This document shows positions 1-64,000 of a DNA stretch of 64,000 nucleotides, piece by piece. The stretch is taken from sequence record LC739537.1. One strand, given 5' to 3'. The position numbers were made by a program, and so were the translations under genes. This DNA is from Escherichia phage phiWec188. Each line of letters begins with the position of its first letter. Positions within the stretch are counted from its first letter, which is position 1. Below the pieces are notes generated by a model, which was not told the DNA's origin, did not search any database, and saw only the letters and a program-made list of their open reading frames with translations.

Positions 1-277
1 CCTTGTCACGGATATCTTCGAAGCTTGTAATCTCGAAATCAACTTGTGCAAGAGACATGTTTTCGGGACACAATAGAGTAGGATCTGTGTTCCAAAAAAC
101 TATACGGTTTTGCTCATCAAATACGACTTTCATTTTATCGTTCTGTAGCAAACCATCGCGCAATTCATACCAATCAATACCCTGGTCGCAAAGTAGGAAC
201 AAAATGTTCTCTACTTCTACGAGTTCTCTTAGGGCGGGATCTTCTGGGATATACTTCTTAAAATTAGTGTAGAGCAT
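1..277 (-). CDS. 5' part of a late gene running off the window edge (possible tail-fibre assembly or adhesin partner)
   Basis: ATG at 277 on the minus strand overlaps the stop of the 278-1339 gene (TAATG); frame stays open to position 1 (MLYTNFKKYIPEDPALRELVEVENILFLL...). Function is a guess from position only. Confidence 0.35.
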   Translation of the reverse strand, partial: MLYTNFKKYIPEDPALRELVEVENILFLLCDQGIDWYELRDGLLQNDKMKVVFDEQNRIVFWNTDPTLLCPENMSLAQVDFEITSFEDIRDK

Positions 278-1339
278 TTAGCCTCCAATATCGTACCAGT
301 TTCCGTTCACGTTTCGCTGGAGACGTTTGAAGTAAACACCACCAATGTTATCCGCAGAACTACGACCTGTTTCCTGAACAATAATACCAGAAAGAACATA
401 GCCGGAAGAACAAATATATGTCCAAGACACTTCGTTACCTGGTGGGTAATATACGCCTTGGCTGGTATAACGTATGTCACGAACAAAATTACCATTCGCA
501 TAGTTATAGTTGTTACTGATCTGGTTTTGCAAGTTACTGTTCACGCTGTCAATACGTGAGTTCAAGTTATTGTTAACGTTGTTCAGGTTGTTTTGAACAG
601 AGTTAATATTCGTTTGCAAGGTGTTCTGTAAAGAGCTTAAACGTGAGTTCAAGTAATCTAAACGAACCAGAGCATTACCGTTCCCAGTATCTTGTCCACT
701 ATTAGATCGTGGATTATCAATCAGAACATAACCGCCATCATATAAACGCACTGCACAGGATACGTTACCACTGGTAGGGTTCCTGCGGTATATATAAAGA
801 TGACCGCCATTATTGTACTCGGAAGAAATCTCTCCGTTAGTTTGCCCTGCAAAGTTTTTAAAGAATATTGTAGCAGGATCTGAAGTAGCTGTACCGTTTA
901 CGTAAACATCTCCAGCATAAATAGCGCCGCCGCCGTCACGTTTAACCAATACATTAGGGGTTACTGTGGTGCTTGTTGCATCTGTGATGTTAGAGGATAA
1001 GTGGTTGTGACTGTTGTCTACAACTTGAATAGAAAGCGTTACTGCTGCATTCCCGTTCCAGGTTACTTCGCCTGTTGCATCCCCTGCCATTGTTATCTTA
1101 GTACCAACCAGGGGAAGATATGTATTTGGTAATGTTGGAAGGAATTCATCAACCAAGTAACGAATCCATAATCCGTTATTGTTGAGTATCCAGTTCATTT
1201 CTTCACATGTCATGATTTGACCATAATCCATACCCACGGTACGAATGATTTCTTTAGGTCGAATCTTGTTCATGTTTTGTGTTCCTGGGAGGGTAACTGT
1301 TTCTACAGCCCAATCAGGATAGTAAATTGGCTTCGCCAT
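278..1339 (-). CDS. tail fibre protein
   Basis: 353 aa; ATG with AAGGAG RBS; N/S/Q-rich heptad-like segment (NSVQNNLNNVNNNLNSRIDSVNSNLQNQ) typical of fibre shafts; last gene of the tail module. Confidence 0.55.
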   Translation of the reverse strand: MAKPIYYPDWAVETVTLPGTQNMNKIRPKEIIRTVGMDYGQIMTCEEMNWILNNNGLWIRYLVDEFLPTLPNTYLPLVGTKITMAGDATGEVTWNGNAAVTLSIQVVDNSHNHLSSNITDATSTTVTPNVLVKRDGGGAIYAGDVYVNGTATSDPATIFFKNFAGQTNGEISSEYNNGGHLYIYRRNPTSGNVSCAVRLYDGGYVLIDNPRSNSGQDTGNGNALVRLDYLNSRLSSLQNTLQTNINSVQNNLNNVNNNLNSRIDSVNSNLQNQISNNYNYANGNFVRDIRYTSQGVYYPPGNEVSWTYICSSGYVLSGIIVQETGRSSADNIGGVYFKRLQRNVNGNWYDIGG

Positions 1340-1348
1340 TGGAACTCC

Positions 1349-1978
1349 TTAATAGATTTGTTTCAGAAGCATACACATGCGTCCAGTTTCATCCCCTGTA
1401 GATTCCAAGTACAAGGAACCCAAACCACCAATACCGTGAGGATCTTTGGTAGCGTAATAAGAGGTGAATCCAAAAGCTGATCCGGCTTTAGCTCCCAGTC
1501 GGTAGTTGCTTATAATTGGGAACACACTTAAAAGTTGCTCAAGAGCTTGATCAGACTGAAGACACAAGTTATAAAAGAACACATCAAAGGATTTATTCAA
1601 CCCAACATATGTGTTAATTGTATCTCGTTTTGTACCTGTGAAACGGGCGAAGATATCAATAATGTCCCCACGAGTCCCCGAAGAGGCAACACGATAAGCC
1701 CTGATTTTTAAAATTGTGCGGTACTCTTCATCATCAGAACCATTTCGTTCAATACCCATCTCTTCACCAAGGAGATCAAGATAATCCCCTGTGGCTGTAG
1801 ATATTAAACGGTGTTTAGCAAGATAGATCATTGCCTGATCTATCTTTTGCTTTTCACTTGATACGATGTAGAGGAGCTTGACAATGTTAGGGGAAGATTT
1901 AAAATCTTCAATCAACAGATCTTTAACGTCTTCATTGATATTCTCCCAAGTCGTTACATGGTCAACACTCACTGCCAT
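1349..1978 (-). CDS. hypothetical tail/baseplate-associated protein
   Basis: 209-aa ORF, ATG start, tightly packed between fibre genes. Confidence 0.4.
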   Translation of the reverse strand: MAVSVDHVTTWENINEDVKDLLIEDFKSSPNIVKLLYIVSSEKQKIDQAMIYLAKHRLISTATGDYLDLLGEEMGIERNGSDDEEYRTILKIRAYRVASSGTRGDIIDIFARFTGTKRDTINTYVGLNKSFDVFFYNLCLQSDQALEQLLSVFPIISNYRLGAKAGSAFGFTSYYATKDPHGIGGLGSLYLESTGDETGRMCMLLKQIY

Positions 1979-1980
1979 TT

Positions 1981-3468
1981 TTAGACTCCATACTCGTAGG
2001 AAATGTTATCAAGGTCGAAAGACGGGACAATATTGTAGGCAGGAACAATGTTTCCTTCTGTATATTTACTGTCGTCTTCATTATTAAGTTTAACATAAAC
2101 ACGGAGAGAAGTCAAGCGCCCAAAAGCAAGTGCTGCATAAATAACGCCTTTAATCTGGTCGTTAGTTACAGAAGAACCCAATTCGAAGTAGGCTTGCAGG
2201 TTATCCAGTGCTTCAACAATGTTTTCTTTCTCTGTCCCGCTTAACGTTGTACCATTGATTGTCTGGTATACAAGTTTCAAGGAGTACGTTGCAGTAGCAC
2301 CAGGAGAGAAGCGGATAATCTCTTGTCCACCATCTTCCGTCATGACAGTAATGTTAGTTGTGCCATAAGTCAAGGTATTGATTGGTTTAGTGTCGTAAAT
2401 TACTTTAGCAACTTCTTCGGCACTCCCACCGTACACGATTGTCTGGAAACTCATTGCAGGTGCATGTTCCTGATCGTGGATTGTTGGGTTGTCGTAAATC
2501 TTAACCTTGGTTACGCCGTCAGTCTGCAACAAAGCTTTAATGATAGCTGCGCGTGTACCTGCGTTTGCTTCATCAAGGTTATCGTTGAAACGTGAGCGGA
2601 ACTCTGCATCTGTCTCTACATCTCGTCCTGAAGAGAAAGCATAAAAGTTACCAGAATCAAGGTAGCCTGTGAAGGTTGAAGAGATCCCAGAAATGGATTC
2701 CACACCTACCGGATTGTACCCTGCTTCTGATCCTACCACCGGAACTTCACTCCACTTCGTCCCGACAGGAACAGAAGCATAGAATTTTATTGGTGTTACC
2801 AAACCAACAGGTTCTACATCTCCCGCTGCTGCGAAGCCAACGTAAACGTTACTTGCGTCTGTATGGATTAAATCACGATCCGTAGTGGAGAGGTTGTCTC
2901 GAATAAAGTTTGCAAGATCTGTAATGAATGTCGAAGAAGCTGGAGAGAGTACACGACTATTCAAACCACCATCATTTGCACTTTGTGCGTAGAAAGTTAT
3001 GTTAGCCACTCCTGTAGCTGTTGCATTCGCACGCGAGATTTGATATGCTGCTATCTTAGCATTCAACATGGTAGGTGCGCTGACATAATAGTTCATGTCG
3101 TTGTCTGCATTAAAATACGTATCCGTGCCAAGTTCAAAAGTCCAAGGGGCTTTGTTGTTGCTTTTCACATAAGCAAAACCTGAACCAGGTGCAGCGGCAG
3201 AACGATAGAAACCACGTTTGGAGAAGATTTCATCAAGGTAAATACCTTCAGCACCATCCAGTGTCTGGGTATTATAAACTCCTTGCATTCCTTCCCATAA
3301 TGTGTAGTCGGTATAAGCAATAATACGGAACAACTGTCCGAAGACAGTATCCTCCGAAGTCGCTGCATCGGCACCAAAAGTGTTCTTAAGTGCAGTCATA
3401 TAGTTGTTAAGTACATCATCGAATGTCGGGATTACAAATCCCGCATCGGTTAAGCCATATTCATCCAT
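1981..3468 (-). CDS. structural protein (tail fibre or baseplate component)
   Basis: 495-aa ORF, ATG start, within tail gene block; no recognisable catalytic motif. Confidence 0.45.
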   Translation of the reverse strand: MDEYGLTDAGFVIPTFDDVLNNYMTALKNTFGADAATSEDTVFGQLFRIIAYTDYTLWEGMQGVYNTQTLDGAEGIYLDEIFSKRGFYRSAAAPGSGFAYVKSNNKAPWTFELGTDTYFNADNDMNYYVSAPTMLNAKIAAYQISRANATATGVANITFYAQSANDGGLNSRVLSPASSTFITDLANFIRDNLSTTDRDLIHTDASNVYVGFAAAGDVEPVGLVTPIKFYASVPVGTKWSEVPVVGSEAGYNPVGVESISGISSTFTGYLDSGNFYAFSSGRDVETDAEFRSRFNDNLDEANAGTRAAIIKALLQTDGVTKVKIYDNPTIHDQEHAPAMSFQTIVYGGSAEEVAKVIYDTKPINTLTYGTTNITVMTEDGGQEIIRFSPGATATYSLKLVYQTINGTTLSGTEKENIVEALDNLQAYFELGSSVTNDQIKGVIYAALAFGRLTSLRVYVKLNNEDDSKYTEGNIVPAYNIVPSFDLDNISYEYGV

Positions 3469-3737
3469 TACTCATCCTCTTTGTTGTGTTCAGGGGTGGA
3501 AGACCTACCCCAGCGCAGGTCTATTAGATTTTTCATTAGTCGTGAGGGAGTGACCATAAAAACAAAAGCCCAGCCCATCCATTCAGGAATTTCTTTTTCT
3601 ATTCCTAAAAAGATGAACATACCTGTCATTGTCATCATACCTACGGCGTTCCATACTTTAGTGGAACTTACCCCGTTTCCAGGGTAAGTACAAAACATTC
3701 CGCGAACAAACTTCTTAAACCCATTCTCTTTAGGCAT
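3468..3737 (-). CDS. small membrane protein (two hydrophobic segments)
   Basis: 89 aa; hydrophobic stretches [15 protein letters not shown] and [12 protein letters not shown]; overlaps neighbours by start/stop coupling. Confidence 0.3.
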
Positions 3738-5796
3738 AAACTGTATCCTGTAGGTAAACGTTTAAAGGAACATTGCCCATATAGAAAACTTGCGAATGAG
3801 AGTTGACCACAGTAATAGAGTCTTGCATTATTTGTGGGTAAGCCCATATATATTGCTTAAGACCTTCGAACTTGCTATTGTTCAGGACTATGTTCCCGAT
3901 GATCATTTTCCACAAATATGTGCGATAATTTGAATCAGGATCAAAGCCGTACAACGGTGCTAATGTGGCATCTGGTACGAACCCAGCCAAGTAGTGAATA
4001 TCTTCGTAAGGGAATCCCAAAGTCTCGTGCGGTATTGTTACGGCATCGTAGGCTTTAATCATCTTACCTTGAAGCAACCAATCATAACATTCAGAACAAT
4101 AGAAATCGAAAGCTTCTGGAATGTAGTAATCTTTAGGAAAGTTTACTTTCTCCATTAACCCGTTGCCAATGATCGAAGGTAAGAACGGAAGTAATGTCAC
4201 TTGAGCGCCTGGGTATGCAGCGCGTGTATCCGTTGCAAACTTGGTAACTCTCAAACCCAATTTACGAGACAAGAACTCGTAATACTGATCGTATGGGCTT
4301 CCTGTTTTATAGTTATCAATCGTCCCAGCATCTTGTGCAAACAAACCTGTTTCTGTATTGAAAGCCAGTTTTGTCGTATAATCATAAATGCAAGGCAGGT
4401 TGGTAGCTGTATTGTACCACCACCACGGTTCCCCAATTTGAATAACAACCGGAATGTCGTTAGTTGTGGAAATGGAGGCGATCTTGTTAATTACATTCTG
4501 AAGATATTGCATACCCTCATCAATTGTAGGAGACAACACATAGCTCGGAGGCACATAACCTGTAGCAGCTAAAGCATCGTTCCAATCGTGCTGCACCCAC
4601 TCAACAGGGCAGACTGTGCTCATCAATTCGAAACTCAAAGAGTTCATAACTGTGTAGCCGGAGGCTTTGGCGATTGCATGGAAGCTGTTCAACCACGCTT
4701 CAGTCGCTGGGTTAAGAAACACGGAAGTGTTTAATTGCCAGCCATCATTGCCGTCCCATTCAAACTGGTAGTAGTGCGACATTCCGTTGTAATGGTTTAT
4801 CATACCACGATACCCTAAAGCATAAGTGTTGGAAATAACACGTTCAGGGGTAAGATTATACATGTCATCGTAAGATGTGCACATACGAATATCGTGTGCT
4901 GCTTGCACCAAATTGCTAACGTCCATCTGACTAAACCCAGTGTCAGGTTCAAGCAAAGTGAATTTCATTGACGACTGCATATTGTTCATCTGAACAATTT
5001 CTGTTATGTCTTGGTAGCGTGTCGTGATCAATGAGAAGAAGAAATTGTCCACCTGTGTGGTGTCCACTTCAATATCATTGTTCGGTCCAGACTTAATATT
5101 ACTAAAGTCTAAGCGGATATCTGCTGTTTTGCCATCTTCTGATACATTGAAAGCATAATAACTCAAATCAATGTAGTGAATCGTCTTATCAACCAATGTT
5201 AAAGTAATAGTTGGGATCAACGGAGCATCATTGAACCCTGGCATGTTTGCACTAAGTTCTAATTTAAACCAGAGCTTCTCTTCACTTAAATCTTGGTGAG
5301 GAAGAAAACCTACGCCCTTATGATCAAAGGTGTCTGTTGTGTGCCAAATAACACCTGCCAAACCTGCTGCTGTACGGTTAACAAAGTACGCCGTAAAGGA
5401 ATCCCCACTGGAAATTATGGAACAACTCTCTGTTGCTTGGGAGTCGATAGTCCAGAACTTAGGAGAGAACATTTTAGCTTTGGTTGAGGTCCATGTAATC
5501 GGAGTGGTGTTCTCTTGTCTCGTCGTAATGACACACTCGATCTTGGTTTCAACCATCGTGTTGTTTTCGCTGATACCAGAAACTTCTAAAAAGAAGTTAA
5601 TATCTATTGAGTTTTTTGGTCGTTCGTAAACATCAACCACAATTGTTGCAGAGTCGGCGTTAGCAGGGAACACTAAGGTTCCCGACTTCGCTACATAATC
5701 TCTACCGGAGACTGCCGTTCCATCGACAGTCTTGTAGTTGAACGAACTCACATTTACTCGTTTGTCTCTTGTGACAGTAAATGTTGCCTGTTTCAT
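3730..5796 (-). CDS. large tail protein (possible receptor-binding protein or tailspike)
   Basis: 688-aa ORF with ATG start in the distal tail module; Trp/Tyr-rich globular region. Confidence 0.45.
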
Positions 5797-5804
5797 TTTG
5801 CTCC

Positions 5805-8681
5805 TTATTCAGTGGCATCCACGGTTACGTCTTTTATTGTCAAGACGGTAAGCGCCGGAATATTGCTTGAGGCTAAGAGTGGAAGGGCATTTTGCGGATT
5901 CAGTTTTTTGTATAAAGCATATAAACCAAAACCACGTAAAAGTTCCCCAGCGTGGAAGCCAAAGAATACCCCGTTATCTGTGCTTGCTCTTGGTGCAGAA
6001 CTCCAACATCCATTCATGATGTGGTTCGGACCTAAGACAATGTAGTTTTCCTGAATCAGTTCGAAGCAACGATCTGCTACGATTTTAAGATTAGGGATCT
6101 CTGTGTCATATCCTGCCATACCCATGATAGAACAACCCGCCATAAACAATGCAGACATGTGACTGGTAAAGTCGTCTATAGGAGCAGTTACCTCTCCAGT
6201 AGGGTAGAAGATTGTCGGTGTTCTTCCTTCGTTGTTATCTTGGAACCATTTCAGATAGTTGATCCAGTTCTTACAAACAGTCAAAAGCTTGGTTGGAATA
6301 TCTTCCCCACGCTGCTTCAGTTCGTAAACTGTATGACAAGCACAATAGAACGCACGAGCCTCGTATCCATCCCAAGCTTTATCATTCCAGTGATACATGG
6401 TGAACTCATTCTTAGTACCATACTTCAAAGCATCCCAACGATCCCAAACATAAGCTTGCGCCATAGGGCCAGGCATTACAGGAGAGAACTTATTGTAGAA
6501 CCACATTTGTGAATCGTACAAGAAGTCAATACTGTTGTTCAGTCTTGTCCAATCAATATCACGCCCTTGGAAACAATACAGAGACGGATACTGGTAGCCA
6601 GGATATGGAATCCCACGCCACCCATCATACAAGGATGTATTAGGGTCACTAATATTCGAGAACGGAATAATTCCTGGTGTGTAGTTCAGGCTATTTAGTT
6701 TGTAGTCAATGATCGTACAATCACCAAGTTTAGCAGTGTGCGGGTGTTCAGACTGAACTGTGATCCTGAAATACATCGTGTAATCTTCACCGGAAGCAGA
6801 AGAGTAACGAGAAGGTATATCGTTAACACAATAGAAGTCAATGCCGCCTGTCAAACCGTTTGCAGGATCTGTATCCAGAACCAAGTTAATCTGCTCTACA
6901 GCAGAAAGGTCTATAACCGTAGGCTTGGGATCTGTATCTGAATGATCTGGTTGCCAAGCTGATAACTGGAAACTTGCTGTGGTTAACGTTTTAGTTGACC
7001 AAAGTCCACCAGTTTTCTCCAGCATTGCCCACCATCTCCACCCATTCTCGTCCGTTATTGTGATATTGAAATCATCAGTATAGGAACGGTAAGTGATAGA
7101 TTTTAAGTTTGCTGTTTTAGTTGGTGTCAACCAGAAACCGATTGTTATCCCGCCATCAGCGTCCATGTTTGCAGAAACAATCTGATCGCTATTCGTTCCA
7201 GCTATATCTGTTGCATATTTGTATTGTACCACAGTATTGGCACCCCAGTCAATGATCATTCGTGGGTCTGCAATAATATATACACCACCATTAGCTGGTT
7301 CAGTACGCATGAAGCTGGACAGAGGAATATCCATTGTCGTCATGTTGGCTGCACCTAAAGGCAGTCCACAACGATATGTAACTGTGTCAGTCTCACTTTT
7401 CGTCTTGCTCAATTCCAACTCTGGACGGAAAACAATACCCTCCCCTGCATCATCAACACCTTGGAACTGAACACGCAGTTTAGAGCTATCCCCAACACGG
7501 AACCAGACAGCCTGTTGCTCCAGTGTAGTTTGTGCTGCCACGTTCTGACGAATAACCGTGTACCCTAACGAATCCCTGGAGTAAGTTGGGATTGCTGTAG
7601 ATGGGTAACTGTAATCATAAGAAATGCCATCTGTGAATGGGATGGTCGCAGTAGTTGACTTACGGAAAAACTTATCGAACATATCTATGTTGGAGTAGTC
7701 TTGACAAAGCAGCAGTGAAGACTGCCAACACAACCAATACTTCCTTTCGCCAGTGATCTGGTACATCAGATAGTTCGCATCACACCACCAAGTTTCAGCA
7801 TCGGAGGCGTTATCTTGGAAGCCCATCTCTACAGGTACGTTGACTGGGCGGTTATGCCACATCTCGTTACGTCCCATGAGATAGCCACCATGCTCTACAG
7901 GGTTACATGTTGCATAGTTGAATTTGTATGATCCGGTGACTGTGGTGTTCTTCAGTTGGACAGTACCGTATTCAGCGGGAGTGTGCCCTTGTGATAGAAT
8001 GTTTCCATCCCAGTCCACTTTACGTCCCAGCCGATCAATAATCCAATCAACATCCCATTGATCTCCGTACTCACGCCAGTTGGTAGAGCCGTCACTGTTG
8101 GTCGCGTAAACTGTGGCATTAACAGAGTTCCATCCTAAGTTACCGTTGAAAGCAAACCAAGCTTTATCCAAGTATTCTCCCCAGTGTGGAGCACCTTTAG
8201 GAATCACGGTACGCCCGTTTGTCCAAGTCATCAGACTTCCTTTGAAGCCCCCGTGAGTTGGATACCCATCATCCGTTAATGGGTAGTGGGCCAGACGTGG
8301 TTCCTTCCCGTTGATGATCCAATTAGGACGATACTTTTGCGGAGGATCGGGGATAGGTTGCCCCCCGAAGAATCCGTCAATGTAGGCTTGCCAATATTTC
8401 TTAGCGGAGTCCAGATATTTGCTATCTCCGGTGGCTAAGTATGCATAGGCAAAACCTGTGATAAGCACAGATTGACCTTCTGTTGTAGCATCGCCGTTTG
8501 GCTGACCTTCCTGTGCTGTCCAGTTGATAAAGTGACGGTTGTTAGCCAGAATGTTTTGTGGGTTGATCACGTAATGTTGAACCGTAGGATCAATTGTCAA
8601 CCCAGTATTTCTTTCTAAGAACTGTACCAATCCGTCGATTAGCTGGAAAGTGTTATCAATATTGTGCTTAATTTGAGACAT
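5805..8681 (-). CDS. large tail fibre or tailspike protein
   Basis: ORF track gives 5805-8717 from an upstream TTG; an ATG at 8681 with GGGAG RBS and TAATG overlap with the upstream gene is the more likely start. Confidence 0.45.
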
Positions 8682-9154
8682 TAGATCACTCCCGCCATTA
8701 CCATACTTCCAATCCAAGAAGCACCGTTGTCTAAACTGATAAATTCAAAAGTATCGATCGCACCTTGACGATAACTTAAAACAGGTGTGCGCCCAAAACT
8801 CCATTTAACCGAGGCTGGCCATACCACTTTATTTGCCCCGCTACCTTGACGCAAAGCCAGACTAAAGTTTAAAACTGTTGCTGTGGTAACGGGAATGTTT
8901 GTAAAGCTGATCGTACAAGAAGCAGAAGAGAGGGTAGCATAAAAATACTCTGCTGATCCCAAGTCTAAAGCTAAGGTACTGGTGACGGTGCCACGGGTAC
9001 TTAAACGGTTACGAGTAACCCCAGCACCATTCAAAAGAACACGCAGGGACGTTTTCTTGGTTATCCCTGCCTGATCCGTTACAAAAAAATCTGCATCTGA
9101 AACAGACGTGGTTTGCACCAAGTCTGTAACTTTGATAGTTGTTAAATCTGCCAT
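8681..9154 (-). CDS. baseplate/tail structural protein
   Basis: 157-aa ORF translationally coupled to neighbours. Confidence 0.4.
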   Translation of the reverse strand: MADLTTIKVTDLVQTTSVSDADFFVTDQAGITKKTSLRVLLNGAGVTRNRLSTRGTVTSTLALDLGSAEYFYATLSSASCTISFTNIPVTTATVLNFSLALRQGSGANKVVWPASVKWSFGRTPVLSYRQGAIDTFEFISLDNGASWIGSMVMAGVI

Positions 9155-9155
9155 C

Positions 9156-9776
9156 TTATACTCCTGTCATAGCCGTAAGGCCGAAGTTATTATTTGTTGA
9201 AAGAACTGAACCTGAATCGCTAACCATCATACGTTCGACAGCGGTTTCAGTCGCCCACTCATTCCACCAAGTAGAATAAGTATTTTCAGGCAGACCAACA
9301 AAGTTAATGAAGCGGTACAGACGGTTAGAAGATTCAACAATGGTGTATGCTTCACAAGTGATTGCCGCATTGTCATCGCCAGCTTCTGGGTAAATGAATT
9401 CTTCAGAAGGTTGGGTGTTGAAACTCGTTGTTACTGTGTCTGCGCCTACTGTGACAACAACATCCATATTATAATAGCGTTGGTCACGATCGTAATAAGA
9501 TTTGTAAGAGTTGATTGTGTCGATATAAATATTCTTGGCAATCTCTGCCAGGAAGATTCGGTCCACAATATCTTTCTTTCGTGCTACACCGATAATCTCT
9601 TGCAGGTAAGGAACACCGAACGTGGTGTTAAGGAACCATTCTCCACGATATGTTTTGAGGGTGATCCCTAATGTCTGCGCTGCAATCTCGGTACGAGTGG
9701 TTGTCAAAACAAGATCCCCATCATCCATGATGAGGTCGTTGTCTGATCCCAATTTTAAATCATATGGGATACCCAT
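9156..9776 (-). CDS. baseplate protein
   Basis: 206-aa ORF in baseplate block. Confidence 0.4.
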   Translation of the reverse strand: MGIPYDLKLGSDNDLIMDDGDLVLTTTRTEIAAQTLGITLKTYRGEWFLNTTFGVPYLQEIIGVARKKDIVDRIFLAEIAKNIYIDTINSYKSYYDRDQRYYNMDVVVTVGADTVTTSFNTQPSEEFIYPEAGDDNAAITCEAYTIVESSNRLYRFINFVGLPENTYSTWWNEWATETAVERMMVSDSGSVLSTNNNFGLTAMTGV

Positions 9777-9778
9777 TA

Positions 9779-10513
9779 TTATGCTCCTGAAGGTTTCAAG
9801 GATTCCGCACTTGAGCTTCCGCTCTGAATGTTGCGAACCGTATGGGTGTGGGTATGGAAGCCAATACCATTACCGTCTGTCATCAATCCGTTCTGATCAA
9901 TCTGTAGTCCGTTAATGTTTGCAGACGTGCCTTTGAAAGTCATGACACCACCTGTCAAATCCAGGGTGCCGGAACCGTCTGTCATTGTTATTCCAGAAGG
10001 AGTAATATCAATCTTCATTCCTTGACTATTCCATATAGATATGGTGCCAGAAGGATCGAAAGATGCATATGTGTTTTTGTTATTTGAAATAACCACCTTC
10101 TCGGAATCTACTGCTTCTGTTGAATCGGTGCCTGTGGAAATCTTAGGAATAAAGCAAATCGGATATAAACCGCAAGGCTGCATTAATGTAGTCGTTGTGG
10201 CTGCTTCTCCAGAAGTTTGCATTGCATTCGAAGGATCTCGTTCAGAGAAAATAACAACACCAATATCGCCGGATTTAATAGGGAAGGAGATACGCCCTGT
10301 ACCTCCTCCGTTAACCATAAAAGGAACATCGTGGAAGGTTGGATAGTCGATAGAATCTTCTTCTGATCGCGTATTCTTCACAATGGATTCCAGTGTCAGT
10401 GTTTTTGCACCGTAGTTAACACCTGTAACTCGTACTGGTAATGAGGTGTGCACCTCTGCCAGTTGTTCTGTCATCATGCCACGCATTGCTGTGACAAAGT
10501 TCAAAGCATCCAT
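9779..10513 (-). CDS. baseplate hub/spike-like protein
   Basis: 244-aa ORF; Gly/Thr-rich beta-type repeats (TGTDSTEAVDSEKVV..., GSGTLDLTGGVMTFKG). Confidence 0.4.
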   Translation of the reverse strand: MDALNFVTAMRGMMTEQLAEVHTSLPVRVTGVNYGAKTLTLESIVKNTRSEEDSIDYPTFHDVPFMVNGGGTGRISFPIKSGDIGVVIFSERDPSNAMQTSGEAATTTTLMQPCGLYPICFIPKISTGTDSTEAVDSEKVVISNNKNTYASFDPSGTISIWNSQGMKIDITPSGITMTDGSGTLDLTGGVMTFKGTSANINGLQIDQNGLMTDGNGIGFHTHTHTVRNIQSGSSSAESLKPSGA

Positions 10514-11526
10514 TATTTACCTTCCTTCGTCATGATCGCAGATACAGATACGCACTCAACTTCTGTCACCCACTCGCTACCTTCCTTGTCCCCATGATGC
10601 GATACAGATACCACTTTAAATGGACCATCATAATCACGGCTCTTGAGCCAAATGGTTTTTTCAGGTAAGATTGCACCATTCATCTGACATTTGAACTTCA
10701 CACCGTCTGTAGGTTTCTTGGCTTTCTTAGAAGCTTTAGTCACCTTCTTGGCAGGTTTGATATCGTTGTGGAATGGTTCTGGGCTTCCTATCAACCCTGT
10801 TTCAGGACTGATGTAGGCGCTTCTTGCGTTGGACATTTGAGAACGAGGTGTAACATAAACAGATCCATCTTGAATGGACACGTTATGATCAATACTCTTA
10901 CAAATATGTTCCAGGTAGTGTGAAGTATTTCCACACATCGCTGTCGCAGAAGAAAGGGTCTGATCGTTATCAATATGAATGTTACCTTCTGTTGTCCCAA
11001 GATCTTTAACAAGATCTGCAACAACACGTTTCACTTTCGTCCCTTTAGGGTAGCTACGACTGGTACGGGCTTCAGAGATGTTAATACCTCCGTCCAGACA
11101 ATGGAGAACAGTTTTACGATCGACGCTATCAAACGTATCACTTACCCACTGAATTGTACCCTTGAAAATCATAACCAATTCTTGTCCTTCGTAGCCCACT
11201 GCTAAGGCTACTGCCAGGTTGTTACGAATCCCTCGGTTGATGTAGTTTACTGTGTCATCTGACAGGTTGTAAATAGTAATCTCCGCTTGGTTAGGATCTT
11301 TGTTATTATCTTTCTTGATGTTGAAAGTAATTTGATGATGTTCAAGTAGATACAAATTAGAAGAAGATTTTGTAGTGCTTCCCAATTTAGTATCCAAATC
11401 TACTGTTGATTTAAAGGATGAGTTGCTTGTCCTTTTCTGCACGGTATTCGTTGCCGTGCCAATCAACAGTTTATATGCCCTGTTCAGATTGGGAACAGGG
11501 GCTTTTGTATATCCTCTTTCTGCCAT
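10513..11526 (-). CDS. baseplate/tail protein
   Basis: 337-aa ORF, start overlaps stop of upstream gene. Confidence 0.4.
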   Translation of the reverse strand: MAERGYTKAPVPNLNRAYKLLIGTATNTVQKRTSNSSFKSTVDLDTKLGSTTKSSSNLYLLEHHQITFNIKKDNNKDPNQAEITIYNLSDDTVNYINRGIRNNLAVALAVGYEGQELVMIFKGTIQWVSDTFDSVDRKTVLHCLDGGINISEARTSRSYPKGTKVKRVVADLVKDLGTTEGNIHIDNDQTLSSATAMCGNTSHYLEHICKSIDHNVSIQDGSVYVTPRSQMSNARSAYISPETGLIGSPEPFHNDIKPAKKVTKASKKAKKPTDGVKFKCQMNGAILPEKTIWLKSRDYDGPFKVVSVSHHGDKEGSEWVTEVECVSVSAIMTKEGK

Positions 11527-11544
11527 ACAATCTCCCCTTAACTA

Positions 11545-11958
11545 TTAAGCTTGGTTCGATAGATTATCTATGTAAACCAAAACAAAACGTTTTTCAATTC
11601 CTGTTGTTGTGTAACCAGGACGACCATTAATCTTCACCGTGTCAATCATATAGAGCTGTCCGTCTGGAACGCCTTCAAGATATTTGTACGGCTTCAACAG
11701 ATCGAGTCCGTTGGTTATCTTAAACGTTACACTTGGTTCATCTCCTGATAAACCTATAAGGCACTGCCAGGCTTCATCACGAGTGTTCCAACGTAAACGT
11801 ATATCGTAATCCACACCATCCAATGTTACGGTGTAGGTTTGGTCTGGATACTCTTCAGTTTTTAAATACCAGGCGAAGTAGTCAGAACGGTCTTCCAAGA
11901 AGACAGCCTTGTATCCAGAGTTTGTTGTGCTTCGTGTTGCTTTAGAATAAGTTGCCAC
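11545..11958 (-). CDS. tail assembly protein
   Basis: 137-aa ORF. Confidence 0.4.
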   Translation of the reverse strand: MATYSKATRSTTNSGYKAVFLEDRSDYFAWYLKTEEYPDQTYTVTLDGVDYDIRLRWNTRDEAWQCLIGLSGDEPSVTFKITNGLDLLKPYKYLEGVPDGQLYMIDTVKINGRPGYTTTGIEKRFVLVYIDNLSNQA

Positions 11959-11960
11959 GA

Positions 11961-12695
11961 TTACCCTCCGTTATTCGACGGTGTATTAGTATCCCTTGCA
12001 GCATTTTGGTTAATTGGGTTAGTGATTTTAGCACCACCAGTTGGAGCCTTGCTCTTAACCTCACCACCAGTAGATTTGTTCGGGGCAGTCTTCACAGCTA
12101 TCGCGTTAGTTGTTGCAGTGCTGACCAAACGAATCTGTTCCAATTCCAGGTTAAACTGCATAGCAAATTCTGAACGATATTCGTAAGTGTAACCTTTCAG
12201 GATCACGTTCTCGAAAGTACGGTGTTCAGTTAATAAGACTATTGGCTGACGTGAATCGAAAATCTGATCCAAATACTCAATTGCTTGAGAGATACGTGTT
12301 CCATTAACACCTGCACTGTAAAGCTGATCACGCATCAGACGAACAGGTGTTTCTGTAATCACACCCGTCAGTTTAAAAGTGTTATTGTTTATCTTTACGT
12401 TATCACTAACTGTACTACCTGATTCAACAGGGAAGCTTGTGATATCGGCTGAACGAGTTACCCCAACTTCCGGTGCGGAGTCGAAAGTAATCGCCATAAA
12501 GTTTTGTATGTATTGATCACTTGAGCTATTGTAAACACTGGCTAAGATACAAAAACCGTTATCACCTTTCACCGTGGAGGCGGAGTTATTCGTATTTTGT
12601 GTTGAGTTCACCTCTTGCTCGGATTTGTAGACGGCTCTTACCGACTGTTGTGGAGTCATTGCTGCCATGATAACCTCATAGTAATGGTAATGCAA
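11961..12695 (-). CDS. tail protein
   Basis: 244-aa ORF immediately downstream of a terminator hairpin. Confidence 0.4.
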   Translation of the reverse strand: MHYHYYEVIMAAMTPQQSVRAVYKSEQEVNSTQNTNNSASTVKGDNGFCILASVYNSSSDQYIQNFMAITFDSAPEVGVTRSADITSFPVESGSTVSDNVKINNNTFKLTGVITETPVRLMRDQLYSAGVNGTRISQAIEYLDQIFDSRQPIVLLTEHRTFENVILKGYTYEYRSEFAMQFNLELEQIRLVSTATTNAIAVKTAPNKSTGGEVKSKAPTGGAKITNPINQNAARDTNTPSNNGG

Positions 12696-12802
12696 AGAGG
12701 AAGATGCAAGATCTTCCCATATTGATTATAATACCACAAATGTCGCCGTTATGTCAATGTAAAAATAAGAAGGGAGTATGCGAAGGGAGTATTATAGAAA
12801 TG

Positions 12803-12827
12803 AAAAAGGGGCCGAAGCCCCTTTCTT
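12803..12827 (-). terminator. rho-independent terminator after tape-measure gene
   Basis: On minus strand: TAA stop, then GGGGC-TTCG-GCCCC hairpin followed by TTTTTCATTT. Confidence 0.7.
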
Positions 12828-14783
12828 TTAGTTGCTGTTTGACTGTCCACTTAACGTCTGCAAAGTCAGGCTTTGCATGAACGATTCAGAAGAAGCTTTA
12901 GCATTGAAGTCAATGTAATCGGAAAGACGAGAAACATCGCTTTGTAATGTCAAGGCAACTTCCGGTGTCAACGTAATGTTGAAGGTCGGGTTTGTCTGGT
13001 ACTGCATAGCTTTAGACTGGAAATTCTGTGCGTCTTGACGAATAGATTCTCCGGTAAACGTATAATTGTTTGCCGCAGATCCTGATCCATCCTTCTCAAA
13101 ATATCCCACAACCTTATCCCAAATAGAAACACCCTCGTCATTCTTAGAAGTGAGTCCATCTGAAACCGCCGCAAAAGGGTTAAAGGTTCTGTTCGCCATA
13201 TCCCACACACTGGCATCCTTTCCTGTAGCTGCATAAATGAAACCGAAGTTCTCACGCATGAAGCTATCCAACCCTGTAAAGATGTTCAGGAACATGGTTG
13301 CAGTTTTGGCTGTGTTGACAGTTAACTTACCCATCTCTTCACCCAAATCTTTCGCTACCTTATCCAACATTTTTACGTTGTCCAACCAGGACTCGTCTTT
13401 AGGTATTGCGTTCATAAATCCTTCCAGGAAATAGTTCTGCATACCTTGCCCGACCAAGCCCACCGTGGCAGTCAAGCGTGTGTACTCTTTAGAAGCTTCC
13501 ATTTGCTCATTGGTCAATGCAGCGCCAGTACGTTGAAGCATACGGAGGGTTTCTTGGAAGCCTTCTCCGTTCTTACTAAACATACGTTGGTAATGCATGA
13601 GGTCGTCCCCAAGGTTCTCAAGAAGACGACCAATCTGTGCCGAGTTCATGCCACGACGCTCGCCTTCATTCACAGTTGCCTGGATGAAAGCTAATGGATC
13701 GTTCTGCATATGTTTAATTTGTGAAGGGTTCCAGCCGAACATGTTCATGATATCATTGATACCATTATCACCGCCACGCCAGCGACCTTTCTTTTCGTCC
13801 CATTCAGCAGCCATCATCGAGTTACCCAAACGTTCACGAACGTCTTTAAGGTTATCGATTGACTTAATAATGTTTGCCGAGTCAACACCGTTTTGTTCAC
13901 CCCAAGCAGTCATTGTCATAATGGCGTTGGCGTTTGCCTGAACGTTCTCTGCACCACGACCTATGAACTTGATACGATCGTTAGCAGTTTGTAACGTATT
14001 ACCTACAACAGAGCCACCTGCAAACAATCCTGCACCAATCATGGAGGAAACCATCATGCGAGGATTAAGGCCCAAAGCGCCATCTCTCATTTGCGAGTAT
14101 TGACGATCTTTATCTCGGCGTTGCTGTGCCAGTTCACGTTTATGGTTACGTTCAATATCACGTAGCTCTTTATCACGCATACGTTGACGTTGTTTGGCTT
14201 CTGCTTCCAGTTCACGACGAACTCGACGACGACCACGTACTTCATCTTCGATATCTTTTACTTTCTCTCGGTGAGATCGACGAAGATTATCAAGCTGGTG
14301 GGCCAGTGTCTGGTTCATACGTTGAAGAGTGATATCACCGCGTTTGTACGATTCTACAGACGCATCCATGATTTGTTTGGCTTGACGTTGCGCATCTATG
14401 GAAGCTTTGGTATACTGCATACCCCGCTTTTCAAAGTTCTCCATACGGAGATTGCCTAAATCATTACGACGAGCCTGTAGCTCGGCAGCGCGTTCTTCTG
14501 GAGTTTTCTTTCCTGGTTTAGCTGGACGACCAGGACCGGAGGTAGTTCCACCACCTTTTGGAGTAGGAGGGGGAGCAGGGCGAGCAGGGAAAGTCTGCGC
14601 TTTACGCATTTCTCTTTCGATCTCTTTCATCTGCTGCCTAAACTTACTCATGTTTAAGGTGGGCTGTATTCTTTCAGCGAACTTTTTAACACTCTCTACA
14701 GAATCTTTGGCTTCTTTGAGACTGTTCTTGTCCACCTTAAATGTGACTACGTTACTGATTTTAGCCGCGTTTATATCTAACAA
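12828..14783 (-). CDS. tail tape measure protein (putative)
   Basis: 651 aa; long charged coiled-coil region (RQRMRDKELRDIERNHKRELAQQRRDKDRQ), Gly-rich hydrophobic segment, position between chaperones and baseplate genes. Confidence 0.5.
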   Translation of the reverse strand: MLDINAAKISNVVTFKVDKNSLKEAKDSVESVKKFAERIQPTLNMSKFRQQMKEIEREMRKAQTFPARPAPPPTPKGGGTTSGPGRPAKPGKKTPEERAAELQARRNDLGNLRMENFEKRGMQYTKASIDAQRQAKQIMDASVESYKRGDITLQRMNQTLAHQLDNLRRSHREKVKDIEDEVRGRRRVRRELEAEAKQRQRMRDKELRDIERNHKRELAQQRRDKDRQYSQMRDGALGLNPRMMVSSMIGAGLFAGGSVVGNTLQTANDRIKFIGRGAENVQANANAIMTMTAWGEQNGVDSANIIKSIDNLKDVRERLGNSMMAAEWDEKKGRWRGGDNGINDIMNMFGWNPSQIKHMQNDPLAFIQATVNEGERRGMNSAQIGRLLENLGDDLMHYQRMFSKNGEGFQETLRMLQRTGAALTNEQMEASKEYTRLTATVGLVGQGMQNYFLEGFMNAIPKDESWLDNVKMLDKVAKDLGEEMGKLTVNTAKTATMFLNIFTGLDSFMRENFGFIYAATGKDASVWDMANRTFNPFAAVSDGLTSKNDEGVSIWDKVVGYFEKDGSGSAANNYTFTGESIRQDAQNFQSKAMQYQTNPTFNITLTPEVALTLQSDVSRLSDYIDFNAKASSESFMQSLTLQTLSGQSNSN

Positions 14784-14798
14784 AGTATTTTCCTCATG

Positions 14799-15047
14799 TT
14801 AGTGGATCATTTTCTTAAACATGTCTTGCATTTGAGTAGCGTTCTCTTGTTGCTTTCTCTTTATTGAAGTGTCTTTGGTGTACAGAGCTTCAATATATTC
14901 CTCATAAGTGAGGTACTCGTACATCCCCAATAGATAATCCACCCCGTATTGATCCAGGGTGGAGCGTGTTTCCGAGGTATTCTTCACGACCTTGCAGAGA
15001 ATGATCTCATACCACTTCAACGTAAGGGTCTTCTCTGCTGTTTCCAT
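14799..15047 (-). CDS. tail assembly chaperone-like protein
   Basis: 82-aa ORF between chaperone and tape-measure genes. Confidence 0.35.
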   Translation of the reverse strand: METAEKTLTLKWYEIILCKVVKNTSETRSTLDQYGVDYLLGMYEYLTYEEYIEALYTKDTSIKRKQQENATQMQDMFKKMIH

Positions 15048-15067
15048 CGCATGACGAATGGCTGGGC

Positions 15068-15550
15068 TTAGTTCGTTGCCAGATCCTGAACTGCTTGGAA
15101 CTGGGTCAACAGTTTTCCGAAACCTCGTTTGAAAAAAGGGCCGTAGTTCACCTCAAGAACTTTTGCTGTCAAGTCGAGGACAAGTTCTGGGTGAGCAAAG
15201 AAGAGTTCGTCGAAGTTATCAGATACGTTGTGACCTGCTTCGGTATATACTTCATCTAAGATCTTACGGAGGAACACAGTAAGGTTCTTCTCTTCAAGAC
15301 CAGAGAACAATTGAATAAGTGCCATTGCAATACGAGATTCCAGATCTTCTTCAGCCGACATAAGGGCAGTATTGTACATGGTCATAGGTACAGCTAAAAC
15401 GCTACCGAGTTCTGGGATACGCTCGAAGACCTTTGAAGGACTCCATTTCAGAATACGGAAGGTTACAAAACGGGTTTCATCCAAATAGATTTTTACAATT
15501 TCTTCTGGACGTGCATATTGTTTGATAGTATCATCTTGTTGTTCGGACAT
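15068..15550 (-). CDS. tail assembly chaperone (putative)
   Basis: 160-aa acidic protein directly downstream of tube gene and terminator. Confidence 0.4.
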   Translation of the reverse strand: MSEQQDDTIKQYARPEEIVKIYLDETRFVTFRILKWSPSKVFERIPELGSVLAVPMTMYNTALMSAEEDLESRIAMALIQLFSGLEEKNLTVFLRKILDEVYTEAGHNVSDNFDELFFAHPELVLDLTAKVLEVNYGPFFKRGFGKLLTQFQAVQDLATN

Positions 15551-15565
15551 AGTTTCCTCTCTTTT

Positions 15566-15598
15566 TAGTTAAATAAAAAGGGCATTTCTGCCCTTTCG
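15566..15598 (-). terminator. rho-independent terminator after tail tube gene
   Basis: Minus strand: AAAGGGCAGAAATGCCCTTT hairpin followed by TTATTTAAC. Confidence 0.6.
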
Positions 15599-15601
15599 TT
15601 A

Positions 15602-16081
15602 TTATTGAATGGTCAGTGCGGAGATAGAGTTAAGAACACTCATACCTACACCAACTTCATTACGTAACAGGCTTGCATCTTTCAGACCGATAACCCACTG
15701 GTTCTCTGTAATCATTTCGCCCATAGTGTCTTCAGGTTGAGATTGAATCCAACCAATGGTGCTAATGTAGTAACCACGAGGATCTTCCAGATAAACGCTG
15801 AATGCTACTTGACGAGTAGAATACATTGTTTGAGCATAAGTTGCCAAAACTTCGTTTGCCGGAGATGTACGTTGCAGAGAAATAGTCATGGTGCCGAGAC
15901 GGTTACGGCTAAGAGCCAGAGAAACATCGCCATCAGTACCAGCATATGGGTTAATAATATCGTTGGCTTTTGCGATTACAATTTTAGTGTCGGTTGCAAA
16001 ACCCCACGGCTCCCATCCACCCAGGGACAGAACGATTTGGGAAGGATCATAGGCCATTACGCCAGTAAGCATTTTATCCAA
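15602..16081 (-). CDS. tail tube protein (putative)
   Basis: 159 aa; follows sheath-sized gene; probable TTG start with AAGGAG RBS 7 nt upstream. Confidence 0.5.
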   Translation of the reverse strand: MDKMLTGVMAYDPSQIVLSLGGWEPWGFATDTKIVIAKANDIINPYAGTDGDVSLALSRNRLGTMTISLQRTSPANEVLATYAQTMYSTRQVAFSVYLEDPRGYYISTIGWIQSQPEDTMGEMITENQWVIGLKDASLLRNEVGVGMSVLNSISALTIQ

Positions 16082-16127
16082 TTTGGATCTCCTTTAGGGA
16101 TAAGGCGAGGTTGCCCCCGCCAAATTA

Positions 16128-17501
16128 TTAGTTTGCAGTACGGTTGGTCAGGACGTGAACCTGAACCTTAACGTAATGGAAGAATCCTGCGTAAACGTAT
16201 TCAATCTTCATGCCGTCAACCAGACGCTGATTAATCTGCGAATCAGTCATGTCAGCACGAGAAGGAAGGTAAACGATAGGCTTCAGGTCAACACGCAGTC
16301 CAGTTTCTTCTGAAACAACCACTTCGTTAGAAATAGAGCCATTCAGAATACCAACTTGGATCGGGTTAGCCAGAACCGCTTGTTTAATCAGAGCCAGACC
16401 ATTGGAAGTAGCACGAACACCACCACCCAACATTGACTGCTGTTTGAACAGAGTGAACAGAGATTCTTCGGTACGAGCTTTGAACCACAGAGCGTGAACT
16501 ACGTAGTCAGCAAAGAAACCGTTAACCATCAGACCATCGCGGTAGAACAGAGTTGCGTGTTCTTTACGGTAGATGTTACCATTCTGTTGAACAATGTTAT
16601 TTTCCGCAGTCTGACCGAGTTTCTCGATTTCAACTCCAACCAGAGTTTTACCATGCAGAGTCGTAGTACCAGGCTGTGCAGAGCAGATAGAACCAACAAC
16701 AGCAGCTTCTGGGAATACAGAGTCTGCGTCGCTCATCCACAGAGCAAAACAGGTGTTGACATAGCCAAGGTCATTTAAACGCTCAAGAACGTTGTCTTCG
16801 GCTTTAGTAGTGATACCAACGTCTGAACTGGAGAAGAAGTATACTTTATCATTCTCTTCTACCCAAGCAGCTACATCGAGAATATCTTCAACAGCGTGGG
16901 AGTCAGACAGAACCCAGAACCAGCTACTATCGATATCATGCAGTGCAGCGATATCTTCAGTAATGTCGTTAGCGTATACGGTTTCTTTAGCGAAGCCGCT
17001 TGCATCCAGAGAAGCGTATTTGCCTACAACTGGAGAAACAGTGATCACAGCGCCATCGTTAGCAACGGTGAACAGACCACCATAAACTACGTCTGCATTG
17101 ATCATTTCTGTCAGACCAACAACGATTTCTTGTGCTGTTGCAGTGTCGTCAGCAATGAATTTGAAATCTTTCTTGTTCTTGCCTTCTTTGATAGTGATAA
17201 CATATGTTGCACTATCTTCAACTGCTGGGGTCAGGGTAAAGTTTGTTACTTCACGCTTACCAACAATCACTTGACTTGGTGCAAATAATCCGTTAAACAG
17301 TTTAACTGCCATGATATAGGCTGGATCATTAACACCGTAACCCGCTTCCAGAAGTGCGTCAGAAGAGGTGTAATATTCAATCGCGTTACCAGTGACAGTC
17401 TGACCAGTAAGGATCAGGGGAATGTCAAACTGGGTTTCACGGATTGATGTAGCTCCGTACAGTAAAGTTACGGTTGCTACCTTTTCACGAAAAGTTGCCA
17501 T
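16128..17501 (-). CDS. tail sheath protein (putative)
   Basis: 457 aa; ATG with AGGAG RBS; sheath-tube gene pair typical of contractile tails. Confidence 0.5.
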   Translation of the reverse strand: MATFREKVATVTLLYGATSIRETQFDIPLILTGQTVTGNAIEYYTSSDALLEAGYGVNDPAYIMAVKLFNGLFAPSQVIVGKREVTNFTLTPAVEDSATYVITIKEGKNKKDFKFIADDTATAQEIVVGLTEMINADVVYGGLFTVANDGAVITVSPVVGKYASLDASGFAKETVYANDITEDIAALHDIDSSWFWVLSDSHAVEDILDVAAWVEENDKVYFFSSSDVGITTKAEDNVLERLNDLGYVNTCFALWMSDADSVFPEAAVVGSICSAQPGTTTLHGKTLVGVEIEKLGQTAENNIVQQNGNIYRKEHATLFYRDGLMVNGFFADYVVHALWFKARTEESLFTLFKQQSMLGGGVRATSNGLALIKQAVLANPIQVGILNGSISNEVVVSEETGLRVDLKPIVYLPSRADMTDSQINQRLVDGMKIEYVYAGFFHYVKVQVHVLTNRTAN

Positions 17502-17534
17502 TTATGCTCCTGTTAGAAACTTATTCCAATGAAT

Positions 17535-18173
17535 TTATTCGTTGGGGTTGTTAAATAATGATCCATCATCAGTTACTGGTGAGTATTCGCCATTAACCTC
17601 ATGAACTACGTAAATTCTATCCAGAGTTAAATCCAGAGGTGTGGGATCATTGTAGCTATCTCTGAATGATCGAATATGCATGTTGACAGCCTCTATAGGG
17701 GTTGTCATAATGTCCTCAATACTCATACGAGTGTTGAAGGTCATAATCATACGCGCTCTAACTTCAGTCTTATCTCCATCCAGAACTGTGTTTGCCTGTG
17801 TGATATTTGTTGCTGACAGGAAACCCATCCCTTTGGAATAGAGATGCTTGTATTTTAATTCCTCTGCACCACGTAGAGCAGCCAGAACATAGCTCAACAG
17901 AGTAGTAGGTCTTCCACGGAAAGCCATGAGTTCAATCTCATAGGTATTATCCATCTCATAGGAAAACATATCCTGATCTATTTTGCCTCGGTAAGACCAC
18001 CCGCCAGAATCACTGGAGGTGATAATACGTAGTGCCAGGTATGGATTGGTCGGTTGGACGAACGGTTTGTCCATCACGTAAATTGGCAATCCAGTTAATT
18101 CTTGAAGGAAACTACCTATGTTAAGATAGATAGCATTCTCATACGCTTCGATTTGTTCGTAGATATTAGCCAA
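17535..18173 (-). CDS. head-tail joining/tail completion protein
   Basis: 212-aa ORF between capsid and sheath genes. Confidence 0.4.
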   Translation of the reverse strand: MANIYEQIEAYENAIYLNIGSFLQELTGLPIYVMDKPFVQPTNPYLALRIITSSDSGGWSYRGKIDQDMFSYEMDNTYEIELMAFRGRPTTLLSYVLAALRGAEELKYKHLYSKGMGFLSATNITQANTVLDGDKTEVRARMIMTFNTRMSIEDIMTTPIEAVNMHIRSFRDSYNDPTPLDLTLDRIYVVHEVNGEYSPVTDDGSLFNNPNE

Positions 18174-18615
18174 AGTTTCCTCCCTCTTGATCGTAATCCC
18201 ACGTATTGTTTTGATCGTCTAATATGGCGACACAATGATGATGGGTTAGGAAAGTAGTTCGAGTCCAATCTTTAAGGGAGTACACAGAATACCACTGACC
18301 ATCAATCAAGATTTGGTCGGATAGTTGAGAGGTTCCTTGTTGGATGCCTCGCATTTCTGTTTTAGTCCAGAAACTATATTGCGCCTTTGATCTGTACCCT
18401 TCGGGCAGTGCTTTTAGAGTTTTTCCAGAGATTGGTTGCAGACTTGCAGCCGCTATCTCAAACTCTTCATATTCTACGGTACTACCCATATTGGCAATAA
18501 CAGAACCTACAGCTTCTTTGTAGACACGTCTACGCCCTTGATATGAGGTAAGATCAAGGAGAGTGAATTGATCAAGTAACACCTGTATCTCCTTTTTAGT
18601 ATACATCAAAAACAA
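18166..18615 (-). CDS. head-tail connector protein
   Basis: 149-aa ORF overlapping downstream gene start. Confidence 0.4.
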   Translation of the reverse strand: MFLMYTKKEIQVLLDQFTLLDLTSYQGRRRVYKEAVGSVIANMGSTVEYEEFEIAAASLQPISGKTLKALPEGYRSKAQYSFWTKTEMRGIQQGTSQLSDQILIDGQWYSVYSLKDWTRTTFLTHHHCVAILDDQNNTWDYDQEGGNFG

Positions 18616-18627
18616 AATTTATGCAAG

Positions 18628-19116
18628 TTATTTTTTAGACTTGCCTTTTGTGATCTTCGAGTCTATATCGTTAATCATGTGCCCTGTGTCAATCAAAGTA
18701 TGCGTAGAGTAATTCCCTCTATCACGACGAATCTTAATTGTCACCGGAGAAAGTGCTCTATATCGTTGGGAAGCTATTGCTCTTGCTATTCCTTCACGAG
18801 AAGCTTTCGCTATCGGCTCAAAAACTCCGAGTCCTTTATTTCGCATCAGGTATTGAACAAAAACATTCGGTAATAGCTTGGCTATCTCTTTACTGGAAAT
18901 CACAGCACCGTCAGTCATAAACGGACGGGCTGGAATATTATTTGTTTCGTTACCGTATTGCTGGATAGCAGCTATCGCTGGAATAGTGAGATCTGATTCA
19001 GGGTGTCTCTTGTTTTCAAGGAAACCAGCTTCAATTTCCACATTCTCTAATACCATCATCTTTTTAATGATTGTATCCCAGTCTGTGTCTGTACCTGGTA
19101 AGATCTCACTTTTCAT
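18628..19116 (-). CDS. head completion protein
   Basis: 162-aa ORF. Confidence 0.4.
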   Translation of the reverse strand: MKSEILPGTDTDWDTIIKKMMVLENVEIEAGFLENKRHPESDLTIPAIAAIQQYGNETNNIPARPFMTDGAVISSKEIAKLLPNVFVQYLMRNKGLGVFEPIAKASREGIARAIASQRYRALSPVTIKIRRDRGNYSTHTLIDTGHMINDIDSKITKGKSKK

Positions 19117-19664
19117 TATTTGTCCCTACGATAATATGATACAGGCCCGTAGTTTCGCAGATAGTTTACGTTACGTGTTTTACGATCTACACTGGCAACA
19201 TTACCTAAACCATTCACGGAATTAGGATCGCTGTTGACACGATCGATTTCACGAGCATCTACACCACCAATCAGAACACGACTTGTTGCACCACGTCCAG
19301 CGGTACATCCTGGAATAACCATTAAGCCGTTCAGGTAGTTGTTGTAGATATCTTCCCAAGGAGATTTGTATTCTACTTGACCGTTACTAAATTTAACTTC
19401 TACTTCCACTTCGCCCATCTTTTCACGGCGGGACATTGCACCGCCACTTTGACTGTTGTTATTTAAAACATCAGTATTCCACAGGTATTCCAGAACAGAA
19501 ATTAAACTGTTCCACAGAACAGCACACTTATTAGAGTCGGCGTTACCAATAATATCGATCCACGTCTGGATAATCTGAATCAACACTGCGTCTGGCAAAG
19601 TTTCTTGAGACGGATTATAAACAAGGATTCGAACCATTGGTGCCAATTCAGTAGCAATCAGCAT
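19116..19664 (-). CDS. head-tail adaptor protein
   Basis: 182-aa ORF. Confidence 0.4.
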   Translation of the reverse strand: MLIATELAPMVRILVYNPSQETLPDAVLIQIIQTWIDIIGNADSNKCAVLWNSLISVLEYLWNTDVLNNNSQSGGAMSRREKMGEVEVEVKFSNGQVEYKSPWEDIYNNYLNGLMVIPGCTAGRGATSRVLIGGVDAREIDRVNSDPNSVNGLGNVASVDRKTRNVNYLRNYGPVSYYRRDK

Positions 19665-19673
19665 AACTTCTCC

Positions 19674-20048
19674 TTACTTTTTACGGAGTGATCGTTTCTT
19701 GGCTGGTGAATCTACTGCTTCAACTTTCAGAACTTCCTGTTCGACTTCGATCTCTTTGTAATCTTCGAAGCTGACAAGGAAATAGCCCATGTGCTCTTCG
19801 CTACTAAACGGATGAACCAACAGACCAGTTTCTTCACGCAGACGTTGTAAGAAATGAATAAAATTACCACCTAAAGCAACACGACCATCTTTCAGATAGA
19901 AAGACATTGGAGGCGCTTGAGTGAGAGTCTTCTCTGCATCCAGATTGCTCACGAGCTTAGAGAAATCCTGAATCATTTCGTGGTAGCTGAAGTAACGTTT
20001 TAATTGTGGGTTTGACATTATAATCTCCTCGGTGTATATTGTTCTCAT
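19674..20048 (-). CDS. hypothetical virion protein
   Basis: 124-aa ORF directly after capsid-gene terminator. Confidence 0.35.
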   Translation of the reverse strand: MRTIYTEEIIMSNPQLKRYFSYHEMIQDFSKLVSNLDAEKTLTQAPPMSFYLKDGRVALGGNFIHFLQRLREETGLLVHPFSSEEHMGYFLVSFEDYKEIEVEQEVLKVEAVDSPAKKRSLRKK

Positions 20049-20082
20049 AACAAAAAAGGCTCGCCCATCACGGACGAGCCTC
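20046..20082 (-). terminator. strong rho-independent terminator after major capsid gene
   Basis: Minus strand: AGGCTCG-tccgtgatggg-CGAGCCT hairpin followed by TTTTTTGTT. Confidence 0.75.
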
Positions 20083-20100
20083 TTTTAGAACAGAGTTCTA

Positions 20101-21099
20101 TTAAGCAGTGGTCAGACGAACGATCAGTTCTGGGCGAACGTTAACTGCCAGAAGAGAGAATTCAGACTGAAGACTTACAGTACGGTGCTCACTGATCATG
20201 AACGTGTACAGTTCACGAGCAACAGTGTTAGCCAGTTCTGGAGTATCAGCAGGAGCGTAGTGCGCCTGGAACATATCCGCGATACCCATAGGCAGAACAT
20301 ATGCTTCACCAGCAGGGATGTTACCGTGAATATCTTCGATGTAGGTTACGCCGTTCCATTCGAACACCTGAACGTCCATGTTACCGTTCAGACGGTCACG
20401 CAGGAGGTTAGGAGTACCCTGGAAGTACTGGTAAGCCTGGCGAACGAACGGAGAGTTAACCAGAGAAGCGAAGAACTCACGAGAACACAGAGCAACGATA
20501 CGAGTAGCGGTAGAACCGTCTTGTTTCTCGTCGATGATGTATGCACGAGCTTCTTGTTCAACGGTAGCCGCTGGAGAAACAGTGGTAGAAGAGAAATCTA
20601 CAGCAACTGATTTCTGGGTAGCGTTCCACTCGGTGTACCAGTTGTACGCAGAGTTAGCAGCGCCGCCGCCAGTGTATGCACGACCCATTACTGCTTCAGC
20701 AAAGATCTTCTCTTTGGTTTTTGCAGCATCACGCAGAATCTGCGTCATATAACGGTTAACTACTTCTGCTTCAGTACGCAGAGAGTCGTTGATACCAGCC
20801 ATAGCGAAGCTACGGAAAGACTGGATATCTTGAGCTTTGATGTTCTTATCAAGTGGGAAGAATGGGATACGGAACACTTTGACTTCTGGAGTATCCATAG
20901 TCAGGAAGTTACGCTCACCACCACGTTCACGGGCAGGGATCAGACCATCTTGAGTTTTTTGTTTGCCGATTTCAACAACGGTAGTTGCATGGTACTGTAC
21001 ATCAAACAGACCCAGGCTGGCAATCAGTGTATCAGGAGTATCCTGAAGTTCGATCATTGGGCTGAAATCAACAACCTGATCTAAAATTACTGCTGGCAT
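20101..21099 (-). CDS. major capsid protein (putative)
   Basis: 332 aa; ATG with AGGAG RBS; follows scaffold-like gene and precedes strong terminator, as expected for the most highly expressed late gene. Confidence 0.55.
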   Translation of the reverse strand: MPAVILDQVVDFSPMIELQDTPDTLIASLGLFDVQYHATTVVEIGKQKTQDGLIPARERGGERNFLTMDTPEVKVFRIPFFPLDKNIKAQDIQSFRSFAMAGINDSLRTEAEVVNRYMTQILRDAAKTKEKIFAEAVMGRAYTGGGAANSAYNWYTEWNATQKSVAVDFSSTTVSPAATVEQEARAYIIDEKQDGSTATRIVALCSREFFASLVNSPFVRQAYQYFQGTPNLLRDRLNGNMDVQVFEWNGVTYIEDIHGNIPAGEAYVLPMGIADMFQAHYAPADTPELANTVARELYTFMISEHRTVSLQSEFSLLAVNVRPELIVRLTTA

Positions 21100-21121
21100 T
21101 ATATTAATCTCCTATCAAAAA

Positions 21122-21514
21122 TTAAGAAGTGAAAACGACTTTTTCAGTCAGTTTCAGATCACGAGTTTCCAGTGCTGCTACGCCAGCGTCGTCAATCAGA
21201 TTACCGTTGCTATAGAATACAGCAAAACGGTTCAGAGTCAGGTCGCGTACACCAACAACGGCGGTGAAAGTGTCACCAACTGCAACATCATCGATACCGA
21301 ACAGAGCGTCAGTCCACAGCAGAACTTTAGCAGCGTCAGCAGCGGCAGCAGCTTCAGTGTTGTCAGCTTTCAGTACGGAACCAATTTTCATGGTTGCGGT
21401 TTTAACCAGGTTTACTTCGCGTACACAGTGTCCGAGGTCAGAGCTAAAAACTCCACCCAGAACCAGGTGTCCGAATTCCTGGCGAGAGTTAGATAAAGTA
21501 ATTCCTTTAGCCAT
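21122..21514 (-). CDS. head decoration/auxiliary capsid protein
   Basis: 130-aa Ala/Val-rich ORF between scaffold-like and capsid genes. Confidence 0.35.
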   Translation of the reverse strand: MAKGITLSNSRQEFGHLVLGGVFSSDLGHCVREVNLVKTATMKIGSVLKADNTEAAAAADAAKVLLWTDALFGIDDVAVGDTFTAVVGVRDLTLNRFAVFYSNGNLIDDAGVAALETRDLKLTEKVVFTS

Positions 21515-21533
21515 TTAATTTAATCTCCTAAGA

Positions 21534-22652
21534 TTATTGTTTCTGGGCTTTTTTGAGTTCGGCAGCTTTCTGACGAATCAGTTCAGATGCAGACTTGGCA
21601 ACAACTTCAACATTGGCAACATCAGCGCCTTGTTCTTTACCAAACTCTTTCTTAACTGCTTCAACTTCTGCACGGGCTTTTTCGAATGCGTTAACAACAG
21701 TTTCAGCGATCTCTTTATTATCGATCAGGTATTTAACCAGAGCTTCAACTTTTTCTTCTTCTACGAAAGCGTAGGACTTAACAACAGTGGTGTACTCTTC
21801 TTCGATACGAGCCAGTTCAGCTTTACGAAGTTCTTCTGCTGCGAGTTCTGCTTTAGCGATCTTTTCCTGTGCTGCCAGTTCTGCTTGTTCACGGGCTTCT
21901 GTCGCTGCTTTTTCTACAGCTTCAGCAATCTGTGCTTTCATCAGGTCTTGGAATTCGGCAGATTTCAGGAATTCTTCTTTGTTAATATTTTCCAAAGGTA
22001 ATTCTCCTTTATTGATTCCAGTTGTGTTTGCAGATTTGTCACCTGCGGGGTTAGCCTCTGCATCCACAGAGTTCTTATTGGTTTGAGCATTCTGTGCTTT
22101 CACCAGATAATCTTTAACTTGATCGTGTTTCAGAGCACCTTTAATAAGATCGCCAAGAGCATCTTCGATCAGGTCTTCAAAGAAATCGACGGAAACCATA
22201 ACGTCACCATCAACAACTTGATAATCGGTAGTACGTACAACAGGTTTAGCAACTTCTTCGAGTTCAACAACTAAACCGTTCAAAGTAAAGTTTACGGCAA
22301 ACATACCGTGATCAGAACAGAAGATTGCAACGTTAGCATCAAAGTCTACATCTGCCAGCCAAACCCAGTCCCAACATGTAGAGAACTTTTCGTTTACAGC
22401 GTTGGCGATGCGGTCCATTACTTGCTGAATATAACCTTTACGTAATTCAGTAACGTCTTCACCCATTTTAGCCAGAGCTTCGATTTTCTCGAAGGTCACT
22501 TCAGGAGAGCCGTCAGATTTAAAAAGCAGTGGGGTATTGTAACCAGACGCTGCACCACCTTGAAAATCGAAAGTGTATGCGATGTGTGCGCCCAGAGTTT
22601 CTTCCGTAGCTTTACCCGAAAAGTCTACGTTAGTAAGATATGTATTTGCCAC
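21534..22652 (-). CDS. scaffolding protein (putative)
   Basis: 372 aa; C-terminal half is A/E/K-rich predicted coiled coil (AEAVEKAATEAREQAELAAQEKIAKAELAAEELRKAELARIEEE). Confidence 0.45.
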   Translation of the reverse strand: MANTYLTNVDFSGKATEETLGAHIAYTFDFQGGAASGYNTPLLFKSDGSPEVTFEKIEALAKMGEDVTELRKGYIQQVMDRIANAVNEKFSTCWDWVWLADVDFDANVAIFCSDHGMFAVNFTLNGLVVELEEVAKPVVRTTDYQVVDGDVMVSVDFFEDLIEDALGDLIKGALKHDQVKDYLVKAQNAQTNKNSVDAEANPAGDKSANTTGINKGELPLENINKEEFLKSAEFQDLMKAQIAEAVEKAATEAREQAELAAQEKIAKAELAAEELRKAELARIEEEYTTVVKSYAFVEEEKVEALVKYLIDNKEIAETVVNAFEKARAEVEAVKKEFGKEQGADVANVEVVAKSASELIRQKAAELKKAQKQ

Positions 22653-22654
22653 AA

Positions 22655-23134
22655 TTAGTCCTTCTTGACTTTCACGCCCATCGCACCTATACTCAAACCT
22701 TTAAGAACACCGTCCTTACGAGCTTGATACAGTTCAGGGTCGTTGAATTGGATTTTAACGAGGGGAGTTCCTTCCACAACGAGTTCGTCACCAATGTAAC
22801 AATCAACTTCGTTCACCCAAGCTTTAACTGGAGCAAATTTGTCTGTGTTCTTCATGTGACCAAGATTACCACTTACGTTAGTAATATTCTCATTGAAGTT
22901 GTCTACCATCTTCCTGATTTCCATATCAGACATACGCTCACCGTGGAGGTCGTCTTTTTCAGGTGGACAATACAATACCTCAATAACCTGCATTTGCTCT
23001 TCGTCAAACTTATTATGTTTGATTACTGTTTGAGGTTGTTGAGGAGGTGTAGAATCTTGTTGGGATGGGGTTGATTCTTTCATACCGCTGAACGATTTGA
23101 AGAGTTCCCAGAGTGTATCTTTATTAAGTTCCAT
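22655..23134 (-). CDS. head morphogenesis protein
   Basis: 159-aa ORF between portal and scaffold-like genes. Confidence 0.35.
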   Translation of the reverse strand: MELNKDTLWELFKSFSGMKESTPSQQDSTPPQQPQTVIKHNKFDEEQMQVIEVLYCPPEKDDLHGERMSDMEIRKMVDNFNENITNVSGNLGHMKNTDKFAPVKAWVNEVDCYIGDELVVEGTPLVKIQFNDPELYQARKDGVLKGLSIGAMGVKVKKD

Positions 23135-23225
23135 ATGAACCTCTTAAAAACAAATATCCCATAAATCTTAGTCTACAGGATATTCGTCATTTTGTCAATA
23201 CCTAAAATCAAAAAAGTTTAATTTT

Positions 23226-24791
23226 TTAATTCGATAAGTTTGCTGCTGATGGATCAAGAGCCGAAACGCTGGTGGATGTACCTGTACCTGCGGTCGCCAT
23301 ACCGTCTCCAGAACGTGAAGTTTTATCTGGCATGAATGTCTCCATATATTCTACGAATTTATCCTTGTCAGAAACAATCTCGTCTGGTATACGATAATCA
23401 AAGCCTAACTTCTCTAAGAACTCGTTGATAATTTCCGCTGTAAGTGGAATAGCTCCTGCTGCAACAATCTGTTGGATCGCTTTAGCGTTTACTTCAATAT
23501 CAGGATCACCCATTTCACCACTAACAAACTTCGGCATATCTTCATCGGAAAGGAAGATATTGTTTAAGCGAAGTGCTTGTGGAATGAGTTGAGAGTTAAT
23601 AGCTTCAACAACAATATCTACATCGCGTTCAATGAAGTGTGAGAGCAGGGTCTGTTTATTATCGGACAATGCAAAGCTGCCAGCGTCCCCGTCACCCATT
23701 ATCAATACACCCGCACCAAAACGGTTGTAAATATCCAGTTTACGTTGTTTGATCAGTTCTTGTGTATCAAACTGTTTACCAGCCCCTTCTACGCCCTGGA
23801 ACACCAGATCGTACTGACGCATAACAGTTCCTTCATAAACGTCTGAAGGTAATACCATGTATGCTTGCTCACCAGAGTGCAGGTTGGCAATGTTTGCCTG
23901 TAGAACTCGTAAGGACTGTGCTTCATCTCCGGCAGGATCAAGAGATGCGCGGTTAAGAATATCGCTCGGTACTTTCAGAACAGGCATACCGCCCAAATCT
24001 TTAGAAACCCCGATAACTTCGAATTCTTGAATTAAAGATTTTTCACGCCAACTACGATAAACAGCCAACAGAGGTGACACACCCAAAGGATTGTTTTCTG
24101 TGATATTGCTACCCACAAAAATAACCTTGTTCATAGGGATTTGACGTACACCCAGTTGCAACTTACTGTTACCTGGAGCCAACATGGTATTAGTGATGTT
24201 CTGGTTTACCGAAATAACGGTGCGACCATCATCAGAATAGGTGAAAGGGTTTGCCATATCCAAAGTATCTTGCGGTCGGAAAGCAAGTTTAGTGAGGCGG
24301 TAATAGCCATAGTATGGACTCTTCGGATCTTCGTCAAGTTCAAACACCTTTTCAGCAAATGCAAAACCGAACTGTTTGTAAGTAAGAAGAGATCTCACAT
24401 ACTGACGTAATGGTGCTTGCATGTTGCGTAACATATATTCAATAAACTTTGCAGCTTTTCTTGACTTGGCAGAGTTTACGTTGTATTTTATTTTAAAGTC
24501 GAAAAATGCTCTGTCTACGAAAATGTATGTTGCGTCAAGAGCGGTAGCAACATCTGGGTCTTCACCCATTTCCTTATAAGTACGGATGTTTTCAGGAAAG
24601 CGTGTTTCATACGGTTGCATGAAGTTAGTGAATGCTTTGATTGAGTTCAACCCAATCGTCCCGATTTCAGGAGAGAGAAGTAAACTCTTTTCTTTCTCTG
24701 CCTGTTTTGACGGAGAGAGAGCAGCTTTGTTCACTGCACTTTGTTTCCAGTAATCCGACTTCTTAGTGTACTGTCTTTTTTCTGTTGACAC
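23226..24791 (-). CDS. portal protein (putative)
   Basis: 521 aa; GTG start with GGAGGA RBS; directly downstream of terminase large subunit. Confidence 0.55.
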   Translation of the reverse strand: MSTEKRQYTKKSDYWKQSAVNKAALSPSKQAEKEKSLLLSPEIGTIGLNSIKAFTNFMQPYETRFPENIRTYKEMGEDPDVATALDATYIFVDRAFFDFKIKYNVNSAKSRKAAKFIEYMLRNMQAPLRQYVRSLLTYKQFGFAFAEKVFELDEDPKSPYYGYYRLTKLAFRPQDTLDMANPFTYSDDGRTVISVNQNITNTMLAPGNSKLQLGVRQIPMNKVIFVGSNITENNPLGVSPLLAVYRSWREKSLIQEFEVIGVSKDLGGMPVLKVPSDILNRASLDPAGDEAQSLRVLQANIANLHSGEQAYMVLPSDVYEGTVMRQYDLVFQGVEGAGKQFDTQELIKQRKLDIYNRFGAGVLIMGDGDAGSFALSDNKQTLLSHFIERDVDIVVEAINSQLIPQALRLNNIFLSDEDMPKFVSGEMGDPDIEVNAKAIQQIVAAGAIPLTAEIINEFLEKLGFDYRIPDEIVSDKDKFVEYMETFMPDKTSRSGDGMATAGTGTSTSVSALDPSAANLSN

Positions 24792-24894
24792 TTTCTTCCT
24801 CCGGCACTGTGCTTAAAGATCAATAGGGCAAGGGTTAAATAAATTAACCCGCCCATAAAGTCATTGTACACTTTAAAGTAACTTTTGTCAACAA

Positions 24895-26973
24895 TTATCT
24901 TCGACGAGGGGCACTTACCGTAGTGAAATGCCTTGAGTTCATGTTACTGTACCCAGTAGGTGCATTTGTTGTTGCAGGTATTGCTACAGCCTTGTGTGCC
25001 GTCTCTTTCGCCAGAGTGTTGAAGCAAGATGCTGCGGCATCTGGAAGGTCATCTTTAAGCATTGCTGTAGATCGTTCACCGTTAAAAGATTCCAATTCTT
25101 TATAAAAGTGATTCAAAGTTTCAATGTTAGGAAATGAATCTTCCACGATATAAACAAAGCCGTTCTGACAGGCACTACTGAATGGCATGAAACGTTGGAG
25201 TTTCTTTTTGTTACCTGGCATTGCGTCCGGTTTAACAACGAAGCCTTCAACAATAAGTTTTTTAGCCGATTCCGTGTATTCGATGAGTCCAGCACCAGAC
25301 GGGTCTTTTGGAAGAACGATCTGAACATCCGGTCCATCAATCTTAGCTTGTTGGAGGATCAGGTTATCCCTGTCACCAGGTAAGCGTCGGAATCTTCCGA
25401 AAACTTTACTCTTCTCGTCTATAGCGTCGTAATCATAATCCCCGAAGATATAAATGTTCCCGTTTAGGTCTTTACCCATCTTAACAGATGCTGTATAGTC
25501 AGGATAACGATAACGTTCACTTGGAACGGATACAGCTTTATCCCATGCACGCATATACTTCATGTTGTTAGGAACATCTTTGTATTCTATCTTGTGAAGC
25601 CATTCACGTTGGAAGAATGATTCCTCTTGAATACGGGCAAACCAACAACCATCCAGAAGCTGTGCTCGCTTTATCGCTGTCTGCGATTTAAGAGAAGCCA
25701 GGTATTTCGGGTTAAGGCGAATCAGTTCAGGGTTATCAAAGATCGTACCGCCGATAAACACAAACGTTTGAGGTTCGATCGTAACAACCTCACCAGTGTT
25801 TGGGTTCTCCATGAAACAGTTTTCAGGATACTTCTCTTTAAGTTCCTCTGCTGTGTCGGCAAATACAGGCTCATCATTTACAATAATGAAGTAGGTTTGT
25901 TTACCACACATATCTTCACGAGGATAACCACCTTCGTCAAGGTAAGGTAACACCCAGTTCAGTACCCAACTATCCGCATCGGGGTTACAGGTACAAAGCA
26001 TGAAAGATGTTTCTGACTCGGAACGCATACGACCGAGAAGATAAAGCATCTCATACTGGGTGAAATGGGTGAGTTCGTCAAAACCGACCATACTGTACTG
26101 TGTACCCTGATGGTTAGTCTCGGCTGTAACGTTATCATTCTCCAGATGGTCAAACTTCAAAGTACCACCGTTAGTGGCCTCAAAGATAATGTCCATCGTA
26201 CTTTCTTTTACGTGCGGTTGTAAAGGCAGGTACAGACGTTTAGCTTCTGTAAACAAACCACCTGGCTTACGGTGTGCAGTGGTGTTCTTACGGAATAAGA
26301 TACCACCGAACAAAGGGTCTTTATAGGCAAACTTAAGAGCTTTTAGCAGTAGCAGACGAGACTTGCCGCTATTGCCAGTAACGAAGCAGTGATTGCCCCG
26401 TCTAAGGACAATATAGCTACTTGGAGTTTCAAAGCAATATTTTTTATCATCGGATGTAATAACCTCGTGTATTTTTAAATAAGTGTTTTGTTTGCCTGGG
26501 ATGTTAAACGGAACGCGCTTACCAAAAGGATCTTCAATGTATCCTTTCAGTGGTGCTCCTGCTTGTTGCAGAGCAATAAGATCTCCCACAGCAATCTCAA
26601 AATGTTTTTTGGATTTCTTTTTCTTGTAAAAGACGAAACGATGTTCCATACTCAATTCTTGGAACACTCCTGCACCGTTAGTGATTCGGTACAAGTTATC
26701 ATCTTTCATATCATATTCTACGAAGTAAGGCGTGACCAATTCTAAGCGTTTTCTCTTAGGATTATACTGATAGATATCTTCTCCGCTATATTGGCTTATT
26801 TGTTTCCAGCCGTCACGGGTAAGATACTCTGTTTCAGCAGATACACAACCTGCGGCACCACCGTAAATCATAACTTCCGGCATTAAATCCATTGCCAGGG
26901 TTTGTTTACCTGGTTGAGCTTTTACTTCGATATCAGCGCCAGCTAAACTGCCAGCCGCTTTTTTCTTAGCCAC
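24895..26973 (-). CDS. terL: terminase large subunit, apparently intein-containing
   Basis: 692 aa; GTG start with AAGGAGG RBS; nuclease-domain-like C-terminal half; N-terminal ATPase region interrupted by a Hint-like insertion (see intein feature). Confidence 0.7.
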   Translation of the reverse strand: MAKKKAAGSLAGADIEVKAQPGKQTLAMDLMPEVMIYGGAAGCVSAETEYLTRDGWKQISQYSGEDIYQYNPKRKRLELVTPYFVEYDMKDDNLYRITNGAGVFQELSMEHRFVFYKKKKSKKHFEIAVGDLIALQQAGAPLKGYIEDPFGKRVPFNIPGKQNTYLKIHEVITSDDKKYCFETPSSYIVLRRGNHCFVTGNSGKSRLLLLKALKFAYKDPLFGGILFRKNTTAHRKPGGLFTEAKRLYLPLQPHVKESTMDIIFEATNGGTLKFDHLENDNVTAETNHQGTQYSMVGFDELTHFTQYEMLYLLGRMRSESETSFMLCTCNPDADSWVLNWVLPYLDEGGYPREDMCGKQTYFIIVNDEPVFADTAEELKEKYPENCFMENPNTGEVVTIEPQTFVFIGGTIFDNPELIRLNPKYLASLKSQTAIKRAQLLDGCWFARIQEESFFQREWLHKIEYKDVPNNMKYMRAWDKAVSVPSERYRYPDYTASVKMGKDLNGNIYIFGDYDYDAIDEKSKVFGRFRRLPGDRDNLILQQAKIDGPDVQIVLPKDPSGAGLIEYTESAKKLIVEGFVVKPDAMPGNKKKLQRFMPFSSACQNGFVYIVEDSFPNIETLNHFYKELESFNGERSTAMLKDDLPDAAASCFNTLAKETAHKAVAIPATTNAPTGYSNMNSRHFTTVSAPRRR
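26371..26847 (-). other. putative mini-intein (about 159 aa) in the terminase P-loop
   Basis: Starts CVSAETEYLTRDG (resembles DnaE-type intein N-terminal block C-L-S-x-E-T-E-I-L-T), internal SMEH (TxxH-like), ends FVTGN followed by Ser. Excision joins GGAAG to SGKS, giving a canonical Walker A GAAGSGKS. Too short for a homing-endonuclease domain. Confidence 0.55.
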
Positions 26974-26982
26974 TTCTCCTCC

Positions 26983-27309
26983 TTACTTACTGATAATCCC
27001 TTTCTCTTGCAGAGCCTTAATGTAGTTTTGTAAACCGATCACTTTGTTTCGGTCTTGACTCCAGAGAACATTATTTGTGGTCCCGTTATCAACTACTTCA
27101 GAACGAGAAACACCTTTAGCAATTTGTTGATCTGTGTACGGTACAGGTTCACTTACACCTTCCATTAAAGAAGAGTCTGGTCCTCTGACTTCCTGCACTG
27201 CTACAGCTTTACATTCGTCAATTAGAATCGGGGAGGCTTTTGTTGAGGATGTGCAACCCGTCATCATTAGGGCCGAAGCAAGACATAGACCCAGTAGTAG
27301 TTTTTGCAT
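26983..27309 (-). CDS. o-spanin (outer-membrane lipoprotein, Rz1-like)
   Basis: 108 aa; signal peptide with lipobox LMMTGC; 5' end overlaps the 3' end of the upstream i-spanin gene. Confidence 0.5.
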   Translation of the reverse strand: MQKLLLGLCLASALMMTGCTSSTKASPILIDECKAVAVQEVRGPDSSLMEGVSEPVPYTDQQIAKGVSRSEVVDNGTTNNVLWSQDRNKVIGLQNYIKALQEKGIISK

Positions 27310-27625
27310 AATTTGTTTTCTCCTCGTTTACCTTCTTCTCCTTGTTTGCTAAATCTTTTTTCAATTTAGCATTCTTTTCGGAGAGGGAAGCTATTTGGTT
27401 GTTAAGTGCCAGACGTTCATCATCGGCTTTCTTTTGAAGAACATCGAAGTCTTGTTTAGCTTTTGCTTGTTGTTGTTGATAGATAGTTACTTGGTGTTGT
27501 TCTCCTGCTGCGTAACCATTATCATACAGAGCCTTTCCGCCGAAGTACAAACCAGCTAAAAGTGCAACTAACAGAAGAATAACGTAAAACCACTTACTCT
27601 TCAGAATCATTGTTATCAGTGTCAT
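27218..27625 (-). CDS. i-spanin (Rz-like)
   Basis: 135 aa; N-terminal transmembrane helix (WFYVILLLVALLAGLYFGG) then charged coiled-coil region; overlapped by the o-spanin gene. Confidence 0.5.
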   Translation of the reverse strand: MTLITMILKSKWFYVILLLVALLAGLYFGGKALYDNGYAAGEQHQVTIYQQQQAKAKQDFDVLQKKADDERLALNNQIASLSEKNAKLKKDLANKEKKVNEEKTNYAKTTTGSMSCFGPNDDGLHILNKSLPDSN

Positions 27626-27886
27626 CTTTAAATCTCACTTTAGGTAAGGATGGAGAGTTATTCACTATCTTCTTCACTTCCATCGGTTTGGCTTCCGCAA
27701 GAATCTCTTCCCACGTCTTCTCGATCATCATCTAATTCGTCCTCAAGATCCCATTGACGGGAGTAATCATTTTTCCTGTCACGATGGACAGAAGCTTTGT
27801 TAAAATCATTCTTAACTACAAAGTTGCGCATATTTTATCCTCCTCAATATTGATCTTATCACAAAACATATACACAATGCAAGCCC

Positions 27887-27925
27887 TAAAAAGAAAAAAG
27901 CCCCTAACCTTTCGGAAAGGGGTTG
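27887..27925 (-). terminator. rho-independent terminator
   Basis: Minus strand: CCCCTTTCCGAAAGGTTAGGGG hairpin followed by CTTTTTTCTTTTT. Confidence 0.55.
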
Positions 27926-27972
27926 TTAAAATAACAAGGAGGAGAGGGCAAAGTGCCCCAAGAGAGGAGAGG

Positions 27973-28263
27973 TTAAATTACAATTTTCTTAGGCTGTTCT
28001 TCCACAACGGTAGGAGTTTCTTCTTCCATTGCTTCATAATGTTCTTCCAACCAGTCTTCTACTTGCTCTTTAATGGCTTTCGCTGCTTGGAATCGGAGAG
28101 GTTTTGCTGCTTCGTTATCATACACAAGTTCAACGATGTATTTCATTGCTGCGAGATAGTTCTCGGCAAACAATTCCTTCACTGTTGCTTGTGCTGCATC
28201 CATAGCATAAATTTGTTGCATTTCTGCTGTAGGTCGTCCACGACCACGTTTGAGTTTAGGCAT
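27973..28263 (-). CDS. hypothetical protein with basic N-terminus (KRGRGRP)
   Basis: 96-aa ORF upstream of the lysis/terminase genes; could be a small DNA-binding protein. Confidence 0.4.
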   Translation of the reverse strand: MPKLKRGRGRPTAEMQQIYAMDAAQATVKELFAENYLAAMKYIVELVYDNEAAKPLRFQAAKAIKEQVEDWLEEHYEAMEEETPTVVEEQPKKIVI

Positions 28264-28334
28264 AATAAATCCTCCTATAATTTATCTTACCATACAAAAA
28301 ATAATAAGTCAAGTTTTATCTGATGGGTACTAAA

Positions 28335-28355
28335 AAGCCTCCACGAGGGAGGCTT
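28335..28355 (-). terminator. rho-independent terminator
   Basis: Minus strand: AAGCCTCC-ctcgt-GGAGGCTT hairpin followed by TTTAGT. Confidence 0.55.
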
Positions 28356-28452
28356 ATAAGATACTGTCAATTTGGAATGTTACTGTTAACATGTGTCCCT
28401 AATGCCATTTTACCATTTTGGTATAAAAATGTCTTTAGGATAATTCTTAGAA

Positions 28453-28722
28453 TTAAGGTCGATTGATTACCTTAACAGTTTGTCCTTTGTCATTCATCAG
28501 ATAGGCTGATTCAGTTTTGTGAACAAAGATAACCCGTTCACCTGAGATAACAGAGGCTACCACGCCATCTGGTCGATCATAACCTTCCCAATGATACTGA
28601 ATAATTACGTCATCCTCTAAGCAGTAAAAGAATTCTTCTTCATTTACATTGAAGGGGACGGTATTGTAAATCTTTACTTCATCTTCTTTAGAAAATTTAC
28701 GGATTGTTTTTAACGTATACAT
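28453..28722 (-). CDS. hypothetical protein
   Basis: ORF track extends to 28950 but that N-terminal extension overlaps two tRNA genes; first ATG downstream of the tRNAs is at 28722 (MYTLKTIRKF...). Confidence 0.4.
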   Translation of the reverse strand: MYTLKTIRKFSKEDEVKIYNTVPFNVNEEEFFYCLEDDVIIQYHWEGYDRPDGVVASVISGERVIFVHKTESAYLMNDKGQTVKVINRP

Positions 28723-28835
28723 GATGTGTCCTATTAAGTATTTAGTATTTAGTGGATTGTGCGTTTTAGGAGTCGCACCCCTCCCTCTTAGAAGGAACCA
28801 GGCAAGGTCTTCAAAGATACCGCTGGCGCGATATT

Positions 28836-28914
28836 TGGAGGCGGGAATCGGATTCGAACCGATGATCTCCAGCATATGAAACTGGCGAGGACGACCAAAC
28901 TCCTCTATCCCGCT
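28836..28914 (-). tRNA. tRNA-Met (anticodon CAT)
   Basis: Manual fold: acceptor stem, D-stem GAGG/CCTC, anticodon stem CCAGT/GCTGG with loop TTCATAT, T-arm ATCGG-TTCGAAT-CCGAT, encoded CCA. Position 1:72 is A-C mismatched. Confidence 0.65.
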
Positions 28915-28918
28915 ATTA

Positions 28919-28991
28919 GGTGTCCCGTGCTGGATTCGAACCAGCATCACAATAGTTGTGGATCTCTTATCCTGTAAGTCTAACGGGAAAC
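28919..28991 (-). tRNA. tRNA-like element / probable tRNA pseudogene
   Basis: Canonical T-arm GCTGG-TTCGAAT-CCAGC and 6/7-bp acceptor stem, but no 5-7-5 anticodon stem-loop can be drawn (CACAA-CTA-TTGTG has a 3-nt loop). Confidence 0.3.
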
Positions 28992-29065
28992 TGGTTGTTT
29001 CGACAAGAATCGAACTTGTATCTCACGATTATCAGTCGTGGGTTCTACCATTGAACTACGAAACA
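28992..29065 (-). tRNA. tRNA-Ile (anticodon GAT)
   Basis: Acceptor TGTTTCG/CGAAACA, D-stem GTTC/GAAC, anticodon stem CACGA/TCGTG with loop CTGATAA, T-arm ACAAG-TTCGATT-CTTGT, CCA encoded. Confidence 0.7.
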
Positions 29066-29071
29066 TTTAAT

Positions 29072-29146
29072 TGGTCAGCATGGAGAATTTCGAAATCTCG
29101 GCCCCCTCGTCCCAAACGAGGTGCTCTGCCACTGAGCTACACGCTG
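29072..29146 (-). tRNA. tRNA-Pro (anticodon TGG)
   Basis: D-arm GCTC-AGTGGCA-GAGC, anticodon stem CCTCG/CGAGG with loop TTTGGGA, CCA encoded; T-stem has one T-T mismatch. Confidence 0.6.
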
Positions 29147-29346
29147 TTATTAAAAAATCTCACGTCTTATACAAGCTAACCTTTTGCCTGACGCATGAAA
29201 TTTAAATACATTCTAAAGGTACACCGTAAAAGATTGTCGGGGCGATACTTCAAAAACATACCGATCCGTAAATCGATAATCAGACAAACTTCGACGGCTC
29301 CTCGTTTTTAACTTCACACTTAAGGTAGTGACTCACCTTTGTTATA

Positions 29347-29422
29347 TGGCTGGTCTGTCTGGATTTGAACCAAACCTACGACAGTCAAAGTGTCGTGTGC
29401 TACCGGACTACACTACAAACCA
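29347..29422 (-). tRNA. tRNA-Gln (anticodon TTG)
   Basis: Acceptor TGGTTTG/CAGACCA, anticodon stem CGACA/TGTCG with loop CTTTGAC, T-arm TTTGG-TTCAAAT-CCAGA, discriminator G, CCA. Confidence 0.7.
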
Positions 29423-29512
29423 TTTAATGAAGGGCAACCAGAAGAGGTGTGAGAGAAGGAGAAAACCATAAGTAAAAGAGAAAGTTTTCTGGCAACCCTT
29501 TATTAAATAATT

Positions 29513-29586
29513 TGGAGCGTTCTACGAGTTTCGAACTCGTGCCGCCGACTTGGAAGGACGGAATGCTACCGCTACACCAAGAACGC
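29513..29586 (-). tRNA. tRNA-Gly (anticodon TCC), one mismatch in anticodon stem
   Basis: Acceptor GCGTTCT/AGAACGC, anticodon loop CTTCCAA, T-arm ACGAG-TTCGAAA-CTCGT, discriminator T, CCA; anticodon stem CCGTC/GTCGG has a T-T pair. Confidence 0.55.
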
Positions 29587-30082
29587 CCTACATCTTTACT
29601 ATACTACATTTTACTATCAGTTGTCAATAGTTTTATTGGGTGGGACAGTGACGAGTATCCCATTGGGTGACTAACCCTACGTTCGGTTGTGATTAATCTC
29701 CTGGGTGTCGCTTGCAACACTGGAAAACTCTCACGTCGATGGGAGAATCCGCTTCTTCTTTACCCCATCCAACCCTACTCCGGTCAAGTTTCAGGTGACT
29801 CTTTTTGTGATCAACACAATACTAAGAACACTGTCTTTCGAGCAGACCTTGTGCACAGGATACGACGATCAATCACAGTGCTCTTAATGTTGTGTTGTGA
29901 ATATTAACCTCGGAACTCATTACCGCGCTTCGGCTCGACCTTATTACAGGTTAGTGAATGTCTTTCTTCCGCTTACATTCAATAAATTTGCTTTCTTCAC
30001 AACGATAAGAACACTTAACAGAAGATAGGTCTGATTGCCTCGGATGATTTCTCAGTAGCCTAAATGTTCTTACCTGTTATGT

Positions 30083-30158
30083 TGGTGCTCCAAGTAGGAC
30101 TCGAACCTACGACCTCATGCTTACAAGGCAAGTGCTCTACCAACTGAGCTATTGAAGC
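30083..30158 (-). tRNA. tRNA-Thr (anticodon TGT)
   Basis: D-arm GCTC-AGTTGGTA-GAGC, anticodon loop CTTGTAA, T-arm GTAGG-TTCGAGT-CCTAC, CCA; overall very close to enterobacterial tRNA-Thr as I recall it. Confidence 0.7.
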
Positions 30159-30277
30159 GTATTGCGCCCCTTCAGCCATGCTTGATGTTGACCAGAACAC
30201 AGTTAAACTGTGGGAGGAGGAACACCGCAGGGGGCTTCAGTTGGACGACTTACAGGGAGCGACCCTGTTTCTTTTCT

Positions 30278-30354
30278 GGGACTCGGCAGGATTCGATACC
30301 TGCAATTCCAGAAGCCTCTTGGCGACTGAGGGTTTACCTTAACTCTACAAGTCC
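30278..30354 (-). tRNA. tRNA-like element (atypical, no canonical anticodon arm, no encoded CCA)
   Basis: 7-bp acceptor stem GGACTTG/CGAGTCC and T-arm-like GCAGG-TATCGAAT-CCTGC (8-nt loop), but the central region does not fold into a 5-7-5 anticodon arm. Confidence 0.25.
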
Positions 30355-30510
30355 ATAATTCTTAAATACTTTGGAGCCTTACTGACAAACCGTTAGTTTG
30401 TAACATAGCGTATTTCCATTCTGGGGCACCGCCTGTGAATGTAATTCCAATACAAACTTTCTCAAGATCAAACCAATTATCAAATAACATAAGAACCTCC
30501 AGTTATAATT

Positions 30511-30594
30511 TGGTGTGAGATGATGGATTCGAACCACCGCGCCTTTCAGAACAGATTTACAGTCTGCTGCAATCGACCACTCTGCCAATCTCAC
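30511..30594 (-). tRNA. tRNA-Tyr (anticodon GTA)
   Basis: Perfect acceptor stem GTGAGAT/ATCTCAC, anticodon stem GCAGA/TCTGT with loop CTGTAAA, long variable arm, T-arm GGTGG-TTCGAAT-CCATC, CCA. Confidence 0.7.
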
Positions 30595-30719
30595 AAAATT
30601 ATTTTTAAAGTAGCCAGTATTCGCGGTACTGACTATGCGGTATCGGGGGATGGTGAGAGCCATCTGCCGAAAGTTTACTCTGTTAAAGTAAGAAACAACA
30701 AGCTACATTAAAAACAACT

Positions 30720-30805
30720 TGGCGGTAGATGTAGGACTCGAACCTACACGCCGTTTCCGACTACAGTTTAGCAAACTGTCGTGGCTACCATTTCACCAAT
30801 CTACC
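30720..30805 (-). tRNA. tRNA-Ser (anticodon GCT)
   Basis: Acceptor GGTAGAT/ATCTACC, anticodon stem ACAGT/ACTGT with loop TTGCTAA, long variable arm, T-arm GTAGG-TTCGAGT-CCTAC, discriminator G, CCA. Confidence 0.7.
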
Positions 30806-30811
30806 TAAATT

Positions 30812-30901
30812 TGGAGGAAGGTAATGGAGTCGAACCATCACCGTATCTCTACAATGGGCCAGGGTTCAAATCTGGTTGCGTACCACTACGCCCTACCTTC
30901 C
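30812..30901 (-). tRNA. tRNA-Ser (anticodon TGA)
   Basis: Acceptor GGAAGGT/ACCTTCC, anticodon loop TTTGAAC on stem CCAG/CTGG, long variable arm, T-arm GATGG-TTCGACT-CCATT, CCA. Confidence 0.6.
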
Positions 30902-31136
30902 ATACATTTAATCTAACATAAAACGATGTTGATTGTCAACACCTTTTAAAACATTTTATTATGAATGGTGACTCCACCAACCCCCGTTCTCCACGAACGG
31001 TACTCTTCGAGCAATCTACCCTTGCAATCAAACGTTGTACACCGTTAGCTTGCTCATGCATATTTGCCTCATTCTCTGCCAACCATGATCAGTGGTAGGG
31101 TTCAAATCACTTGAGCTAATTCATACTAAAATGTTC

Positions 31137-31211
31137 TGGTGTCTTTACAAGGAATCGAACCTTGACTAAGAGTTTAGAAGACTCCTGTGCTATCCATTAC
31201 ACCATAAAGAC
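31137..31211 (-). tRNA. tRNA-Arg (anticodon TCT)
   Basis: Acceptor GTCTTTA/TAAAGAC, D-arm GTGT-AATGGATA-GCAC, anticodon loop CTTCTAA, T-arm CAAGG-TTCGATT-CCTTG, CCA. Confidence 0.7.
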
Positions 31212-31213
31212 GT

Positions 31214-31288
31214 TGGTGGCCCTGACTGGTTTCGATCCAGTTGCCTATCGGTTATGAGCCGACTGCTCTCCCATTGAGCTACAGGGCC
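31214..31288 (-). tRNA. tRNA with CAT anticodon (Met or lysidine-type Ile2)
   Basis: Acceptor GGCCCTG/CAGGGCC, D-arm GCTC-AATGGGA-GAGC, anticodon loop CTCATAA, T-arm ACTGG-ATCGAAA-CCAGT, CCA; acceptor resembles Ile2-type tRNAs. Confidence 0.6.
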
Positions 31289-31545
31289 GTAAATGTGGTA
31301 ACAGAGACGTTGAAAGTAGTAGGAAGTAGCTACCATTCCTCGGACGTAAGCCCAACATTCAGCGTAAATGTTCTTGAGCCGAAGCTTTTCCATATGTTCT
31401 TTGGTAGCTAACCTCCGAACAAGTAGCCTCTAACATCTCAACGATGCAAATCCGTCTTAACAACAGTCAACGACCCTGTTACCACACTTGATAAAGCGTA
31501 TCTTAACAAAATAAGACACGCTTGTCAATACTTATTTCAAATATT

Positions 31546-31794
31546 TTAGGCGTAATCTTGAACCTCTTCAGAGTCACGTTTTTCAAGTAGTGCTATAACA
31601 AGTGCTTCAGCATTTTGCCAAGAGTTCTCCAGGTCCATTTGACGCATAAGAGCCAGGAAATCGATAACTTTAACGTCCTCGTTGATGACGATCCTAACAC
31701 CGTCTTCACTCTCGGTAACATACTTCTCTGGGTTGAACATGAAGATTGCTCCGCCTTCACCGTCAGTCAACACATGTTTTTCTACTAAAGACAT
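31546..31794 (-). CDS. hypothetical protein
   Basis: 82-aa acidic ORF at the start of the leftward transcription unit. Confidence 0.4.
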   Translation of the reverse strand: MSLVEKHVLTDGEGGAIFMFNPEKYVTESEDGVRIVINEDVKVIDFLALMRQMDLENSWQNAEALVIALLEKRDSEEVQDYA

Positions 31795-31805
31795 ATTGAT
31801 TCCTC

Positions 31806-32066
31806 CTAATCGATTGTTTGTTCGTCCTCCATTACATTAGAAATGAGAACGTCTGTTATACCTTGATGCTGATAGACCCTTTCGGGGCTGTCGTCAAATG
31901 CCAAGCCTGTACATATCGAACAGAGATCTGACTCTTGAATAATTCCATTTTTATCACGTCTGGAATGGTTAGTCAAGTGTCTGTTACAAGCCCGACAACG
32001 AAAATAAAAATTGTTTTGCATAAATCCTTCGAACCCCAAAATGGGGAGTAATCGGCATCTCCTCAC
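31806..32066 (-). CDS. hypothetical Cys-rich (zinc-ribbon-like) protein
   Basis: 86-aa ORF with CRACNRH...CSIC; start uncertain (GTG at 32066 or ATG at 32021). Confidence 0.35.
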   Translation of the reverse strand: MRRCRLLPILGFEGFMQNNFYFRCRACNRHLTNHSRRDKNGIIQESDLCSICTGLAFDDSPERVYQHQGITDVLISNVMEDEQTID

Positions 32067-32095
32067 TTTTAGTGTAGCACGAAGGTTATGTTAAG

Positions 32096-32287
32096 TCAAC
32101 TGGGAATAATCTTATCACGTTTGGTTTCGTAACCTGTCCACTCAAGATCTCCCCAACCCTCATCACCATCCATCAAGTTATCTTCTTCATCGTAAGATGA
32201 AATGTTGTAAATTGACTTCGGATTACAAGACATACAATCTTTGATTGGGATGTGGTGCCACTTGCACGGATTCTCGCTGGTACTCAT
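32096..32287 (-). CDS. hypothetical small Cys-containing protein
   Basis: 63-aa ORF; ATG with GAGGAG RBS. Confidence 0.4.
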   Translation of the reverse strand: MSTSENPCKWHHIPIKDCMSCNPKSIYNISSYDEEDNLMDGDEGWGDLEWTGYETKRDKIIPS

Positions 32288-32362
32288 GTTAATCTCCTCT
32301 GTTATCGTGTTCTTGGGATGAACTCTAACATATGTAAGATCTAAAAGTCAACTAATTCTTTT

Positions 32363-32410
32363 AACTACTAACTAATAATAATTATTTTATTTTTTGTTAG
32401 TTAGTTTGTT
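32363..32410. repeat. imperfect inverted repeat in the divergent intergenic region
   Basis: Arms AACTACTAACTAA (32363-32375) and TTAGTTAGTTTGTT (32397-32410) flank an AT-only spacer TAATAATTATTTTATTTTTTG. Confidence 0.5.
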
Positions 32411-32604
32411 GATCAGTATAGAGCAGATCTGTTACTATCTAACTGTCTTTAAGATCTTTAAAACCTAAGTCTTTTAGATCGAGCATATACTTAACCAATA
32501 AAAACAAGACCTTAACTCGCTGCGCTCGTTAATAGGTTTTTAGGGTATCACATTTCGATAATCAAAGTCAAGACAATTTTTCAAATTATTTTCATTGTGC
32601 AAAG

Positions 32605-32633
32605 CTTGTGTTCTTTGGTGTATGTGCTATAGT
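32605..32633 (+). promoter_or_regulatory. candidate sigma70-type early promoter
   Basis: TTGTGT-like -35, about 16-17 bp spacer, TGcTATAGT extended -10, roughly 30 bp upstream of first rightward gene. Confidence 0.3.
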
Positions 32634-32663
32634 GAATAAACTTAAACAAGAAAGGAGATATAA

Positions 32664-32876
32664 ATGAGTATTGCTAAGACAGCCAATCAACGTATGAAAG
32701 AAGGTATCAACCTAACACCACGACCTAAACCTGGAGGTCACTATGTAACACATGCAAAAACTTACTGGGTTGATCAGATAGTCGGTAGTCGTGAAGTAGA
32801 TAGTCCAAAAGAGTTCGACCGCCTGTGTTATGGGTATAGCGATATGGAAGACTTCATAGATCGCATTGTGGATTGA
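32664..32876 (+). CDS. hypothetical early protein
   Basis: 70-aa ORF, ATG with AAGGAG RBS. Confidence 0.45.
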   Translation: MSIAKTANQRMKEGINLTPRPKPGGHYVTHAKTYWVDQIVGSREVDSPKEFDRLCYGYSDMEDFIDRIVD

Positions 32877-32948
32877 TTAAGGTGTGAGGTAAGGTGATTT
32901 ATCATCTTCATTAAAATATTGCGTTAGAGACGCGTTTAGGAGGGTAGA

Positions 32949-33275
32949 ATGAGGTTTACAAGACAAGAGGTGGTTGTGCTGGACGAGGCAATGACAATGA
33001 TTGTCTTTTACTATGAAGATATCTTCTGTGCAGCATATCATTTAAACGACATTCAAATTGAATGGCAGCAGATAGCGTTCCTGTTTGACAAGAGTAATCA
33101 TCTGGATGGATTTGAGTATTTGGAATGGGATGGTGCAAGACAAATCAAAATTGTTGGATTAAATCATGATCAGCTTGTTGACATTGATTGCAAGCTGTGT
33201 CATTATCAGTTCTCCAACAAAGTTAAACTCGAAAGACAATTGGAGGTAGTTAAAGATGATAGCACTAATCAGTGA
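32949..33275 (+). CDS. hypothetical early protein
   Basis: 108-aa ORF with GGAGGG RBS. Confidence 0.45.
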   Translation: MRFTRQEVVVLDEAMTMIVFYYEDIFCAAYHLNDIQIEWQQIAFLFDKSNHLDGFEYLEWDGARQIKIVGLNHDQLVDIDCKLCHYQFSNKVKLERQLEVVKDDSTNQ

Positions 33276-33368
33276 GCACCCATACCTGGCAACATTTGTT
33301 CTGATTTTTGCCCTTGCTGTAATTCACGATGTTCTGATAAGCTATTTTGACAACAAAGGAGGTAAGAA

Positions 33369-33563
33369 ATGAAAGACGTTATTCAAATGATTTTCCGTGT
33401 CACCCTGGATGATAATCATGTTGTTAAAGGCACCCAGAACTACACAGAAGCGAAAGAACATTTCCTGGAATGGATTGAGACGTTGAAGACACAAAACGTG
33501 TCCTACAGTCGCGTTACGCTCTCTGGCGACCATATGCCTATCATGGAGTATACAAAGAAATGA
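33369..33563 (+). CDS. hypothetical protein
   Basis: 64-aa ORF with AGGAGG RBS. Confidence 0.4.
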   Translation: MKDVIQMIFRVTLDDNHVVKGTQNYTEAKEHFLEWIETLKTQNVSYSRVTLSGDHMPIMEYTKK

Positions 33564-33799
33564 GTAAATATCCGATCACAGGTGTAACCTACTCGTGTGT
33601 AGGTAAAGGCGGTTTGTATTCGGTTGTGGAATTTCCAAAACCTGCTGGGGTATCTAAAGTCTTCGATCCTATCGTGATCTATGAAGACTTACGTACAGGA
33701 CAGCACTACTGGAGATTCCAGGGTGATTTTTTAGATCGTATGGAGGTAGTTAATGGCGACAACACCGAAGAAGTCATCAAAAACAAAAACCGCTACTAA
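33560..33799 (+). CDS. hypothetical protein
   Basis: 79-aa ORF, ATGA start/stop overlap with upstream gene. Confidence 0.4.
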   Translation: MSKYPITGVTYSCVGKGGLYSVVEFPKPAGVSKVFDPIVIYEDLRTGQHYWRFQGDFLDRMEVVNGDNTEEVIKNKNRY

Positions 33800-34109
33800 G
33801 AAACCAAAGAAGAACGAAGTTCTGAAGGTTGCTAAATCAGTCCCTAAGAAAGATAAATTTGATACGGAGGCATTCGTCTTTGACACAGCTATCGAGAAAA
33901 TTGAAGAAGCGTTGCAGCGTCTTGAGGAGCAGGAGGCAGACCCAATGGCTGAACCACTCACCCAAGACCAACTCTACTGGTTTGGATGGTGGACTCTCAA
34001 TCTCCCAGAAGCAAAAAAGCGAGGAATGACTTCAGTTCCTACTTGTGCAAAAGAGGCTGCTGTGTTAGGCTTATACGAGAAATCCAAGAAAGGGGGTAAA
34101 AAGAAATGA
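33753..34109 (+). CDS. Lys-rich (histone H1-like) putative DNA-binding protein
   Basis: 118 aa; N-terminus PKKSSKTKTATKKPKKNEVLKVAKSVPKK and C-terminal KKGGKKK. Confidence 0.4.
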   Translation: MATTPKKSSKTKTATKKPKKNEVLKVAKSVPKKDKFDTEAFVFDTAIEKIEEALQRLEEQEADPMAEPLTQDQLYWFGWWTLNLPEAKKRGMTSVPTCAKEAAVLGLYEKSKKGGKKK

Positions 34110-34387
34110 CCAAGACTTTCCTGAAGTGTGTAAAAGCAAAAGAGAACGAATGGTACTCTGGACTCTTTACTGTAGGCAAGAAGTACGAGATCCTCAACGG
34201 GACAGGTAAGAAGTTTTCTCTTGTTGTAAACGACGAAGGTGCGGAGCAAATGGTATTTGCTGAAAGCTCTGTCTACGGTATCTTTGAAGTGGTGCAAGAA
34301 GGTTCTCCATTAGTCCTGGAATATCTTGGCACGAATCAACCATACACTGCCCTGGATGTTATCAACAACAAGAAGGATGCAAAATGA
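34106..34387 (+). CDS. hypothetical protein
   Basis: 93-aa ORF, coupled starts. Confidence 0.4.
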   Translation: MTKTFLKCVKAKENEWYSGLFTVGKKYEILNGTGKKFSLVVNDEGAEQMVFAESSVYGIFEVVQEGSPLVLEYLGTNQPYTALDVINNKKDAK

Positions 34388-34566
34388 TTTTGCTTTATTC
34401 CGGCAAGGCAAAATACATGCAAGGTGTTAAGCGTGTAGAGGTTACTAAGACGGTTACAATTGGAAAGTCTTTCGTGGTATACTGCTTCCTTGTTAACGGA
34501 ACAGAGTATGCTGTTGCAAAGACTTTGGTTGATAATGGTAAAACTTGGAAAGTGGAGGCACTATGA
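34384..34566 (+). CDS. hypothetical protein
   Basis: 60-aa ORF. Confidence 0.35.
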   Translation: MILLYSGKAKYMQGVKRVEVTKTVTIGKSFVVYCFLVNGTEYAVAKTLVDNGKTWKVEAL

Positions 34567-34760
34567 TCAGTGTGGCTGGATGGGTTGTACTGGCAACCCT
34601 CAACGGGAATGTCACCGTGGAGACTAAAACAGTCTTCAAAGCACCAGAAGATTGTTATAACTCTCTGGTGGCATGGCCTCGTGATGAGGATGATAAGGCA
34701 GAGTATCAGTGTTTTTACATTGAGGCTCAACCTGTTGAATTTGAGGTTAAAGTGAAATGA
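34563..34760 (+). CDS. hypothetical protein
   Basis: ATG at 34563 with GGAGG RBS (ORF track begins at an upstream TTG, 34545). Confidence 0.35.
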   Translation: MISVAGWVVLATLNGNVTVETKTVFKAPEDCYNSLVAWPRDEDDKAEYQCFYIEAQPVEFEVKVK

Positions 34761-35242
34761 AAATAAAAATTACTAAAGCAGAGGTAGATAACCCACAATT
34801 CTTTTCTTTGAATAAGAGTTACGATATTAAAAACGGAGACGAGTTTGATGTTGTAGATATGGTAACAGACTCTGATGGTGTAGACATTGGATATATGATT
34901 ATTCCGCCTTGTGGTGGTAGTCCTATTATCGTATTGCGTGACGAAGCTATAGAGGTATGTTCCGATGAACCTCCATATGACAGCCCATACATGACAGAGT
35001 GGGTTGTTGCTGTGGATGTTGGAGGTATGGTTTCTGTACTGAAAGCTCCTAATCTCCACCCTGGCTTCACAGAGAACGGTAAGACAGCTTTGGATTACGG
35101 GTTGCCGGAAGATGTTGACAATACACCGCCAGGCATGTATCGTTGGATCTGCTCTTTCCACGAAGAGAAGGATTGGGAATCAGGTCTTGTGGATGATTGG
35201 CATTTCAAAGTGGAGAGTTCTTTTTTAATCATGCCAGCTTAG
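34757..35242 (+). CDS. hypothetical protein
   Basis: 161-aa ORF. Confidence 0.4.
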   Translation: MKIKITKAEVDNPQFFSLNKSYDIKNGDEFDVVDMVTDSDGVDIGYMIIPPCGGSPIIVLRDEAIEVCSDEPPYDSPYMTEWVVAVDVGGMVSVLKAPNLHPGFTENGKTALDYGLPEDVDNTPPGMYRWICSFHEEKDWESGLVDDWHFKVESSFLIMPA

Positions 35243-35252
35243 AGGAGGTTAT

Positions 35253-35597
35253 ATGAAAGTTTGGATAGATGATATGCGTAACCCAGCCGACTACGGACAG
35301 GAAGATGCCATTTGGTTTAAAACGTCACAAGAAGCTATGGAGTTTCTCAATGACCCTGCTAAACTGTATCGAAGAGTAACCGAGTGGTCCTTTGACAATG
35401 ACTTAGGTATGCAGTCAGACCAAGATGGGTATGACGTTTTCCTGCACTTGGAAGAACTCCTGGCGTTTGGTAAACCTTGCTTTGGTTCGCCTATCATCTT
35501 CGTGCATACTTCTAATCCCGCCGCTGGGGATAAATTCATGCTTGCAAAAGAATCCATGCTGCGTTATGGTATTCAAATGAAGCGTGTTCACTATTAA
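35253..35597 (+). CDS. hypothetical protein
   Basis: 114-aa ORF, GAGGAGG RBS. Confidence 0.4.
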   Translation: MKVWIDDMRNPADYGQEDAIWFKTSQEAMEFLNDPAKLYRRVTEWSFDNDLGMQSDQDGYDVFLHLEELLAFGKPCFGSPIIFVHTSNPAAGDKFMLAKESMLRYGIQMKRVHY

Positions 35598-35606
35598 GGA
35601 GGTGTT

Positions 35607-35741
35607 ATGCTTTATGTTATTTGGGTAGATGAAGGGGATGGGTTTTATGTATACAAACACACTAACCATTGGCCCGATGTAGAAAAAGCACTTGCAACTT
35701 TTGAAGATTGCTTTTACGATATACATACAGACGAAGAGTAA
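35607..35741 (+). CDS. small hypothetical protein (44 aa)
   Basis: ATG with AAGGAGG RBS, fills the gap between annotated ORFs; below the 60-aa track cutoff. Confidence 0.3.
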   Translation: MLYVIWVDEGDGFYVYKHTNHWPDVEKALATFEDCFYDIHTDEE

Positions 35742-35752
35742 GGAGAAACCTA

Positions 35753-36109
35753 ATGAGCAGTCTTGATCATAACATTTGTTACCAACCTCTCACTTGGATT
35801 GGTGAGGGTCATTATGCGCAACGTGTTATCGTCTGTGCTGCGAATAAGTATATTCTGAATAATGGTGAAGAGTTAATTATCCCTTGCGTTCGACATGCAA
35901 ATCCTGTACTATATGCACAGTTAAGCGTGTTGAAAGAAGCAGGTGCGATCAGCAAAACTTTGTGCACGCCAGATAATCAAGGTTTTATCGATCAGTATTA
36001 CAATTGGTGGAGTCGTGAGGATGCTTACATCATCGCGGAAAATGCTGACCAGATTGACCATGAGCGTAATGGTCACGACCATGAACTATTTAGCGAGGGA
36101 TTATACTAA
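35753..36109 (+). CDS. hypothetical protein
   Basis: ATG at 35753 with AAGGAG RBS (track ORF starts earlier at 35708). Confidence 0.4.
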   Translation: MSSLDHNICYQPLTWIGEGHYAQRVIVCAANKYILNNGEELIIPCVRHANPVLYAQLSVLKEAGAISKTLCTPDNQGFIDQYYNWWSREDAYIIAENADQIDHERNGHDHELFSEGLY

Positions 36110-36654
36110 TGTTTATTACAAGCGATTTGCATTTTATGCATAAACGTATTCGAGAGTTTGCTCCTGAATATCGTCCGTGGGAAGATATGGACCACATGAC
36201 AGAAGCCCTGATTGAAGCATGGAACAAATGTGCTACTACTCCTGGTGTTAAGATGTGGCATTTGGGCGACTTCTGTTTCGGGACTGAAGAAGATACCCGT
36301 AAGATTGCTTCCCGTCTCCAAGGAGATATCACTTATCTTGTTGGGAACCATGATTACAGCAAACACCGAGAAGTGCTTGCAGAGTATGGCGAAGTGAAGT
36401 ATTATGACGAAGTGAAATATCAGAAGCTGTTCTTCGTCTTAAGTCATTACCCTATTGCCTCCTGGAATAAACAGGGTCGCGGTAGTATTATGGTCCACGG
36501 GCATTCTCACGGATCTTTCCCTGATGAAGCCTACGGCAAGATGCTTGACGTTGGTTGGGATGCACATGGTAAGATTCTGCATTTTGATGAAGTTATTAAA
36601 ATGATGGAAAAGCGTGAAGTGATCACGGTAGACCATCACAAAATTATTCGATAG
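36109..36654 (+). CDS. metallophosphoesterase (calcineurin-like phosphatase)
   Basis: 181 aa; metal-binding signature elements GDFCFG, GNHD, and GHSH. Confidence 0.55.
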   Translation: MFITSDLHFMHKRIREFAPEYRPWEDMDHMTEALIEAWNKCATTPGVKMWHLGDFCFGTEEDTRKIASRLQGDITYLVGNHDYSKHREVLAEYGEVKYYDEVKYQKLFFVLSHYPIASWNKQGRGSIMVHGHSHGSFPDEAYGKMLDVGWDAHGKILHFDEVIKMMEKREVITVDHHKIIR

Positions 36655-36662
36655 GAGAGAAC

Positions 36663-36989
36663 ATGCAAATTTATACAGACGATCGTAAATATGAGACAAT
36701 TCTTGATGAAGACACTGGACGAATTACCGTTCTACGTCACGGTGAAGAATGGCGCGATGAGACTGGAGATAACTACATCTTATCTCTGATTCATGTTATT
36801 GAACAAATGCGCGATGATTACACTGAACTTCATTATGAAAATGAGCTAAACAAAGTAAAATTTGAAAACGCTCTTGAAGAGGAACGGGCTGAAATTAACA
36901 GTCTCAAAGAACTGGTTGCCCTACGTGATGAAGAAATCGACGGGCTGCAAGAAGAGATCTACGAACTTAACAGCGAACTGAACGGTTAA
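36663..36989 (+). CDS. hypothetical coiled-coil protein
   Basis: 108-aa ORF, acidic C-terminal coiled coil. Confidence 0.4.
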   Translation: MQIYTDDRKYETILDEDTGRITVLRHGEEWRDETGDNYILSLIHVIEQMRDDYTELHYENELNKVKFENALEEERAEINSLKELVALRDEEIDGLQEEIYELNSELNG

Positions 36990-36998
36990 GGAGGAAAC

Positions 36999-37160
36999 AT
37001 GGTAACAACTTATGTGTTGTTTGCATTTTATATGCTTGGTAACGGTGTGAATGGTGACTACTCACACGATTTCGGATCTCAAGGTGCTTGCGAAATGGCT
37101 TTAGCAGAAGGAATCCGTCAGAATATATTTAAACGTGGATTCTGTACACCTAAAGGCTAA
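36999..37160 (+). CDS. small hypothetical protein (53 aa)
   Basis: ATG with AAGGAGG RBS; not in ORF track (below 60 aa). Confidence 0.3.
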   Translation: MVTTYVLFAFYMLGNGVNGDYSHDFGSQGACEMALAEGIRQNIFKRGFCTPKG

Positions 37161-37169
37161 GGAGCAATT

Positions 37170-37361
37170 ATGAAGAAAGATATCGTTGTTGTTGGTTGGC
37201 TGACTTGTCCTTGTGGCAGTCATGACATTACAGTAAACACGGAGGGTGATAAAGATTATTTGTTCTATGGTGATAAAATCACTTGCAATACCTGCGGACG
37301 TGTTGGTATTATAGAAACCGATGATTGTTGTGCTTTTGAATCTTGGGATGAAGAGGAATGA
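37170..37361 (+). CDS. zinc-ribbon protein
   Basis: 63 aa with CPCG...CNTCG pair of CxxC motifs. Confidence 0.4.
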   Translation: MKKDIVVVGWLTCPCGSHDITVNTEGDKDYLFYGDKITCNTCGRVGIIETDDCCAFESWDEEE

Positions 37362-37585
37362 GTACTGCATTTTATGTACGTAACGAGGATGAAGATTTCC
37401 TTGCTTCTTTCGACGACGATTGCGATCTTGAAGAAATGTATGAAGACATGTTGGATTACGCCAAAGGTCAACGCTTTACGAGTGTTGATCATATGTTGGC
37501 AACTTCAACCATAATCTTGGATCAAGATTTGGATGAGATCTGCAATCGATTAAAAATTGCATTATTTACTTGGGACGAAACATAA
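37358..37585 (+). CDS. hypothetical acidic protein
   Basis: 75-aa ORF. Confidence 0.35.
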   Translation: MSTAFYVRNEDEDFLASFDDDCDLEEMYEDMLDYAKGQRFTSVDHMLATSTIILDQDLDEICNRLKIALFTWDET

Positions 37586-37809
37586 TGGCAACAACATTCT
37601 ATTTTGAAGGTAGTGAGAAAAAGACTTCCATTACCTTTCAAAGAAACACACCAGCAGAAGATTTCTTATGGATGATAATCGATCACCTGAAAAGCGAAGG
37701 TATTCACCATATAGACGAGTATTTCGCAGAGTCAACAGACTGGCAAAACGTTGTTATGGAAGATGTTATTTTCGAACTGCACCATATTATTACGGAGGAA
37801 GGAATTTGA
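37585..37809 (+). CDS. hypothetical protein
   Basis: ATG at 37585 (track ORF begins at upstream TTG 37570). Confidence 0.35.
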   Translation: MATTFYFEGSEKKTSITFQRNTPAEDFLWMIIDHLKSEGIHHIDEYFAESTDWQNVVMEDVIFELHHIITEEGI

Positions 37810-38921
37810 AACAGACAAATCAGACACTTTACGGTAAAGACTCAAATGGCAAACTGAAGCAATGGACTGTTTTCACAGACGGTGCAACAGTTACTGTAGC
37901 TCACGGTAAAGTTGGTGGAAAGATTACACAAAAATCATACGAAGCGGAAGCTAAAAATACTGGACGTGCAAATGCAACCACTCCAGAAGAACAAGCAGAA
38001 GCTGAAGCTTTTGCCAAGTGGACAAAACAACTGAAAAATGGTTATTATAAAACTATGGAAGAGGCGGAGAACCACGTCCCATCCACACCTATGAAATGCC
38101 AGGACTATAAAGATTTTGCGCATAAGGTGGTCTTCCCTGGATATGCACAATACAAACTGAATGGCTTACGTTCAATGATCAACATGAAGGGCGAATGTTT
38201 GTCTAAAGCTGGAGAAGTTTACAAACTCCCTCCGCACTGGCAAGGTATTCCAAACTTCATCAGCGAAGTTGTTGGTCATCCTCTGGATGGGGAAGTGTTC
38301 GCTGGTCTTGGTGTTCTTAGTTTGCAACAGATTAATAGTGCATGGAAAAAGCACAATGAGAACACGCCGCTCCTGAACTACTATGTTTACGATGTTCCTG
38401 TGGCAGATATGCCATTTGAGAAGCGTGTTGAAGTATTGGCGGCTCTTAAGGCTGTAGCTGAAGAGAGTGGTCTGGATGAACTGATCTGTGTCGTACATAC
38501 AGAGTATATTGAAAATCAAGAACAGTTGGATGCATTTTATGTTAAAGCTTTACTTGAAAAAGCTGAAGGTATCGTGTATCGTAATGCTCATGGTGTCTAT
38601 GAGTTTGATAAACGTTCCTATGACGTGATCAAACGAAAACCACGCCAGACTTTGGAAGTTAAAGTTATTTCTATGCGTTCTGATAAAAATAACGATGGGG
38701 TGTTGACAGGTGAGATGGAGAATGGTAAACTTGTTGAGTTCTTGATGCGAAAAGATGCTCACGAAACTATCAACTACCGTAAAGCAGAGAATGCCGAAAC
38801 TTTGATTGATCAGTTTGTTGAGATTGAGTATGAAGAATTTTCTGACGAAGGTATCCCAACTAAACCAGTCGGTGTACGTCTTCGTAAAATGATCCCAGGG
38901 ACTTGGGAGCCAGCAGAATAA
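37806..38921 (+). CDS. ATP-dependent DNA ligase
   Basis: Adenylation motif KLNGLR (KxDGxR-type motif I) about 110 aa from the proposed start; size and layout match T7-type phage ligases. Probable TTG start at 37806 behind GGAGGAAGG; the track ORF start at 37668 would overlap the upstream gene. Confidence 0.6.
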   Translation: MKQTNQTLYGKDSNGKLKQWTVFTDGATVTVAHGKVGGKITQKSYEAEAKNTGRANATTPEEQAEAEAFAKWTKQLKNGYYKTMEEAENHVPSTPMKCQDYKDFAHKVVFPGYAQYKLNGLRSMINMKGECLSKAGEVYKLPPHWQGIPNFISEVVGHPLDGEVFAGLGVLSLQQINSAWKKHNENTPLLNYYVYDVPVADMPFEKRVEVLAALKAVAEESGLDELICVVHTEYIENQEQLDAFYVKALLEKAEGIVYRNAHGVYEFDKRSYDVIKRKPRQTLEVKVISMRSDKNNDGVLTGEMENGKLVEFLMRKDAHETINYRKAENAETLIDQFVEIEYEEFSDEGIPTKPVGVRLRKMIPGTWEPAE

Positions 38922-38931
38922 AGGAGGTTGT

Positions 38932-39120
38932 ATGTTGATTTTAACAGTGTATATCTTGTTGTCAGTATTGGCTGTATGCTGTATGTTTCTTAGCTGTTGC
39001 AAAGATAAGACACTTTTAGTCTCTGTAGCAAAAACTATAGATGCGATAATGGCGGGTGTTGGGTACGCAGCAGTGATCTACATTTTCTGTTTTTACTTTG
39101 TGGCTGAATGGGTTAATTAA
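38932..39120 (+). CDS. small two-TM membrane protein (holin-like candidate)
   Basis: 62 aa, two hydrophobic helices, AAGGAGG RBS. Confidence 0.35.
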   Translation: MLILTVYILLSVLAVCCMFLSCCKDKTLLVSVAKTIDAIMAGVGYAAVIYIFCFYFVAEWVN

Positions 39121-39129
39121 GGGGGATTT

Positions 39130-39318
39130 ATGGGTGTTGAAGTTTTTCTGATTCTTTTGTTGCTTTCTATTGTGGCTTGTGGTATTATTATGGCTTCTAC
39201 ATTCCCATTAAACACTTGGTGGCGAAAATTAAGTCTGATGCTTATATACTGTGCAGCAGGTGCACAAATGGGTTCGGTTGTTGTCTACTTGACTGAACTC
39301 GCAAAAAACTATTTTTAA
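39130..39318 (+). CDS. small two-TM membrane protein (holin/antiholin-like candidate)
   Basis: 62 aa, two hydrophobic helices; tandem with the preceding membrane protein. Confidence 0.35.
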   Translation: MGVEVFLILLLLSIVACGIIMASTFPLNTWWRKLSLMLIYCAAGAQMGSVVVYLTELAKNYF

Positions 39319-39331
39319 TAAGGAGAACAAG

Positions 39332-40060
39332 ATGATCGAGAACTTTTTTAAAGAGATTAAGGTAGATGTGGACTTCTATAAGAAAGCAGCTAAACATGTA
39401 ATCGATTGGAATGCAAAAGCGCGTGGCGGAGAACAGCCGGAATTTGACCAGGCAATGTTTGTTTCCCAAATCGGGTTTGTTCGTGAAGAACTGAAAGAGT
39501 ATGAAGAAGCCGCTAAAACTAATGATCACGTTGAACTCTTGGATGCAGCCGCCGATGTATTCGTTGTTTCCAGTTACCTGGTGTACATGTTCTTTGGTGA
39601 AGAAGCAACTCTGAAGTTCCTTGAGAATCAGGTTGGTACTGTCTTCACAGAAACAATCTACACCGATTTCGACAATATGGAAGCTACCTTCACTGATCCT
39701 GTTCAGATGGCAGTATTGAGTGCTGGTATTATGAACCTTGCGCGTGATACGCTGGTGCGTTCTGTTTATGCCGACAAAAAGATTATGAAAGAAGTTCTTG
39801 ACAGTAATGACTCTAAGTACCCTACTAAGAAGCAACTGCTGGCTGTATGGAATACTTCCGATATTGATCTTGCAATTTCACAAGAATGTGCAGCGATTGA
39901 AGAGCGTAATGCCAATCGTCCTGAAGGTGCTTACACTGGCGTACATGCTACGTACAATGAAAAACAGAAAGTTTATGTGTTCTTTGATGATAAAGGTAAG
40001 ATCATGAAGCCTTCTACCTTTGTTAAACCTGATATTGCAAAAATCATTACTAAGAAATAA
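39332..40060 (+). CDS. MazG-like nucleoside triphosphate pyrophosphohydrolase (putative)
   Basis: 242 aa; all-alpha acidic motif pattern REELKEYEEAAKTNDHVELLDAAADVFVV resembling the MazG/HisE EExxE...D signature. Confidence 0.35.
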   Translation: MIENFFKEIKVDVDFYKKAAKHVIDWNAKARGGEQPEFDQAMFVSQIGFVREELKEYEEAAKTNDHVELLDAAADVFVVSSYLVYMFFGEEATLKFLENQVGTVFTETIYTDFDNMEATFTDPVQMAVLSAGIMNLARDTLVRSVYADKKIMKEVLDSNDSKYPTKKQLLAVWNTSDIDLAISQECAAIEERNANRPEGAYTGVHATYNEKQKVYVFFDDKGKIMKPSTFVKPDIAKIITKK

Positions 40061-40068
40061 TCTGTAAG

Positions 40069-40090
40069 CCGCCCTTCGGGGCGGTTATTG
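40069..40090 (+). terminator. rho-independent terminator (weak T tract)
   Basis: CCGCCC-TTCG-GGGCGG hairpin followed by TTATT. Confidence 0.45.
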
Positions 40091-40117
40091 TGAGAGTTAA
40101 ATAATAGGAGGAAATAT

Positions 40118-40996
40118 ATGTTCGTTAAATCTTTTAAATCTGCACTTCCGATGGTTGCTGGTGATAATGCTTCTGTAGCGTCTCTGAACGAGTTCAACGA
40201 ATTTCCGATTGACTTTGTACCTGCTGAAGGATCTCAAGCCCATACTATTGGTCTGGTTCGTTTTGAAGATGATGGGAAATACGTAAAAGAGTTCTCCGAT
40301 CTGGAACTCCTCCAGGTTGGTCAATCTGTTAAGAAAGTTGACAAGAAGAAAGTTAAACGTCTTCTTAATGAGCGCCTGGAAGAAATTCGAGTAGATATGG
40401 AAAGCCAAGGTCAAGAATTCTTTGTCGCTAAAGAAGACATGAAAGTCCTGAAAGCTGATATTGAATTTGGTCTGCTCCCAGAAACCGAACCGGAAGATTT
40501 CTTCAATTATGTGGTTCTGGATAAAACAACCAACCTGTTCTATGTGATCAACGGTAGTAAGAAAGTAGCGGAAGCTATTACTTGCTTCTTCCGTAATGTT
40601 TTGGGGACTTTCCCCTCTGTAGGTTTTAGTGTGCACGAAGAAGCAATTGTCAAAGGTTTTGGTACATTGTTGAAAGAACACGAAGCTGATCGCCTTACTC
40701 TTGGCAATTACATTAAACTGGAAGATAGTGAAGGTGTTGTTGTCTGGACGAAAGAATCTCTTTACGATTCCAAAGCAATCGAACTTAAAGAAGATGGTAA
40801 AGATGTTGTCGCTATTGGCTTGGAGTACGATGGTGTGCTGGAGTTTGTCGTAGATAAAGAGTTGAAGTTGAGCAAGCTTCGTTTCCCTAAATACTTCAAC
40901 GATGACGAAGGCTCTATTGAAGCATCTACTCTACTTTGCTTCAACGAGATTCGTGGTTTGATGGCAGATCTGACGAAAGCAACTATTCTTAAATAA
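40118..40996 (+). CDS. RdgC-like recombination-associated protein (putative)
   Basis: 292 aa; C-terminal segment (LEYDGVLEFVVDKELKLSKLRF...DEGSIEA) resembles the RdgC C-terminal pattern as recalled; size matches RdgC (~300 aa). Confidence 0.4.
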   Translation: MFVKSFKSALPMVAGDNASVASLNEFNEFPIDFVPAEGSQAHTIGLVRFEDDGKYVKEFSDLELLQVGQSVKKVDKKKVKRLLNERLEEIRVDMESQGQEFFVAKEDMKVLKADIEFGLLPETEPEDFFNYVVLDKTTNLFYVINGSKKVAEAITCFFRNVLGTFPSVGFSVHEEAIVKGFGTLLKEHEADRLTLGNYIKLEDSEGVVVWTKESLYDSKAIELKEDGKDVVAIGLEYDGVLEFVVDKELKLSKLRFPKYFNDDEGSIEASTLLCFNEIRGLMADLTKATILK

Positions 40997-41000
40997 GTGC

Positions 41001-41029
41001 TTGACTTGCAGACTTCATTGTGATACTAT
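41001..41029 (+). promoter_or_regulatory. sigma70-type promoter
   Basis: TTGACT (41001-41006), 17-bp spacer, TACTAT (41024-41029). Confidence 0.5.
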
Positions 41030-41057
41030 GCCTACCTACTCAACGAGGTAGGCTTTT
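41030..41057 (+). terminator. rho-independent terminator (overlapping promoter -10/+1)
   Basis: Perfect 8-bp stem GCCTACCT/AGGTAGGC with 8-nt loop followed by TTTT, then AGGAGG RBS of next gene. Confidence 0.5.
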
Positions 41058-41067
41058 AGGAGGTGTT

Positions 41068-41277
41068 ATGAAAAAGACAATTGTGGCGTTACTGTTGGCA
41101 ACAAGTTTCTCGGCAGCGGCTGGACAAACTACTCTCATTCTTTCGGATGAGGAAGTTAGCGGCAATACTAAATATTGTTTCTATTCCAACTCCATCTACG
41201 ACAAAGTTATCCAGATCTCTGCGAGTCGGCAATGTCCTTACACAAAAACATTCAGTACGGATGATGACGATGAATAA
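41068..41277 (+). CDS. small secreted protein (signal peptide, two Cys, acidic C-terminus)
   Basis: MKKTIVALLLATSFSAAAGQ signal peptide; ATG with AGGAGG RBS; track ORF begins at upstream alternative start 41020. Confidence 0.5.
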   Translation: MKKTIVALLLATSFSAAAGQTTLILSDEEVSGNTKYCFYSNSIYDKVIQISASRQCPYTKTFSTDDDDE

Positions 41278-41321
41278 TAGGGGGAATTATCAGCGGGTAC
41301 ATTTTAATAAAACCGGAAGAT

Positions 41322-42413
41322 TTGCACAAGTATGTTGACCTAAACACTGTTGTGGTTATCGATTATGACCAAGTGGCTTTCCAAGCAGCTTCTGCTGTAG
41401 AGAAGCGTCGTATATTGGCTAAACATGCAGCCTCCGGTTCCGAAAAAGAATTTGACAATAAGACAGAGTTTTGGGGTAAGAGTAAAACTGAAATTGGTGG
41501 TTGGCTTGGAGCATTGAATGCTAAACGAGAAGAGCAGGGTAAACGTCCTTTCACCAAAGAAGAGTTTGAAATTGTCGATGTGCAGTACGTACCAGACACT
41601 TTGTCACATGCTTTTCAAGCAGCTAAAACAAAAGTTCAAGCGATCTTAAAGCATTTAAGTTTAGAAAAATATTGCGGGGTTATTGGTGTAGGGAAAACCT
41701 TCCGACATGATTTTAAGATGCCTACCGAGTATAAATCTGAACGATCTGACATTAAGCCTTTACAACTATCCGATACCAAAGACTACTTGGTAGAGCAACA
41801 CAATGGGGATGTTGTTACGGTTATCGAAGCCGATGATGAATTAGAGAAGTACGGTTTCCAAGGTTACAAAGATTACAAACGCACAGGAAAATTCTCTTAC
41901 ATCCTGGCGTCAATAGATAAAGACAGCCTATCCACTCCAAGCATCCTCTTTAACTTCTACAAAGAAGACGGTGTATTCAAGAATCCAGATATCATCTTGA
42001 TAGACGAGTCCATCGGAGACTTGTGGATTGTTGAAAAGGGCAAGAAAAAAGAGGTGAAGGGTTGGGGATCTTTCTGGTTGGCCTATCAGATGCTGATGGG
42101 AGATAAAACGGATAGCATCCGTCCTTACCAGGATTTTGGTATTAAGTTTGGAGACGTTTCTTGCTTCAACTTGATATCTGAATGCAAGACCCAAGCTGAA
42201 CTTTTCCAGAAAGTGAAAGATACATTTTATACCTGGTTCCCTGAAGGTGTTAAATTTACATCTTGGGATCGGGAAGCAGTAGAATTAACAACCGATCAAT
42301 GGATCGAGACAATATTCCAACTTGTTTACATGAAGCGTTGGGATAACGATAACACAACTTTTGAGAGTATGCTTCAAGCGTACATTTCACAACAGGAGAC
42401 AATTAATGAGTAA
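41322..42413 (+). CDS. 5'-3' exonuclease / flap endonuclease (T5 D15 / T4 RNase H-like)
   Basis: 363 aa; segments TVIEADDELEKYG, ASIDKDSLS and GDKTDSIRPYQDFGIKFG resemble conserved acidic blocks of phage FEN-family exonucleases (recalled from T5 D15). Confidence 0.5.
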   Translation: MHKYVDLNTVVVIDYDQVAFQAASAVEKRRILAKHAASGSEKEFDNKTEFWGKSKTEIGGWLGALNAKREEQGKRPFTKEEFEIVDVQYVPDTLSHAFQAAKTKVQAILKHLSLEKYCGVIGVGKTFRHDFKMPTEYKSERSDIKPLQLSDTKDYLVEQHNGDVVTVIEADDELEKYGFQGYKDYKRTGKFSYILASIDKDSLSTPSILFNFYKEDGVFKNPDIILIDESIGDLWIVEKGKKKEVKGWGSFWLAYQMLMGDKTDSIRPYQDFGIKFGDVSCFNLISECKTQAELFQKVKDTFYTWFPEGVKFTSWDREAVELTTDQWIETIFQLVYMKRWDNDNTTFESMLQAYISQQETINE

Positions 42414-43371
42414 ATTAACAACAGAGCAGAAAGTAGAAATCATTAGCCTTAAAACACAAGGTCTTTCTTCTCGCCAGATCGCTGCATTAGTTCTCGGTAG
42501 CGCGACAAAGAAAAGTACAGTGAACGATTTCTTGGTTCGTGAAAACTCTGCCAACGCTGGAACTCCTAAAGTTAAACCAGAAGGTCCAGTAGTTAAAATT
42601 ATTGACGTTGAAACAGCACCAGAAATTGCGTATACTTTCCGTCGATTCAAAGCTTTTATCTCTCCTGATCAGGTGATTCGCCGTGGTTACTTGTTGTCCT
42701 ACTCTTCCGCAGATCTGCGTACTGCTGAAGTTGAAGGTAAGAACTTGGCAAGCTACCCTCTGTTCGATATTGATCACACAGACGATTGGGAACTGTGCCA
42801 AGACATTTGGAAGCTTCTGGATGAAGCTGATATCGTTGTAGCTCACAACGGTGTTAAATTTGACCGTGCTTATATTAACCAGCGTTTCGCATACCACGGA
42901 ATGGTTCCTCCATCGAACTATGTTGTGGTCGATACTCTGAAAGCAGCTAAGAAACAATTCTTCTTACCATCTAATTCTCTGAAAGAGATGGGTGCTTACT
43001 TTGAAACAGAGAGCGAAAAACTTGATAACGAAGGGTTCCCGTTGTGGAAGGCTTGTTGTGAAGGTGATCGTGATGCGTTTGAACGTATGCAAACTTACAA
43101 CGATGGTGATGTAGTTTCTCTGCGAGATCTGTACATTAAGATTCTGGCGTGGATTCCGCAACATCCTAACGTATCTGCTTACTACGAAGATACTAAAGTT
43201 CGTTGCTCTCGTTGTGGCAGTGCACATGTGAATGTACTGGCAGATAAGAAGTACCACACAGCAGTAAGTTCTTTTGATATTATTCGTTGTGAAGATTGTG
43301 GTGGACTTTCTCGTGGACGTGTTAACAGCCGTTCCAAAGATAAGATGAAAAATACCATTGTCGGGATTTAA
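42406..43371 (+). CDS. DnaQ-like (DEDD) 3'-5' exonuclease with N-terminal HTH
   Basis: ATG at 42406; N-terminal helix-turn-helix-like region (LSSRQIAALVLG), then exo motifs IIDVETAPE, VAHNGVKFD, YNDGDV; C-terminal Cys4 cluster. Confidence 0.5.
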   Translation: MSKLTTEQKVEIISLKTQGLSSRQIAALVLGSATKKSTVNDFLVRENSANAGTPKVKPEGPVVKIIDVETAPEIAYTFRRFKAFISPDQVIRRGYLLSYSSADLRTAEVEGKNLASYPLFDIDHTDDWELCQDIWKLLDEADIVVAHNGVKFDRAYINQRFAYHGMVPPSNYVVVDTLKAAKKQFFLPSNSLKEMGAYFETESEKLDNEGFPLWKACCEGDRDAFERMQTYNDGDVVSLRDLYIKILAWIPQHPNVSAYYEDTKVRCSRCGSAHVNVLADKKYHTAVSSFDIIRCEDCGGLSRGRVNSRSKDKMKNTIVGI

Positions 43372-43375
43372 TAAG

Positions 43376-43398
43376 AAAGGGGCTTCGGCCCCTTTTTT
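43376..43398 (+). terminator. rho-independent terminator
   Basis: AAAGGGGC-TTCG-GCCCC hairpin followed by TTTTTTC. Confidence 0.8.
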
Positions 43399-43408
43399 CA
43401 TTTAAGTG

Positions 43409-43437
43409 TTGACACAGAGAACTAATTGCGATACAAT
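43409..43437 (+). promoter_or_regulatory. strong sigma70-type promoter
   Basis: Consensus -35 TTGACA (43409-43414), 17-bp spacer, TACAAT (43432-43437). Confidence 0.6.
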
Positions 43438-43480
43438 CTTTATCAACAAGGCATACCGCCTTAAACAAGAGGAGACTATC

Positions 43481-43939
43481 ATGAGTAAGAATATTATTGT
43501 TTTTCGTAACGCTGCTGATTTCCGTAATTATGCCGCAGAATCTGGTCGTAACAATGCAGCCCGTGCTTTGTATCGTCAGTTCTTACGTTTAAATAATCTG
43601 GACCGTAACGAGCTAATCCAGGATTCCTCTGGTTTGACAGTAGGGAAAGATAACCGTCAACAGGTACTTATCGGAGGTTGCCTGTACGGTGTGTCTGTGA
43701 ACGATAAAGGTGATTGCCGTCAGTACGACAGTGACTATGTTGGTCTGATTAATATCTCCCCGACTACGGGCAGAGTTCTACTGGCATTCACTAACGATTT
43801 GTCTTTACACAAGAAACCAAACTTGATCCGCACAAAAGGAAACAATGCATCTTATAACGCTGCTCTTAGCGAAGATGCTTCTGTAGAGCTTGAAAACTTT
43901 AAAATCTGGGATAATACCACTCCAGAACAAAATTACTAA
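43481..43939 (+). CDS. hypothetical protein
   Basis: ATG at 43481 with GAGGAG RBS downstream of the promoter (track ORF starts at 43406). Confidence 0.45.
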   Translation: MSKNIIVFRNAADFRNYAAESGRNNAARALYRQFLRLNNLDRNELIQDSSGLTVGKDNRQQVLIGGCLYGVSVNDKGDCRQYDSDYVGLINISPTTGRVLLAFTNDLSLHKKPNLIRTKGNNASYNAALSEDASVELENFKIWDNTTPEQNY

Positions 43940-43948
43940 GGGGGTTGA

Positions 43949-44176
43949 ATGAGCATTACATTAACGGGTAATGAAATTTTTGAATTATTTGAAATGTTAG
44001 GGATGAGTTATTCTATTGACAAAGACCCTGATCTTCTAAATGTGGAGATCACCGTTTTAGAGAATGGTGAACTTCTTGATGATAACGGTAATGTTATGTA
44101 CCGTGGTCGCGTTGCTTATTACACAGACTACCCTGAAGAAGGTGGAGTCGGAATCCAGGAGGAAAATTATGTCTAA
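43949..44176 (+). CDS. hypothetical protein
   Basis: 75-aa ORF. Confidence 0.4.
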   Translation: MSITLTGNEIFELFEMLGMSYSIDKDPDLLNVEITVLENGELLDDNGNVMYRGRVAYYTDYPEEGGVGIQEENYV

Positions 44177-44567
44177 TGCATTTAATGATCAAGTTGACGG
44201 ACACCATTACACAGATATGGTAATGCAACCTATAGAGTTGGCTTATCTTGTAGGTGGCACACCTTGTTTCTGCAAGCTTGCTAAATACTCTACTCGTGTC
44301 AAGGGTGATCGCATGATCAACTTGGACAAAGCTATTCATTGCATCGCGCTGGAAGCTACCATGATGGAGAACCATAGTTTCATGGTACAGGAAAACTACC
44401 CAGCAGCCACAAGTAAGGCCAAAACTGATCAAGCCATGTTGCTGATTGACTTCTTCACAAAAGATCCCTTAATCCGCGAAGCTTTGAAGTGTATGTATTG
44501 TTCTTACTACCAAGATGCAATGATCGCTATCCGAAAACTTAAGGAACAAATTAGTAATGGCGAATAA
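44169..44567 (+). CDS. hypothetical protein
   Basis: ATG at 44169 with CAGGAGG RBS (track ORF begins at 44064). Confidence 0.4.
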   Translation: MSNAFNDQVDGHHYTDMVMQPIELAYLVGGTPCFCKLAKYSTRVKGDRMINLDKAIHCIALEATMMENHSFMVQENYPAATSKAKTDQAMLLIDFFTKDPLIREALKCMYCSYYQDAMIAIRKLKEQISNGE

Positions 44568-44748
44568 CACAAAACAGTACGGGGAAGGTGAGGTTTATAA
44601 AATTTATAACCGTAAAGGGGATAAGCTTTTAGTAACTATCACCATTCCAGAAAATATGTGCAAGGCAGGTTTGGATCGCCTGTTGTTCTTTAAACACAAT
44701 ATTCCACCTGGTGAATACACAATCAAGAAGGTGCCAATTGTCAAGTAA
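44557..44748 (+). CDS. hypothetical protein
   Basis: 63-aa ORF. Confidence 0.35.
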   Translation: MANNTKQYGEGEVYKIYNRKGDKLLVTITIPENMCKAGLDRLLFFKHNIPPGEYTIKKVPIVK

Positions 44749-44761
44749 AGAACCTAAAGTA

Positions 44762-45316
44762 ATGTGGGGCGAAGGAACGCCCTGGAAAACCCAATCGGAG
44801 TTCTATACATATTTACGGGGATGTTTACGTCAAGCATGGATGCGACACCCAAACAAAATCAAAGTTCTTCAAGCTAAACGTTACAAAGTTGACCGCCTTG
44901 ACAAAGACGGAAATGTGATGTTAGATAAGAAGACGGGTAAACCAAAACAAGTTTGGAACTGCAAATGTGAACTTTGTGGACATACAGGAGGAATGAAAGA
45001 CTTCCAGGTTGACCACATTCATGCAGCTAAAGCCTTGCAATGTTTTCAGGATATTCCTGACTTTGTTTTGCGTTTGATTTATGTCAAAGAAGAAGATTTG
45101 CGTATGGTTTGTAAGCTTTGCAACTCTATCTTAGCCTATGCAGATAAGCAGGGCATCTCCTTCGAGGCAGCAGCCGTTGAGAAGGAAGCTATTGCGATCT
45201 GTCAAGCGAAGAAAGATAAGAAGTGGTTGGAGTCCAAAGGTGTGACACCTGAATCCACAGCAGCAAAACGACGCAAACAAATAGTCCAAATCTTATTGAC
45301 CGAAAGAGGTCTTTGA
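44762..45316 (+). CDS. HNH endonuclease (putative free-standing homing-type nuclease)
   Basis: CELCGH...FQVDHIHAAKA...CKLCN arrangement (CxxC, DH, CxxCN) typical of HNH nucleases; ATG at 44762. Confidence 0.45.
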   Translation: MWGEGTPWKTQSEFYTYLRGCLRQAWMRHPNKIKVLQAKRYKVDRLDKDGNVMLDKKTGKPKQVWNCKCELCGHTGGMKDFQVDHIHAAKALQCFQDIPDFVLRLIYVKEEDLRMVCKLCNSILAYADKQGISFEAAAVEKEAIAICQAKKDKKWLESKGVTPESTAAKRRKQIVQILLTERGL

Positions 45317-45347
45317 GGTACTATGAAATAACTGGAGAGGAGGGATT

Positions 45348-45965
45348 ATGAAGATAGTTTGTGATTGGGATCTGGTGGTTGCTCCACTGGATGTTGCTTG
45401 GCTGGAATGGTTGGTTAAAGTTAGCGGAGATTGTGTAGGCTTCTGCGGAGCTGTCAAAAATGTTGACTACGATCTTACTAAATACTTCCCAGGTTTCCGT
45501 GAGAAGTTTAACATCGATCCTTACGGCTTTCTGGATAATTCCCATCTCTACGATACAATGGGATGTATCAAACCTATGGCTAACTTCTTAGAAGGTGTTG
45601 TGAAAGAGGGAGATAATGCACTTATTGCAAGTGTGACTAAAGGTGGACACCTTAGCTCAAAACACAAACATGTTTTAAGAACTTTGCCAACCATCGATTT
45701 TGGTAAAGGTTCTGGTAATGGTTTCTTTGCCACAAAAGAAAAATACCTGTTGCCTTGTGATATTGCCATAGATGACAGGGCAGAAAACCTGTTGTATTTT
45801 CCAGACCATGTTGTTAAGATTTACTACAATACGATGTATAAAGATTTGTATTTGGAAGAATTAAAAAAGAAACCAAATGTAGTTGTCACAGGTTTGTACA
45901 ATCAAGCAGAAACCTGTTGGCAAGTTTATTCAATGTTAAAAGAACGAGGAGAAATTAATGTCTAA
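45348..45965 (+). CDS. HAD-superfamily hydrolase (possible 5' nucleotidase)
   Basis: N-terminal KIVCDWDLVVA fits HAD motif I (hhhhDxDxV); sits directly upstream of thyX. Confidence 0.35.
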   Translation: MKIVCDWDLVVAPLDVAWLEWLVKVSGDCVGFCGAVKNVDYDLTKYFPGFREKFNIDPYGFLDNSHLYDTMGCIKPMANFLEGVVKEGDNALIASVTKGGHLSSKHKHVLRTLPTIDFGKGSGNGFFATKEKYLLPCDIAIDDRAENLLYFPDHVVKIYYNTMYKDLYLEELKKKPNVVVTGLYNQAETCWQVYSMLKERGEINV

Positions 45966-46953
45966 TATCAGTGCACAAGTCATCGCCCAGTCTATGAACG
46001 CAGAAGGGCAAGTGATTACAACTTTCGAACTGGAATACCCACGTATCATCCATTCTGAGTTGATGACGCACCGCTTATTCTCCCGCAACGCGGCTTCAAG
46101 CCGTGCTATTCCGGTGAAGACCCTGATTGAAATGGTTCGCAAAGAACCTGCTGCACCTGTTCGTTTTGGTCAACACCAACCTGGGATGCAGGATCAAGGC
46201 GTAGAATATGATGCTCTTATTGGGGCAGGTTACTCAGGTCGTGAGTGGTGGAATTTAGCTGCGCTTAGTGCAGCAAACTTTGCAGAACAAATGGCGGAAG
46301 CTGGTTACGCGAAGCAGGTTTGTAATCGCCTTCTTGAACCATTCCAGAGAATGAAGACGGTTCTGACAGCAACCGAGTATGAAAACTTCTGGTGGCTACG
46401 TGATGACGCTGATGCTGATCCGACTATTGAAGCTTTAGCTAAAGTTATGTTTGAAGCTTATGAAGCCTCTACTCCAGAACTGCTGGCTCCAGGACAATGG
46501 CATACGCCTTACGTAGATCACGTCTACGAGAACATCGGTCTGGAAGGTGATGATGTTTTGGTATTCGCTGGGTATAGCACTACAGATGAAAATGGTGATA
46601 CTGTCATGCTGTCGCTGGAAGAAGCACTTGCAATCTCTTCTTCTTGTTGCGCACAAGTGAGCTATCGTCGTCTGAATGCAACTAAAGATAAAGCTTTGGA
46701 TATCTACGGACGTTTGCTTACTGGTCGTAAAGTCCACGCTTCTCCGTTTGAACATCAAGCTACACCTATGCAAGCAACCTTGGAACTTCTTGGTGAGAAT
46801 TCGTCTGAAGATATTCTTATTAACGTTCCGTGGTATGCAGCTTCTTGGGAAGTAGGTATTACTCACAGCGATCGTAACGAAAAACTGTGGTCTGGAAATT
46901 TCAAAGGATTTATCCAGCACCGTCAGCTTTTAAATAATCATACTAAATGGTGA
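45958..46953 (+). CDS. thyX: flavin-dependent thymidylate synthase ThyX
   Basis: ThyX signature THRLFSRNAASSR (RHR...S...R motif) near the N-terminus; 331 aa. Confidence 0.7.
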   Translation: MSNISAQVIAQSMNAEGQVITTFELEYPRIIHSELMTHRLFSRNAASSRAIPVKTLIEMVRKEPAAPVRFGQHQPGMQDQGVEYDALIGAGYSGREWWNLAALSAANFAEQMAEAGYAKQVCNRLLEPFQRMKTVLTATEYENFWWLRDDADADPTIEALAKVMFEAYEASTPELLAPGQWHTPYVDHVYENIGLEGDDVLVFAGYSTTDENGDTVMLSLEEALAISSSCCAQVSYRRLNATKDKALDIYGRLLTGRKVHASPFEHQATPMQATLELLGENSSEDILINVPWYAASWEVGITHSDRNEKLWSGNFKGFIQHRQLLNNHTKW

Positions 46954-46968
46954 TTCGAGTAAATTCTT

Positions 46969-47031
46969 ATTGACTTTAGTATGAGATTTAGTGTAGTATA
47001 GCAAAACGTTGGGGGAGGTGAGATTCCCCCT
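46969..47031 (+). promoter_or_regulatory. candidate promoter plus hairpin downstream of thyX
   Basis: TTGACT (46969-46974), then TAGTAT-like -10 about 18 bp on; GGGGGA-ggtgagat-TCCCCC hairpin followed by TTTAC. Confidence 0.3.
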
Positions 47032-47049
47032 TTACAAAAGGAGAAAATT

Positions 47050-47460
47050 ATGTCATTAGTAAACACTACCACTTGGGCTACCGTGAGCATGTCTACCGTT
47101 AAGTCTACCCCAATCTGGAAGCAAGAGTCAGAAAAATACCGTGGTCATATTCCTCACGATCGTCACGCAGATGTACTTCGTGCCGCTCTGGTGTTCCTTG
47201 GTATGAACGAAGATGGCAACTTCTCTGTTGAGCGTAATGTTAACATTCGTAGTAACAACGACAACAGTTTGGTTTATATCAACACAACTCTTTATACTTT
47301 TGCTGTTAAAGAAAGCTGTCCTTTCAAACATATCTACCAAAAGAATGATATTTTTCATTATGGTGCTGAAGAATTTGGCGGTTGGGGTGTGACTCACACA
47401 AAAATGGACGATTTCGGTAATTCCTACGATCCTGCAAGAGCAGAAGACAATTCACTTTAA
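47050..47460 (+). CDS. hypothetical protein
   Basis: 136-aa ORF, AAGGAG RBS. Confidence 0.4.
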   Translation: MSLVNTTTWATVSMSTVKSTPIWKQESEKYRGHIPHDRHADVLRAALVFLGMNEDGNFSVERNVNIRSNNDNSLVYINTTLYTFAVKESCPFKHIYQKNDIFHYGAEEFGGWGVTHTKMDDFGNSYDPARAEDNSL

Positions 47461-47470
47461 GAGAGGGATA

Positions 47471-47716
47471 ATGACCGATAATAAATACGAAGGCTGTGAG
47501 ATTGAAGTTTACTTTGATGAGACAGTAGGCTGTAATGTTACAGTGATTTTAGATACTTCCAAACGCTTATCACCAAAACGACAAGAAGCAGATCGCAAAG
47601 CTAAAGCGAAAGGTTTCCACGATATAAATCATTTTGAAGGGTTCCTTTATGCGAACGGACTGTTTAACGAAATGAAATTTGGATACGATGTAGACGTGCT
47701 TGGGATTCATAGTTAA
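47471..47716 (+). CDS. hypothetical protein
   Basis: 81-aa ORF. Confidence 0.4.
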   Translation: MTDNKYEGCEIEVYFDETVGCNVTVILDTSKRLSPKRQEADRKAKAKGFHDINHFEGFLYANGLFNEMKFGYDVDVLGIHS

Positions 47717-47730
47717 GATAGGGAGGAGAA

Positions 47731-49971
47731 GTGATTCGATACGTTACTAAATCAAATGGCAAGACAGAAGAGTTTAATCCTGAAAAACTGCGTAAATGGT
47801 CTGAATTTGCAGCAGGGAAACTGAACTGGTCGGAAATTGAATTAGAAGCTGTGAAACGTTGTTACGATGGGGTGTCTACTCGTGATTTACATAAAGCTAT
47901 GATCGCCGCATGTATTGACAAAAAGACTCAAGCGTATAGCGACATGGCAGGTCGATTGCTTCTCGGTATGATTTACAAACAGGCTCACGGGGGATACCAC
48001 AGTATCCCTTCCCTGTACACCTTCTACCAGGATATGGTGAAGCGTGGACATTGGGCTAAGATGGATTATACCGAAGAAGAAATCAAAGAGATTGGTAAGA
48101 TTGTCAAACACAACAAGAATCTAACCTACGGTTATTCCGTTCTTCGTCAGATGGCAGATAAATACCTGGTTCGTGATGCTGTGAATGATGTTGTTCATGA
48201 GTCACCGCAATTCCTGTTTATTGGTGTGGCAATGCGTGTTATGGAGATCCAGCCTAAAGATCGTCGTATTGACGATATCAAAAAGCTGTACACATATGTA
48301 AGTGATCTTCAGATTAACTTACCATCTCCATATCTGACAACGTTACGTACTCCGATCAAGGGTAGCGCGTCTTGTTGTTTATTCCGTGCAGACGATACAG
48401 CAGAGTCTTTGGCTATTGCAAACTATTTGGCACACGAATACACGTTAAATAATGCAGGGATTGGTGTTAACCTCCAGACCCGTGCAACGGGACAGGGTGT
48501 TAAGAACAACCGTATCATTCATGGTGGTCTTCTCCCTTACCTGAAGTGGATGGAAGATAGTGTAGGAGCTTCTAAACAAGCGAGTCGTGGTGGTAGTGCA
48601 ACGGTTACGTTCACAATCTTGGAGCCAGATTTTGAAGATCTGATTCGACTGAAGAACCCAACCACTCCGATCGATAAGCGTGTTGATAAGCTGGATTATT
48701 CTGTTGTTGTAAACCGCTCCTTCCTTCGCCGTGCTGCTAAAGGTGAAGAGTGGATGCTTGTGAGTTGTGACGAAGCACCGGAACTTTACGAAGCACTGTA
48801 CAAAAGTGAAGAAGAGTTCGATGCTGTCTACGATAAAGTTAGTCGCCGTCGCATCAAAAAGAAAATTGTTAAGGCTCGTGACCTGTTGACTGAAATCATT
48901 GTTCAACGTGCAGAGACTGGACGTATTTATATGTTCTTCGCTGACAACGTAAACAATCACACTCCTTTCCTGGATACCGTGTATCAGTCGAACTTATGTC
49001 AGGAGATCTTTTTACCTACTAAAGCGTTCCATAAAATGACGGATCTCTTTACTGGTGAAAACACAGAAGATCAAGAATTGGCTTTATGCTTCTTGTCCTC
49101 TATCGTTGCTGGGCGAGTTACGCCGGAGCAATACGAAGATGTTGCGTACTACACTGTATTGACGATTGATAACGTTATTGAGACGATGGAATACCCATTC
49201 AAACATAACGAGATCACAGCTAAGGCTCGCCGCTCTATTGGCGTAGGTATTACAAACCTTGCACATTATCTGGCAAGCAACTTTGTAACCTATTCTGATC
49301 CTTATGCGAAGAAGCTGATGCATGAATTAGCAGAACGTCATTACTTCTGGTTGGCACAAGCCTCTCTGCGCTTGGCGAAAGAGAAAGGTAATGCCGAGTG
49401 GATGGATAAAACTAAGTGGCCTCAAGGTTGGCTCCCTATTGACACCTACGCTAAAGCAGTAGATACTATTGGGGACTTTGAACTGAAGCTGGATTGGGAA
49501 GGCTTACGTGCTGGTATCATTGAACAAGGCGGTATCCGTAACAGTGTGCTTGCAGCAGTGGCCCCGAACGAATCAAGTAGCTTGGTGAGTAACACTACCA
49601 ACTCACTCTACCCTGTACGTGACACGATCATGTACAAACAGAGTCAGAAAGGTAACGTACTGTTTATCGTACCGGATTACGAAAAACTGAAAATGTTCTA
49701 TCAGTCGGCGTGGGATACCCCGTCTAAAGATATTGCCGAGATGTACGGACTCTTCACTAAGTTTACGGATCAGGGTATCTCCTGTGATGCTTGGTTGGAT
49801 TATTCCAAAATGGAAGGTGGACGTTTATCAGTGAAAGCCGAGATGCAATTTATCTTGACATTTGCAAAGCTTGGTGGTAAATCTCTTTACTACCTGAACA
49901 GCCGAACCAAATCAGCAGAATCTATGGCCCAAGAAGATTCTGACGGTGGTTGTGAAGCTTGTAAAATGTAG
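47731..49971 (+). CDS. nrdA: ribonucleoside-diphosphate reductase alpha subunit (class I)
   Basis: 746 aa; N-terminal ATP-cone-like start, class I catalytic-subunit length; GTG start with GGGAGGAG RBS; followed by nrdB. Confidence 0.8.
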   Translation: MIRYVTKSNGKTEEFNPEKLRKWSEFAAGKLNWSEIELEAVKRCYDGVSTRDLHKAMIAACIDKKTQAYSDMAGRLLLGMIYKQAHGGYHSIPSLYTFYQDMVKRGHWAKMDYTEEEIKEIGKIVKHNKNLTYGYSVLRQMADKYLVRDAVNDVVHESPQFLFIGVAMRVMEIQPKDRRIDDIKKLYTYVSDLQINLPSPYLTTLRTPIKGSASCCLFRADDTAESLAIANYLAHEYTLNNAGIGVNLQTRATGQGVKNNRIIHGGLLPYLKWMEDSVGASKQASRGGSATVTFTILEPDFEDLIRLKNPTTPIDKRVDKLDYSVVVNRSFLRRAAKGEEWMLVSCDEAPELYEALYKSEEEFDAVYDKVSRRRIKKKIVKARDLLTEIIVQRAETGRIYMFFADNVNNHTPFLDTVYQSNLCQEIFLPTKAFHKMTDLFTGENTEDQELALCFLSSIVAGRVTPEQYEDVAYYTVLTIDNVIETMEYPFKHNEITAKARRSIGVGITNLAHYLASNFVTYSDPYAKKLMHELAERHYFWLAQASLRLAKEKGNAEWMDKTKWPQGWLPIDTYAKAVDTIGDFELKLDWEGLRAGIIEQGGIRNSVLAAVAPNESSSLVSNTTNSLYPVRDTIMYKQSQKGNVLFIVPDYEKLKMFYQSAWDTPSKDIAEMYGLFTKFTDQGISCDAWLDYSKMEGGRLSVKAEMQFILTFAKLGGKSLYYLNSRTKSAESMAQEDSDGGCEACKM

Positions 49972-49977
49972 CAATAT

Positions 49978-49999
49978 AGGGGCTTCGGCCCCTTTTTAT
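49978..49999 (+). terminator. rho-independent terminator after nrdA
   Basis: AGGGGC-TTCG-GCCCCT hairpin followed by TTTTATT. Confidence 0.75.
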
Positions 50000-50010
50000 T
50001 GAGGAGGATT

Positions 50011-50349
50011 ATGAGCACACTTATAGTTTTACCTGGAGTAACCCCAATCTACCGACCTGGGTTTAAGCCTCTGTTGATTCGCCCTGAAGATTTTACCCCT
50101 ACTTGGTGTCACCATTATCTTGGTGGTCTTGAAATAGCTAACATGCAGATTTGGGAATCTTTTTATCCAGAAGCCACGGCTTACGCAATAACAAGGGCAA
50201 GAAGTGAAGAAACAGTGACTGTTATACTTGGTAGAAGCGTATGGGAAGCACTGGAAGCTTTCTACCGGAGCAATGATTTTGAGGAAGAAGATATTTTAAG
50301 CTTAAGAGGTTTTTGTGAAATAGTGGAGGATTTAAATGGCAGCAATTAA
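50011..50349 (+). CDS. hypothetical protein
   Basis: ATG at 50011 with GAGGAGG RBS (track ORF begins at TTG 49999). Confidence 0.4.
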   Translation: MSTLIVLPGVTPIYRPGFKPLLIRPEDFTPTWCHHYLGGLEIANMQIWESFYPEATAYAITRARSEETVTVILGRSVWEALEAFYRSNDFEEEDILSLRGFCEIVEDLNGSN

Positions 50350-51421
50350 TTTACATAACGAGACTTACAAAACAGGTAAATATCCAGTTTTCATGGGGGA
50401 ACAGTTGGGGATTTTTGATTCTATCAACGTGACTTACCCTGAAATGCACCGTCTGTATAAACTCCAGAAAGCCCAAGATTGGGATGAGAATGAAGTGGAT
50501 CTTAGTCAGACCCGTAAAGACTTTGTAGCGTGTTCAAAAAACAACTACGATGTTATGATCAAGAACTTGTCGTTCCAGTGGGAGAATGATTCCCTGGCAA
50601 AATCAATCATCACTTTGTTCTCTCCGTTTTTGAGCAACAATGAAGCTTGCGCTATGATGATGAAGCAGAGTGAAATGGAAGTGCTTCATGCTCTAACTTA
50701 CTCGGAGATCGTTCGCCAGTGTACTCCAAACCCTGTAGAAGTTATTGATCAGATTATGGAGAACGATAAGATCTTCAACCGTATGGGTATCATTGCAGAG
50801 ATCATGGGAGATTTGGAAGAAGCAGGTCACAAATATGCACTTGGTCTGATTGAAGCTGATGATAAACTACGTTTGCTGGTCATGAAAGGTCTGGTAGCCC
50901 TGATTGGTCTGGAAGGTATCCAGTTTATCTCTTCTTTCTCGGCAACGTTCGCCTTGGCAGAACAGCAACTGTTTGTAGGTGCTTGTAAACTGATTCAGAA
51001 AATCATGTTGGATGAAATCCTGCATGTTAAAATGGACTATGCTGTCATTGATGCTCTGATGCAAGATCCTGTGTGGAAGAAGATCTACGAAGATAACATC
51101 GAAGAACTTACAACTATTCTGGATACAGTTATCGCTCAAGAAGAGCAGTGGTGTGATTATCTGTTTAGTGAAGGACGTTTTATCGTTGGGCTGAATGCTG
51201 AACTATCCCGTCAATGGGTGTACTTCAATGCGGCTCCAATTTATCGTCGTCTGAAGATGAAGCACAGCTTTAAATCTCCTAAACAGAACCCACTACCTTG
51301 GATGGACATTTGGTTAAACCCAGATCAGATTCAAGCAGCGGCGCAAGAGATCCAGGTTACAGCTTATAAACTGAACTCGGCTAACAAAGATGTTTCTGAT
51401 GATATGGAGTTTGACTTTTAA
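50336..51421 (+). CDS. nrdB: ribonucleoside-diphosphate reductase beta subunit
   Basis: 361 aa; ferritin-like R2 pattern with conserved E/H-containing helices and the acidic C-terminal tail characteristic of R2. Confidence 0.75.
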   Translation: MAAINLHNETYKTGKYPVFMGEQLGIFDSINVTYPEMHRLYKLQKAQDWDENEVDLSQTRKDFVACSKNNYDVMIKNLSFQWENDSLAKSIITLFSPFLSNNEACAMMMKQSEMEVLHALTYSEIVRQCTPNPVEVIDQIMENDKIFNRMGIIAEIMGDLEEAGHKYALGLIEADDKLRLLVMKGLVALIGLEGIQFISSFSATFALAEQQLFVGACKLIQKIMLDEILHVKMDYAVIDALMQDPVWKKIYEDNIEELTTILDTVIAQEEQWCDYLFSEGRFIVGLNAELSRQWVYFNAAPIYRRLKMKHSFKSPKQNPLPWMDIWLNPDQIQAAAQEIQVTAYKLNSANKDVSDDMEFDF

Positions 51422-51639
51422 TGAAACTTAAATGTGTAGGATTGATCGACACATTCAAAGACGTATTTGACAAAGGGGCTTCCTATGAAGCCTCGGAGTT
51501 AAAGAACGGTTTTTGTGATGTGCATGGTAAACGTCTTAAGAAAAACGGAGAACCCTGGCTTGGTGTTATGTCTTGTGGTCATATTGTGGTTAACGGTGTT
51601 GCAAAGTTTGAAATCGTAAAGGAGGAAGATAATGAGTGA
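51421..51639 (+). CDS. hypothetical protein
   Basis: 72-aa ORF starting at the nrdB stop (TAATG). Confidence 0.4.
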   Translation: MKLKCVGLIDTFKDVFDKGASYEASELKNGFCDVHGKRLKKNGEPWLGVMSCGHIVVNGVAKFEIVKEEDNE

Positions 51640-51775
51640 GTTTCGTTTTTGCCCTATTTGTGGTGGTACAGGTAATGCCTTAATTAGTGCGGAGCAGTAC
51701 AGCCCGTGTTGGCATTGTTCTGGTAGTGGTTTGGTAGTTGAAGAAAACAAAGAGGAGGAAAAAGATGGGGATTGA
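51632..51775 (+). CDS. small zinc-ribbon protein (47 aa)
   Basis: CPICGG...CWHCSGSG two CxxC motifs; GGAGG RBS; below track cutoff. Confidence 0.35.
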   Translation: MSEFRFCPICGGTGNALISAEQYSPCWHCSGSGLVVEENKEEEKDGD

Positions 51776-52091
51776 TATCGAGTGGAAGATGGTGCAAGGC
51801 GCACCATATAAGAAATGGGAAGAAGTGTTTAAAGGCGATCCGCAGATTGAAGATCAATTCGATGGGGATTTCAACTGGTTTCTTTACGAAGGTATTGGAC
51901 TGGTAAACGTATCCCCGTGGTATGATGCAGATCCTGAAGATTGTGTCTTTGGTATTGAACTTGCGTCAGGATGCAGCGCACGGGCAATAGACCTCACAAG
52001 CTTGGATAAAAAAGCAAACGAGATCTATTTTGAACTGCTTAATAAGTATAACATTGAAACTGAAACGTTAGTATCACAGAACGTCTGGTAA
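51765..52091 (+). CDS. hypothetical protein
   Basis: ATG at 51765 with GAGGAGG RBS (track ORF from TTG 51738). Confidence 0.4.
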   Translation: MGIDIEWKMVQGAPYKKWEEVFKGDPQIEDQFDGDFNWFLYEGIGLVNVSPWYDADPEDCVFGIELASGCSARAIDLTSLDKKANEIYFELLNKYNIETETLVSQNVW

Positions 52092-52100
52092 GGAGATTAA

Positions 52101-52298
52101 ATGAAAGACCAAATGATTAATGGACCTCGTGTAACAGTTAGTCCTAAAACTTTTGCATCTCTTCTGGACGACACTGGTGAGGTTTATACTTACACAAGAG
52201 ATTCACTGCCTCTGCCTGAAAGTGCACAGGGTTCACGTTCGCTTTTTTATAAAGGTGTTCTTTTTACGGAAGCAAAAGAAGACAAGGAGACTAAATGA
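52101..52298 (+). CDS. hypothetical protein
   Basis: 65-aa ORF directly upstream of rmlB. Confidence 0.4.
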   Translation: MKDQMINGPRVTVSPKTFASLLDDTGEVYTYTRDSLPLPESAQGSRSLFYKGVLFTEAKEDKETK

Positions 52299-53287
52299 GA
52301 TACCTGGTAACAGGTGGTCTTGGTTTCATTGGGAGCGCCGTAGTGCGCTCTCTTTGTCAAGATCCTAAAAATGAAGTTTTTGTTATTGATAAAATGGGCT
52401 ATGCTGCTGACATTGAAAATGTCGGAGATATTACTCATGCGAAACTAAGCATGACAGATCTGGTCGATGAAGCACAAGTTAAAAACTTGGTTGTTGAGTG
52501 TAACCCTGATTTCATCATTCACTTGGCAGCAGAGAGTCATGTAGACAATTCGATCAAGAATCCACGAGCTTTTATCGACTCTAACATCATCGGTACATAT
52601 AATCTGTTAGAAGCTGCAAGGCTTCTTCCTAAGAACAAGCTGAAGATGTTTGTACACGTCTCTACAGACGAAGTGTACGGCGATATGGAGGACTCTGGTG
52701 CTCCCTTTACCGAAGAGACAGCTTATGCTCCTTCAAGCCCATACAGCGCGTCTAAGGCGGCATCTGATCACCTTGTCAAAGCTTGGCACCGTACTTACGA
52801 TTTACCTGTAGTGATAACCAACTGTTCCAATAACTTTGGGCCTTACCAACACCCTGAAAAATTGATTCCAAAAGTGATCACGAACATCTTGACAGACCAA
52901 CCTATTCCCGTATACGGTAAAGGCGATCAGGTACGAGATTGGCTTTTCGTAGAAGATCATGCACGAGCTATTATTTTGGCAGCAACGGGCGGGGAAGTAG
53001 GACAAACCTACAACGTAGGTACACGCAATCCTAAAACAAACATGGAAATCATTTACATGATTTGTGATTACATGGATGCTGTTCACCCATCCTTCGGGAC
53101 ATACCCTGCTTCCGGTTTGATTAGTTTTGTTGAAGATCGTAAAGGTCATGACTTGCATTATGAAATCAATCCTGCTAAGATTGAATCTGAACTGGGTTGG
53201 AAAGCAAACTCTACATTCGAAGAAGACTTGTACTCTACGATTGAATGGTATTTAAATAATCCTCAATGGTGGAGTATGAAGATTTAA
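52295..53287 (+). CDS. rmlB: dTDP-glucose 4,6-dehydratase
   Basis: N-terminus [18 protein letters not shown] (Rossmann GxxGxxG), [21 protein letters not shown] (SDR catalytic YxxxK); near-collinear with bacterial RmlB. Confidence 0.85.
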
Positions 53288-53295
53288 GGAGGGTT

Positions 53296-54174
53296 ATGAA
53301 AGGTATTATTTTAGCGGGAGGAAGTGGAACCCGCCTACATCCTGTAACACGCAGTGTGAGCAAGCAATTGCTCCCTGTGTATGACAAACCTATGATTTAT
53401 TATCCTTTATCAGTCTTGATGTTGTCAGATATTAAGGATATCTTAATCATCACAACCCCAGGCGATCAGGAAGATTTTGAGTATCTTCTTGGAGATGGGT
53501 CTATGTTTGGAATAAAGATCACTTACGCAATGCAGTCTGAACCACGAGGTCTTGCAGATGCTTTCATCATCGGTAAAGATTTTATTGGGGAAGATTCTGT
53601 TGCTCTTATTTTAGGGGATAACTTGTTCTTCGGACAAAGTTTCGGAAAACTCCTTATCCAAGCCAGCGAAATGGTGGATGTTTGGGGTGGAGCTTGTATC
53701 TTCGGGTATCTGGTGAAAGATCCTGAACGATTCGGTGTTGTTGAGTTTGGAAGTAATCGCCAAGCTATCTCTATTGAAGAGAAACCGGAACATCCCAAAT
53801 CAGACTATGCAGTCACGGGTTTGTATTTCTATGACAACTCTGTTGTTCAACGTGCATTGGAAGTAACTCCTTCCGATCGTGGAGAACTGGAGATCACAGA
53901 TATCAATCGCAGCTACCTCGAAGACAGGAAGTTACAAGTGGAAGTTCTTGGAAGAGGATTCACTTGGTTGGATACAGGGACACACGCCAGTCTAATGGAA
54001 GCAGGTCAATTCGTGCAGACTATTGAGAACTGCCAAGGATTGAAGATTGCGTGCCTGGAAGAGATTGCTTTCAAAAAAGGGTGGATTTCTTTAGAGACTT
54101 TGGTGTATCATGGCAACTCATTGAAGAAAACAGAGTACGGGCAATATCTGTTAAAATTAGCGGAGGGTAAATGA
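53296..54174 (+). CDS. rmlA: glucose-1-phosphate thymidylyltransferase
   Basis: [39 protein letters not shown] closely matches the RmlA N-terminal signature; ATG at 53296 with AAGGAGGG RBS. Confidence 0.85.
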
Positions 54175-54731
54175 AAATAAAAGAATTAAGTATTCCTGGT
54201 CTGGTTGTCTTTAAACCTCAAGTTTACAAAGATGATCGTGGTTCCTTCACGGAGACGTTTAACGAGAAGATTTACGAAGAGGTTATTGGCAAACAAACGT
54301 TTGTTCAGGATAACCATTCATTCTCTACTTTAGGTGTTCTTCGCGGAATGCACTTTCAAGTAAATAACCCGCAAGGTAAGCTTGTACGTTGCACACGAGG
54401 TGAAGTTTTTGACGTGGCTGTAGATCTTCGTGAAGGTAGTCCAACCTTCGGACAATGGGAAGGTGTGATTCTTAGTGGGTGTAACAATAAACAGTTGTGG
54501 ATTCCACCTGGCTTTGCACATGGTTTTGTTGTAACCTCTTATGAAGCCAACTTTGAATACAAGTGCACCAACTACTACGATCCGGCATCTGAACGTAGTT
54601 TGTTGTGGAACGATCCTACTGTGAATATTGATTGGGGTTTTGATATGATTTTCAATGATGAGAATTTTGTACCCATCATTTCGGAAAAGGATGCACAAGC
54701 TAAAACACTGAAGGAGCTTATGGGATCATGA
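54171..54731 (+). CDS. rmlC: dTDP-4-dehydrorhamnose 3,5-epimerase
   Basis: 186 aa cupin-type protein; DDRGSF, RGMHFQ and [11 protein letters not shown] match RmlC conserved blocks. Confidence 0.8.
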
Positions 54732-55570
54732 AAACATATTTAGTATTGGGTGGTAATGGTCAATTAGGTCAGGCACTGCGTAAAGTGGTGCCGGAGAATG
54801 TGACTTTGGTGTATCCAGAAAAGCGTGTAGATATCACCAGTTTTGAAGCTGTGCGGAAAGCGATCATGGAAACCCCAAATATTAACGGTGTTATCAACTG
54901 TGCGGCATACACTGCTGTGGACAAAGCCGAGACAGATGTTGATGCAGCTATGGCTGTAAATTTACACGGGGCAGCTAATATTGCTGCCTTCTGTAAGGCT
55001 TGGGATATTGACATGGTGCATATTTCTACTGACTATGTGTTCAACAGCGATAAACCGTTGTTCCATCAGGATGAACCCAACCCTATCAATGTTTACGGGT
55101 TATCTAAAAGTTTGGGTGAAGCTGCTGTTCGTGGTATCTACCATAAAGCTTTTATTATCCGCACGGCTTCTGTGTATAGCGAGTTTGGTAACAACTTCCT
55201 GAAGACTATGGTATCTCGTTACAACGATGGTCAAAGAAACTTCTCGGTAGTTGCAGATCAAACATCTCGACCAACTTATGCCCCAGATTTGGCTAAGATG
55301 ATTTTCCAAGTGTTGGAAACAGGATATAACACCCGTACTTTGCATTACGCTGGGAACATCACTGTTTCGTGGCACCAGTTCGCAAAAATGATATTGACAC
55401 GTATGCCTGAATCTGTTATTATACACCCGACCTCTGCTGCAACCTATAATTCGGCAGCGATGCGACCAGCAAAGTCTATACTAATTACGTCTGGTTGGAA
55501 CGAACCTTCAAGCGTCGGACAAGGTATTGAAGAATCTTTAGCAGTATTACTTAATAAGGAGAGAGCATGA
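54728..55570 (+). CDS. rmlD: dTDP-4-dehydrorhamnose reductase
   Basis: 280 aa; NCAAYTAVDKAE, STDYVF, NVYGLSK...GE, GNNFLKTM and RPTYA correspond to RmlD conserved segments. Confidence 0.8.
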   Translation: MKTYLVLGGNGQLGQALRKVVPENVTLVYPEKRVDITSFEAVRKAIMETPNINGVINCAAYTAVDKAETDVDAAMAVNLHGAANIAAFCKAWDIDMVHISTDYVFNSDKPLFHQDEPNPINVYGLSKSLGEAAVRGIYHKAFIIRTASVYSEFGNNFLKTMVSRYNDGQRNFSVVADQTSRPTYAPDLAKMIFQVLETGYNTRTLHYAGNITVSWHQFAKMILTRMPESVIIHPTSAATYNSAAMRPAKSILITSGWNEPSSVGQGIEESLAVLLNKERA

Positions 55571-55827
55571 ATTTTGTAATTTACGGCAAACCAAATTGCC
55601 AGTTCTGTGAAATGTCCAAACAACTCTTAACTATGCGTGAAAAAGAGTTTGAATATCTGACATTAGATCAAGATTATGATTTTGAAGTGATGACTCAAGC
55701 AGTGATCGCAGCAACAGGAATTGCACCTCGCACCTTCCCGCAGATCTTTGTGGAAGAGCTTGGAGCAGTAACCCACGTAGGCGGTTTTACCGAACTGCGT
55801 GATTTCATGGCTCAAATTGCGGAGTAA
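55567..55827 (+). CDS. glutaredoxin-like protein (NrdH/Grx family)
   Basis: 86 aa with N-terminal CQFC redox motif in a thioredoxin-fold context (VIYGKPNCQFCEMSKQLL). Confidence 0.65.
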   Translation: MNFVIYGKPNCQFCEMSKQLLTMREKEFEYLTLDQDYDFEVMTQAVIAATGIAPRTFPQIFVEELGAVTHVGGFTELRDFMAQIAE

Positions 55828-55832
55828 TATAA

Positions 55833-55982
55833 ATGAAAAGTAAACAGAAACGTAAGATCTTTTCTCGTGCTTTAGCAAACGAGCTTAAGTCCAACACAAA
55901 GAAGACGAAACCGAAACGTGAGACTTCTCCTGAACATTTACTGTTTGACGAACTGGATCACGGAGTAGAGGACGACGAATAA
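55833..55982 (+). CDS. small hypothetical protein (49 aa; basic N-terminus, acidic C-terminus)
   Basis: ATG at 55833 filling the gap between grx and lysozyme; below track cutoff. Confidence 0.3.
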   Translation: MKSKQKRKIFSRALANELKSNTKKTKPKRETSPEHLLFDELDHGVEDDE

Positions 55983-55990
55983 AGGAAAAC

Positions 55991-56494
55991 ATGGCTAAAA
56001 AAGTAGTAGATGAGTTTGACATGTTGGCTGTTGATGAAGGACTGAAGCTGACTGTTTACCCAGACACCTTGGGATATTGGACAGTCGGCATTGGACACCT
56101 CTTAACTAAAAAGAAAGATAAGGCGGAAGCTATTCGTATTCTGGATGCTCTTGTTGGTCGCAAGACTAACGGAGTTATCACAGAGAAAGAAGCCCGTGCT
56201 ATCTTTGCTGACGATGTTGAAAAGGCGAAAAAACAGATTAAAAACAGTTCCATTCTTGCCCCAATTTATGATAAGGTGAGTGAAACCCGTAAACTGGCAA
56301 TCATCAATATGGTGTTCCAGTTGGGGTTAACCGGAACGGAAGGCTTTAAAAATAGCTTGACTTTAATCAGTAATTCGTACTATACTCAAGCTGGTAAAAA
56401 CATGAGAGCCAGTAAATGGTACTCTCAAACGCCAAACCGTGCAGAACGAGTAATCAAGGTTCTAACATCTGGGACTCTTGATTCTTACAACTAA
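55991..56494 (+). CDS. endolysin, T4 lysozyme (gpe)-like muramidase
   Basis: Collinear with T4 lysozyme as recalled: DEGLKLTVYPDTLGYWTVGIGHLLTK (catalytic Glu/Asp/Thr region), NGVITEKEA, INMVFQLG, WYSQTPNRAERVI. Confidence 0.8.
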   Translation: MAKKVVDEFDMLAVDEGLKLTVYPDTLGYWTVGIGHLLTKKKDKAEAIRILDALVGRKTNGVITEKEARAIFADDVEKAKKQIKNSSILAPIYDKVSETRKLAIINMVFQLGLTGTEGFKNSLTLISNSYYTQAGKNMRASKWYSQTPNRAERVIKVLTSGTLDSYN

Positions 56495-56497
56495 CAA

Positions 56498-56519
56498 AGG
56501 GGCGCAAGCCCCTTCTATA
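56498..56519 (+). terminator. hairpin, weak terminator candidate
   Basis: AAGGGGC-GCAA-GCCCCTT hairpin followed by CTAT (poor T tract). Confidence 0.35.
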
Positions 56520-56531
56520 AGGAGTGCTACT

Positions 56532-57287
56532 ATGGGAAAAACAGCTACCGCTAAATCACCGCGCCAGAAGTTAGCTTCTAATGCGAAAGTAGAAAGTCGT
56601 TATGCTGCAAAAGCAGTTGGAAATGATGACTATCGTTTAGATGGGTTTTCACCAGAAGGAGATCAGCAGCAAATCGTTCAAAGTATGATCTGGAATGATC
56701 TTACAGTCGTAAATGCTCCAGCAGGGACAGGCAAGACTTCCGTGACTTTATGGAAAGCTTTGCAGATGCTTCGAGCAGGAGATTTCCGTAAGCTTCTTTT
56801 TATTAAAAACCCGACTGAAGTTGGTGATGATCAGATTGGTTTCCTTTCGGGAGATAAAACTGATAAACTGGCGGCGCACTACGAATCAACCAAACGAATC
56901 TTCCAGCAGTTTATGACTGCAAACAAATTAGAGAATGATATTGGTTCCGGTAAGATTGAACTTAATATCCCGAACTACCTACTGGGTGCTACCCTGGACA
57001 ACACTATCGTGATCATTGATGAAGCACAGCTTATGTCTCCAGAAACATTAAAACTTCTGGTAGAGCGTGCAGGGATCAACACTCATGTTGTTGTTCTTGG
57101 AGATGTTCGTCAAACCTACGCTATCAAAAAGCGTGCAAACGGTTTGAAAGATCTTCTTGACAAAGTTGCCCCTGAAGGTGAAGATGGTGTTCGTGTCCCT
57201 CTGGTAGACTTTATCGGTTATGTGCAGTTAACCACAGATGACAACAAACGATCTCGTTTGTCTAAGTTCATCACGGAAATTTATTAA
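56532..57287 (+). CDS. phoH: PhoH-like ATPase
   Basis: Walker A APAGTGKTSV, Walker B VIIDEAQ; ATG at 56532 with AAGGAG RBS (track ORF from 56478 overlaps lysozyme). Confidence 0.75.
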   Translation: MGKTATAKSPRQKLASNAKVESRYAAKAVGNDDYRLDGFSPEGDQQQIVQSMIWNDLTVVNAPAGTGKTSVTLWKALQMLRAGDFRKLLFIKNPTEVGDDQIGFLSGDKTDKLAAHYESTKRIFQQFMTANKLENDIGSGKIELNIPNYLLGATLDNTIVIIDEAQLMSPETLKLLVERAGINTHVVVLGDVRQTYAIKKRANGLKDLLDKVAPEGEDGVRVPLVDFIGYVQLTTDDNKRSRLSKFITEIY

Positions 57288-57325
57288 TAACAAAAAGCAA
57301 GGATGCTTTATTAAAGGGAGGGTCG

Positions 57326-57823
57326 ATGGTACAGACAATTATAGATCGGACTGGTATTGATGAATGTTACCAAACTGGGCTTGTGAAGCCTAACGAGTTC
57401 CGACAGATTTGCGTGAATCATATTGAGAAAGAAATTGCACTAACTTTGGAGAACCTTACCCTCCGAGACAAGCTGTCAATGTTTGTGGCTTGGTGTAAAG
57501 GTGAAGATTGGTTATTGGCCCATTTTCAAGAACTTTCTGATAGTCAAGAAGGCTTATATGAATGTATAATAGGAATAGCTGGCTCCAATCCTGAACTTCT
57601 CCATTTGGAAGAAGAAGAGGCGAAGTTACTGTTCTTAAGCAACATGTTCAATCGTAAAGCATTGCTTGTTCGTGAGTGTAGTGATCTTTTAAATCATCCA
57701 CTGGCGATCACAAACGAAATACTGGTTGACAAAGAGACATTACGTGCGATAGACTATCTGCGCAAGTATGTCAACGGCGGGAAAGCAGTTCTTAAAACAT
57801 TAACAGAGGAGGAAGCAGAATGA
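57326..57823 (+). CDS. hypothetical protein
   Basis: 165-aa ORF, AGGGAGG RBS. Confidence 0.4.
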   Translation: MVQTIIDRTGIDECYQTGLVKPNEFRQICVNHIEKEIALTLENLTLRDKLSMFVAWCKGEDWLLAHFQELSDSQEGLYECIIGIAGSNPELLHLEEEEAKLLFLSNMFNRKALLVRECSDLLNHPLAITNEILVDKETLRAIDYLRKYVNGGKAVLKTLTEEEAE

Positions 57824-58506
57824 CTACAATTATCGCAACCAAAAACAAGATCCTTAGCGACGGTAAAGTAACTTTCGGTGGTCGTGTAGATTCAACCAAT
57901 TTCAAGAAAGTACGTAAGATTGGGGATTATCTCGTAGGTGGCGCAGGGCGTTTAACTTCGGTTTTAGCTTTCTTCCAGTGGTTCGAACAGAACCTGCAAT
58001 GTGAAGCGGCGCGTGAGGCAGTGCCTGGGTTGATGATCAGTTCTAACCCTGATCGTGAAGATGAAGAGTTTATTGCTCTCGTTGTTCACCCAGACGGACG
58101 TATTTTCCTGCATGAAGGTAATGATCCTACCCGTGCATACCCAATCGACGAAGAATACTACGCAGTAGGCAGTGGTTCCGATTTTGCGCTCGCAGCACTG
58201 GATGGTGGTGCTTCTCCAGAAGCTGCTATGGAGGTTGCCAAGAAGCGTGACGCATACTCTGGTGGCGAAACATTCGTTGAAGAATTAGACGAGATCATCG
58301 AACTGACTGACGAAGATCTCGAAAACTTCACCAAACAAGAACTGATCAACCTGCTTAAGTTTGGCGATCCTGCTGGTGAAGAAACTCCTCGTGACGTGGC
58401 AGGTGACGAGACGGCAGGAGAAGTTGTAGTAGAAAAAGACTTGACTTCAAAACCGGAAAATATTAATCTCGTAAATGTAGCGGATTTCGAGAATCCCGCT
58501 TCTTAA
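57820..58506 (+). CDS. HslV-like Ntn-hydrolase peptidase (proteasome beta-type)
   Basis: Begins MTTIIATKNKILSDGKVTFGG (Thr immediately after Met, as in HslV TTIV...); GGAGRLTS and AVGSGSDFALAAL match HslV blocks as recalled. Confidence 0.55.
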   Translation: MTTIIATKNKILSDGKVTFGGRVDSTNFKKVRKIGDYLVGGAGRLTSVLAFFQWFEQNLQCEAAREAVPGLMISSNPDREDEEFIALVVHPDGRIFLHEGNDPTRAYPIDEEYYAVGSGSDFALAALDGGASPEAAMEVAKKRDAYSGGETFVEELDEIIELTDEDLENFTKQELINLLKFGDPAGEETPRDVAGDETAGEVVVEKDLTSKPENINLVNVADFENPAS

Positions 58507-58512
58507 TAAAAC

Positions 58513-58534
58513 TGCCCCTTCGGGGGCATTTCTT
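58513..58534 (+). terminator. rho-independent terminator candidate
   Basis: TGCCCC-TTCG-GGGGCA hairpin followed by TTTCTT. Confidence 0.5.
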
Positions 58535-58551
58535 ACGCAGAGGAGATTACT

Positions 58552-58989
58552 ATGTTGAACGTTCCTGTTAAATTCGTCGATAGCTGTGTTAATGCTTACC
58601 AACAAACTTGTAAACGTGCCTCAAACTGTTTGCAGTCTTTGATTCAAACGCGGTACGTGATCCAAAAGAAAAGAAAGTGGTTTGGTAAGGATTCTTATAG
58701 TGTTAATGCGTTCGGGGAGTATCAACTCCAGTATGACGATAACATGCAACACATCTTAGAGTTTTTACTGATAAAAGATAAAATCTCCCCTGCGGATTAC
58801 CAGTTACTTAAATTCTACGATCAGAGTTTGTCTATTGAGGAAGTTATTCAAGATATCCTTTCTCGTAAGACAGATAAGAACACTGTTGGTATTACAAACT
58901 TAGAGATGCAATTGCTCAATGAGATCTTTTTGTTTGTGGAAGATGAGTCTGTAACTAAGGAGGAGCTTTTAAATGGCTTTAAGCTATGA
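58552..58989 (+). CDS. hypothetical protein
   Basis: 145-aa ORF. Confidence 0.4.
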   Translation: MLNVPVKFVDSCVNAYQQTCKRASNCLQSLIQTRYVIQKKRKWFGKDSYSVNAFGEYQLQYDDNMQHILEFLLIKDKISPADYQLLKFYDQSLSIEEVIQDILSRKTDKNTVGITNLEMQLLNEIFLFVEDESVTKEELLNGFKL

Positions 58990-59481
58990 TCGTCCAGAGT
59001 CCGATTACTATCCGACTCCGCAAAAAGCGATTAACTCGTTATTTAGCATTATTGATTTTAAAAATTTGAAAGAGGAAGGATTTACATTTGCAGAACCGTG
59101 TAGAGGACAAGCAGCGGCTATTTACCGTCACTTTCCTGAAGGTTCTCAGTATTGTGAGCTTGAAGAAGGTAAAGATTATTTTAGTCACGTATGGGAAAAT
59201 CGTCCCGACATTATAATCACGAATCCTCCATTCAAGCTGGCATTAGAGTTCTTGGAAAAGAGCTTGAAAGAAGCAGACGTGTCAGTCTACCTGCTTCGCC
59301 TGGGATTCCTTGAGTCAAAGAAACGTCGAGCGTTTCATCAAGAAAACCCCCTACGAATTTGATTGTACTCTCCGAACGTCCTTCGTTCGTAGCAGGTGGA
59401 ACAGATAAGACAGCGTATGCTTGGTACGTATACGATCCAAAACAAATTTTGGGTCTAACTCAACCATTTTATTTCGTTTAA
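58973..59481 (+). pseudogene. Dam-like DNA N6-adenine methyltransferase, reading frame interrupted at a C5 tract
   Basis: N-terminal 129-aa ORF (58973-59362) has DYYPTP and ITNPPF motifs; stops just after AAAACCCCC (59343-59351). Adding one C restores a 170-aa frame ending at 59481 (...ENPPTNLIVLSERPSFVAGGTDKTAYAWYVYD...). Confidence 0.45.
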
Positions 59482-59491
59482 GGAGCACACT

Positions 59492-59728
59492 ATGGCTAAA
59501 TTTACTATGACCGTTTCTATTGATTTTGATGATGAGGACGGAGGCATTAACTTAGGTATTGCTCAGAGCCTGGAAGGTGATTTGAACCCGACACAAGCAG
59601 CTATGGCGGTATTCTTTAAAGATACCATAACAGTTACAGCAACACATTCTGCAAATCAAACTGTAGATTACGGTAGCATGGTTCAAGCCTTGGTTGATGC
59701 TCAAAACGGTGAAGATTGGGATGATTAA
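59492..59728 (+). CDS. hypothetical protein
   Basis: 78-aa ORF, AAGGAG RBS. Confidence 0.4.
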   Translation: MAKFTMTVSIDFDDEDGGINLGIAQSLEGDLNPTQAAMAVFFKDTITVTATHSANQTVDYGSMVQALVDAQNGEDWDD

Positions 59729-59931
59729 TGGCTTATAATTATTATTGCGTTTACGCAAATGAAGCAAAGAAAGGCGACACTGGCACTAACGTCTATGCAG
59801 AATCAGAAACACATGCAAAAGAAATTGGTGCGATCCTTCTGTCACGTTGGACAGGTGGTAACTATTCTGCTGTGGATTTGTTCGCAGAAATGGATGATAC
59901 CATCCAAGAAGATACTATCACCACAACCTGA
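59728..59931 (+). CDS. hypothetical protein
   Basis: 67-aa ORF. Confidence 0.35.
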   Translation: MAYNYYCVYANEAKKGDTGTNVYAESETHAKEIGAILLSRWTGGNYSAVDLFAEMDDTIQEDTITTT

Positions 59932-59995
59932 TATTGCTTGAAGTAGTTGGTACTCTCCTTGTTTCGGCAAGGAGGGTATTTTTAAGGAGGAAGTT

Positions 59996-60187
59996 ATGCA
60001 AGAGAATGAAGAGGTAGTTGTTAAAAAGTTCCCGACACGTACACAGGCAGTCAACTTTGCTTCTGATTTGCTTGTAGATGTGGAAGGAGTTCTCATTAGA
60101 CATGAAGGGGATTCCTGGAATGTCTCTTATAACGTAAACAGATCAATTATCTATTTAGGAGAAGAGAACTTCTCTCGTATAGATTGA
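59996..60187 (+). CDS. hypothetical protein
   Basis: 63-aa ORF, AAGGAGG RBS. Confidence 0.35.
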   Translation: MQENEEVVVKKFPTRTQAVNFASDLLVDVEGVLIRHEGDSWNVSYNVNRSIIYLGEENFSRID

Positions 60188-60201
60188 TCGAAGGAGTAGT
60201 T

Positions 60202-60774
60202 ATGCGTTCTACTTACACAGGTAAGATTAATTCTGGTATCATTTTAGCAGTAGCAGGAATCATCAGCAAAACTTTCAAAGTGGCAAACCTACCAGAGTGT
60301 GTAGATTTTGACCACGTATTCAATCCATTAAATCCTTCTCGTTGTGTTGTTCGTAGCAACATTGAGAATCCAAACGAGAACTTGTTTTATGTAACATCGC
60401 CTTCACAAAGTATTCTAAACCAAGTGGAGGCTAAAATTATTACCGAAGGTAGTTATTTCTCATTGCTACCTTGTAAATCGGTGGCGATTGAAGATAGTAT
60501 CACCTTCGCAAATAACTTGGTCTTGACCATGTTCATGGTTTCTGATAAAGACTGTGGAGAGGATATGGTTTTAGCTGTAAGGAATGTTTATGACACATTG
60601 GGTATTGCTTATAGCTGTAAGTTGTGCGATGATTATAAATCTTGTTCAGACTTTTACATAAATGGTGTTCGGGTATGTCGTGTTGAATCCTACTGGGTGC
60701 AAGACACATACGTAACAGTAGCGAACGTGATCAATGAACCTATGTTCAGCCACGCTTTAGCGTTAATCATTTGA
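60202..60774 (+). CDS. hypothetical protein
   Basis: ATG at 60202 with AAGGAG RBS (track ORF from TTG 60184). Confidence 0.4.
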   Translation: MRSTYTGKINSGIILAVAGIISKTFKVANLPECVDFDHVFNPLNPSRCVVRSNIENPNENLFYVTSPSQSILNQVEAKIITEGSYFSLLPCKSVAIEDSITFANNLVLTMFMVSDKDCGEDMVLAVRNVYDTLGIAYSCKLCDDYKSCSDFYINGVRVCRVESYWVQDTYVTVANVINEPMFSHALALII

Positions 60775-60784
60775 GGAGGAAGGG

Positions 60785-61114
60785 ATGGAAATTACTACAG
60801 AACAGGCTCTTATCGACGAAGGGCGTAAAATCTTAGAGAAGCATTTGGGAGATATACATCAAACCCCTGGCTACTTAGGGTGGCGCATGGTTGAAGCTGT
60901 AGATTTCCTTCCTCGCACCAAACAAGACGTTGAAATGCGTTCTCTGTTTTTGCTTGTTAAGGTAGACGGAGATACGCCTTTCAAGCTGGCAGCTTCACAC
61001 ATTGAGAAGGTGGAGGAGAAAGCTTATTCAGAGTTTGCCGAACTCGTATTACAGGAGGATCTCGAAGGGAAGGTAAACATTTTTATTTTTCTGGATTTTG
61101 AGGAGGAGATATGA
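60785..61114 (+). CDS. hypothetical protein
   Basis: 109-aa ORF. Confidence 0.4.
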   Translation: MEITTEQALIDEGRKILEKHLGDIHQTPGYLGWRMVEAVDFLPRTKQDVEMRSLFLLVKVDGDTPFKLAASHIEKVEEKAYSEFAELVLQEDLEGKVNIFIFLDFEEEI

Positions 61115-61848
61115 TTTTATATAAAGAGATTACCGTGGAGCAGGATCAAGACCTCTTCATTATCGGGGACTTGCATGGTTGCTACGATCTTTACTTGAAA
61201 GGTAAGAATTATCTTGGTATCCGAGATACAGATGTGGTTGTGTCTCTCGGAGATTTGACAGATCGTGGTAAACAAAACTTCAAATGTGTTGTAGAGTTTT
61301 GTCGCAAAGAGAATCGTTATGCTCTCTGTGGTAATCACGAAGATATGATGATTAAAGGCTTACTGGAAGGGGATCGTCGTTACTACGAATGTTGGTATCA
61401 GAATGGTGGTCATACGGTATTGGCAGAATGTGATGAAGAAGGATCTACTCTGCTCGCTACGATGGTTGAGGACAACCCTGTGATTTTGGTTGTGAACTAT
61501 CGAGGTATGAAGTTAGGGTTTATTCATGGTGGATATCCTTCCTCTTTTGAATATCTTCCCCTGACAGACATACCACACCTACGTATGAGCAAAGCAAAAG
61601 AAGCTACTTTCGCTGAAGCTTTGATGTGGGATCGTGATATGGTGGAGTGTGCCAAAGAAGGCATGAAACTTCCGGTTGTTATGGGTGTTGATTATGTGTT
61701 TCACGGGCACTCTTATGTGAAAGAACCTTTGATCAATGCTAATCGTGTTTATATGGATACTGGGTCTGTTTTCAATAACAACTTAACGTTTGCCTATTTT
61801 GATGCAGACGGTGGACTTCAGTTTTATTCAACTTTACAGGAGGATTAA
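61111..61848 (+). CDS. Ser/Thr protein phosphatase-type metallophosphoesterase
   Basis: GDLHG, GDLTDRG, GNHE and HGG motifs in the canonical order of lambda-phosphatase-like PPP enzymes. Confidence 0.65.
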   Translation: MILYKEITVEQDQDLFIIGDLHGCYDLYLKGKNYLGIRDTDVVVSLGDLTDRGKQNFKCVVEFCRKENRYALCGNHEDMMIKGLLEGDRRYYECWYQNGGHTVLAECDEEGSTLLATMVEDNPVILVVNYRGMKLGFIHGGYPSSFEYLPLTDIPHLRMSKAKEATFAEALMWDRDMVECAKEGMKLPVVMGVDYVFHGHSYVKEPLINANRVYMDTGSVFNNNLTFAYFDADGGLQFYSTLQED

Positions 61849-62141
61849 TGTATAAAATTACAATCGTAGAATCTGTGGGCGAGATTCGTAAAGAAATTAT
61901 TCTGGAGACGGAAGATCTGGAACTGGTACGTGAAATCATAATTGGGAAGGATGTAGATAAGGTTGAGTCGGACGCTCCGAATCTGATGATCGATGATCAA
62001 TATGCAGAATTTCGTCGTATTTTTGAGGAGGAAAGGAAGAAGTGGGGCAAAGAACCACACGTTTTTCGTCCTTATAATCCATATCCTTCTGGTGATCCGT
62101 GGATCATGACTAACAGAAACCCGTTTGAAATAACCTGTTGA
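61848..62141 (+). CDS. hypothetical protein
   Basis: 97-aa ORF. Confidence 0.4.
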   Translation: MYKITIVESVGEIRKEIILETEDLELVREIIIGKDVDKVESDAPNLMIDDQYAEFRRIFEEERKKWGKEPHVFRPYNPYPSGDPWIMTNRNPFEITC

Positions 62142-62149
62142 GGTGGCTT

Positions 62150-62728
62150 ATGAGCAACCTATTTTACACAGGTGTGGGAAGTCGAGAGATAACCCACGAA
62201 GAATGGGATTTAATGGTCGCTGTAGCAAAGTGGTTGGCTAACTGTGGTTTTACTTTACGTTCAGGTAATGCAAACGGTAGTGACTCTGCTTTCGAAACTG
62301 GTGTAGAAGAATCTAAAAACAAAACTCTCAAGGAGATTTATATCCCTTGGGAGAAGTTTGAAGGTAATGATATCCCAGGTGAGAAAATAGTGCTTGCTAA
62401 TCCTGACAGTATGAACTATGCTATCAGTCTCCAGTGGATAAAGGAAATCCATCCAGCATTTGATAAACTTAAACAAGGTGCACGTAAATTGCATCAACGT
62501 AACGTTCATCAGGTGTTGGGACAAGACCTGGAGCATCCTGTGCCTTCCTTATTCTTATTGGCATGTTCCAAAGAGGATAAGAAGGGAGATGTTATGGGTG
62601 GAACACGGACGGCGTGGCTCATCGCTAAAGCTAATAACGTTCCATGTTTTAACTTACGTGGTAAAACAAAGGAAGAACTTTATGCTTTTCTTAAACCGTT
62701 GGTCAAGGGGGCAATCAGTGGCAATTAA
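62150..62728 (+). CDS. DprA/Smf-like (SLOG-type Rossmann) protein
   Basis: YTGVGSREIT...LRSGNANGSDSAFETG resembles the DprA Rossmann-domain GxGxR...SGgAxGiD pattern; ATG at 62150. Confidence 0.35.
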   Translation: MSNLFYTGVGSREITHEEWDLMVAVAKWLANCGFTLRSGNANGSDSAFETGVEESKNKTLKEIYIPWEKFEGNDIPGEKIVLANPDSMNYAISLQWIKEIHPAFDKLKQGARKLHQRNVHQVLGQDLEHPVPSLFLLACSKEDKKGDVMGGTRTAWLIAKANNVPCFNLRGKTKEELYAFLKPLVKGAISGN

Positions 62729-63242
62729 GTTAGATCGTGCAAACGTAGGTAATCGTTTTAACCTTAGTCGTATAAACGAGGACACAGATGTTACAGCAGA
62801 TATTGAAAAAATCATGCAGGGTATTGTCCATCACGGTTTGCGTTTTGCCAGAGATTTGGTAATCTTTCGTTATGACGGAGAAGATGATCGTTCAAAGAAT
62901 GATGGGATTATCTTCGTAGATAAAGATTTAACCCAAGCAGATATTGAACAGATCAACCGTTATTTTATTGGTGTAGGGGATCTTCAAGACACGCAGCTTG
63001 CACGTATGGCAGAAATTCTGGCGAATAAATTGTTGCAAGATATCGGAAAAGTTCTTGACAAAAATCCAAAACATGTTATAGTGACTATCCACAAAATGAG
63101 TTTTATTAAGTATCTTAACAAACCTGGTAAACTGGGTTATGGGTGGATACGCACAAGTGGACCACAAACCACTCTCGAAACCGAGATGTGCTATACAATT
63201 GAAGAAGTAAAACGTGAGGAGGGAGAGAATGGCGGAATTTAA
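62718..63242 (+). CDS. hypothetical protein
   Basis: Probable GTG start at 62718 behind AAGGGGG, overlapping the upstream stop; track ORF starts far upstream (62460) inside the previous gene. Confidence 0.35.
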   Translation: MAIKLDRANVGNRFNLSRINEDTDVTADIEKIMQGIVHHGLRFARDLVIFRYDGEDDRSKNDGIIFVDKDLTQADIEQINRYFIGVGDLQDTQLARMAEILANKLLQDIGKVLDKNPKHVIVTIHKMSFIKYLNKPGKLGYGWIRTSGPQTTLETEMCYTIEEVKREEGENGGI

Positions 63243-63519
63243 TGAAGTGAAAAGTTACGAAAGCAACTTCGTAAGCAATTGGGAAGCATGGGATGAGATG
63301 GGTGTTGGTGAACTCTATTTCTACAATGTAACCCTTCGTCCAGAATATCAACATCTCATTCCAGAAGGCACTGTGCAGATCGGTATGTTCATGTCTTCTC
63401 AAGACGGTGTTGTGCAGTTTGAGTTTTACTCTGACACAGAACAGAACGAATTCACTTATCGTGCATTCAATATCGTATTAGCTTTAGGAGAGGAGAAATT
63501 TTATGACGACGAAGTATAA
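63229..63519 (+). CDS. hypothetical protein
   Basis: ATG at 63229 with GAGGAGGGAGAG RBS. Confidence 0.4.
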   Translation: MAEFNEVKSYESNFVSNWEAWDEMGVGELYFYNVTLRPEYQHLIPEGTVQIGMFMSSQDGVVQFEFYSDTEQNEFTYRAFNIVLALGEEKFYDDEV

Positions 63520-63700
63520 AACAGTAGCAGAAGCACTGAAAGCAGCACACGAAGCCATTGCAGAAGCTGAACAATTGGCTGATGAAACTGGCACAAGTTT
63601 TCACTTCTCAGTTGAATATGGGATGGGTGGTACTTATGACCCAGAAGATGAGAACGAATACACTGGGACCAACTGGCACCCATCTTCCCTCGGTTGTTAA
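63503..63700 (+). CDS. hypothetical protein
   Basis: 65-aa ORF. Confidence 0.35.
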   Translation: MTTKYKTVAEALKAAHEAIAEAEQLADETGTSFHFSVEYGMGGTYDPEDENEYTGTNWHPSSLGC

Positions 63701-63714
63701 TAAGGAGAAATAAA

Positions 63715-63933
63715 ATGAGTGATCGTAATGCACAAGCATTAGCAGACAAAGCAAAAGCTATCATGTCCTTGGTAGATGAACTTACAAAAGAAGCAGAAAA
63801 GGAAGGTTTCGGTCTTAGCTTAGAAAACAATGCAATCTGTTTTGAAGATTGGCAATCTTCTGCTTGCTACGGCGAAGCTGATGATGGTTTCACCGTTGAC
63901 TCTGACGGTGTTTGGTACAGCAGTAATTGTTAA
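63715..63933 (+). CDS. hypothetical protein
   Basis: ATG at 63715 with AAGGAG RBS. Confidence 0.35.
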   Translation: MSDRNAQALADKAKAIMSLVDELTKEAEKEGFGLSLENNAICFEDWQSSACYGEADDGFTVDSDGVWYSSNC

Positions 63934-63942
63934 GGAGGGATC

Positions 63943-64000
63943 ATGTCAGAAGGTATCGCCTTAATCAAGGCAAAAGTTAAAGAGATGGAAGCATCACAAC
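63943..64000 (+). CDS. 5' end of a gene continuing beyond the window
   Basis: ATG with AAGGAGGG RBS; open to window end (MSEGIALIKAKVKEMEASQ...). Confidence 0.3.
   Translation, partial: MSEGIALIKAKVKEMEASQ

What the first reader, a model, noticed from the sequence alone, without database searches (positions are those of the whole stretch)
26371..26847. Probable mini-intein splitting the Walker A P-loop of the terminase large subunit
Residues 43-201 of the 692-aa TerL begin with CVSAETEYLTRDG, closely matching intein N-terminal block A (compare DnaE-type C-L-S-Y-E-T-E-I-L-T as recalled), contain an SxxH block-B-like motif (LSMEH) and end in FVTGN followed by Ser. Removing them fuses GGAAG to SGKS, giving a canonical Walker A GAAGSGKS, and leaves a 533-aa TerL of typical size. 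At about 159 aa it lacks a homing-endonuclease domain. The penultimate residue is Gly rather than the usual His, so splicing chemistry may be atypical. Packaging would depend on protein splicing.
Basis: partly seen in the sequence, partly recalled or inferred. Interest (0 to 1): 0.7.

Follow-up and report, generated by a model that had tools for sequence, protein, structure and literature searches.

The report
Unannotated mini-intein inside phage terminase P-loop
The large terminase gene of this phAPEC8/phi92-like coliphage carries a 159-residue self-splicing protein insert (a mini-intein) in the middle of its ATP-binding loop; such inserts are common in phage terminases, but this one has gone unannotated and has an unusual mix of catalytic residues.

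Summary
ORF 24895-26973 (-) is a 692-aa TerL. Residues 43-201 (window 26371-26847) start with Cys, carry LSMEH, and end in TGN followed by Ser. Removing them gives YGGAAGSGKS, exactly the sequence of insert-free homologues.

The insert is an intein:
- A profile of 23 allelic inserts hits the solved AceL NrdHF intein (6zgq, E 1.2e-11).
- The AlphaFold model (pLDDT 88.8) matches only intein/HINT structures.
- Larger alleles at the same site fold as intein plus LAGLIDADG homing endonuclease.
- The same element sits in RtcB and in other P-loop proteins.
- Its dN/dS is about 0.05, the same as the extein.

The penultimate Gly is not a defect. AceL NrdHF also ends TGN|S and splices fast.

The unusual point is the signature. 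Cys1, Cys at block F:4, Thr G:5 and Gly G:6 are each conserved in 76-100% of about 225 family copies. This mixes class 1 and class 3 marks, so the entry nucleophile cannot be assigned from sequence.

The intein is fixed across the roughly 133 Stephanstirmvirinae-like phage records that match, and none of the public records I inspected annotates it. It is a new member of a known kind, with a possible mechanistic twist. Splicing itself was not tested.

The parts
24895..26973 (-). TerL precursor gene: 692 aa, 78.7 kDa, GTG start with AGGAGG Shine-Dalgarno upstream
26848..26973 (-). N-extein, TerL residues 1-42, ending ...MIYGGAAG
26848..26862 (-). First half of Walker A (GGAAG, residues 38-42)
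   Evidence: contiguous GGAAGSGKS in insert-free homologues P0019-21, P0033
26371..26847 (-). Mini-intein: 159 aa, 18.6 kDa, HINT fold, no homing endonuclease
26806..26847 (-). Block A / N1: CVSAETEYLTRDGW. Cys1, Thr6, Gly13 and Trp14 are invariant in the 23-member alignment
26635..26655 (-). Block B / N3: LSMEHRF, with Ser66 = B:7, His69 = B:10, Arg70 = B:11, Phe71 = B:12
   Evidence: matches S65/H68/R69/M70 of AceL NrdHF
26416..26445 (-). Block F / C2: KKYCFETPSS. Cys138 (codon 26434-26436) sits at F:4 and Pro142 lies four residues later
   Evidence: compare C124 and P128 of AceL NrdHF
26398..26403 (-). Arg149-Arg150, at least 90% conserved in the C-terminal alignment; candidate substitutes for the missing F:13 and G:6 histidines (inference)
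26368..26391 (-). Block G / C1 plus the +1 residue: HCFVTGN|S, with Thr157 = G:5, Gly158 = G:6, Asn159 = G:7, Ser202 = +1
26359..26370 (-). Second half of Walker A (SGKS, TerL residues 202-205)
24895..26370 (-). C-extein (residues 202-692 and stop): rest of the ATPase domain and the nuclease domain

Best explanation
Residues 43-201 of TerL are a functional, cis-splicing mini-intein with no endonuclease. TerL is made as a 78.7-kDa precursor whose Walker A loop is broken between Gly42 and Ser202, so it cannot bind ATP or package DNA. The HINT domain folds and cleaves the Gly42-Cys43 bond. It passes the N-extein acyl group to the side chain of Ser202. It then releases itself by cyclisation of Asn159. 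An O-to-N shift leaves a normal peptide bond, giving a 60.2-kDa TerL with GAAGSGKS and a free 18.6-kDa intein.

Shown here:
- the anatomy and the fold;
- the homology to a biochemically proven intein;
- presence/absence and size polymorphism at one site;
- occurrence of the same element in unrelated host proteins;
- strong purifying selection on the insert.

Inferred: that splicing occurs, and the route it takes.

On the route, the intein belongs to a large phage-borne family in which both Cys1 (the class 1 nucleophile) and Cys at block F:4 (the class 3 nucleophile) are almost invariant. Thr G:5 and Gly G:6 are also conserved, and there is no His at F:13. My preferred route, at about 0.4, has three steps. 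Cys1 makes the linear thioester. Cys138, which lies between the two junctions, takes the acyl group as a branched thioester. Ser202 then takes it from Cys138. Asn159 cyclisation would be helped by Arg70, and perhaps Arg149/150, in place of the usual histidines, as proposed for Arg69 in AceL NrdHF.

The intein lost its LAGLIDADG endonuclease and has since been inherited vertically with TerL throughout the phAPEC8/phi92 group.
For: - Insert-free homologues have a contiguous GGAAGSGKS. Inserts of 146-328 aa all sit at the same position and share C1, (S/T)xxH, YCF and (T/S)GN|S.
- The family profile hits AceL NrdHF intein 6zgq at E 1.2e-11.
- The AF2 model has pLDDT 88.8 and pTM 0.81. All 50 listed Foldseek PDB hits are HINT structures; the best is 6zgq at E 4.8e-7, TM about 0.7.
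- A large allele models as intein plus LAGLIDADG endonuclease: TliVMA 8e-14, PI-PfuI, PI-SceI, I-DmoI.
- The same element occurs in RtcB at GVDIG|CGM, in Av-05 TerL and in many other P-loop proteins. There are 12,579 profile hits, and 232 full copies in the best 150 proteins.
- dN/dS of the intein is 0.04-0.08, similar to the extein, and both diverge in step.
- In-silico splicing completes and improves the terminase Pfam matches.
- AceL NrdHF carries S65/H68/R69, C124...P128 and T144-G145-N146|S. It splices in minutes, and G145H abolishes splicing (PMC7891396). The window intein has S66/H69/R70, C138...P142 and T157-G158-N159|S.
- Family conservation: C1 225/225, H B:10 225/225, C F:4 221/225, G G:6 221/225, N 225/225.
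Against: - No experiment shows that this protein splices.
- The single sequence gives no hit in Pfam, NCBIfam or PDB. Recognition depends on the family profile and on a predicted structure.
- The usual penultimate His, the F:13 His and the F:4 Asp are all missing.
- The acyl-relay route is only an inference from the joint conservation of two cysteines. No structure coordinates were available to measure distances.
- A few natural copies lack one or the other cysteine, which could mean either one is dispensable.
Confidence: 0.87

Rival explanations
1. Ordinary class 1 intein. Cys1 forms the thioester and Ser202 attacks it directly. Cys138 is not a nucleophile and only replaces the usual Asp F:4 as a polar or acid-base residue.
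For: - Cys1 is present in 225/225 aligned copies.
- B:7 is Ser/Thr in 216/225 copies.
- B:12 is V/F/M/I/L rather than Trp.
- 25% of copies have Cys at +1, which is reported for only one known class 3 intein (PMC5222942).
- Four copies keep Cys1 but have Ser or Gly at F:4. One of these has regained His at G:6.
Against: - Cys at F:4 is kept in 98% of copies across very divergent hosts, more than a generic polar role would need.
- The nearest characterised relative uses exactly this Cys as the nucleophile, 3.0 A from the scissile carbonyl.
- Thr G:5, which holds His B:10 in class 3 inteins, is also conserved.
Confidence: 0.3
2. Class 3 intein in disguise. Cys138 attacks the Gly42-Cys43 peptide bond directly, as in AceL NrdHF. 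Cys1 is not needed for chemistry and is kept for another reason, such as folding or redox control.
For: - The closest solved and tested relative is class 3, with the same S-x-x-H-R, C...P and TGN|S motifs.
- Three family copies lack Cys1 (Pro or Lys at position 1). Two of them clearly keep the F:4 Cys.
Against: - Cys1 is invariant in about 99% of copies, whereas position 1 varies in recognised class 3 inteins.
- Trp B:12 is absent.
- The working definition of class 3 used by Hoffmann et al. excludes inteins with Cys at position 1.
Confidence: 0.17
3. Conditional, redox-gated intein. Cys1 and Cys138 form a disulfide that holds the precursor inactive until it is reduced, so packaging would be tuned to the state of the host cytoplasm.
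For: - Two nearly invariant cysteines are predicted to lie in one active site.
- Disulfide control of intein splicing has precedents in the papers listed (for example PMC6195587, title and abstract only).
Against: - No direct evidence.
- The E. coli cytoplasm is reducing.
- The family occurs in phages of many habitats.
- This reading is compatible with, not exclusive of, the other routes.
Confidence: 0.1
4. Not a splicing element. Either the 159 aa are a permanent inserted domain of TerL, or they are removed at the RNA or translation level by an intron or by ribosomal bypass.
For: - No splicing data exist.
- Single-sequence searches against intein models are negative.
Against: - The insert breaks Walker A between conserved residues, while homologues have the loop intact.
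- Every catalytic intein position is conserved.
- The reading frame is continuous and under protein-level purifying selection, with dN/dS about 0.05. That would not be expected for an intron or a bypassed gap.
- Rfam finds nothing in 24500-27500 at E up to 1.
- The same element sits in RtcB and other proteins.
Confidence: 0.03

Closest known systems
AceL NrdHF intein (naturally split class 3 intein from an Antarctic lake phage-like contig; PDB 6zgq; Hoffmann et al. 2020, PMC7891396)
   Same: - It is the best sequence-profile hit (E 1.2e-11) and the best structural hit.
- It is a similar size (146 aa versus 159 aa).
- It has the same motif residues: S-x-x-H-R in block B, Cys at F:4 followed by Pro four residues later, no His at F:13 or G:6, and a T-G-N|S ending.
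- B:12 is a plain hydrophobic residue, not Trp.
   Different: - AceL NrdHF starts with Ala1 and is a proven class 3 intein. The window intein and about 99% of its family start with Cys.
- AceL NrdHF is split into two genes around a GIY-YIG endonuclease and sits in a ribonucleotide reductase. This one is contiguous and sits in TerL.
Mycobacteriophage TerL inteins, especially the P-loop insertions TerL1-a and TerL1-b (Kelley et al. 2016, PMC5050341)
   Same: - They are inteins in the ATPase domain of the phage large terminase, within Walker A.
- Splicing is needed to form the active site.
- Both mini forms and LAGLIDADG-bearing forms occur.
- Representatives were shown to splice.
   Different: - They are in a different terminase family (Terminase_1, versus Terminase_6 here).
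- The insertion point differs: TerL1-a lies between Lys and Thr of GKT with TerL1-b one residue away, whereas here it is G|SGKS.
- They are reported as class 1 or WCT class 3, not with the C1 / C-F:4 / TGN signature.
Canonical class 3 (WCT) inteins: MP-Be DnaB, Msm DnaBi1, MchDnaB1
   Same: - Cys at F:4, Thr at G:5 and Ser/Thr at +1.
- A preference for P-loops of phage and helicase-type ATPases.
   Different: - They lack Cys1, have Trp at B:12 and keep the penultimate His.
- They are not detectably closer to this family by sequence. They are absent from the profile hit list at E up to 10 and rank 25th or lower by Foldseek.
Class 1 mini-inteins (Npu/Ssp DnaE, Ssp DnaB, gp41-1)
   Same: - Cys1, (T/S)xxH, terminal Asn and the HINT fold.
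   Different: They have Asp at F:4 and His at F:13 and G:6. This intein has Cys, Val and Gly at those three positions.

Membership tests
Intein (protein-splicing HINT domain) | HINT fold | tested here: met
   AF2 model with pLDDT 88.8; all 50 listed Foldseek PDB hits are inteins, BIL domains or Hedgehog autoprocessing domains
Intein (protein-splicing HINT domain) | In-frame insert in a conserved host motif, absent from homologues whose motif is contiguous | tested here: met
   GGAAG|...|SGKS here versus GGAAGSGKS in P0019-21 and P0033; Pfam terminase match is completed after removal
Intein (protein-splicing HINT domain) | Block B (T/S)xxH, C-terminal Asn, and Ser/Thr/Cys at +1 | tested here: met
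   S66-x-x-H69 and N159|S202; family counts H 225/225, N 225/225, +1 S/C/T 232/232
Intein (protein-splicing HINT domain) | Penultimate His (G:6); typical, not obligatory | tested here: not met
   Gly158, and Gly in 221/225 family copies; AceL NrdHF has Gly145 and G145H abolishes its splicing
Intein (protein-splicing HINT domain) | Excision of the insert with ligation of the exteins | not testable with these tools
   Needs expression followed by SDS-PAGE and mass spectrometry
Class 1 inteins | Cys/Ser/Thr at position 1 | tested here: met
   Cys43 of TerL is intein Cys1; 225/225 aligned family copies
Class 1 inteins | Asp at F:4 and His at F:13 (typical catalytic helpers) | tested here: not met
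   Cys138 at F:4 and Val at F:13, taking the register from YCF = YDL. The register is my own alignment to remembered class 1 motifs, supported by the C124 equivalence
Class 1 inteins | Obligatory linear thioester at residue 1 | not testable with these tools
   Needs C1A and C138A mutants and trapping of intermediates
Class 3 inteins (WCT) | No Cys/Ser/Thr nucleophile at position 1 | tested here: not met
   Cys1 is present; only 3 of 232 family copies lack it
Class 3 inteins (WCT) | Trp at B:12 | tested here: not met
   Phe71; the family has V/F/M/I/L, with Trp in 2/225. AceL NrdHF also deviates here, with Met70
Class 3 inteins (WCT) | Cys at F:4 | tested here: met
   Cys138; 221/225 copies
Class 3 inteins (WCT) | Thr at G:5 | tested here: met
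   Thr157; family T 170 and S 38 of 225
Class 3 inteins (WCT) | Branched thioester intermediate on the F:4 Cys | not testable with these tools
   Biochemical assay needed
Mini-intein (no homing endonuclease) | No endonuclease domain between blocks B and F | tested here: met
   159 aa. Residues 75-125 model as short strands and one helix that also exist ahead of the endonuclease in the large allele. No LAGLIDADG Pfam hit. The large allele matches PI-PfuI, PI-SceI and I-DmoI
Terminase_6-type large terminase (TerL) | Pfam Terminase_6N ATPase domain above the gathering score | tested here: met
   63.1 bits for the precursor and 69.9 bits after in-silico splicing, against a cut-off of 22; relatives are annotated as TerL

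The most novel reading that the evidence does not exclude
This TerL intein represents a very large, mostly phage-borne intein family with a fixed two-cysteine active site: Cys1 plus Cys F:4, with Thr G:5, Gly G:6 and no catalytic histidines in blocks F and G. The profile gives 12,579 hits at E <= 0.001, and the signature counts come from the 225 best-scoring copies.

On this reading the family splices by an acyl relay, Cys1 to Cys F:4 to the +1 residue. That would make it the living intermediate between class 1 and class 3 inteins. Class 3 behaviour, as in AceL NrdHF, would then arise simply by loss of Cys1, independently of the canonical WCT clade. Because the host is E. coli and the phages are in common use, this could be tested directly.
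Probability: 0.3. Interest if true: 0.7.

Novelty: new member of a known kind. Interest (0 to 1): 0.42.

Why it matters
Practical value:
- TerL of the phAPEC8/phi92 group (Stephanstirmvirinae), which includes phages used in therapy and in model collections, is mis-described in the databases. It appears as a plain 690-aa terminase or as a 'terminase with endonuclease domain'.
- The mature enzyme is 533 aa, and DNA packaging depends on a protein-splicing step.

Scientific value:
- The intein pairs the class 1 and class 3 nucleophiles, and it is the closest cis-splicing relative found here of the fast AceL NrdHF split intein.
- It therefore offers an E. coli-native system for asking how class 3 splicing evolved.
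- It is also a possible new small, histidine-independent intein for protein engineering.

On its own, an intein in a terminase P-loop is ordinary.

Tried and rejected
- Single-sequence searches of the 159 aa against Pfam, NCBIfam and PDB sequences gave nothing meaningful. Only the family profile and the fold comparison work.
- Scanning each family member against Pfam gave only weak Intein_splicing (2 members, E 0.003) and LAGLIDADG_3 (3 members, E 0.0076) hits.
- A profile of only the C-terminal 52 residues, searched against PDB to obtain a residue-level alignment with 6zgq blocks F and G, returned only chance fibronectin and gelatinase hits. The crystallised protein carries C124A and N146A. 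I used the residue numbers given in the paper instead.
- I suspected that VGDLIALQQAG (intein residues 87-97) was a LAGLIDADG remnant, because MAFFT paired it with LRLQVAVMADG. I rejected this. In the models, helix 87-95 corresponds to helix 86-95 of the large allele, which lies before the endonuclease.
- Tori and Perler 2011, on WCT inteins that start with Ser or Cys, could not be read, and the supplement of Tori 2010 is not held. What I say about that paper is from memory.
- Model coordinates are not exposed to scripts, so the Cys1-Cys138-Ser202 distances could not be measured.
- A group I intron or other RNA element was ruled out: Rfam finds nothing in 24500-27500.
- No other intein copies were found in a six-frame scan of the window.
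Full report
**Observation**

The minus-strand ORF 24895..26973 encodes a 692-aa protein. It starts at a GTG preceded by AGGAGG. Pfam calls it a T4-type large terminase: Terminase_6N at 63.1 bits, matching residues 202-460 from profile position 8.

The window is a phAPEC8/phi92-like myovirus. Its TerL is 100% identical to that of Escherichia phage phiWec190 and about 90% identical to that of phAPEC8. Residues 43-201 map exactly to window 26371-26847. They read CVSAETEYLTRDGW...LSMEHRF...KKYCFETPSS...HCFVTGN and are followed by SGKS.

**Is it an insertion?**

Yes. I aligned 25 homologues and surveyed 120.
- Proteins of about 505-520 aa, at 53-63% identity, read YGGAAGSGKSRL without interruption.
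- Others carry inserts of 146, 149, 152, 158-159, 194, 246, 301 or 323-328 aa at exactly this position.
- All inserts begin with Cys and end (T/S)GN before SGKS.
- After in-silico removal, the Terminase_6N match extends to profile positions 1-214 and rises to 69.9 bits. Terminase_3 crosses its curated cut-off (25.1 versus 23.2 bits; it scored 19.3 before).

**Is it an intein?**

The single sequence hits nothing in Pfam, NCBIfam or PDB sequences. This probably explains why annotation pipelines miss it. Family-level and structural evidence is clear.
- A profile of 23 allelic inserts (A2) finds the solved AceL NrdHF intein (6zgq) at E 1.2e-11, followed by PolII and RecA inteins.
- AlphaFold2 on that alignment gives pLDDT 88.8 and pTM 0.81.
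- All 50 listed Foldseek PDB hits are inteins, bacterial intein-like domains or Hedgehog autoprocessing domains. The best is 6zgq, at E 4.8e-7 and TM about 0.7.
- A 323-aa allele from the same site (from P0025) models at pLDDT 88.9. It matches the TliVMA intein (8e-14), PI-PfuI, PI-SceI and then I-DmoI, so it is an intein with a LAGLIDADG homing endonuclease. The window copy is therefore the endonuclease-less form.
- The element is mobile between hosts. The same motifs occur in RtcB of Corynebacterium phage Lederberg (GVDIG|CVDADTEYLTP...AYCFTVTTGFLVLRRSGNVFITGN|CGM), in Avunavirus Av-05 TerL, and in Bacillus and Pseudomonas phage RtcB genes.
- A profile search of 1.84 billion representative proteins gives 12,579 hits at E <= 0.001 and 212 at E <= 1e-30.
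- The best 150 proteins hold 232 full copies. Their median size is 313 aa; 42 are under 200 aa. The -1 residue is Gly in 151. The +1 residue is Ser in 146, Cys in 59 and Thr in 27. The commonest C-extein starts are SGKS, SGKT, CGKT and TGKT, which are P-loops.

**Selection and history**

- Between the window, phAPEC8, phi92, KP13-26 and 05F01, the intein's dN and dS track those of the extein.
- dN/dS is 0.04-0.08. dS is near saturation, so the ratio is rough.
- The intein query matches about 133 phage records at 60% identity or better, essentially the same set that matches TerL at that level.
- The intein is thus fixed, vertically inherited and under protein-level constraint throughout the group. 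It is not a decaying remnant.
- Its G+C content is somewhat lower than the extein's (0.386 versus 0.439).

**Chemistry**

Hoffmann et al. (PMC7891396) showed that AceL NrdHF is a class 3 intein. In that intein:
- Cys124 at motif C2:4 (F:4) attacks the N-terminal scissile bond.
- Ser65, His68 and Arg69 in block B help catalysis.
- Thr144 holds His68 in place.
- There is no His at C2:13 or C1:6.
- G145H kills activity.
- The intein ends T-G-N|S and splices in minutes.

The window intein has Ser66, His69, Arg70, Cys138 (with Pro four residues later, as C124/P128), and Thr157-Gly158-Asn159|Ser.

The real oddity is position 1. AceL NrdHF has Ala1, whereas this family has Cys1. Across the 225 copies aligned at both ends:

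| Position | Residue counts |
|---|---|
| 1 | Cys 225 |
| B:7 | Ser 143, Thr 73 |
| B:10 | His 225 |
| B:12 | V/F/M/I/L; Trp only 2 |
| F:4 | Cys 221; Ser 3; Gly 1 |
| G:5 | Thr 170, Ser 38 |
| G:6 | Gly 221 |
| G:7 | Asn 225 |

Only 3 of 232 copies lack Cys1 (Pro or Lys instead). The four copies without Cys at F:4 keep Cys1, and one of them has regained His at G:6.

So the family has class 1 marks (Cys1, S/T-x-x-H, no Trp at B:12, 25% Cys at +1) together with class 3 marks (Cys F:4, Thr G:5). It fails one defining feature of each class as currently written: Asp F:4 with the histidines for class 1, and the absence of a position-1 nucleophile for class 3.

Sequence alone cannot say which cysteine opens the N-terminal junction. 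I favour a hand-over from Cys1 to Cys138 to Ser202, at about 0.4. Pure class 1 is at about 0.3 and pure class 3 at about 0.17. These are inferences from conservation, not measurements.

**Comparison with what is known**

Inteins in phage large terminases are commonplace, including within Walker A, and several have been shown to splice (Kelley et al. 2016, PMC5050341; the 2025 actinobacteriophage survey). The kind is known. What appears to be new is the member.
- The phAPEC8, phi92, JohannJBalmer and KP13-26 records give no intein annotation.
- Two records say only 'terminase with endonuclease (domain)'.
- The BASEL table lists 0 inteins for EmilieFrey, which carries this intein.
- A 2024 paper that includes a phi92-like phage says no inteins have been reported in coliphages.
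- Full-text searches for intein with phAPEC8, Phapecoctavirus or phi92 found no description.

I could not establish whether intein specialists have already described the C1 / C-F:4 / TGN family as such. The key 2011 paper is not held.

**Verdict**

This is a real but ordinary kind of element, a mini-intein in a terminase P-loop, and it has been overlooked in a well-studied coliphage group. Its catalytic signature is hybrid, which is worth a bench test. Splicing itself, and the route it takes, remain to be shown.

Noticed in passing
L002 (Escherichia phage nepoznato NC_052658) 1480-4524; also P0017: In this close relative, TerL carries the mini-intein and is additionally split after about residue 413 into two CDSs, with an HNH homing-endonuclease gene between them. 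Rfam finds no group I intron at gathering score. The window's TerL is not interrupted there.
   Followed up: partly
L005 (Corynebacterium phage Lederberg NC_048790) 2285-4396: The RtcB ('tRNA splicing ligase') gene holds a full-size member of the same intein family at the GVDIG|CGM active-site motif, with Cys at +1. The record does not annotate it as an intein.
   Followed up: partly
L004 (Escherichia phage Av-05 NC_025830) 2411-3541: Av-05 TerL has a larger allele of the same intein at the same G|SGKS site. The annotated CDS then stops shortly after the Walker B-like GFDE (…FIGFDEGRTVCSL*), which suggests a further interruption or a frameshift.
   Followed up: no
window 28836-31288 (-): A cluster of 11 tRNA genes (Met, Ile, Pro, Gln, Gly, Thr, Tyr, Ser x2, Arg, Met) lies upstream of the lysis and terminase genes, as in phAPEC8.
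   Followed up: partly
window 26983-27309 (-) and 27218-27625 (-): Two overlapping ORFs lie immediately upstream of TerL. The 108-aa ORF begins with a lipoprotein-type signal (…ALMMTGC), and the 135-aa ORF has an N-terminal membrane helix. They look like an o-spanin / i-spanin pair; phAPEC8 annotates an 'Rz-like spanin' here.
   Followed up: no
P0122 (2602 aa), P0161, P0163, P0180 (representative-library proteins): Some very long proteins carry three to five copies of this intein family in tandem or in nearby positions, several only a few residues apart (for example ...GN|SGYQ|C...). Their source organisms are unknown.
   Followed up: no
P0155 residues 39-360; P0246 residues 100-319; P0164 residues 53-370: These rare family copies have Pro or Lys instead of Cys at position 1. 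P0155 and P0246 clearly keep the F:4 Cys and the TGN end; the register is ambiguous in P0164. They are either natural class-3-like variants or dead copies.
   Followed up: partly
window 26371-26847: The intein has lower G+C than the rest of TerL (0.386 versus 0.439; GC3 0.352 versus 0.403), even though it has long co-diverged with the extein.
   Followed up: partly

What the first reader, a model, noticed from the sequence alone, without database searches (positions are those of the whole stretch)
28836..31288. Dense tRNA cluster with canonical tRNAs interleaved with tRNA-like elements lacking an anticodon arm
Eleven tRNAs fold canonically by hand (Met-CAT, Ile-GAT, Pro-TGG, Gln-TTG, Gly-TCC, Thr-TGT, Tyr-GTA, Ser-GCT, Ser-TGA, Arg-TCT and a second CAT tRNA that may be lysidine-type Ile2), all on the late-gene strand. 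At 28919-28991 and 30278-30354 there are elements with good acceptor stems and T-arms but no 5-7-5 anticodon stem-loop, and at 31087-31117 a D-loop-like AGTGGTAG motif directly abuts a T-loop-like GGGTTCAAATC motif. These may be decaying tRNA genes, intron-containing or structurally unusual tRNAs, or tRNA-derived regulatory/processing elements.
Basis: seen in the sequence. Interest (0 to 1): 0.5.

Follow-up and report, generated by a model that had tools for sequence, protein, structure and literature searches.

The report
Anticodon-less tRNA mimics in phage tRNA cluster
Between the eleven ordinary tRNA genes of this E. coli phage sit two conserved genes for tRNA-shaped RNAs that have no anticodon loop, so they cannot read codons; one of them belongs to a large, apparently undescribed family of such RNAs in uncultivated phages, and their function is unknown.

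Summary
The window is Escherichia phage phiWec190 (Phapecoctavirus). Two of the three odd elements are real. E1 (28921-28989) and E2 (30278-30354) have a 7-bp acceptor stem stacked on a 5-bp T stem and a capped hairpin in place of the anticodon loop. Neither is called by ARAGORN or passes Rfam. Both are as conserved as the true tRNAs (96% and 98.5% identity against 16-90% for spacers). E1 has homologues in four phage lineages, with nine base pairs changed on both sides. E2 has an 8-nt T loop (UAUCGAAU). It scores 43 bits against a model built only from uncultivated-virus sequences that share this frame around a hypervariable 13-194-nt core. They are therefore selected, non-decoding tRNA mimics, not decaying genes. 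The closest known analogue is T4 species 1 RNA, whose function is still unknown. E3 (31087-31117) is not tRNA-like. Its motifs lie on the untranscribed strand, there is no T stem, and it sits in the leader of a conserved small ORF. What the mimics do (decoy, cargo carrier or processing mark) is inferred, not shown.

The parts
28921..28989 (-). E1: a tRNA-shaped RNA gene without an anticodon loop. Acceptor stem 7 bp with a U1.C72 mismatch. Non-canonical D arm: G10-C and A11-U, then the hairpin CUUA-CAGGA-UAAG. A 5-bp hairpin with a CUA triloop stands where the anticodon arm should be. Variable region 2 nt. Canonical T arm GCUGG-UUCGAAU-CCAGC. Discriminator A, followed by CCU rather than CCA.
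   Evidence: Rfam tRNA 21.3 bits, below the threshold of 29, with the D and anticodon arms skipped. Anatomy and homologue table. On 8 sequences the structure is 96.2% paired against 36-44% for slid controls, with 9 pairs changed on both sides. 95.5% identity across 8 Phapecoctavirus genomes.
30278..30354 (-). E2: a tRNA-shaped RNA gene without an anticodon loop. Acceptor GGACUUG/CGAGUCC. U8-A9. A 3-bp D stem GAG/CUC with loop UUAAGGUAAACC. Central arm CAG(UC)GCC-AAGA-GGC(UU)CUG. T stem GCAGG/CCUGC with an 8-nt loop UAUCGAAU. Discriminator C. No encoded CCA.
   Evidence: Fold. 98.5% identity across 8 genomes and >=95% in 87 phage records. 43.2 bits, E=9.5e-10, against model R1, which was built from 40 uncultivated-virus sequences. 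No Rfam hit.
31087..31117 (-). E3: not a tRNA-like element. It is part of the leader between tRNA-Arg and a small ORF. On the transcribed strand it reads GAUUUGAACCCUACCACU. The adjoining hairpin at 31079-31099 (CCUACCA-CUGAUCA-UGGUUGG) overlaps the upstream in-frame start codon: TTG in the window, ATG in phAPEC8.
   Evidence: No T stem, no model hit, z-scores +0.1 and +0.75. The hairpin is kept in phAPEC8 through a symmetric pair of indels. A 12-mer is shared with the Ser-TGA anticodon arm, giving 2 exact copies in the window where 0.36 matches with up to one mismatch are expected by chance.
30936..31082 (-). Small ORF (48 aa from TTG; 41 aa from the ATG preceded by GAGG). E3 lies in its leader.
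   Evidence: ORF listed. The frame is open and aligned over residues 1-47 in 70 phage records, with 60-64% amino-acid identity in most of them.
30362..30490 (-). 42-aa ORF between tRNA-Tyr and E2. Its stop codon lies 7 nt before the 5' end of E2. It is replaced by an 86-nt tRNA-Asn in phAPEC8-type relatives.
28836..31288 (-). The tRNA cluster as a whole: Met/Ile2-like(CAT), Arg, Ser(TGA), Ser(GCT), Tyr, [E2], Thr, Gly, Gln, Pro, Ile, [E1], Met(CAT). All eleven tRNAs encode CCA.
31500..31528 (-). Sigma-70-type promoter upstream of the cluster (TTGACA, 17 nt, TAAGAT, with TG before the second hexamer).
   Evidence: This is a consensus match only.
30910..30939 (-). Internal sigma-70-type promoter upstream of Ser-TGA (TTGACA, 18 nt, TAGATT, with TG before the second hexamer).
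   Evidence: Conserved in relatives.
29598..29627 (-). Internal sigma-70-type promoter upstream of tRNA-Gly (TTGACA, 18 nt, TATAGT; 11 of 12 matches).

Best explanation
E1 and E2 are genes for small non-decoding RNAs that keep the shape of a tRNA but end the anticodon arm in a capped hairpin. The retained parts are a 7-bp acceptor stem stacked on a 5-bp T stem, a D-type arm and a four-way junction.

Most likely course of events:
- They are transcribed with the neighbouring tRNAs from the sigma-70-type promoters of the cluster.
- They are cut out by the host tRNA-processing enzymes: RNase P at the 5' end and exonucleolytic or RNase Z-type trimming at the 3' end.
- They accumulate as stable tRNA mimics that cannot read a codon and are not predicted to be aminoacylated.

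Their action must therefore rest on anticodon-independent recognition of the tRNA body. I see two versions. They could act as competitive ligands or decoys for a host or phage factor that binds the acceptor/T-arm half or the elbow of tRNA. Alternatively, as the hypervariable core of the E2 family suggests, the tRNA frame could be a natural carrier that gives processing and stability to a variable RNA insert.

E3 is not part of this. It is the 5' leader of a small ORF.

Shown: the structures, their conservation and covariation, family membership and the lack of an anticodon loop. Inferred: transcription, processing, stability and mode of action.
For: Structure and selection:
- E1's cloverleaf is 96.2% paired on 8 distinct sequences from four phage lineages, against 36-44% for slid controls. 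Nine pairs carry changes on both sides, and 0 of 500 shuffles reach the observed value (table).
- The hairpin that replaces the anticodon arm is kept with entirely different sequences: CACAA/UUGUG, CACAACG/CGUUGUG and CCCAG/CUGGG. Its loops have 3, 4 or 9 nt, so no anticodon is conserved.
- Within Phapecoctavirus, E1 is 95.5% and E2 98.5% identical. True tRNAs range from 58 to 100% and spacers from 16 to 90%.

E2 family:
- The 19-nt T arm of E2 has 91 exact hits in IMG/VR.
- In a set chosen only by a D-arm motif plus the 8-nt T-loop motif, with no pairing required, acceptor cells are 90% paired against 41-42% when shifted, and T-stem cells 95% against 39-55%. All 12 pairs form in 22 of 33 elements against 0 of 33. 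There are 30 different acceptor sequences, and cores span 13-194 nt.
- The D stem covaries: GCG/CGC, GUG/CAC, GCC/GGC and GAG/CUC.
- A covariance model built without any Phapecoctavirus sequence finds E2 at 43.2 bits, E=9.5e-10. That is above every true tRNA in the window; the next hit is tRNA-Ile at 29.8 bits.
- Family members are mostly intergenic and co-oriented with flanking ORFs (60:9 upstream, 62:7 downstream).

Context:
- E1 abuts the 3' end of a canonical tRNA within a few nt in all four lineages.
- Promoters lie on the same strand.

Precedent:
- T4 species 1 RNA (rnaC) lies in the T4 tRNA cluster. It has an acceptor-like terminal stem, a canonical T arm and a core of about 100 nt. Together with rnaD it is described as an RNA of yet unknown function that is expressed late, which northern blots confirm (PMC9697503).
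Against: - There is no expression, end-mapping or stability data for E1 or E2.
- The eleven tRNAs all encode CCA, whereas E1 has CCU and E2 has none. A free CCA end may therefore not matter, or the RNAs may not be matured like tRNAs.
- E1 has a 1:72 mismatch in Phapecoctavirus.
- No conserved protein partner lies next to family members: at most 3 loci share a neighbour.
- The cores show no excess antisense match to flanking sequence (9.45 against 9.19 nt), so nothing points to a target.
- The T arm used to collect many family members was E2's own, which inflates the apparent uniformity of that arm and E2's model score.
- The 3-bp D stem of E2 carries an A.C mismatch in most relatives.
Confidence: 0.6

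Rival explanations
1. Cis-acting processing marks ('tRNA punctuation'). E1 and E2 have no function as free RNAs. They exist so that RNase P and 3' nucleases cut the polycistronic transcript at defined places. This would release tRNA-Ile and tRNA-Met on either side of E1 and define the 3' end of the 42-aa ORF mRNA (or of tRNA-Asn in relatives) in front of E2.
For: E1 fills a tRNA-sized slot with gaps of 2 and 6 nt between two tRNAs. E2 starts 7 nt after the stop codon of the ORF at 30362-30490. Only the acceptor and T-arm half, which is what RNase P needs, is canonical. Known precedents for this mechanism (from my own knowledge) are mascRNA at the MALAT1 3' end and the t-elements of plant mitochondria.
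Against: A mere cleavage signal does not need a conserved D arm and central hairpin, yet these are kept and covary across four phage lineages. Most E2-family members lie far from tRNAs (67 of 96 have none in the locus), sit about 300 nt (median) from the nearest ORFs, and carry structured cores of up to about 200 nt.
Confidence: 0.2
2. Decaying tRNA genes. E1 and E2 are pseudogenes that lost their anticodon loops by small deletions and persist only because too little time has passed.
For: In phiEB49, ARAGORN calls the E1 homologue a tRNA-Val(AAC) with a 7-nt loop. The Phapecoctavirus copies have lost the CCA and have a 1:72 mismatch. The phAPEC8 record already flags the neighbouring Met as 'Pseudo'.
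Against: E1 and E2 are as conserved as the working tRNAs, while the Thr, Pro and Ser-TGA alleles and whole spacers have been exchanged around them. None of the substitutions seen in E1 within the genus breaks a pair. Compensatory changes occur between lineages. E2 is >=95% identical in all 87 records and belongs to a family with strong covariation. In phiEB49 itself the 'anticodon loop' can close to a 6-bp stem with a triloop, and the D arm is non-canonical there too.
Confidence: 0.07
3. Structurally unusual but decoding tRNAs, for example read through a non-standard loop, after editing, or as frameshift or suppressor tRNAs.
For: Irregular tRNAs, including 8/4 forms, occur in phages (PMC5389517). 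The SonariX homologue of E1 has a 9-nt loop.
Against: The loops have 3-4 nt in Phapecoctavirus and Vequintavirinae and differ in sequence between lineages, so no anticodon is conserved. E2 has an AAGA tetraloop. Neither carries the anticodon-independent identity marks of the E. coli synthetases, namely G3:U70, G-1:C73 or a long variable arm (sequence read against established identity rules).
Confidence: 0.03
4. DNA-level elements, for example recombination or homing sites that drive the exchange of tRNA cassettes in this mosaic cluster.
For: The cluster is mosaic: Thr, Pro, Ser-TGA and two spacers are swapped between close relatives. T4 has a homing endonuclease gene inside its tRNA cluster.
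Against: Compensatory base-pair changes and strand-specific co-orientation with neighbouring genes point to selection on an RNA. No endonuclease gene lies in this cluster.
Confidence: 0.03

Closest known systems
Bacteriophage T4 species 1 RNA (rnaC), with species 2 RNA (rnaD)
   Same: It is encoded inside the phage tRNA cluster on the tRNA strand. Its 5' and 3' ends form an acceptor-like stem that stacks on a T arm (CCGGG-UUCGAAU-CCCGG). A non-tRNA core replaces the D and anticodon arms. It accumulates as a small stable RNA and its function is still unknown (PMC9697503).
   Different: There is no sequence similarity. Model R1 does not hit rnaC. rnaC has a 7-nt T loop, two U.U mismatches in the terminal stem, no D-type arm and a ~100-nt core. 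E1 and E2 are tRNA-sized cloverleaves.
Irregular and allo-tRNA-like sequences, including (8/4) tRNAs of phages (Mukai et al. 2017, PMC5389517; Krahn et al. 2020, PMC7609411)
   Same: These are non-canonical tRNA-shaped genes found in polycistrons with ordinary tRNAs, some in phages, with long D stems and small D loops like E1. Some were proposed to be regulatory non-coding RNAs rather than adaptors.
   Different: They keep a 7-nt anticodon loop and are defined by 8/4 or 9/3 acceptor/T stacks. E1 and E2 are 7/5 and have no anticodon loop. The neighbouring Ser-TGA gene, not E1 or E2, is the one that looks like an 8/4-type tRNA.
Bacterial Y RNA-like YrlA (Rfam RF02553; Chen et al. 2014, PMC4201824)
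   Same: A non-coding RNA, also found in phages, that mimics the acceptor, T and D arms of tRNA without decoding.
   Different: From my own knowledge, the topology is permuted in YrlA: the free ends form the Ro60-binding stem in the position of the anticodon stem, and the 'acceptor' is closed. In E1 and E2 the free ends form the acceptor stem. No Rfam YrlA hit falls on either element.
tRNA-like processing signals (mascRNA at the MALAT1 3' end, plant mitochondrial t-elements) and the engineered 'tRNA scaffold' for RNA expression
   Same: They show that a tRNA frame with an altered or replaced anticodon arm is enough for RNase P cleavage, 3' processing and stability. This is the logic proposed here.
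   Different: They are eukaryotic, organellar or artificial. The resemblance is functional and drawn from my own knowledge. The Rfam mascRNA model hit only the true tRNA-Arg, weakly at 20 bits.
Catalogue of candidate structured RNAs in viruses (Fremin et al. 2023, PMC10690425)
   Same: It reports that IMG/VR holds many putative tRNAs and tRNA-like structures that ARAGORN calls only sometimes. The E2 family may be among its 8,495 unnamed DNA-virus candidates.
   Different: No family with an 8-nt UAUCGAAU T loop and a variable core is described in the text I read. I could not check its supplementary models.

Membership tests
Canonical tRNA (Rfam RF00005) | Score at or above the Rfam gathering threshold (29 bits), or a call by ARAGORN | tested here: not met
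   E1 scores 21.3 bits. E2 gives no hit even in a 101-nt search. ARAGORN calls neither.
Canonical tRNA (Rfam RF00005) | Anticodon arm: a 5-bp stem closed by a 7-nt loop with U33 | tested here: not met
   E1 has 5 bp plus a CUA triloop. E2 has 3+3 bp with a 2x2 internal loop and an AAGA tetraloop.
Canonical tRNA (Rfam RF00005) | 7-bp acceptor stem directly stacked on a 5-bp T stem | tested here: met
   True of both elements. In E1 pair 1:72 is a U.C mismatch.
Canonical tRNA (Rfam RF00005) | 7-nt T loop (UUCRANY) and a 4-bp D stem at positions 10-13/22-25 | tested here: not met
   E1 has a canonical T loop, but its D arm is 2 bp, a 3-nt bulge and a 4-bp hairpin. E2 has an 8-nt T loop and a 3-bp D stem.
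E2-type tRNA-framed RNA family of uncultivated phages (defined here) | 5-bp T stem closed by the 8-nt loop UAUCRAAY, preceded by U and followed at once by the 3' acceptor strand | tested here: met
   E2 reads U-GCAGG-UAUCGAAU-CCUGC-CGAGUCC. This is the commonest T arm in the set collected by the D-arm motif alone (13 of 33).
E2-type tRNA-framed RNA family of uncultivated phages (defined here) | U8, R9, then a 3-bp D stem at positions 10-12 closing a loop of type (G)AAG.UA.A | tested here: met
   E2 reads U-A-GAG-UUAAGGUAAACC-CUC. The same GAG/CUC stem occurs in L017 and a near-identical loop in L060. The middle pair is A.C in most Phapecoctavirus genomes.
E2-type tRNA-framed RNA family of uncultivated phages (defined here) | Significant full-length score against a covariance model built without E2 or its close relatives | tested here: met
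   43.2 bits, E=9.5e-10, over model positions 1-71. The best true tRNA in the window scores 29.8 bits. Caveat: many training sequences were retrieved with E2's own T arm.
T4 species 1 RNA (rnaC) | Sequence or profile homology to rnaC | tested here: not met
   Model R1 finds only T4 tRNA-Ser (19.5 bits) in the T4 tRNA region. BLAST of E1 and E2 against phages finds no T4-like record.
T4 species 1 RNA (rnaC) | Accumulates as a discrete stable small RNA processed from the tRNA precursor | not testable with these tools
   No transcript data are available for Phapecoctavirus.
tmRNA | tRNA-like domain with G3:U70, joined to a tag reading frame; a call by ARAGORN or Rfam | tested here: not met
   No tmRNA call. 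Pair 3:70 is C-G in E1 and A-U in E2. Neither element has room for a tag frame.
tRNA pseudogene | Neutral decay: divergence like the spacers, with substitutions hitting stems and loops alike | tested here: not met
   Identity is 95.5% and 98.5%, against 16-90% for spacers. No pair-breaking substitution is seen in E1 within the genus, and changes between lineages are compensatory.

The most novel reading that the evidence does not exclude
E2 is the first representative in cultured phages of a widespread, so far unnamed class of phage RNAs that use a modified tRNA frame as a natural scaffold around a hypervariable structured core. The frame has a 7/5 acceptor/T stack, a class-II-like D arm and a self-contained 8-nt T loop. 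E1 is a second, independent class. Both would work by hijacking anticodon-independent tRNA recognition, for example as decoys that absorb host tRNA-directed defence toxins or nucleases, or as vehicles that deliver variable RNA cargos through the tRNA maturation pathway.
Probability: 0.2. Interest if true: 0.8.

Novelty: new variant of a known kind. Interest (0 to 1): 0.6.

Why it matters
- Phage tRNA clusters are usually read only as codon-usage or anti-defence spare parts. Here two slots in such a cluster are held by conserved RNAs that cannot decode.
- One of them links a cultivable E. coli phage genus (Phapecoctavirus: phAPEC8, phiWec190 and more than 80 sequenced isolates) to a large family seen so far only in uncultivated viral contigs. 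That family could therefore be studied by genetics and biochemistry.
- It also gives fresh comparative material for the 50-year-old question of what the T4 species 1 and 2 RNAs do.
- In practice, none of the 77 and 87 GenBank records carries these genes as RNA features, and standard tRNA finders and Rfam miss them.

Tried and rejected
- Rfam on the window, on the two elements alone and on 22 family loci: no family covers E1, E2 or the IMG/VR relatives.
- Host mimicry: E2 has no match in 5,426 complete E. coli genomes, and E1 matches only T-arm fragments.
- A conserved protein partner next to E2-family members: none. The largest neighbour cluster spans 3 loci.
- Association of the family with tRNA arrays: weak. 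67 of 96 elements have no tRNA in the locus.
- Antisense targets of the cores in flanking sequence: no excess over shuffled cores.
- A D-loop/T-loop four-base kissing idea (GAUA with UAUC): dropped, because the same D arm also occurs with a different terminal hairpin (a 7-bp stem with loop UGARAGU).
- An 8/4 or 9/3 reading of E1 and E2: does not fit. Position 8 cannot pair, and the 9-bp option for E1 exists only in the window's lineage.
- A wider metagenome and genome scan for E1 with a D-hairpin plus T-loop pattern: apart from known relatives it mostly returned ordinary or CPR-type tRNAs (His, Asp and others) that share the D-arm letters by chance.
- Literature searches for a described phage family of this kind: nothing specific found.
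- The T4 genome review could not be read.


Full report
**Source and check of the observation**

The window is Escherichia phage phiWec190 (LC739539.1, Phapecoctavirus, Stephanstirmvirinae), matched at 100% identity over the region. Ten of them pass the Rfam tRNA gathering score. Ser-TGA reaches only 32 bits against the tRNA-Sec model.

The cluster lies between an early/metabolic block on the other strand and the terminase and structural genes on the same strand. It contains three strong sigma-70-type promoter matches on the tRNA strand, at 31528-31500, 30939-30910 and 29627-29598. All eleven tRNAs encode their CCA end.

**E1 (28921-28989, minus strand)**

The Rfam tRNA model aligns E1's acceptor stem and T arm but skips the D and anticodon arms. 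It scores 21.3 bits, below the threshold of 29.

Anatomy of E1:
- Acceptor stem UUCCCGU/ACGGGAC, with a U1.C72 mismatch.
- U8 and A9.
- Two outer D pairs (G10-C, A11-U) enclosing the hairpin CUUA-CAGGA-UAAG and a 3-nt bulge.
- A 5-bp hairpin CACAA-CUA-UUGUG where the anticodon arm should be.
- A 2-nt variable region.
- A canonical T arm.
- Discriminator A, followed by CCU.

BLAST finds E1 in 77 phage records. None annotates it as an RNA. More distant homologues occur in:
- a group of Vequintavirinae (A7_1, LTH01);
- the Drexlerviridae phage phiEB49, where ARAGORN calls it 'tRNA-Val(AAC)';
- Enterobacter phage SonariX.

In every lineage E1 starts within a few nucleotides of the 3' end of a canonical tRNA: Ile, Tyr, Arg or Gln.

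On eight distinct sequences the five-helix structure is 96.2% paired, against 36-44% when the partner columns are slid. Nine pairs carry changes on both sides, against 0-2 in the controls, and none of 500 shuffles reaches the observed values.

The central hairpin is kept with unrelated sequences. Its loops have 3, 4 or 9 nt. In phiEB49 the supposed 7-nt anticodon loop can itself close to a triloop. No anticodon is conserved, so the family does not look like a decoding tRNA in any member.

Within Phapecoctavirus the few variable positions fall in loops, the bulge, the mismatched position 72 and the tail. One A-U pair becomes G.U.

**E2 (30278-30354, minus strand)**

Anatomy of E2:
- Acceptor stem GGACUUG/CGAGUCC.
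- U8 and A9.
- A 3-bp D stem GAG/CUC around the loop UUAAGGUAAACC.
- A central arm CAG(UC)GCC-AAGA-GGC(UU)CUG.
- A T stem GCAGG/CCUGC closed by an 8-nt loop UAUCGAAU.
- Discriminator C and no encoded CCA.

No Rfam model matches it, even in a 101-nt search. It is at least 95% identical in all 87 phage records that hold it and is never annotated as an RNA. It has no match in 5,426 E. coli genomes.

In an alignment of eight Phapecoctavirus clusters E2 is 98.5% identical and E1 95.5%. That is the range of the best-kept tRNAs (Arg 100%, Ser-GCT 99.5%, Ile 98.8%). Spacers range from 16 to 90%, and the Thr, Pro and Ser-TGA genes themselves have been replaced (58-62%).

**The wider E2 family**

E2's 19-nt T arm has 91 exact matches in IMG/VR viral contigs. 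Nearly all have the same layout:
- a 7-nt strand right after the T arm that pairs with a 7-mer 47-244 nt upstream;
- that 7-mer is followed by U, R and a class-II-like D arm, most often GGCGGAAGAUAGACGC;
- a core of very variable length and sequence lies in between.

To avoid circularity I collected a second set with the D-arm 18-mer alone. I then asked only for the 8-nt T-loop motif downstream, with no pairing required. Results for those 33 elements:

| Measure | In register | Shifted by 1-3 nt |
|---|---|---|
| Acceptor cells paired | 90% | 41-42% |
| T-stem cells paired | 95% | 39-55% |
| Elements with all 12 pairs | 22 of 33 | 0 of 33 |

The same set holds 30 different acceptor sequences, shows all four Watson-Crick pair types at acceptor positions 2-6, and has T stems that covary (GCAGG, GUAAG, GUGGG, CCAAG, GCUGG, ACCAG). 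Cores span 13-194 nt.

Further properties of the family:
- The 3-bp D stem is present at positions 10-12 in 57 of 75 elements, against 12-36 at other offsets. It covaries as GCG/CGC, GUG/CAC, GCC/GGC and GAG/CUC, the last being E2's version.
- Related contigs keep hairpins inside the core through compensatory changes, for example GAGG/CCUC in L016 and GUGG/CCAC in L012.
- ARAGORN and Rfam do not recognise these elements.
- A covariance model built from 40 of them, none from Phapecoctavirus, finds E2 in the 64-kb window at 43.2 bits (E=9.5e-10) over its full length. The only other significant hit is tRNA-Ile at 29.8 bits.
- The same model finds no E2-like element in the Vequintavirinae, phiEB49, SonariX or T4 loci.
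- Family members are mostly intergenic and co-oriented with both neighbouring ORFs (60:9 upstream, 62:7 downstream).
- They have no recurrent protein neighbour.
- They are usually not next to tRNAs.
- About half of the D-arm hits end in a different terminal hairpin, a 7-bp stem with loop UGARAGU. This points to a still wider group.

**E3 (31087-31117)**

The motifs AGTGGTAG and GGGTTCAAATC are in the sequence, but on the plus strand, antisense to the whole cluster. There is no stem around the 'T loop', no covariance-model hit and no folding signal.

On the transcribed strand the stretch lies between tRNA-Arg and a small ORF at 30936-31082. That ORF's frame is open and alignable over residues 1-47 in 70 phage records, with 60-64% amino-acid identity in most of them.

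Part of E3 forms a hairpin with a 7-nt loop (31079-31099) that overlaps the upstream in-frame start codon (TTG in the window, ATG in phAPEC8). The hairpin is kept in phAPEC8 through a symmetric pair of single-base indels.

The string GAUUUGAACCCU is shared with the anticodon arm of the Ser-TGA gene 236 nt downstream. This may be a recombination scar in a mosaic cluster, or it may be chance. E3 should be dropped from the finding.

**How E1 and E2 most likely work**

Shown:
- Both elements are under selection for a tRNA-like fold that lacks an anticodon loop.
- Both sit on the tRNA strand downstream of promoters.
- E1 always directly follows a tRNA.

Inferred:
- They are co-transcribed with the tRNAs.
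- They are released by RNase P and 3' trimming.
- They persist as stable RNAs.

They cannot decode. They also lack the anticodon-independent identity marks of E. coli synthetases (G3:U70, G-1:C73, a long variable arm), so they are probably uncharged. This follows from established identity rules and was not tested here.

Their action must use the parts of tRNA they keep. The hypervariable but structured cores of the E2 family argue that the tRNA frame is either a carrier for a cargo or the functional mimic itself. I rate 'functional stable tRNA mimic' at about 0.6. Within that I cannot separate the decoy and carrier versions. The rivals are a purely cis-acting processing mark (0.2), pseudogenes (0.07), odd decoding tRNAs (0.03) and DNA-level sites (0.03).

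**Comparison with what is known**

The closest analogue is T4 species 1 RNA (rnaC). It lies in the T4 tRNA cluster and has an acceptor-like terminal stem, a canonical T arm and a ~100-nt core. A 2022 study still describes RNAC and RNAD as RNAs of unknown function (PMC9697503). There is no sequence or profile homology to it.

Other comparisons:
- Allo-tRNAs and (8/4) phage tRNAs keep an anticodon loop (PMC5389517).
- YrlA has a permuted topology.
- tmRNA features are absent.
- A 2023 catalogue reports many unnamed tRNA-like candidates in IMG/VR and may contain this family, but its text does not describe it (PMC10690425).

I therefore file E1 and E2 as new variants of a known but uncharacterised kind: phage-encoded tRNA-like stable RNAs.

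**Limits**

- All evidence is computational.
- The IMG/VR sets were gathered with exact-match seeds, one of them E2's own T arm.
- E-values from the short-calibrated model are rough.
- My literature search covers only open-access text.

Noticed in passing
window 29423-29512 (minus strand), between tRNA-Gln and tRNA-Gly: The 90-nt spacer is 98.9% identical across eight Phapecoctavirus genomes, as conserved as the tRNAs. It folds into a long-range stem of about 19 pairs closing a C/U-rich loop of about 45 nt (z = -3.9; 0 of 200 shuffles fold as well). It is a candidate small RNA or processing element.
   Followed up: partly
window 29770-29891 (minus strand), inside the 496-nt Gly-Thr spacer: A 122-nt block that is 98.4% conserved, while the rest of the spacer is variable or absent in relatives. 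It contains a long, nearly perfect hairpin (ACACAACAUUAAGAGCACUGU...ACAGUGUUCUUAGUAUUGUGU). It sits downstream of the promoter at 29627 only in the antisense sense, so its transcription is unclear.
   Followed up: partly
window 30812-30901 (tRNA-Ser TGA): This tRNA fails the Rfam tRNA threshold and hits tRNA-Sec at 32 bits. It can form an 8-bp acceptor stem and has a 5-bp D stem with a 4-nt loop, like the (8/4) phage tRNA-Ser class of Mukai et al. In phAPEC8 and phiWec179 the same slot holds a different Ser(UGA)-like sequence that ARAGORN does not call at all.
   Followed up: partly
window 30083-30158, 29072-29146, 30159-30277, 29147-29346: The cluster is mosaic. The Thr and Pro genes are only about 62% identical to those of close relatives, while their neighbours are about 99% identical. 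Two spacers are nearly unique to phiWec190 and PsgM04F. This indicates cassette-like exchange of tRNA alleles around fixed elements that include E1 and E2.
   Followed up: partly
L002 (phAPEC8) 2718-2803; window 30362-30490: Most relatives carry an 86-nt 'tRNA-Asn(GTT)' with a long extra arm where the window has a 42-aa ORF. An Asn anticodon on a class-II-type body is unusual. It could be a serine-accepting missense tRNA or another non-standard element.
   Followed up: no
window 30936-31082 (minus strand): A small ORF (41-48 aa; conserved C-terminal half CSKSTVRGERGLVESPF, variable N-terminal half). It is open in 70 phage records and unannotated in nearly all of them. Two hairpins lie within its conserved 3' part, just upstream of the Ser-TGA promoter.
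   Followed up: partly
window 28836-28914 (tRNA-Met CAT): This 79-nt tRNA has an A1.C72 mismatch and a 5-bp D stem with a 9-nt loop. The phAPEC8 record labels it 'tRNA-Pseudo-CAT'. The 1:72 mismatch is reminiscent of initiator tRNA and is shared with the adjacent E1.
   Followed up: no
window 31214-31288 (second CAT tRNA): Its best full-length matches in E. coli genomes (79-80% identity, in 36 genomes) are genes annotated tRNA-Ile.
   Followed up: yes
L036 (IMGVR_UViG_3300020049_008230) 1048-2033: One viral contig packs four RNA features within 1 kb: a weak YrlA-like hit, a tRNA, a full tmRNA (119 bits) and an E2-family element. This suggests phage 'RNA islands' of tRNA-related mimics.
   Followed up: no
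loci L101-L166 (IMG/VR): About half of the elements that start with the D arm GUGGCGGAAGAUAGACGC end in a 7-bp stem with loop UGARAGU, not in the 8-nt-loop T arm. Several cores also contain an extra T-arm-like hairpin. This is a related class that I did not analyse.
   Followed up: partly
window 3' flanks of Tyr (30505-30510) and Gly (29507-29512), and 5' flank of E2 (30355-30360): The hexamer AAUUAU recurs at processing junctions: after tRNA-Tyr, after tRNA-Gly and immediately before E2. Similar A/U-rich linkers (AAUUUA, AUUAAA) flank other tRNAs. They may be RNase E or RNase P context signals.
   Followed up: no
L174/L175, L181/L183/L184 (metagenome contigs and a Minisyncoccia MAG): The D-hairpin pattern used for E1 also retrieved tRNA-sized genes with 6-7-bp D stems and non-standard central loops. 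One of them lies in a CPR bacterium chromosome and is unrelated to E1.
   Followed up: no

What the first reader, a model, noticed from the sequence alone, without database searches (positions are those of the whole stretch)
29590..30080. About 0.5 kb ORF-poor spacer inside the tRNA cluster with no recognisable tRNA
Between tRNA-Gly and tRNA-Thr there is a stretch with only short, unconvincing ORFs and no canonical T-arm, although it sits in a highly transcribed tRNA operon. A second such gap (30160-30510) contains one of the atypical tRNA-like elements. These could encode small RNAs, degenerate tRNAs, or processing/regulatory structures; local hairpins such as GCGC-TTCG-GCTCG near 29911-29926 are present.
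Basis: seen in the sequence. Interest (0 to 1): 0.4.

Follow-up and report, generated by a model that had tools for sequence, protein, structure and literature searches.

The report
Lambda-type RNA hairpins between phage tRNAs
The "empty" 0.5 kb between two tRNA genes of this E. coli phage holds no gene. It holds two copies of a conserved hairpin that also occurs in phage lambda and many other phages, plus a promoter for the next tRNAs, and the hairpin family appears not to have been catalogued.

Summary
The window is Escherichia phage phiWec190 (Phapecoctavirus). The gap is real: 496 nt (29587-30082) between tRNA-Thr and tRNA-Gly, both on the minus strand. It has no tRNA, no Rfam match, and no ORF kept in 12 relatives.

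It is not featureless. On the tRNA strand it reads:
- hairpin A (30083..29995)
- hairpin B (29896..29812)
- a small covarying hairpin
- a variable block
- a conserved sigma70-type promoter (TTGACA 29627-29622, TATAGT 29603-29598) about 5 nt before tRNA-Gly.

Hairpins A and B belong to a large family. A ~19-bp stem (CACAACAGGUAAGAGCAUUG...CAGUGCUCUUUCCGUUGUG) closes a 34-56-nt loop of at least 36 unrelated types. I found 104 distinct copies in 74 loci. The stem covaries, and G-U pairs outnumber A-C by 136:16, so the structure is strand-specific. Copies sit in same-strand arrays and directly abut tRNA genes. Phage lambda has one 8 nt after its tR' terminator.

Hairpin A plus the linker is a 187-nt recombinational insertion found in few relatives.

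The most likely role is RNA punctuation or processing, probably by RNase III; this is inferred, not shown. The near-identical arms would also serve as recombination points.

The parts
29995..30083 (-). Hairpin A. A copy of the conserved-stem / variable-loop phage hairpin element. It begins at the last base of tRNA-Thr's CCA.
   Evidence: Covariance model R1 scores 59.1 bits on the minus strand against 26.1 on the plus strand. Fold z=-3.1. It is 88% identical over 93 nt to the Taipeivirus copy, with compensatory stem changes AAGAACA/TGTTCTT -> AAGGGTA/TGCCCTT. Its loop is also found in Jedunavirus and in Xanthomonas phage XbC2.
29896..30082 (-). 187-nt inserted module (hairpin A plus linker). 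It is absent from most phapecoctaviruses. It is bounded by the short repeat CAACA(T/C)AACA.
   Evidence: In the alignment of phiWec190, PsgM04F and DE16 against phAPEC8 and phiWec181, tRNA-Thr abuts hairpin B directly in the latter two. Only 4 of 205 matching records cover at least 80% of the spacer.
29956..29980 (-). Small hairpin L1 in the linker (GAAUGU...ACAUUC).
   Evidence: One stem pair covaries (A-U in 5 sequences, G-C in 3) across 8 phages. A hairpin stands at the equivalent place in the T4-like, V18 and Pylas versions.
29915..29952 (-). 38-nt motif AACCUGUAAUAAGGUCGAGCCGAAGCGCGGUAAUG(AGU).
   Evidence: It is 90-97% identical in T4-like, T5-size, rV5-like (V18) and N4-like (Pylas) phages. 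There is no Rfam family. The structure is only weakly supported.
29873..29920 (-). Mini-ORF of 15 codons (MSSEVNIHNTTLRAL*). It starts at the ATG of the motif and ends inside the 5' arm of hairpin B. It is probably not a gene.
   Evidence: Read directly from the sequence. In relatives its length varies (15-23 codons) and codon 4 varies as E/G/V/W.
29812..29896 (-). Hairpin B. A second, diverged copy of the element (CAACACAACAUUAAGAGCACUGU...ACAGUGUUCUUAGUAUUGUGUUG).
   Evidence: Inverted repeat I2. Fold z=-5.05. R1 scores 48.9 bits on the minus strand against 36.3 on the plus strand. Only 2 variable columns in 12 phapecoctaviruses. The same loop occurs in a Klebsiella lambdoid prophage and in IMG/VR contig L018.
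29738..29769 (-). Hairpin C (GAUGGGG...CUCCCAUC).
   Evidence: A compensatory change, GG..CC -> AA..UU, is seen in phiWec181. The fold energy alone is not significant.
29687..29733 (-). Variable block. Three unrelated versions exist among relatives.
   Evidence: Alignment A4.
29631..29686 (-). Lineage-specific conserved block upstream of the promoter, ending in an A/T-rich stretch. Function unknown.
   Evidence: Nearly invariant in 12 phages. No match outside phapecoctaviruses.
29598..29627 (-). Sigma70-type promoter TTGACA-18 nt-TATAGT for the tRNA Gly-Gln-Pro-Ile-Met unit. The -10 hexamer ends 11 nt before tRNA-Gly.
   Evidence: 11 of 12 consensus matches. The pattern is found 4 times in the window against 0.5 expected. 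Both hexamers are conserved in all 12 relatives. The site is annotated 'repeat_region' in phage anhysbys.

Best explanation
The Gly-Thr spacer is non-coding DNA. Its tRNA-strand transcript is a string of structured RNA modules, and it ends in an internal promoter.

**The elements.** Two modules, hairpins A and B, are co-oriented copies of a widespread enterobacterial-phage element. An almost invariant imperfect stem of about 19 bp has the base CACAAC/GUUGUG and a bulged A. It closes a 34-56-nt loop ('cargo') that comes in dozens of unrelated versions. The same element lies 8 nt after the tR' terminator in lambda's late leader. In many prophages it directly abuts tRNA genes.

**Proposed mechanism (inferred).** As RNA, the hairpins punctuate long untranslated transcripts. 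They are double-stranded substrates for a host endonuclease, most likely RNase III. Cleavage would separate the upstream tRNA or leader from what follows and leave structured ends. The compact folding would also keep the untranslated RNA from being a Rho loading site.

**At the DNA level.** The near-identical arms act as homologous crossover points. This is how a 187-nt module (hairpin A plus linker) entered this phage, and how modules are reshuffled between phages.

**The promoter.** The last 40 nt are a sigma70 promoter that restarts transcription about 5 nt before tRNA-Gly.

**Shown versus inferred.**
- Shown: the anatomy, family membership, covariation, strand specificity, arrays, abutment to tRNAs, the insertion, and promoter conservation.
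- Inferred: transcription of the spacer, cleavage by RNase III, any role against Rho, and promoter activity.
For: **Non-coding.**
- No tRNA or Rfam hit.
- No ORF conserved in 12 relatives.

**The family.**
It gave 74 distinct sequences and 36 loop clusters.
- Stem statistics on 44 sequences: 95% of cells paired, 6 pairs with double changes, 0 of 500 shuffles as good, and about 40% paired in slid controls.
- A pattern-independent model search found 104 distinct copies in 74 loci, with covariation along the whole stem.

**Strand specificity.**
- G-U 136 against A-C 16.
- Sense-strand scores are about 30 bits above antisense.
- 25 of 25 multi-copy loci have all copies on one strand.
- In all 31 loci with tRNAs within 1.5 kb, the tRNAs are co-oriented with the element.

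**Position.**
- 50 of 119 copies follow a T-run terminator.
- 20 of 119 follow a tRNA CCA directly.
- tRNA-element spacing is 0 or -1 in arrays.
- The lambda copy is at 44788-44862, right after tR'.

**RNase III.** A 1988 paper title reports RNase III processing sites in lambda late RNA in vivo. I saw the citation in PMC7547250.

**Insertion.**

**Module shuffling between prophages.**

**Promoter.**. An analogous promoter driving tRNAs downstream of tR' in Stx phages is reported in PMC7547250.
Against: - No expression or RNA-end data were available.
- The coordinates of the lambda RNase III sites could not be checked. The 1988 paper is not in the held library, and the lambda records do not annotate them.
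- RNase III needs structure, not sequence. It therefore does not explain why the stem sequence is so conserved across unrelated phages.
- Some loops are conserved on their own. Loop A occurs in Xanthomonas phage XbC2 with a different outer stem. This suggests the loops may carry function and are not merely tolerated.
- The fold energies of the linker and of hairpin C are not better than shuffles.
- No terminator separates the Thr unit from the Gly promoter.
Confidence: 0.55

Rival explanations
1. The hairpins are scaffolds that deliver functional small RNAs. The conserved stem is only the processing handle, comparable to a pri-miRNA stem. The variable loop is the active part: a regulator, a decoy, or a tRNA-elbow mimic. 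It would be released from tRNA or late transcripts by host RNases.
For: - At least 36 discrete loop types are kept nearly identical within a type while being unrelated between types.
- Loop A is conserved in Taipeivirus, Jedunavirus and a Xanthomonas jumbo phage. In the last it has a different outer stem, and it again sits right after a tRNA.
- Loop B is shared with a Klebsiella lambdoid prophage.
- 5 of 36 loop types contain the T-loop word TTCGA, against 1.2 expected (P about 0.004). Some have both D-arm-like and T-arm-like hairpins.
Against: - No complementarity of loop A or loop B to anything else in the 64-kb window beyond 13 nt, which is chance level.
- No common motif or fold is shared among the loops.
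- No expression data.
- Discrete loop types are also what cassette exchange by recombination at conserved arms would produce without any loop function.
Confidence: 0.2
2. The element works only at the DNA level. It could be a recombination site (the lambdoid 'boundary sequence' idea), an attC-like folded site for cassette exchange, or a MITE-like selfish repeat. On this view its RNA form is irrelevant.
For: - The stem sequence, not just the pairing, is conserved across unrelated phage families.
- Units of [element + spacer] occur in different orders in different prophages.
- The 187-nt presence/absence polymorphism is bounded by the 5' arms.
- In CUS-3 the element sits between features annotated as boundary sequences.
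- The base of the stem resembles the attC R boxes: ..CACAAC / GTTGTG.. against RYYYAAC / GTTRRRY. The attC consensus is from memory.
Against: - There is strong strand asymmetry: G-U 136 against A-C 16. Orientation is constant relative to tRNAs and terminators. A duplex-DNA crossover site would not need either.
- Some subfamilies have a fully paired stem, GUUGAG/CUCAAC. They lack the unpaired spacer and extrahelical bases that attC sites need.
- No consistent target-site duplication flanks the copies.
- No integrase or transposase is shared by these lytic and temperate phages.
Confidence: 0.12
3. The hairpins are decayed tRNA genes (pseudo-tRNAs) left in the cluster.
For: - They occupy tRNA-like slots with zero spacing to real tRNAs.
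- Some family members have D-arm and T-arm-like loops closed by the long stem, for example Pylas copy 2 and the 86-nt variant after tRNA-Thr.
- Hairpin B's loop has a weak T-arm-like GUCU-GCUCGAA-AGAC.
Against: - ARAGORN and the Rfam tRNA model give nothing here at E<=10.
- The conserved part is an approximately 19-bp stem unlike any acceptor stem.
- Most loops (31 of 36 types) have no T-loop word.
- Lambda has the element without any tRNA nearby.
- Near-invariance of hairpin B in 12 phages argues for selection, not decay.
Confidence: 0.06
4. The spacer encodes a small protein: either the 60-72-aa ORFs on the opposite strand, annotated in PsgM04F, or the 15-codon mini-ORF.
For: - The PsgM04F annotation lists two hypothetical CDS on the plus strand here.
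- The mini-ORF has an AAGG about 20 nt upstream and is present in several phages.
Against: - The opposite-strand ORF shrinks to 26-30 aa in most relatives and runs through the hairpin B sequence.
- No ORF has a stable start or length across 12 phages.
- The mini-ORF's length and residues vary non-conservatively.
Confidence: 0.03

Closest known systems
RNase III processing sites in the phage lambda late leader RNA (Daniels, Subbarao, Blattner & Lozeron 1988, Virology 167:568; citation seen in PMC7547250)
   Same: Lambda carries a bona fide member of this hairpin family at 44788-44862, immediately after tR'. It is a long stable duplex in the stretch of leader between tR' and gene S. It has the same orientation and the same position at the junction between leader and downstream RNA as hairpin A has after tRNA-Thr.
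   Different: I could not read the paper. That its sites fall in this hairpin is inference. Nothing in that work, as far as I know, describes a family, variable loops, arrays or association with tRNAs.
Lambdoid 'boundary sequences' (bsq; Clark et al. 2001 on HK620, cited in PMC3029335; annotated in CUS-3)
   Same: These are short conserved non-coding sequences at module junctions, proposed as foci of homologous recombination. In CUS-3 the element lies exactly between bsq4 and bsq3. Module shuffling and the 187-nt insertion fit that idea.
   Different: The CUS-3 annotation does not cover the hairpin itself. Boundary sequences were defined as DNA similarity blocks, not as a strand-specific covarying hairpin. 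This element also extends to lytic phages of several families.
Phage T7/T3 early-region RNase III sites and the rRNA-operon processing stems that flank spacer tRNAs (textbook knowledge)
   Same: These are long imperfect hairpins between functional units of a polycistronic, partly untranslated transcript. A family of related sites occurs within one genome.
   Different: Those sites do not carry a hypervariable apical segment. They are not shared at the sequence level across unrelated phage families, and they do not abut tRNA ends at zero distance.
Integron attC sites (from memory: R''/L''...L'/R' imperfect hairpin, RYYYAAC...GTTRRRY, variable terminal structure)
   Same: It is an imperfect hairpin of 60-140 nt with a conserved AAC/GTT base, a bulged base, a variable apical part, tandem arrays in one orientation, and strand-specific folding.
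   Different: There is no integron integrase or attI. The central part is mostly paired, and fully paired in some subfamilies. One position of each R-box consensus is not met. The 'cassettes' would be tRNAs or about 100-nt non-coding pieces.
Stable RNAs in the T4 tRNA cluster (species 1 and 2, RNA C/D) and the RNase P-processed phage RNAs P1/P7 C4 and P4 CI (from memory)
   Same: These are non-tRNA structured RNAs embedded in, or processed like, tRNA transcripts in phages. In C4 the variable loops sit in a constant scaffold.
   Different: There is no sequence or Rfam similarity. Those RNAs have defined ends and, for C4 and CI, known antisense targets.

Membership tests
tRNA (Rfam RF00005 / ARAGORN) | Cloverleaf with acceptor, D, anticodon and T arms | tested here: not met
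   ARAGORN makes no call in 29587-30082. An Rfam scan at E<=10 gives no tRNA hit there.
Conserved-stem / variable-loop phage hairpin (model R1 built here; lambda 44788-44862 as reference) | Stem of about 19 bp with base CACAAC/GUUGUG, a bulged A and an inner AAGAGCAUUG/CAGUGCUCUU-type helix | tested here: met
   Hairpin A scores 59.1 bits and hairpin B 48.9 bits. Both were in the seed alignment, so independent support comes from BLAST homology to the UPM2146, ST16-OXA48phi5.2 and L018 copies.
Conserved-stem / variable-loop phage hairpin | Apical segment of 34-56 nt (some longer) belonging to a discrete loop type | tested here: met
   Loop A is shared with Taipeivirus, Jedunavirus and XbC2. Loop B is shared with a Klebsiella prophage and L018.
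Conserved-stem / variable-loop phage hairpin | Sense orientation with the surrounding transcription unit, starting right after a tRNA 3' end, a terminator or another hairpin | tested here: met
   Both copies are on the tRNA strand. Hairpin A starts at the CCA of tRNA-Thr.
RNase III processing site | About two turns of mostly paired dsRNA in a transcript | tested here: met
   The stem is 19 bp plus loop-proximal pairs. MFE is -25 kcal/mol for hairpin A and -35 kcal/mol for hairpin B.
RNase III processing site | rnc-dependent cleavage with a 2-nt 3' overhang in vivo or in vitro | not testable with these tools
   Only the title of Daniels et al. 1988, for lambda late RNA, is available. The site coordinates are unverified.
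Sigma70 promoter | -35 and -10 hexamers at 16-19 nt spacing, conserved, placed upstream of a transcribed gene | tested here: met
   TTGACA-18-TATAGT. The hexamers are conserved in 12 of 12 relatives. The pattern occurs 4 times against 0.5 expected. Promoter activity itself was not testable.
Intrinsic terminator | GC-rich hairpin followed by a U-run | tested here: not met
   The scan finds none in 29587-30082 on either strand. The hairpins are followed by GUGAAG and AUCACAAAAAG.
Integron attC site | R''/R' boxes RYYYAAC / GTTRRRY | tested here: inconclusive
   RCACAAC / GTTGTGR matches 6 of 7 positions in R'' and at best 5-6 of 7 in R'. The consensus is from memory. The attC covariance model was not available.
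Integron attC site | Unpaired central spacer and extrahelical bases; an associated integrase and attI | tested here: not met
   The central part is largely paired, and fully paired in the GUUGAG/CUCAAC subfamily. No integrase is common to these phages.
MITE-like transposable element | Terminal inverted repeats plus target-site duplication, and clean presence/absence of the element alone | tested here: not met
   The arms are inverted repeats. The flanks show no consistent duplication. The polymorphic unit is hairpin plus a 98-nt linker, not the hairpin alone.
BoxA antitermination signal (NusB/NusE) | Single-stranded UGCUCUUUAACAA-like sequence | tested here: not met
   The 3' arm has UGCUCUUU or UGCUCUUA. 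It is base-paired, and the GCUC part covaries to other sequences. The BoxA consensus is from memory.

The most novel reading that the evidence does not exclude
The conserved stem is a universal processing handle. The at least 36 loop types would then be a horizontally traded library of small phage RNAs, some of them mimics of the tRNA elbow. They would be cut out of tRNA and late transcripts alongside tRNAs, and would act on host or rival-phage targets, for example as decoys for tRNA-directed defences or as regulators. On this reading the tRNA clusters and lambdoid late leaders are mixed arrays of tRNAs and a second, unrecognised class of small RNAs.
Probability: 0.18. Interest if true: 0.85.

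Novelty: new variant of a known kind. Interest (0 to 1): 0.55.

Why it matters
**An unmodelled RNA family.** A structured element present in phage lambda itself, in hundreds of prophages and in lytic phages of at least five groups has no Rfam model. The lytic groups are Phapecoctavirus, Taipeivirus, Pylasvirus, Jedunavirus and a Xanthomonas jumbo phage. I found no description of the element in the searchable literature.

**Three open questions it touches.**
- How tRNAs embedded in phage late or early transcripts are released. PMC8022706 states this is unknown for P22-like phages.
- What the conserved 'boundary sequences' of mosaic lambdoid genomes actually are.
- How small non-coding modules travel between unrelated phages.

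**Annotation.** 'Empty' gaps in phage tRNA clusters, and spurious hypothetical ORFs called over them, can be annotated with a single covariance model.

Tried and rejected
- **Rfam at permissive threshold.** I scanned the cluster, the T4 vs.8 leader and the lambda late leader. Nothing was found.
- **Protein coding.** No ORF is conserved.
- **Antisense targets.** The longest match of either loop elsewhere in the 64-kb window is 13 nt.
- **T-loop enrichment.** It is modest: 5 of 36 loop types. That is not enough to call the family tRNA-derived.
- **Intrinsic terminator.** None.
- **BoxA, attC and MITE readings.** Each fails at least one defining feature (see the membership tests).
- **Genome-collection scan.**
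  - About half the 84 hits were chance matches of the 19-base pattern.
  - About 20 were lambda DNA contamination.
  - Only the Enterobacterales hits, plus two doubtful ones, survived the covariance model.
- **More phapecoctavirus spacers from IMG/VR.** Only one contig was found.
- **Literature.**
  - Daniels et al. 1988 and the Casjens & Hendrix lambda review are not held.
  - The lambda GenBank and RefSeq records do not annotate RNase III sites.
  - Searching papers for the stem sequence found nothing.
- **Consensus folding of the linker.** It gave only one covarying pair.
- **From-memory resemblances.** The motif loosely resembles stretches of 5S rRNA and RNase P RNA. I judged these too weak to pursue.
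Full report
**Identity and layout.** The window is 100% identical to Escherichia phage phiWec190 (LC739539.1, Phapecoctavirus, Stephanstirmvirinae). ARAGORN finds eleven tRNA genes, all on the minus strand. They include tRNA-Thr at 30083-30158 and tRNA-Gly at 29513-29586. The reported gap is therefore real: 29587-30082, 496 nt.

ARAGORN finds no tRNA in the gap. A permissive Rfam scan (E<=10, 4227 families) of 28000-32500 also finds nothing there. ORFs are short, and the longest is on the opposite strand. All sequences below are given on the minus (tRNA) strand.

**The spacer is conserved but mosaic.** BLAST of the spacer against 50,697 phage records gave 205 matching records.
- The Gly-proximal 311 nt (29587-29897) is present at 83-86% identity in essentially all phapecoctaviruses. 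In most of them tRNA-Thr follows directly.
- The Thr-proximal 185-187 nt is present in only four records.
- Pieces of that Thr-proximal part match unrelated phages: Klebsiella phage Pylas (N4-like), Taipeivirus phages, a Jedunavirus, a Xanthomonas jumbo phage, T4-like phages and rV5-like V18.

An alignment of five phages shows a clean 187-nt insertion (30082..29896) in phiWec190, PsgM04F and DE16. The insertion and the sequence after it both begin with CAACA(T/C)AACA.

**Two copies of one element.** Each part of the spacer contains a long hairpin.
- Hairpin B is 29896..29812. It was detected as inverted repeat I2 and folds with z=-5.05.
- Hairpin A is 30083..29995 and folds with z=-3.1.

Their arms are related to each other (direct repeat D4). 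They are also related to hairpins in the unrelated phages named above. The shared plan is 5'-CACAACAGGUAAGAGCAUUG-[loop]-CAGUGCUCUUUCCGUUGUG-3'. The Taipeivirus copy has hairpin A's loop but compensatory stem changes, AAGAACA/UGUUCUU -> AAGGGUA/UGCCCUU.

- All hits show complementary inner arms.
- They comprise 74 distinct sequences and 36 clusters of unrelated loops, 34-56 nt long.

On a 44-sequence alignment, the 19-pair stem gave these figures:
- 95% of cells paired
- 6 pairs with changes on both sides (24 cells)
- no shuffle out of 500 reaching any observed measure
- slid controls at about 35-45% paired.

I built covariance model R1 from this alignment. Searched without the pattern constraint, it found 104 distinct sense-strand copies in 74 loci. 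Covariation extends along the whole stem. One subfamily replaces the AGGUAAG/CUUUCC segment with the fully paired GUUGAG/CUCAAC.

In the 64-kb window only the two hairpins of this spacer match.

**Caveat on membership.** Both window copies were in the seed alignment. Their membership therefore rests independently on BLAST homology of stems and loops to the UPM2146, ST16-OXA48phi5.2 and L018 copies.

**The structure is strand-specific and follows transcription.**
- G-U pairs outnumber A-C mismatches 136:16, or 65:16 without the one dominant wobble pair.
- Sense-strand scores exceed antisense scores by about 30 bits at every site.
- In all 31 loci that have tRNAs within 1.5 kb, the tRNAs are co-oriented with the element.
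- 25 of 74 loci hold 2-5 copies, always on one strand.

This argues for a function in the transcript, or at least in one single strand, rather than in duplex DNA.

**Where the element sits.**
- *Phage lambda.* It has a copy at 44788-44862, 8 nt after the tR' (6S RNA) terminator, between Q and S. It is unannotated apart from the dubious orf-64, which overlaps it.
- *CUS-3.* The copy lies between two features annotated 'boundary sequence'.
- *IMG/VR copies.* Of 119 copies, 50 follow a T-run terminator within 22 nt. Another 20 begin directly after a tRNA's CCA. Another 31 follow a different small hairpin.
- *Arrays.* tRNAs and elements abut with spacing 0 or -1. An example is tRNA-Asn, tRNA-Thr, then four elements in Escherichia sp. 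L190. The same [element + spacer] units occur in different orders in different prophages.
- *This window.* The arrangement is the same: tRNA-Thr, hairpin A (spacing -1), 98 nt, hairpin B, 225 nt, tRNA-Gly.

The commonest single variant is present in 334 of 5426 complete E. coli genomes. In the species-level genome collection, model-confirmed copies are essentially confined to Enterobacterales prophages. Most remaining pattern hits were chance matches or lambda contamination. A diverged copy lies in the K-12 Qin prophage, between ydfC and dicF.

- The motif is 90-97% identical in T4-like phages, T5-size contigs, V18, Pylas and several ~47-kb contigs.
- It is always preceded by a small hairpin, here 29980..29956. 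In the eight element-associated versions one pair of that stem covaries; the T4-like and V18 versions have an unrelated small hairpin at the same place.
- In T4 the motif lies in what is annotated as the first 41 codons of vs.8. Other T4-like phages have an in-frame stop there. The PHROG profile for the family starts at T4 residue ~42. In T4-like phages the motif is therefore in a 5' leader.
- In the element-bearing phages the composite [element]-[linker with motif]-[element] recurs.
- Its ATG opens a 15-23-codon frame whose length and residues vary. I do not regard this as a gene.
- Consensus folding gives only weak structural support.
- The function of the motif is unexplained.

**The Gly-proximal part.** In twelve phapecoctaviruses:
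- Hairpin B has only two variable columns.
- A small hairpin at 29769..29738 shows one double compensatory change.
- A block at 29733..29687 exists in three unrelated versions.
- A block at 29686..29631 is nearly invariant and lineage-specific.
- The hexamers TTGACA (29627-29622) and TATAGT (29603-29598), 18 nt apart, are invariant.

The promoter scan rates this site 11 of 12, the best in the region. The pattern occurs 4 times in the window against 0.5 expected. The authors of phage anhysbys marked the same 29 nt as a repeat region. The -10 hexamer ends 11 nt before tRNA-Gly, so the leader would be about 5 nt.

Similar promoter-like sites precede other tRNA groups, at 31528 and 30939. The cluster is therefore probably several short units, not one operon. 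A promoter driving tRNAs downstream of tR' has been mapped in Stx phages (PMC7547250).

**Coding test.** Across the twelve spacers no ORF keeps its start, length or sequence. The 60-72-aa opposite-strand ORFs annotated in PsgM04F shrink to 26-30 aa elsewhere and simply read through hairpin B.

**Mechanism.** The following points are established:
- a transcribed-strand hairpin with a selected stem
- placement exactly at junctions, after a terminator or a tRNA 3' end, or before a tRNA 5' end
- tandem arrays interleaved with tRNAs
- modular reshuffling between phages.

The simplest reading is an RNA punctuation or processing element in long untranslated transcripts. RNase III is the obvious host enzyme for a duplex of about 20 bp. 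A 1988 paper title reports RNase III processing sites in lambda late RNA in vivo (Daniels et al., cited in PMC7547250). I could not obtain the paper, so the assignment of those sites to the lambda copy is inference.

Cleavage would release the upstream tRNA or leader and give downstream RNA a defined end. Tight folding would also deny Rho a loading site; this last point is inference from general knowledge.

RNase III does not explain why the stem sequence is conserved. For that, frequent homologous exchange at the arms (the 'boundary sequence' idea: Clark et al. 2001, cited in PMC3029335) is the best available account. The 187-nt insertion and the module shuffling are direct examples.

**Rivals.**
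- *Loops as functional small RNAs.* Some loops are conserved in their own right. Loop A occurs in a Xanthomonas phage with a different closing stem, again right after a tRNA. A minority are tRNA-like, with TTCGA in 5 of 36 types against 1.2 expected. So the loops may be functional small RNAs and the stem their processing handle. I found no targets in the window and cannot test expression.
- *A purely DNA-level role (attC-like or MITE-like).* This is disfavoured by the strand asymmetry, by the fully paired subfamily, and by the absence of target duplications or a shared recombinase.
- *Pseudo-tRNA and small-protein readings.* Both are poorly supported.

**Comparison and novelty.** The kind is known: processing hairpins in phage polycistronic RNA, and conserved boundary sequences. 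The lambda copy may already have been seen as an RNase III site. What appears undescribed is the following set of features:
- a family with a constant stem and dozens of loop types
- arrays with tRNAs
- presence across temperate and lytic phage families.

The element is absent from Rfam 15. I found it in none of the held papers I searched, including by sequence string. My literature access is partial, so prior description cannot be excluded. I rate it a new variant of a known kind, of moderate interest.

Noticed in passing
window 29915-29952 (minus strand); L004 (T4) 1501-1538; L229, L231, L233, L235-L238: The 38-nt motif lies in a conserved 5' leader of vs.8-family genes in T4-like and T5-size phages. 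In-frame stops in relatives, and the phrog_1488 profile start at T4 residue ~42, indicate that the annotated T4 vs.8 start is about 41 codons too far upstream.
   Followed up: partly
window 30262-30349 (minus strand): An invariant ~88-nt block in all relatives examined has a 7-bp acceptor-like stem (GGACUUG/CGAGUCC) and a T-arm-like GCAGG-UAUCGAAU-CCUGC, but no normal anticodon loop. ARAGORN and Rfam do not call it.
   Followed up: partly
window 30362-30490 (minus strand): A 42-aa ORF with a strong Shine-Dalgarno (GGAGG, 7 nt before the ATG) occupies the place where phAPEC8 and DE16 have tRNA-Asn. phiWec181 shares it. It has no PHROG match.
   Followed up: partly
window ~30160-30273 (minus strand): A ~113-nt stretch between the tRNA-like block and tRNA-Thr is absent from phiWec181, phAPEC8 and DE16. 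About 80 nt of it is ~81% identical to T2/T4-like phages. It is another small non-coding module shared across phage families.
   Followed up: no
window 31291-31320 and 31460-31489 (minus strand), with a promoter-like site at 31528-31500: A long hairpin (30-nt arms, 80% complementary, 139-nt loop) has a 3' arm that ends 2 nt before the first tRNA-Met. It would form the leader of the first tRNA unit.
   Followed up: no
window 28921-28989 (minus strand): The 77-nt gap between tRNA-Met and tRNA-Ile gives a sub-threshold tRNA match (21.3 bits, E=0.56). It shares the T-arm/acceptor repeat family D1. It is probably a degenerate twelfth tRNA.
   Followed up: no
L053, L061, L062, L065 (lambdoid late leaders), just downstream of the element: A stretch resembling E. 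coli 16S rRNA around nt 240-290 (AGCTAGATGGTGAGGTAATGGCTCACCATGGCGACGA) occurs in several prophage late leaders. The resemblance was judged from memory of the 16S sequence.
   Followed up: no
Many loci, e.g. L006, L023, L026, L040 (immediately 3' of the element): The element is often followed by GTGAAT and a mini-hairpin GCGCAGGCTGATGCGC. The stem covaries (ACGCA..TGCGT, GCACA..TGTGC) while the loop GGCUGA stays constant. This was seen at 25 of 119 copies.
   Followed up: partly
L221 19172-19260 (E. coli K-12 NC_000913 1649171-1649259): A diverged copy of the hairpin element (32.8 bits) lies in the Qin prophage between ydfC and the sRNA gene dicF.
   Followed up: no
L009 1501-1556 (Xanthomonas phage XbC2): Loop A of hairpin A is conserved (87.5% over 56 nt) in a 368-kb Xanthomonas phage. 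It sits directly after tRNA-Tyr and is closed by a different stem (ACACUAC/GUAGUGU).
   Followed up: partly
L142, L143, L152, L154, L156, L160, L161 and about 13 more loci: About 20 genome assemblies of unrelated bacteria (Bacillales, Bradyrhizobium, Shewanella and others) carry the exact lambda copy on short or low-coverage contigs. This is most likely lambda DNA contamination.
   Followed up: partly
L002 (OR584014.1, 'Pseudomonas phage PsgM04F'): A phage recorded as infecting Pseudomonas coronafaciens is 96% identical to this E. coli phage over the region. The host assignment looks doubtful.
   Followed up: no
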